From IMG/VR virus record IMGVR_UViG_2703718798_000004: a stretch of DNA of 16,647 bases; one strand, 5' to 3'. Below, in pieces: positions 1-16,647 of the stretch (within the stretch, counting starts at the first letter, position 1; each line of letters begins with the position of its first letter). A model generated the notes under the pieces. The model was given only the letters and a program-made list of their open reading frames with translations. It had not been told where the DNA came from and did not search any database. The DNA comes from a virus (lineage: Duplodnaviria; Heunggongvirae; Uroviricota; Caudoviricetes). The translations under genes and the position numbers were made by a program.

Positions 1-8800: not shown

Positions 8801-9406
8801 GTATGACGACCAGAGCGTCTTATTCTGCAGCTGGTCCGTGGTGCTGTCCGCCGTCTCCCTGACCATCCGGATGTTAAAGGGCCGGGGCGGCAGATTATCC
8901 AGAATCACCGACGCCAGGAACTGCGAGGTGGTCTTGCCGTTAATGGTGACATCCTTTTCCGTCATCCATTTACCACCACGCTCAAGCTGAATCAGCAGGC
9001 GGACAGACGTCGGGTTACGGTCACCCTTTGAGGTGGTCTCCACCAGTGACTGCACCCCGAAGGTCACCCGCAGACGGTCAATGTTCGCTGACGTAATGGT
9101 GCGTGTCACCGGTTTTGCCTTCGTCACTTCCACACCCAGTACAGTTTCAGCTCCGGAGGACTCAAAGCCTTCCGGTGGTGTCTGCTCCTGCTCCCCGGCG
9201 CGCCAGACCGCGGTCACACCGTGTATCACGGGATTACCGTCCGTGTCCGTCAGCGGGGTTTTGTTCACCAGAATACTCTGCAGGCCTTTCACCGGACCTT
9301 CAATGGGTCCCTCACCAATCGCATCAATCACGCTCATCATCTGCGTGGATTTGAGATTATCCTTCGCCTCACGAGGCGTGTGTGCCTTACCGCCACCTTT
9401 TCCCAT
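5876..9406 (-). CDS. J: Tail tip host-specificity protein J (central tail fibre), 1176 aa, with a non-lambda C-terminal ~150 aa
   Basis: N-terminus [39 protein letters not shown]... and long internal stretches (...[21 protein letters not shown]..., ...[30 protein letters not shown]..., ...[32 protein letters not shown]...) match lambda gpJ as I recall it. GGGGAAGG ribosome-binding site 4 nt before the ATG at 9406. After ...GDIVK the sequence no longer resembles the lambda LamB-binding end. Confidence 0.95.
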   Translation of the reverse strand: [1176 protein letters not shown]

Positions 9407-9509
9407 ACAGCCTTCCCCTGAATAAATTAACCGCCACTTGCCATTCCGTACAGAAGTCGGATATCCTTCGCCCGAAAAGCATGAAACACATTTCTGCCAT
9501 GCTAAACAG

Positions 9510-9545
9510 AAACCCCGGTATCAGCAGATACCGGGGTTTTCTTTC
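9510..9545 (+). terminator. Intrinsic terminator-like hairpin in the I-J intergenic region, oriented for the + strand (possibly bidirectional)
   Basis: Perfect 13-bp inverted repeat aaaccccggtatc (9510-9522) / gataccggggttt (9527-9539) with a 4-nt loop agca, followed on the + strand by ttttctttc. Confidence 0.5.
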
Positions 9546-9611
9546 ATGCCCACCGATAATCCTGTTGGTTAAAACCGGTAATGGCATAAAAATTCTGAAT
9601 ATCTTCACATT

Positions 9612-9639
9612 TTCACAAACTGACTGTGGCGCGTATAAT
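9612..9639 (+). promoter_or_regulatory. Candidate sigma70-type promoter on the + strand (antisense to the tail operon)
   Basis: -35 TTCACA (9612-9617), 16-bp spacer, -10 TATAAT (9634-9639, a perfect consensus hexamer). Predicted start around 9646. Confidence 0.4.
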
Positions 9640-9645
9640 TTCGCT

Positions 9646-9744
9646 GCGTTAGTGTTTTTTTTGCCCGAGTAACAAAAACAACTCCTTAACATTAATCTTC
9701 ATTTGTCTGTCCCCGCAGCTCCGCGATCACTGCGGGATTTTTTT
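9646..9744 (+). ncRNA. Candidate ~100-nt small RNA transcribed antisense to the tail operon, between genes I and J
   Basis: Bounded by the promoter at 9612-9639 and the terminator at 9712-9744. No start codon with a ribosome-binding site on the + strand in between. Purely structural prediction; no family recognised. Confidence 0.25.
9712..9744 (+). terminator. Rho-independent terminator on the + strand, just beyond the gene I stop codon
   Basis: Stem cccgcag (9712-9718) / ctgcggg (9730-9736) with an 11-nt loop, then a followed by a 7-nt T tract (9738-9744). On the minus strand the hairpin is followed by gacagacaaa (not U-rich), so it is unidirectional for the + strand. Confidence 0.5.
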
Positions 9745-9749
9745 ATGTT

Positions 9750-10430
9750 TTATCCCTGTCGACCAATAACCACCACCTTTCCGCCCCCGCCTTCATCACG
9801 GGTGCTGATGTCCTGAGAGATACGTCGTGAACCAACCAGCATTTCACCGTAGGGCACCGGCATCGGGTTGCCCTGGGCAATCATGTTGTCCAGTGAGGAA
9901 AAGTACGTGTTCTGTCTGCCGTTATCCGTTGCGCGGTAATCCGGTGTTTTTGCCTTCGGGGCCAGCATCTGTGCCACACCACCCAGAATCATGCTGGCTC
10001 CAAGTGAAAACAGCATCGTGGTGGCAGAAAAACCACCGGCTGCCAGGGCTGAACCCCATAACGCCATTGATGCCCCGGCAGTGAAGAAAGAGCCCACGAT
10101 GGCTGCCGCCCCCAGCACAATCTGCAGTCCACCCTTTCCGGCCCCGGCCAGTCGCGGCACAATGTGGATGACCGTTCCCTCACCCAGTGGTTCGTGAAGA
10201 CGGGCGTACACCGCCTCCGGTGCCGTGTCATCACCGGCAATACGTATCTGGTACCAGCCTTCGTTCATCTGACGGCGAAAGCCCGGCATCTGCATCGACA
10301 GGGCGCGGATGGCTTCCGCTGCCGTGTTCACATACAGGCTGAGGCGGCGGCCAAATCGTTGTAAATTCCCGTGAAGGCAGATGCGTGCCAGTGGCGGTGA
10401 CGCCAGACAGAATGCGTTCGTCGTTGCCAT
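9750..10430 (-). CDS. I: Tail tip assembly protein I, 226 aa
   Basis: MATTNAFCLASPPLARICLHGNLQRFGRR...IRIAG...VIHIVPRLAGAGKGG...QIVLGAAAIVGSFFTAGAS...GASMILGGVAQMLAPKAKTP...NTYFSSLDNMIAQGNPMPVPYGEM matches lambda gpI as I recall it, including the N-terminal ubiquitin-like region and the glycine-rich hydrophobic core. Confidence 0.9.
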   Translation of the reverse strand: MATTNAFCLASPPLARICLHGNLQRFGRRLSLYVNTAAEAIRALSMQMPGFRRQMNEGWYQIRIAGDDTAPEAVYARLHEPLGEGTVIHIVPRLAGAGKGGLQIVLGAAAIVGSFFTAGASMALWGSALAAGGFSATTMLFSLGASMILGGVAQMLAPKAKTPDYRATDNGRQNTYFSSLDNMIAQGNPMPVPYGEMLVGSRRISQDISTRDEGGGGKVVVIGRQG

Positions 10431-11071
10431 TTTTCGGAATACCTCTCTCGTTTGCTCAGTTGTTCAGGAATATGGTGCAGCAGCTCGCCATCACCACAGT
10501 AAATGGCGGCATGATTCGGCACCGATGAACCAAAACAGCACAGCAGCACATCGCCCGGTTGTGCTGATGACAACGGCACCTGATACAGCCCTGTGGCCTC
10601 CAGATTATCCAGGTACAGGTTCTGGCCGTTGCGCCACCAGTCATCCTCGCGATGAAAATCCGGCATTTCAGTCCCCGCCAGATGATAAGCATCCCGGAAC
10701 AGCGTGTAACAGTCCGTCACCCCGTGCGCAAAGCGCCGTCCTGTCAGATGTGGCACACAGCGGAATTTGTGAATGTCACCCCGGCAGACCAGCCACCAGG
10801 GCAGGGCACTTTTTATCTGCAGCCGCCGGTCAGCCTCGCTCAGCCAGGGCAGCCCACCGGGATGACTGTGGACCAGTGCCACAATCTCCCCCTGCATCTC
10901 TGCCCGCAGCCAGTCTTCCGGTGCGATACGAAAATACGCCTCCGGCTCTGCGGAAATATTCACACAAGGGATATACCGCTCCCCCTCCGGCGTGCTTATC
11001 ACGAAGCCGCACGACTCCGCAGGCGCACACCGCCGGGCATGCGCCAGAATCGCTGATTCAGTCTGTGTCAT
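10328..11071 (-). CDS. K: Tail tip assembly protein K (JAB/MPN metalloprotease-like domain plus NlpC/P60-like cysteine peptidase domain), 247 aa
   Basis: The ORF-track entry (10328..11332) is open further upstream into gene L; I place the start at the ATG at 11071 (MTQTESAILAHARR...), 10 nt after the L stop. JAMM motif HSHPGGLPWLSEAD (H-x-H-x7-S-x2-D). The C-terminal part contains ...HGVTDCYTLFRDAYH..., NlpC/P60-like. The 3' end overlaps gene I by about 100 bp in another frame. Confidence 0.85.
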   Translation of the reverse strand: MTQTESAILAHARRCAPAESCGFVISTPEGERYIPCVNISAEPEAYFRIAPEDWLRAEMQGEIVALVHSHPGGLPWLSEADRRLQIKSALPWWLVCRGDIHKFRCVPHLTGRRFAHGVTDCYTLFRDAYHLAGTEMPDFHREDDWWRNGQNLYLDNLEATGLYQVPLSSAQPGDVLLCCFGSSVPNHAAIYCGDGELLHHIPEQLSKRERYSEKWQRRTHSVWRHRHWHASAFTGIYNDLAAASACM

Positions 11072-11081
11072 AAAACAGGAT

Positions 11082-11780
11082 TTACTGCGAAAGTTTATTG
11101 ATGGAAAGGAAACCGCCAAAATTGCCGACATTCCTGCGCAGTTCACACCCGCGCATGCACTTGCTGCATCTGTCCTTACGGATATCCGTGGTGGGGTTGT
11201 CGAACTCATCCGCCACCGCAGGACCGTTATACCCGCATTCATCTCCCCGGTAATCCCACATACAGGTGTTCGCCAGCATGATGCGACCGGGAAACAGCGC
11301 ACCGTCCGTCTCCGTCGGTGTCGCCAGCACAAACGAGGCCGTCATGGCTGTCAGCTCCGACATCTGCTCCACCACCCAGCGGTCACTCAGCTCCTGCTCC
11401 GGGTCCGCCTCCGGATTGCCCGCAACGAAATTCACCGCATCCAGAAAACGGGCATACACCCGGCGGCGGACCACCATGGCCCCCACCAGGCTCTGCAAAT
11501 CCTCCGCCATTCCGGTGACAAGACCAAACAGATTGGACACCGTCAGCGACGGGCGGGCACTGCTGCCCTTTCCGTTCATCTCAAAGCCACTCCCCTCAAT
11601 CGGGTACGCCTGATATTGCCGCCCCTGCCAGGTCACCGGCTCCCCTTTTTCATTCAGCTCATTACAGAAAAAATACCGCTCACCGCCCTGTACCGTCAGG
11701 TCGATTTCCCAGAGCACCACCCGCGGTGACTGCTCTGACTTAACCGACTCGTTCAGACTTTCTTCGTGAATATCCTGCAT
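11082..11780 (-). CDS. L: Tail tip protein L, 232 aa
   Basis: MQDIHEESLNESVKSEQSPRVVLWEIDLTVQGGERYFFCNE... matches lambda gpL as I recall it. A C-terminal cysteine cluster (TCMWDYRGDEC...DRCSKCMRGC) is consistent with the iron-sulphur cluster reported for gpL. The ATG overlaps the M stop. Confidence 0.9.
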   Translation of the reverse strand: MQDIHEESLNESVKSEQSPRVVLWEIDLTVQGGERYFFCNELNEKGEPVTWQGRQYQAYPIEGSGFEMNGKGSSARPSLTVSNLFGLVTGMAEDLQSLVGAMVVRRRVYARFLDAVNFVAGNPEADPEQELSDRWVVEQMSELTAMTASFVLATPTETDGALFPGRIMLANTCMWDYRGDECGYNGPAVADEFDNPTTDIRKDRCSKCMRGCELRRNVGNFGGFLSINKLSQ

Positions 11781-12121
11781 CAGTTCACCACCTGCTCAAT
11801 CGTACAACTGAAATCACTGTACCTGGCGTTATCTGTGACGCTCCACTCCCGGCACACCACCCTCACCGTCCGGTTATGTTTCGGTGGTCGCCACAAAAAG
11901 GCACGGTAACCACCATGCCACGATAAAAATTCATCCAGCCAGCGCCGGGTTGGTTCATCCGTCACCCGGAACACCGCCTGAAACGTCTTCAGTCTGGCAT
12001 TAAGTCCCGTCGGTCGGCGCTGTTCATAACCGTCACCAAACCGAACCCTCACCACCGACGGTTTCTCACTCACCTGCATCCCTTCACGCGGGACCAGATG
12101 CAGCGTTTTTATCTCAGCCAC
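11780..12121 (-). CDS. M: Minor tail protein M, 113 aa
   Basis: MAEIKTLHLVPREGMQVSEKPSVVRVRFGDGYEQRRPTGLNARLKTFQAVF... of gpM-like size and sequence. It overlaps the H stop by 8 nt and the L start by 1 nt, as in lambda-type tail operons. Confidence 0.9.
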   Translation of the reverse strand: MAEIKTLHLVPREGMQVSEKPSVVRVRFGDGYEQRRPTGLNARLKTFQAVFRVTDEPTRRWLDEFLSWHGGYRAFLWRPPKHNRTVRVVCREWSVTDNARYSDFSCTIEQVVN

Positions 12122-15100
12122 TCAGCATTCCTCCGTCACGTCGCATGGACAGCATCACCGCCTGCACCCGCTGGTCAATCAGCTGCACAAGACTGCCTGC
12201 CGCCTCCGGCCCTATCTGTCCGTTAGCCCCGTCATTCTGAATGGCGATATGGTAGACCGGGGAATACACCAGACCGGCACTGCCGTTCATACTGCCCACC
12301 GCGCGTACGCCCAGCGAGCCATCCGCCGCCCGGGTCAGGGGCATAATGGCTTCAGGTCCGGCTTCCCCCATCAGCCCGGCCCCTTTTGCAAAGGCAAAGT
12401 ACGTGGGCGTATCCACAATGCTGTTGCTGTACGCACTCAGGTTTGCCGAGGTATACACGCCGCCTTTTGCATTGGCCACCGCACCGCCCAGCCAGTCACC
12501 AATACTGCCAATAAATCCTCCTGCACCGGACATACTGTTTGCCGCCGTCTTGATCCCGTTGACAATCGCGGCATTCATAAGAACTTTTGATATTTCCTGC
12601 AGCACTGATGAGGCCCAGTTGCGCCATTCCACTTTGTTTCCGTTCAGCATCTCCGTGATGTTATTCACCAGTCCTGAAATCCCCTCCGTTGCCAGCTGTG
12701 CTGCCTGAGAGGCGTAATCGGATGCATTGTCCACCCAGTTACTGAGCCCCTCCTGCAAGCCTTTCTGCCAGTCCGCACGCTGCGCATCCGATTCGGCATA
12801 AAAGGCTGCCTGGTCCTTAAGGCGTTCGCTCAGATACTGCGCGTTCTGTGCCCGTGCCTGTCTGTAAAAATCCTCACTGATATCCCCGGTCTGATACTGA
12901 GACTGAAGGTCCGCATCCTTCTGGCGGAAGCTGTCGCGGATCTGCTGCAACTCCCGCATGCGTTCCCTGGCTCGTTCTCCCTGCCCGTACCCCAGCAGTT
13001 CAGCTTCATTTGATGCACGCGCAGCCACATTATCATTCTTCAGGGTCTCTTCCCGGGATCGCAACTGTTCCCGGATTTTTTGCTGGTCAATCAGGGCCGC
13101 GTTACGCAGCAGTTCCTGCTTCTGCATCTCCGTCAGGGTTTTCAGTTCGCCCTGCGCAGTCTGGTACTTCAGCTTCGCCAGCTCTGTATTCTGACCCGCC
13201 AGTGCCAGTTGCTCTTTCTGCTGCTTCAGTAGCCGGGAAAAACTGTCTTCCGCTTTTTCCGTCTCTGATTTTCCACCCCGGGATTTAGGTTTGTTCGCCT
13301 CGTTATTACGCCAGGCTTCCAGAGCATTACTGATATAACGCTGTCTCGCCTCCTGATACGAATCCCCCACAAAACCAAGGTCATCCGCCGCATACCCCAG
13401 CCGGGCACGCTCTTTTTCCTCCCCCTTCAGTCGGGACAGGGCCAGCTCACGTTCTGTTTTTGTCAGGGCGCTCTGCTGTTTATCATCCAGGGTGGCCTGC
13501 GGCAGCCGTAACGGTACATTCACCAGTCCCTGCCGCTGCTGAAGCAGTTCATTCCCCAGCCCCAGCAGACGGTTGAATTCCGTATGCTGACCGTTCATAA
13601 CCAGCATGGACTGGTACACCTTATTCTGCTCTGCCGCCTGCTGACGAATTAACGCCACACGACGGTCTTCCAGCCCGGCAAGCACATCCTGAATGGACTG
13701 CGCTTTTTCCTGCATCTGTGCCAGACGGGACTGCTCAACGGCAAGCTGCTCTGTTGCCTGAGAAAGCCCTTCCGTTACGGTCTTCACCGATGTCAGATGG
13801 TTTATCATGAATCCGTCACCGGTTGTCCAGCCAGGGTTAGCCAGAACATACTGATATCCAGCGATTTTTTCCTGCAGGGATTTCACCCGGCTGGCCTGTT
13901 CATCAATCAGCCGGTTCTGCTCTGCCAGCGCCGCCCGTGTTCGTCCTTCATTATCTGAGGCTTCAGGCAAAGACATTGACGGCGTTTTATGCGCGATTTC
14001 ATCTATCGTCAGTGCATACTGGCGCGCTGACTCCCTGGCCTGCTCCTGATTCTGGTACAGCGTATACCATGCTGCTGCCCCCAGCATCACCAGTCCGGGT
14101 ACGCCACCAACCAGTCCCAACGCACCAGTCATCAGACGTGAGCCCACCGCCGTTGTACTGTTCAGCGCATTCTGGGCTGCGGTTCTGGCAGCAATATTTC
14201 TGTTCAGGCGTTCCTGTGTGGCCGCCAGACGGGCTTCTGCAGCAATCTGCATCTCCGTCCCGCGGGCTGCCGCCACAGCCTGCTGTGCACGGTACACGGC
14301 TGCCCTTGCCCGCGCCGTGGCAATCTGCGTCCCCCTGAGCTGTGCTTCCGCCAGTGCCACTTCATTACGTGCTGCCGTCACAAGTCCTGCCGTGGCAGAC
14401 ACCGCTCCGGAGGCCATATTGCCAAAGTACCGGGCAACCCCGACGGCAACCAGCGCCCCCGCTGCTGTTGCCACATTATCAATATTACCGGCAACACCGT
14501 TCAGCACGCCGGAGAGCGTTTTCGTCGCTCCGCTGGCTTCATTCGCGCCACCCACCCAGGCCATAAAGGCGTTTTCCACCTTTGTGATCCCGTCAGAGAC
14601 CGTTTCCGGCATGGCGGCATATTCATCACGCAATACCCCCAGCTGGCTGATTAACGCAGGAACGACTTTATCCGCCGTCAGTTTGCCGTCGTCCGCCATC
14701 GCCTTAAGGTCTTTACGGGCCACGCCCATACCCGCAGCCAGTGCACGTATGATCCGGTCTCCGCTTTCATTGACCGAATTAAATTCCTCACCCCGTAACA
14801 CACCCTGTGCCAGCGCCTGGCTGAACTGGGTGATCACCGAGCCCGCCTCTGCCGTACTGGCACCGGAGATTTTCAGCCCCGTGGAAATGGCCTCCGTCAC
14901 CTTCAGTACATCACCGGCACTGTAGCCATATTCACGCATTGAGGCTGCCGAGCGGGCAAACAGGGCCGCATTATCTGAAAATGCCGTGCCCGTCCGCTGG
15001 CTGATATCCATCAGCACTTTCTGTGATGACGAAAATTCATCGGATGACTGCGACGCCTGTTTCAGTCGGGCATTCACGGAACTCCATTCATCGGCCAGAG

Positions 15101-15356
15101 AAATCAGGTGTCCGGTGGCAAAGGCACCTGCAAATGCCCCCGCCGTTCCGGCAGCTGAAGCGCGGATTTCCGTCAACTGGCTGTTCAGCTCAGCCAGGGC
15201 GCGTCGCTGCTCCCGGGCGACTGCGGCAGCCTGACGCCCGCCATTCTGCAGGGTCCGGTAATATTCACTGCCCATGCGGGAAGCCCGCTGGATCTCCGAC
15301 TGGAATGACTGCGAATTTGCCGAAATTTTGATAATCAGTTCACGTAACGTCGCCAT
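12114..15356 (-). CDS. H: Tail tape measure protein H, 1080 aa
   Basis: Long Ala/Gln/Arg/Glu-rich largely alpha-helical protein in the position between G-T and M. Central hydrophobic glycine-rich segment (...LMTGALGLVGGVPGLVMLGAAAWYTLY...) and a gpH-like C-terminal region. GGAGAAAGG ribosome-binding site upstream of the ATG at 15356. Confidence 0.9.
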   Translation of the reverse strand: MATLRELIIKISANSQSFQSEIQRASRMGSEYYRTLQNGGRQAAAVAREQRRALAELNSQLTEIRASAAGTAGAFAGAFATGHLISLADEWSSVNARLKQASQSSDEFSSSQKVLMDISQRTGTAFSDNAALFARSAASMREYGYSAGDVLKVTEAISTGLKISGASTAEAGSVITQFSQALAQGVLRGEEFNSVNESGDRIIRALAAGMGVARKDLKAMADDGKLTADKVVPALISQLGVLRDEYAAMPETVSDGITKVENAFMAWVGGANEASGATKTLSGVLNGVAGNIDNVATAAGALVAVGVARYFGNMASGAVSATAGLVTAARNEVALAEAQLRGTQIATARARAAVYRAQQAVAAARGTEMQIAAEARLAATQERLNRNIAARTAAQNALNSTTAVGSRLMTGALGLVGGVPGLVMLGAAAWYTLYQNQEQARESARQYALTIDEIAHKTPSMSLPEASDNEGRTRAALAEQNRLIDEQASRVKSLQEKIAGYQYVLANPGWTTGDGFMINHLTSVKTVTEGLSQATEQLAVEQSRLAQMQEKAQSIQDVLAGLEDRRVALIRQQAAEQNKVYQSMLVMNGQHTEFNRLLGLGNELLQQRQGLVNVPLRLPQATLDDKQQSALTKTERELALSRLKGEEKERARLGYAADDLGFVGDSYQEARQRYISNALEAWRNNEANKPKSRGGKSETEKAEDSFSRLLKQQKEQLALAGQNTELAKLKYQTAQGELKTLTEMQKQELLRNAALIDQQKIREQLRSREETLKNDNVAARASNEAELLGYGQGERARERMRELQQIRDSFRQKDADLQSQYQTGDISEDFYRQARAQNAQYLSERLKDQAAFYAESDAQRADWQKGLQEGLSNWVDNASDYASQAAQLATEGISGLVNNITEMLNGNKVEWRNWASSVLQEISKVLMNAAIVNGIKTAANSMSGAGGFIGSIGDWLGGAVANAKGGVYTSANLSAYSNSIVDTPTYFAFAKGAGLMGEAGPEAIMPLTRAADGSLGVRAVGSMNGSAGLVYSPVYHIAIQNDGANGQIGPEAAGSLVQLIDQRVQAVMLSMRRDGGMLSG

Positions 15357-15403
15357 TCACCTTTCTCCGGGCGTAAAAAAACCGCCTCAGCGGTTCTCAT
15401 CAT

Positions 15404-15718
15404 TCATGACTGTGCTGCAAAGCTCAGCGCGTCTTCCAGCGCCGCAAACGGATCCACCTCCGGCTTATCCTCATCCTCGCCCCAGCAGAGCATGGCGTCC
15501 TTCAGTGCAACATTCATCCCCTGTGCCCCAAAAACCGCTTTCACGATCTGTGCATTACGGATATCCCCGCGCTCATCACCCAGCGGGGATACCCTGTCGA
15601 ACTCCATCCACATCATCGCCTCGCTCGCACTCAGGCTGTGCCGCAGTTCGGATAAGGTGCGCCCCAGACGGAGCCCAAGTCGCATCAGAAAGCGAATTTC
15701 CGGGCGGGCTACTTTTTT
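15404..15718 (-). CDS. T: T portion of the G-T tail assembly chaperone fusion, reached by a -1 programmed ribosomal frameshift from G
   Basis: The -1 frame entered at the slippery heptamer reads KKVARPEIRFLMRLGLRLGR..., identical to the ORF-track T frame (MRLGLRLGRTLSELRH...), and continues to the stop at 15404-15406. No separate ribosome-binding site is needed. Confidence 0.8.
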   Translation of the reverse strand, partial: KKVARPEIRFLMRLGLRLGRTLSELRHSLSASEAMMWMEFDRVSPLGDERGDIRNAQIVKAVFGAQGMNVALKDAMLCWGEDEDKPEVDPFAALEDALSFAAQS

Positions 15719-16083
15719 CTGGCCGACTCTGCATCAGCGATCAGTTCCAGTGCCTGACGCAGCAACCGGGCATGTACCGGACCATAGACGGCCAGCACCT
15801 GCTCACGGTCGTCCGGAGTGAACACCCGTTGCAGGTCAGTATCACACAGGACATCGCAGAACAGCGTCACATCCGCTTCCAGGTTACGGCGGGTTTTCGC
15901 CACCACCGACAGGGTATCGTCATCCTCTCCATCACCATTGAGCACTTCCTGCCACAGATACCAGGCCTCTGCCGAAGGCTCCCGCAGCACCACGCTGACA
16001 TTTCTCCATTCCGGCACCTTCACCGTTTTATGACGGAACCCCGACAGTCTGGCCAGCGCCAGTGTTTTCAGATCTTTTGCCAT
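15709..16083 (-). CDS. G: Tail assembly chaperone G, 124 aa
   Basis: Acidic 124-aa ORF immediately downstream of the major tail protein gene and upstream of T, ending ...AESARKK with the slippery site in its last codons; position and frameshift architecture define it. Confidence 0.85.
   Translation of the reverse strand: MAKDLKTLALARLSGFRHKTVKVPEWRNVSVVLREPSAEAWYLWQEVLNGDGEDDDTLSVVAKTRRNLEADVTLFCDVLCDTDLQRVFTPDDREQVLAVYGPVHARLLRQALELIADAESARKK
15712..15718 (-). other. Programmed -1 ribosomal frameshift slippery heptamer A_AAA_AAG at the end of gene G
   Basis: Minus strand reads ...GCC AGA AAA AAG TAG... in the G frame (A R K K stop). A AAA AAG is a canonical X XXY YYZ slip site and the -1 frame continues into T. 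Confidence 0.8.
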
Positions 16084-16088
16084 AAGCC

Positions 16089-16647
16089 TTATCCGCCCGC
16101 ACCATTAACCGTTACTGTACACGCATCAGAGGTAATGCTCTGCGGCTGTTCTGCAGAATCCGTTACCACGCAGGTATATTTCCCCGCATCAGCGGACTGC
16201 GCACCTGGCTTACTGAAGGTGTCTGTCGTCTGACCGTCAACCGGCTGACCATCCTTCTTCCAGGCGTATTTATACGGCGGCGTTCCCCCGTTGGCACTGA
16301 CTGACATTGTCAGCAGCGCACCGGTATTCACGGTAAGTGTCTTATCCAGATTTTTCCCAAACGCCAGCGGTACCACAAAGGACACCGGTTTGCCTTTCAG
16401 ACGCAGTGAAAACGTTGCTGCCACCACGCCGTTGGTACCGGATGACCAGGTGTGCTGACGCACTTCCGCCAGGAACTTAAAGCCCTTACCGGACGGAAAC
16501 TGCACCTTAAACGCATACAACGCGTCATTGTCATAGGCATCACGCAGGGCGTTCTGGGCCTGATTCAGATAAAAATTACCCGACATGGAAATCTCGGACG
16601 ACGCCCCCAGACCGTTGATGTTCTCCTGCTCTGTGGAGCAGAGCGTG
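16089..16647 (-). CDS. V: Major tail protein V with C-terminal immunoglobulin-like domain; 5' end lies beyond the right edge of the window
   Basis: The frame is open from the window edge (my translation upstream of the track's Met: ...TLCSTEQENINGLGASSEISMSGNFYLNQ...). C-terminal ~80 aa (...GGTPPYKYAWKKDGQPVDGQTTDTFSKPGAQSADAGKYTCVVTD...TVTV) has the tryptophan and Y-x-C signatures of an Ig-like fold, the kind of C-terminal decoration domain carried by lambda gpV. Position is immediately upstream of G. Confidence 0.8.
   Translation of the reverse strand, partial: TLCSTEQENINGLGASSEISMSGNFYLNQAQNALRDAYDNDALYAFKVQFPSGKGFKFLAEVRQHTWSSGTNGVVAATFSLRLKGKPVSFVVPLAFGKNLDKTLTVNTGALLTMSVSANGGTPPYKYAWKKDGQPVDGQTTDTFSKPGAQSADAGKYTCVVTDSAEQPQSITSDACTVTVNGAGG

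Follow-up and report, generated by a model that had tools for sequence, protein, structure and literature searches.

PasB (pathogenicity-associated small RNA B) was found and validated in 2021 in the enteropathogenic Escherichia coli (EPEC) strain E2348/69, where it is encoded by prophage PP6 (Pearl Mizrahi et al., Sci Adv, PMC8550237), and its distribution was surveyed in 2026 by Zhu, Shabalina and Storz (bioRxiv 10.64898/2026.05.13.724894; Zhu et al. below). The published RNA is 83 nt long and maps to NC_011601.1 (-) 1466343..1466261, between E2348C_1436 and E2348C_1437, and Table S6 gives no EHEC homologue for it (PMC8550237). In E2348/69 the PasB Northern band agrees with the predicted size and the stability of the RNA requires Hfq, with log2 changes in the hfq mutant relative to the wild type of -6.79 (padj 2e-40) in DMEM and -2.39 in overnight LB, and RIL-seq recovered 37 PasB interactions, chiefly from the LB condition (PMC8550237). 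The existence of the RNA, its approximate size, its Hfq dependence and its many Hfq-mediated partners are therefore established for an allele 97% identical to the one described here, and for the latter we observed its identity, its position and orientation, the conservation of its elements and the absence of coding potential. A common target motif was found for three of the five Pas RNAs only (PMC8550237); Zhu et al. assign the motif seeds to PasA and PasD, that of PasB being predicted from conservation. Their survey lists 1158 PasB matches, usually present as a single copy embedded in phage structural operons, and PasB occurs more broadly than the other Pas RNAs.

Two other groups of RNAs invite comparison. 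AgvB and AsxR of EHEC (Rfam RF02702 and RF02703) are, like PasB, prophage-encoded, Hfq-bound, short, terminator-ended and expressed in the lysogen, carry A-R-N motifs and occupy an insert-tolerant site, but they have other sequences, measure 51-60 nt and are located downstream of PR' (Tree et al., Mol Cell 2014), near the stx/lysis region and not in the tail operon. Class II Hfq small RNAs such as ChiX, MgrR and CyaR share with PasB a strong dependence on Hfq (log2 -6.8 in E2348/69), an A-R-N tract inside the RNA and a terminator hairpin that ends in a long run of U, and by these features PasB is a candidate member of that class.

The window analysed here, by which we mean the whole 16,647-nt stretch of DNA of a Caudoviricetes virus (IMG/VR record IMGVR_UViG_2703718798_000004), carries a tail operon on the - strand. 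J, the tip attachment or host specificity gene, occupies 5876-9406 (- strand; 1176-aa ORF with Pfam Ig_J, FNIII-A_GpJ and Phage_Tail_Tip), and I, the tail assembly gene, occupies 9750-10430 (- strand; 226-aa ORF, Lambda_tail_I, 1.4e-15), Pfam also supporting L (11082-11780) and a tail-fibre gene (4201-5691). A first-pass annotation of this DNA had remarked that I and J, nearly contiguous in lambda, are here some 340 bp apart, and the measured gap is indeed 343 bp (9407-9749) as against 60 bp in lambda (I end 15444, J start 15505). Every element which that annotation had placed in the gap is present where it was described. A moron is reportedly (Juhala et al., J Mol Biol 2000) a promoter-gene-terminator unit lying between two conserved phage genes, and the insert resembles one in being extra DNA with its own promoter and terminator, as well as in its expression while the late genes are silent, a behaviour shown in E2348/69 only; it is unlike one in that its cargo is an RNA and not a protein, and in that it points against the operon.

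The right half of this insert carries pasB, so that the element is a prophage small RNA already described and not a new one. The Northern probe used for PasB, AATCCCGCAGTGATCGCGGAGCT (Table S6, PMC8550237), has an exact match in the window at 9717-9739 (- strand), where no match is expected by chance (0), and a probe matching that strand detects a + strand RNA. The E2348/69 locus is near-identical in alignment to window positions ~9585-9760, a region that takes in the RNA together with its promoter hexamers and its terminator, and the published 83-nt boundaries map by this alignment to 9662-9744 on the + strand, with 81 of 83 positions identical. The gene order and orientation around pasB are also the same in the window and in NC_011601.1, where E2348C_1436 and E2348C_1437 are the tail assembly protein (end 1466255) and gpJ (start 1466496). 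The first-pass annotation had postulated that the prophage makes a + strand small RNA, antisense to the tail operon and ending at a terminator at 9712-9744; this RNA is PasB, and a regulatory RNA gene was in this way recognised from raw sequence alone. The 3' end of pasB lies 5 nt from the I stop codon, the two genes being convergent.

The two alleles differ at few positions. Positions 27 and 33 are both A in the window but C and G, respectively, in E2348/69; the 5' U run of the window allele is one U longer, and its J-side spacer is of a long, 187-nt type as opposed to the 85-nt type of E2348/69. Position 27 distinguishes PasB from PasB-2, and a change there alters the predicted 5' fold (Zhu et al.); A27 of the window allele is probably this PasB-2 change. 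No PasB entry exists in Rfam 15, and at the gathering threshold the window was free of Rfam matches, as were six related loci except for an unrelated sok in one of them (L120); at E up to 10 the window returned only sub-threshold chance matches. The same searches led us to reject an identity with AgvB or AsxR, since neither RF02702 nor RF02703 matched, whether at the gathering threshold or with E relaxed to 10, and the locus lies in the tail operon. We also rejected EcOnc47 of EHEC Sakai as a PasB homologue; it sits antisense to dinI. Our literature search found no paper describing the PasB sequence under another name.

The reading that we favour, with a probability of about 0.9, is that 9585-9749 is the pasB gene, a moron-type cassette lying opposite the late operon and transcribed in the lysogen from its own promoter into an Hfq-bound, non-coding RNA of ~83 nt, most likely trans-acting. 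Specifically, host RNA polymerase would transcribe pasB in the lysogen and stop at the hairpin-U7, at 9744, yielding the ~83-nt product, possibly by way of a 99-nt precursor; Hfq would bind and stabilise PasB through the 3' hairpin and U tail and probably also through its A-R-N tract; and PasB would most likely act in trans, with UUAAUCUUC (and perhaps CUCCUU) pairing with host and prophage mRNAs and altering their translation or stability. In uninduced E2348/69 pasB has a mean normalised count of 482, as against 4.8 for I and 15 for J (PMC8550237), figures indicating that PasB is transcribed from a promoter of its own at a time when the late operon is silent.

The window copy could still be a decayed and silent remnant of pasB, a reading that we consider very unlikely. 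Its allele departs from the validated one at two positions of the RNA and one in the U run, and PasB is the Pas RNA found most often outside intact prophage calls (Zhu et al.). Nevertheless, the promoter hexamers, the CRP-like box described below, the terminator and U7 are all intact and identical or nearly identical to those of the expressed E2348/69 copy, and the surrounding tail genes are intact long ORFs.

The junction is widespread. A 401-bp query spanning it matched 1649 of 5426 complete E. coli genomes, so that pasB is present in ~30% of them, and it also matched many Stx-converting and other lambdoid phages; among the matching genomes and phages listed, none has an RNA gene annotated at this position. 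We also collected homologous loci from IMG/VR using terminator-anchored and promoter-anchored patterns, which gave 70 distinct variants, and the profile built from these has a single match in the window (9646-9743, E = 8e-26). The number of genomes carrying the junction and this single profile match together place it far beyond chance. PasB is a known small RNA and an ordinary one for a lambdoid prophage of E. coli.

The conservation among these variants is concentrated in a few blocks of the RNA. At least 97% of the 70 keep GCGUUA (9646-9651, invariant by our conservation count), part of the U run, the AUCUU within UUAAUCUUC and the terminator stem, and the U tail is kept to the same extent except at its last position. 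UUAAUCUUC (9692-9700, + strand) is the most conserved unpaired block in the predicted fold, and Zhu et al. place their predicted PasB seed just 5' of the terminator; we regard UUAAUCUUC as a candidate base-pairing seed. A second short element, CUCCUU (9682-9687, + strand), resembles an anti-Shine-Dalgarno sequence. The RNA also has an A-rich tract, AAC AAA AAC AAC (9671-9682, + strand), which can be read as four A-R-N repeats and is A-rich in all variants. Such repeats bind the distal face of Hfq, and the tract together with the hairpin and U7 would make up the usual Hfq-binding architecture, the part played by the tract being one that we infer from what is known of Hfq. Near the 5' end most variants would allow the U run to pair with the A tract as a hairpin, and UUCAU...AUGAA, seen in one variant, would be a compensatory change if the two tracts paired. 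We do not claim this hairpin, since the folds of that variant do not use the pairing and the 5' folds in general (-1 to -6 kcal/mol) are no better than those of shuffled sequences (z -1.6 to +1.0).

The first-pass annotation had seen no ORF with a ribosome-binding site between the promoter and the terminator, and this holds, as 9646-9744 contains no ATG and the indels of the variants break the frame. Indels in the homologues measure 1-19 nt and do not keep to a frame, and these many changes in the body together with the variable length of the terminator loop indicate that nothing is translated from it. ORFs do exist across the insert, namely a 101-aa ORF at 9387-9692 (- strand) and a 96-aa ORF at 9382-9672 (+ strand), as does a 66-aa hypothetical protein of phage ASU11 (ASU11_gp9c) that spans the long spacer, and two other records annotate short ORFs over pasB, so that the insert might be proposed to encode a small protein. 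We judge this to be highly improbable: neither long ORF has a Pfam family, both traverse a hairpin and overlap the J start, the length variants of the spacer (182, 186 and 187 nt) and a 47-nt deletion break the frames, the long spacer is wholly missing from E2348/69, and RefSeq shows no feature there among the genomes listed.

The 3' end of pasB is formed by an intrinsic terminator at 9712-9744 (+ strand), likely also an Hfq-binding module, consisting of a 7-bp stem in which CCCGCAG (9712-9718) pairs with CUGCGGG (9730-9736), an 11-nt loop, a single A and U7 (9738-9744); the U tract of the E2348/69 RNA is likewise given as 7 (Table S5, PMC8550237). It had been described as clean and unidirectional, and so it is, since on the - strand the hairpin is preceded by A7 and followed by GACAGACAAAUG, with no U tract. 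Among the variants the stem is invariant and the loop measures anything between 4 and 19 nt; when 18 diverse variants were folded with RNAalifold, the terminator alone was predicted. When the I-J junction was compared across relatives, as the first-pass annotation had suggested, both the -10 element of the promoter and the terminator proved to be conserved; stem covariation was absent, all seven pairs being invariant, and the comparison therefore bears on covariation in neither direction.

The J-side part of the insert is a separate module. In the loci whose J start could be placed, two main types of spacer separate it from the pasB promoter region, a long one of ~187 nt, as in the window, and a short one of 84-85 nt, as in E2348/69. 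The long module (9407-9584, 178 bp) does not align to E2348/69 and is absent there, occurs in 1446 of the 5426 genomes, in each case with an identity of at least 95% and in the same setting, and showed no homology to anything else in our searches; the spacer is found in lengths of 182, 186 and 187 nt, and other copies have 1-nt indels and a 47-nt deletion. It contains the second perfect 13-bp hairpin with a U-rich tail reported by the first-pass annotation (9510-9545; stem 9510-9522 with 9527-9539, loop AGCA, then UCUUUC). The tails are U-rich on both strands (UUUUCUUUC on the + strand, UUUCUGUUU on the - strand), and the predicted folds are strong, with -24.8 kcal/mol and z = -7.1 on the + strand, where 0 of 200 shuffles fold as well, and -27.4 kcal/mol and z = -5.2 on the - strand. 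This hairpin looks like a bidirectional terminator, though our terminator scan called it on neither strand. It belongs to the spacer module and not to the small RNA gene.

Hairpins of this kind are found on the late strand in other spacers too. The short spacer of the E2348/69 type has GCAGGCACC...GGTGCCTGT followed by TGTTTTTGTG, which was scored as terminator-like and whose stem shows a compensatory C-G to U-A change among variants, and the 60-bp gap of lambda has AAACCGCC-UGCG-GGCGGUUU followed by the U-rich UGUCAUUU. The presence of a late-strand hairpin just upstream of J in the window, E2348/69 and lambda spacers suggests that it is a general feature of lambdoid I-J junctions. pasB itself sits between the I stop codon and this late-strand hairpin.

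These observations bear on the suggestion, also made by the first-pass annotation, that the hairpins attenuate read-through of the tail operon from I into J; in its full form this would make the promoter-like sequence incidental. Recurrence of late-strand hairpins with U-rich tails in three unrelated spacers and the compensatory change in the E2348/69-type stem are what such a role would lead one to expect. The idea is inapplicable to the pasB terminator, however, as that hairpin has no U tract on the late strand, and it can explain the upstream hairpin at most. Moreover a + strand RNA is real in E2348/69, the window-type hairpin is missing from two loci through a clean deletion of 47 nt, and lambdoid late transcription is Q-antiterminated and reads through intrinsic terminators, so that Q-modified polymerase should ignore such a hairpin. 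Attenuation as an account of the insert is therefore improbable in our view. The upstream hairpin might keep unmodified polymerase out of J in the lysogen, or it might stabilise mRNA ends.

We also considered whether the long spacer is a decayed tandem copy of a PasB-like gene with the 13-bp hairpin as its terminator. The idea came from by-eye resemblances (CCTTCCCCTGAATAAA; GCCCACCGATAATCC). It was rejected: the promoter profile gave no score in the long spacer, and in a blastn search of the spacer against 119 spacer-less loci the best internal match reached 29.7 bits, as against up to 32.6 bits for shuffled queries.

We next turn to the start of pasB, where the window and the published boundaries do not fit together simply. 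The consensus-like + strand promoter noted by the first-pass annotation, TTCACA-16-TATAAT, was located by our promoter scan, with the -35 at 9612-9617, a 16-nt spacer and the -10 at 9634-9639 (11 of 12 positions matching), and the same site is present in E2348/69; the scan found 3 promoter-like sites in 1.2 kb as against 0.8 +/- 0.8 in shuffled sequences. Its -10 is conserved as an xATAAT-like or xAxxxT element in 67 of 71 units, with a mean match of 5.1/6, and its -35 is not conserved in diverged variants, which have TCCGGC, TTTGCA or TTCTGT there. The usual distance from a -10 to the start is ~7 nt, and TATAAT predicts a start at ~9646. The published 5' end corresponds to window position 9662, which is 16-17 nt 3' of that start and 22-23 nt from the last base of TATAAT (22 in E2348/69, where the U run is one base shorter), and thus does not fit the TATAAT promoter. 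The stretch in between, GCGUUAGUGUUUUUUU (9646-9661, + strand), is a possible 5' extension suggested by its distance from TATAAT and by its conservation; it lies outside the published RNA boundaries.

A second hexamer, TAGTGT (9650-9655, + strand), may be an alternative -10, as it keeps the form xAxxxT in 66 of 71 units, nearly all of them TAnnnT, and would give a start at 9663. Two readings therefore fit the sequence: either transcription starts at ~9646 from TATAAT and gives a 99-nt precursor trimmed in the U run, or TAGTGT fires at 9663. Across the family both hexamers behave as -10 elements. The two Pas papers are silent on a promoter, a transcription start and CRP, and also on tandem copies of pasB (PMC8550237; Zhu et al.), and the discrepancy at the 5' end goes beyond them, as do the conserved box and the cassette arrays described below; the mismatch between promoter and 5' end asks what makes PasB.

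Upstream of the promoter lies a CRP-like box, AATTCTGAATATCTTCACATTT (9591-9612, + strand), with the core TCTGA-N6-TCACA at 9594-9609 and its centre at 9601.5, which would be a putative operator. The core agrees with TGTGA-N6-TCACA at 9 of 10 positions, a quality of match of which 0.73 are expected by chance in a window. The box was nevertheless present in all 34 distinct upstream sequences of the terminator-anchored set, which does not presuppose it, and the distance from its centre to the first base of the upstream -10 was 32.5 bp in 33 of these and 33.5 bp in one. Changes in the box were confined to the N6 (ATATCT, AATTCT, ATTTCT, GTTTAT) or to the position that was already mismatched (TCTGA to TATGA).

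Counted from 9646, the centre of the box lies at -44.5; counted from 9663, the base just after the published 5' end, it lies at -61.5. A position of -61.5 is the classic one for class I CRP sites, which also occur at -71.5 and so on, and -41.5 is that of class II sites. PasB is more abundant in overnight static LB ('nonactivating') than in mid-log DMEM, and Spot 42 (Spf) behaves in the opposite way between overnight LB and DMEM (PMC8550237), an opposition that fits CRP control of pasB, though growth phase confounds the comparison. We regard CRP control of pasB as a real but minority possibility; the box asks what switches pasB on.

PasB might also act mainly in cis: it would pair with the I-J late mRNA after induction, or its synthesis would collide with transcription of the late operon, and the effect would be on processing (RNase III cleavage being one example) or on the I:J ratio. 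The geometry guarantees perfect complementarity: the late unit encloses all of pasB, which is read from the other strand and comes within 5 nt of the I stop codon, and pasB keeps its place between I and J in all loci examined. The complementary part of the late mRNA is, however, a non-coding spacer with no ribosome-binding site, and the J start is more than 250 nt away. In addition the 37 RIL-seq partners lie elsewhere, with neither E2348C_1436 nor E2348C_1437 among the interactions listed, and PasB was detected in uninduced cultures, in which the I and J counts are near zero. We consider a mainly cis-acting PasB unlikely. A cis role would be compatible with a trans role.

Finally we asked how far pasB and its relatives spread and how they are arranged. 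A scan of genome contigs with a 16-base promoter pattern returned mostly chance matches in unrelated phyla, and it says little on the spread beyond Escherichia because the pattern is too unspecific; the real homologues in it were limited to E. albertii (L269), L301 and a 460-bp contig labelled Parendozoicomonas (L250). Within the I-J gap itself some phages carry 2-4 PasB-like cassettes in tandem; the box is common to these units, each of which also has a -10 and a terminator of its own, and the body differs from unit to unit. Of the 5426 genomes, 116 contain a second type of paralogue, which has no annotation among the matches listed and is absent from Rfam. Zhu et al. treat tandem duplication for pasA and pasD only, in order to exclude it.

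These arrays ask why pasB sits between I and J. One tentative answer, which we put forward as a conjecture, is that the I-J junction of lambdoid phages is a dedicated, expandable landing site for a single family of small RNA cassettes sharing a CRP-type operator, a -10 and a terminator and differing in their seeds. PasB would then be controlled by cAMP-CRP from a class I site at -61.5, TATAAT would serve as a second promoter or else give rise to the trimmed 99-nt precursor, and some phages would stack 2-4 seed variants. The largest array that we found has four cassettes (L144), one other locus has three (L137), and L110, L147 and L120 have two each.

In some IMG/VR phage contigs the gap between the tail genes I and J is filled by cassettes resembling pasB, the gene of the Hfq-dependent prophage small RNA PasB, arranged in tandem. 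The largest of these arrays holds four cassettes (L144), followed by one of three (L137) and three of two (L110, L147 and L120), and each unit carries the CRP-like box TCTGA-N6-TCACA, a -10 element and a terminator of its own, while the RNA body differs from one unit to the next. The phage contig L120 also carries a sok antitoxin RNA (RF01794, 63.5 bits; 5623-5781, + strand), some 1 kb away from its array of two cassettes.

A second type of PasB-like paralogue (...CUCCUUAAGGUGACUAUUCGU...UUACGGGAGAUUUUUU) was found in 116 of the 5426 complete E. coli genomes searched; none of the matches listed from these genomes carried an annotation for it, and no Rfam family matched. A PasB-like cassette with 75% identity was also seen on the 460-bp contig NZ_FWPT01000051.1 (L250), which is labelled Parendozoicomonas haliclonae, and because the contig is so short and sits in a marine gammaproteobacterial assembly, this copy may be contamination rather than true spread outside Escherichia. 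In another locus, L169, a 3' fragment of pasB without its promoter (AACGTTAATCTTTGTCTGTCCCCGCAACTCTGCGGGATTTTTTT) lies approximately 3.3 kb past an intact copy; it appears, with the frame read by inspection, to adjoin a rearranged piece of a tail gene, and looks like a recombination scar.

In three unrelated I-J spacers, the late-operon strand forms a strong hairpin just 5' of J that ends in a U-rich tail: at 9510-9545 in the window, at 1931-1964 in the E2348/69 locus (L002) and, in lambda, within the gap 15445-15504 (1246-1305 of L313), where it reads AAACCGCC-UGCG-GGCGGUUU, followed by UGUCAUUU. The 13-bp hairpin of the long spacer between J and the pasB promoter region is removed in two IMG/VR loci by a clean 47-nt deletion, equivalent to about window 9502-9548 and with TTTCT direct repeats at its ends, the spacer being otherwise intact in both; at least some prophages can therefore do without this hairpin.

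Elsewhere in the window, two more matches to the CRP core TGTGA-N6-TCACA, each with one mismatch (TGTGACAAGCACCACA and TGTGACAGGCATCACT), occur on the + strand at 3396-3411 and 3485-3500, 89 bp apart, in a region with few ORFs that lies downstream of the tail-fibre genes.

Follow-up and report, generated by a model that had tools for sequence, protein, structure and literature searches.

A programmed -1 frameshift signal joining G and T in the HK97-type tail module of an E. coli lambdoid prophage

The 16,647-nt stretch of Caudoviricetes DNA analyzed here (IMG/VR record IMGVR_UViG_2703718798_000004, referred to below as the window) carries on its minus strand two overlapping reading frames that, judged by their sequence relationships, encode the tail assembly chaperones G and G-T within the HK97-type tail module carried by an E. 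coli lambdoid prophage of the Stx/EHEC type. The reading that we favor, at a probability of roughly 93%, is a programmed -1 ribosomal frameshift in which tandem tRNA-Lys slip on an A_AAA_AAG heptamer at a level of a few percent, to give a 226-residue G-T fusion whose ratio to G would control tail assembly around the tape measure. Frameshifting from G into T is textbook phage biology, and the feature at this locus is already known: it falls among the HK97-type members of the G/G-T chaperone frameshift family, and it has been both catalogued and measured. The coordinates of the signal, of the two products and of the flanking tail genes are collected in Table 1.

The first-pass annotation, made from the letters of the window, had claimed that the last codons of G read AGA AAA AAG TAG and that a -1 slip on A AAA AAG leads into the frame of a 93-residue T reading frame. 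Both claims hold. The minus strand gives the 3' end of G as GCC AGA AAA AAG TAG, with the stop codon directly abutting the heptamer, and translation in the -1 frame from 15712 yields VARPEIRFLMRLGLRLGR...AAQS, 102 residues ending at a stop at 15406..15404 (also written VARPEIRFLMRLGLRLGRTLSEL...SFAAQS, 102 codons with the end at 15404). According to the list of open reading frames and their translations, this is the frame of the 93-residue ATG reading frame at 15404..15685 (-), and the junction peptide after a -1 slip would read KK/VARPEIRFLM..., the slash marking the slip. Counting back from the G stop, the -1 frame stays open for 22 nt only; the heptamer lies inside this overlap, and a shift into T is confined to about 7 codons. 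Counting of the motif adds nothing: AAAAAAG is present in 3 copies on both strands of the window, against 2.2 expected from shuffles, a number not beyond chance, and motif enrichment therefore carries no weight. The significance of the heptamer lies instead in its phase, its position, its homology and the published experiments.

Table 1. Positions of the frameshift signal, its predicted products and the adjacent tail genes in the window
Feature	Coordinates	Strand	Description
G, tail assembly chaperone, zero-frame product	15709..16083, including stop TAG 15709-15711	minus	124 aa, MAKDLKTL...ADAESARKK
Slippery heptamer A_AAA_AAG	15712..15718 (heptamer 15718..15712)	minus	X_XXY_YYZ phase; last two G sense codons and the preceding A
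T segment, -1 frame after the slip	15404..15712	minus	102 codons, VARPEIRFLM...AAQS, and stop 15404-15406
Predicted G-T fusion	15404..16083	minus	226 aa, 124 aa of G and 102 aa of the -1 frame
ATG used by RefSeq/PGAP for a stand-alone T	15683..15685	minus	start of the 93-aa 'tail assembly protein T'
Tape-measure protein gene	12114..15356	minus	1080 aa, immediately downstream of T
Major tail subunit gene, 3' part, running past the window end	16089..16647	minus	immediately upstream of G; matches to Ig-like C-terminal domain

The identity of the two reading frames is supported by profile matches and by gene order. G aligns with Pfam family PF06222 (Phage_TAC_1, E 2.3e-61) over residues 1-124 of the 124-position profile and is 100% identical to ECs1801 from prophage Sp9 of E. 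coli O157:H7 Sakai, and the T segment has a match to PF06223 (Phage_tail_T, E 6.3e-19). The pair is flanked by the major tail gene on one side and by the tape-measure gene on the other, with all of these genes on the minus strand, which is the position expected of G and G-T. The tape-measure protein matches the Pfam families Phage_HK97_TLTM (7.6e-90), TMP_3 (2.9e-57) and Tape_meas_lam_C (1.7e-17), and in near-identical loci the upstream neighbor of G is annotated as a 'major tail subunit' of 717 nt. The window contains a complete lambda-like tail module, which also includes M, L, K, I, J, the tail fiber and a fiber-assembly protein, and the tail genes V, G, T, H, M, L, K, I and J, together with the fiber gene, are intact full-length reading frames with strong family matches.

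The signal has a direct experimental counterpart. Antonov et al. 2013 (PMC3711429, Supplementary Table S2) placed a matching cassette with short flanks in an E. coli GST-MBP reporter and obtained 7% (+/-0.79) -1 frameshifting, and the tested 75-nt cassette is identical to window positions 15664-15738 (-) at 74 of its 75 nucleotides. It represents the Sakai Sp9 genes ECs1801/ECs1802 (GeneTack 'Phage_TAC' cluster, Antonov 2013), which have the same heptamer, the same adjacent TAG and the same -1 T frame as the window; the single difference is GGC in the window against a GCG-context GCC/CGC in Sp9, with LGLR for LALR in T. Over the whole of T, Sp9 and the window differ by a few C-terminal substitutions, none of them at the signal itself. 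In the same study (PMC3711429) the cluster named 'phage tail assembly chaperone' comprised 41 HK97-related genes, of which two members were tested, with 6% and 7% frameshifting. Sharma et al. 2014 (PMC4066793, Supplementary Tables S4, S7 and S8) list the site in cluster A_AAA_AAG_25, with the entry 'ECs1801, tail assembly chaperone; [true]'; the cluster holds 53 genes, the frameshift in it yields a longer product than the zero frame does, and it is equated with GeneTack programmed-frameshift cluster #10. The G-T fusion proposed by the first-pass annotation is thus supported by the pairing of PF06222 with PF06223, the position among the tail genes, the in-phase heptamer and the 7% measured for the cassette.

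The closest well-described relative in architecture is HK97, where gp13 and its -1 extension gp14 form a chaperone pair whose two parts fall in PF06222 and PF06223, as here. The window G is 63% identical to gp13 and the T segments are 61% identical; the genes occupy the same position and the slip falls at the same alignment column. HK97 differs from the window in that its site is G_GAA_AAG, G runs 5 more codons past that site, and a moron gene (gp15) stands between T and the tape-measure gene. The relationship to lambda G/G-T (Levin, Hendrix and Casjens 1993; Xu, Hendrix and Duda 2004, 2013, 2014) is more distant. The gene order V-G-T-H, the -1 shift near the end of G, the PF06223 T domain and the inferred function are all as in the window, whereas lambda G falls in another Pfam family (PF06894), lambda T, at 144 aa, is the longer of the two, and the lambda heptamer is G_GGA_AAG. 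A pairwise BLASTP of the window T against lambda T found no similarity, and the shared Pfam profile is the only link between the two. The first-pass annotation had noted that the heptamer of the window is that of dnaX and that lambda uses G_GGA_AAG; the lambda site was confirmed, at a distance of 15 nt from the G stop. The remark is correct but makes no new point, A_AAA_AAG having been catalogued earlier for G-T and for ECs1801. Lynch et al. 2012 (PMC3483164) cite Xu et al. 2004 for AAAAAAG as the site of the G-T shift in VT1-Sakai and in several further phages, and the in-phase A_AAA_AAG for a G-T shift was confirmed in the VT1-Sakai sequence. We considered whether VT1-Sakai carries the same module as the window and rejected this: its G (140 aa) is of the lambda type with the same heptamer, its T is lambda-like, and its slip site precedes the stop of G by 15 nt.

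In RefSeq/PGAP, G goes under the name 'phage tail assembly chaperone' and T appears as an independent 93-residue 'phage tail assembly protein T', without a ribosomal-slippage join. The corresponding alternative is that T is made only as a separate 93-residue protein from the ATG at 15685 and that the heptamer is incidental; besides the stand-alone coding sequence in the PGAP annotation of near-identical loci, several GenBank records agree with this, some with a start still further downstream, and the ATG coincides with a conserved FLM motif in most relatives. However, no Shine-Dalgarno pairing above background was found before the T ATG (-3.5 kcal/mol, equaled or bettered by 62% of sequence windows), and the starts of H (the tape-measure gene), M and L gave -6.6, -9.5 and -12.1 kcal/mol. 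The 8-9 codons that precede the ATG are open and conserved as a -1-frame peptide in all relatives, and phage KS9 has LEL where the others have FLM, with Leu in place of Met, so that no Met stands at the T start position. In addition, the HK97, HK446 and KS9 homologs are recorded as joined coding sequences, that of HK97 with the note 'translated due to a -1 frameshift'. The weak Shine-Dalgarno pairing, the conserved -1 peptide, the lack of Met in KS9 and the joined records argue for the fusion and against separate initiation of T, as does the frameshifting of the matching cassette in the reporter. We therefore regard production of T solely as a separate protein as very unlikely. The ATG is most likely an internal Met codon of the fusion, within the FLM motif, and T, we infer, depends on upstream translation. 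The stand-alone T in RefSeq is an annotation gap, not biology.

Conservation of the site was examined among both close and diverse relatives. The close set (n = 83) consisted of 80 relatives from IMG/VR, where a scan of viral contigs yielded relatives at 98-100% only, and 3 from GenBank or RefSeq, and was used for invariance, not diversity; a 45-nt context around the slip site is identical in the window and in all 83. A peptide-pattern scan of genome contigs with the G protein as query gave no confirmed relative, a limit of the method for a gene that is abundant in E. coli. Diverse loci were obtained by tblastn against GenBank phages (16 fetched loci), and eleven representatives cover phages of E. 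coli, Vibrio, Cronobacter, Klebsiella, Burkholderia and Bordetella, together with lambda. In all of these diverse loci an in-phase A_AA[G/A] falls at one and the same alignment column, close to where G ends. The heptamer is A_AAA_AAG in the window, 733R4, Vibrio phage Pm34, Burkholderia phages phi644-2 and phi1026b and Bordetella phage PHB09; A_AAA_AAA in Burkholderia phage KS9; G_GGA_AAG in mEp390 and, in its own G family, in lambda; G_GAA_AAG in HK97, HK446, LAU1 and ENT39118; and A_GCA_AAG in three Klebsiella phages. From the last -1-frame stop to the zero-frame stop there are 7 nt in 733R4 and two of the Klebsiella phages, and 13 nt in the third Klebsiella phage, and the 7-nt interval pins the shift to the site that contains A_AAG. 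Downstream, the stretch from the slip to the annotated ATG encodes, in the -1 frame, a conserved peptide, K/[VA]..P...FLM.LALR.GRTL..EL.

Two groups among these relatives have sites of a different make. In the HK97 group the G_GAA_AAG at the homologous position (HK97 locus 1820-1860) is an imperfect X_XXY_YYZ, and in the three Klebsiella phages a TAA directly follows A_GCA_AAG. At the sites of both groups only the A-site tRNA-Lys can re-pair, which implies that slippage in these relatives would be of the single-tRNA A_AAG kind.

An identical fusion could also arise at the level of transcription, if RNA polymerase added one A in the run of six and the mRNA then coded for the same G-T. The mRNA would read AGA AAA AAA GTA... 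and encode RKKV..., so that protein data cannot distinguish the two; because a ribosomal shift and an extra A in the mRNA give the same protein, the product leaves the level of the shift unproven. Poly-A runs are known slip sites at which efficiency grows with run length, and for a different gene Antonov et al. 2013 (PMC3711429) reported 10% with 7 A, 40% with 9 A and 63% with 11 A. The relative 733R4 has a run of 8 A. Productive transcriptional slippage in E. coli generally needs runs of more than 6 A, however, and the run in the window has only 6. Homologs fuse at G_GGA_AAG, G_GAA_AAG and A_GCA_AAG, which hold no homopolymer and all keep the tRNA-Lys A_AAG, and A_AAA_AAG ranks with the best ribosomal slip sites of E. 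coli. Transcriptional slippage is accordingly, in our estimate, even less probable than an exclusively separate T, and the ribosomal shift is retained as the preferred reading.

The heptamer is common to the window and dnaX, in which it is likewise read by the single E. coli tRNA-Lys, and the two signals differ in most other respects. The dnaX gamma/tau signal has a stimulatory Shine-Dalgarno-like element about 10 nt upstream and a stable stem-loop 5-6 nt downstream and shifts at about 50%, whereas neither element was detected here and the matching cassette shifts at about 7%; the shift in dnaX leads to a truncated product, whereas here it would extend the 124 aa of G to a fusion of 226 aa. 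A search for a Shine-Dalgarno-like element in the 17 nt upstream of the heptamer detected none: the best anti-Shine-Dalgarno duplex has -3.0 kcal/mol against a background mean of -4.7, 70% of windows along the sequence are as good, and AGGGAG gives -7.4. Folding of the 62 and 142 nt downstream gave z scores of -0.15 and +0.20 relative to dinucleotide shuffles, that is, structures not more stable than the shuffles. Sharma et al. 2014 (PMC4066793) record the Shine-Dalgarno element as N for cluster A_AAA_AAG_25 and predict a 130-nt hairpin whose margin over the local average is only 0.020 kcal/mol per nt. The site thus has the dnaX heptamer but, with the stimulators not detected, is no dnaX-type cassette.

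The difference from lambda in the heptamer itself appears to have no consequence for the level of the shift. In another E. coli reporter A_AAA_AAG and G_GGA_AAG shifted at 0.29% and 0.28% with no stimulator, at 4.3% and 3.8% with the IS911 stimulator, and at 39% and 43% with the IS3 stimulator, and the swap of one heptamer for the other is functionally neutral. The natural cassette, at about 7%, lies well above the roughly 0.3% of the bare heptamer, a value from a different reporter, though no stimulator was detected at the locus. We speculated that the abutting zero-frame TAG acts as the stimulator (a 'shifty stop') in place of the Shine-Dalgarno element and hairpin of dnaX. If true, this would account for the gap between the natural cassette and the bare heptamer, and the ratio of G to G-T would depend on RF1 termination kinetics. 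A stop that abuts the slip site is also found in 733R4, in Vibrio phage Pm34 and in the Klebsiella phages with the weak A_GCA_AAG. However, there are relatives in which the stop is 3, 15 or 30 nt away, and a G_GGA_AAG_CCG_TAA cassette with the stop one codon away shifted at a similar 6% (Antonov et al. 2013, PMC3711429). We consider a stimulatory role of the stop codon doubtful.

The sequence of T raises the question of whether the signal is still used. At residue 13 after the slip (15670-15678 (-)) the window has RLGLRLGR, against LALR in nearly all relatives; the Ala-to-Gly change occurs in only 2 of the 84 close copies and is the sole mismatch to the tested cassette. Given this rare change, the prophage copy in the window may be functionally degraded. 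A stronger form of this reading is that there is no functional recoding at all, the locus being a remnant of a decaying prophage in which the G/T arrangement is merely inherited. EHEC lambdoid prophages are often defective, the substitution in the conserved T motif of the window is rare, and related loci include one with T fused by a deletion and another with a truncated T. However, all of the tail genes in the window are intact and full length with strong family matches, and the slip-site context shows no variation among the 83 relatives; moreover, this alternative concerns the use of the signal, not its identity. Of the readings considered, absence of functional recoding is the one to which we give the least credence.

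The two damaged loci form a pair of IMG/VR relatives (L077/L015). In one, a deletion has removed the tape-measure gene and joined the beginning of T, in frame, to a K-like (JAB/NlpC) sequence; in the other, T is frameshifted and truncated. Both are cases of prophage decay at the tail module.

Several other features were observed in the window. Between the T stop and the tape-measure start there is a GC-rich hairpin with a U-run (15377-15398 (-), the U-run extending to about 15374) of the form GAACCGC-UGAG-GCGGUUC...UUUU, which by direct folding has -10.8 kcal/mol and a z score of -2.2. A scan with a terminator consensus did not pick up this hairpin, and direct folding revealed it. The structure is kept in Sakai Sp9 with a different stem (CCUGC/GCAGG) and in 733R4 with a different loop, and on this basis it looks like a conserved terminator-like or mRNA-stabilizing element in the tail operon. 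Further downstream, a 334-aa reading frame with a TTG start, called mechanically at 10328-11332 (-), is K-like, with JAB and NlpC/P60 matches at residues 90-311. It overlaps L (11082-11780 (-)) by about 250 nt, and the K-like gene probably has its real start at an internal codon close to where L ends. The tail fiber gene (4201-5691 (-), 496 aa) contains collagen triple-helix repeats and phage fiber repeats and is followed by a DUF4376 fiber-assembly-like reading frame (3606-4181 (-)). A 413-aa reading frame at 1886-3127 (-) carries a YadA-like membrane anchor at its C-terminus (Pfam E 3e-17), and its best matches among solved structures are to the E. coli immunoglobulin-binding protein EibD (2xqh, E 5e-31; 2xzr, E 5e-27). 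By these matches it looks like an Eib-type trimeric autotransporter, a prophage cargo beyond the tail-fiber genes.

For the G/T locus, we infer a ribosomal (tandem tRNA-Lys) slip in this context, the efficiency in the phage and the chaperone mechanism, which together would operate as follows. Most ribosomes would translate G and stop at the TAG, and a few percent would slip back by one base with tRNA-Lys on the AAA and AAG of A_AAA_AAG, both tRNAs re-pairing with AAA AAA so that the next codon becomes GTA. The shifted ribosomes would then read 102 more codons and complete the fusion. If lambda is a guide (Xu, Hendrix and Duda 2013, 2014, as given in PMC5009743, where the mechanism and role of lambda G and G-T are reviewed), the G part of both proteins would coat the tape-measure protein and the T part of the rare fusion would recruit the major tail subunit. 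With G coating and T recruiting, the frequency of the slip would set the ratio of G to G-T needed for correct tail assembly.

The module is widespread. At 99-99.9% identity, the region matches Stx1a-, Stx2a- and Stx2c-converting phages as well as other EHEC lambdoid prophages, and the locus was found in 1246 of 5426 complete E. coli genomes, with up to 7 copies per genome. Because T is listed as a stand-alone reading frame, the 226-residue fusion is missing from protein databases and from the search spaces of proteomics. As a discovery the frameshift carries little weight; its residual value lies in correcting the annotation of a very common E. coli prophage module.
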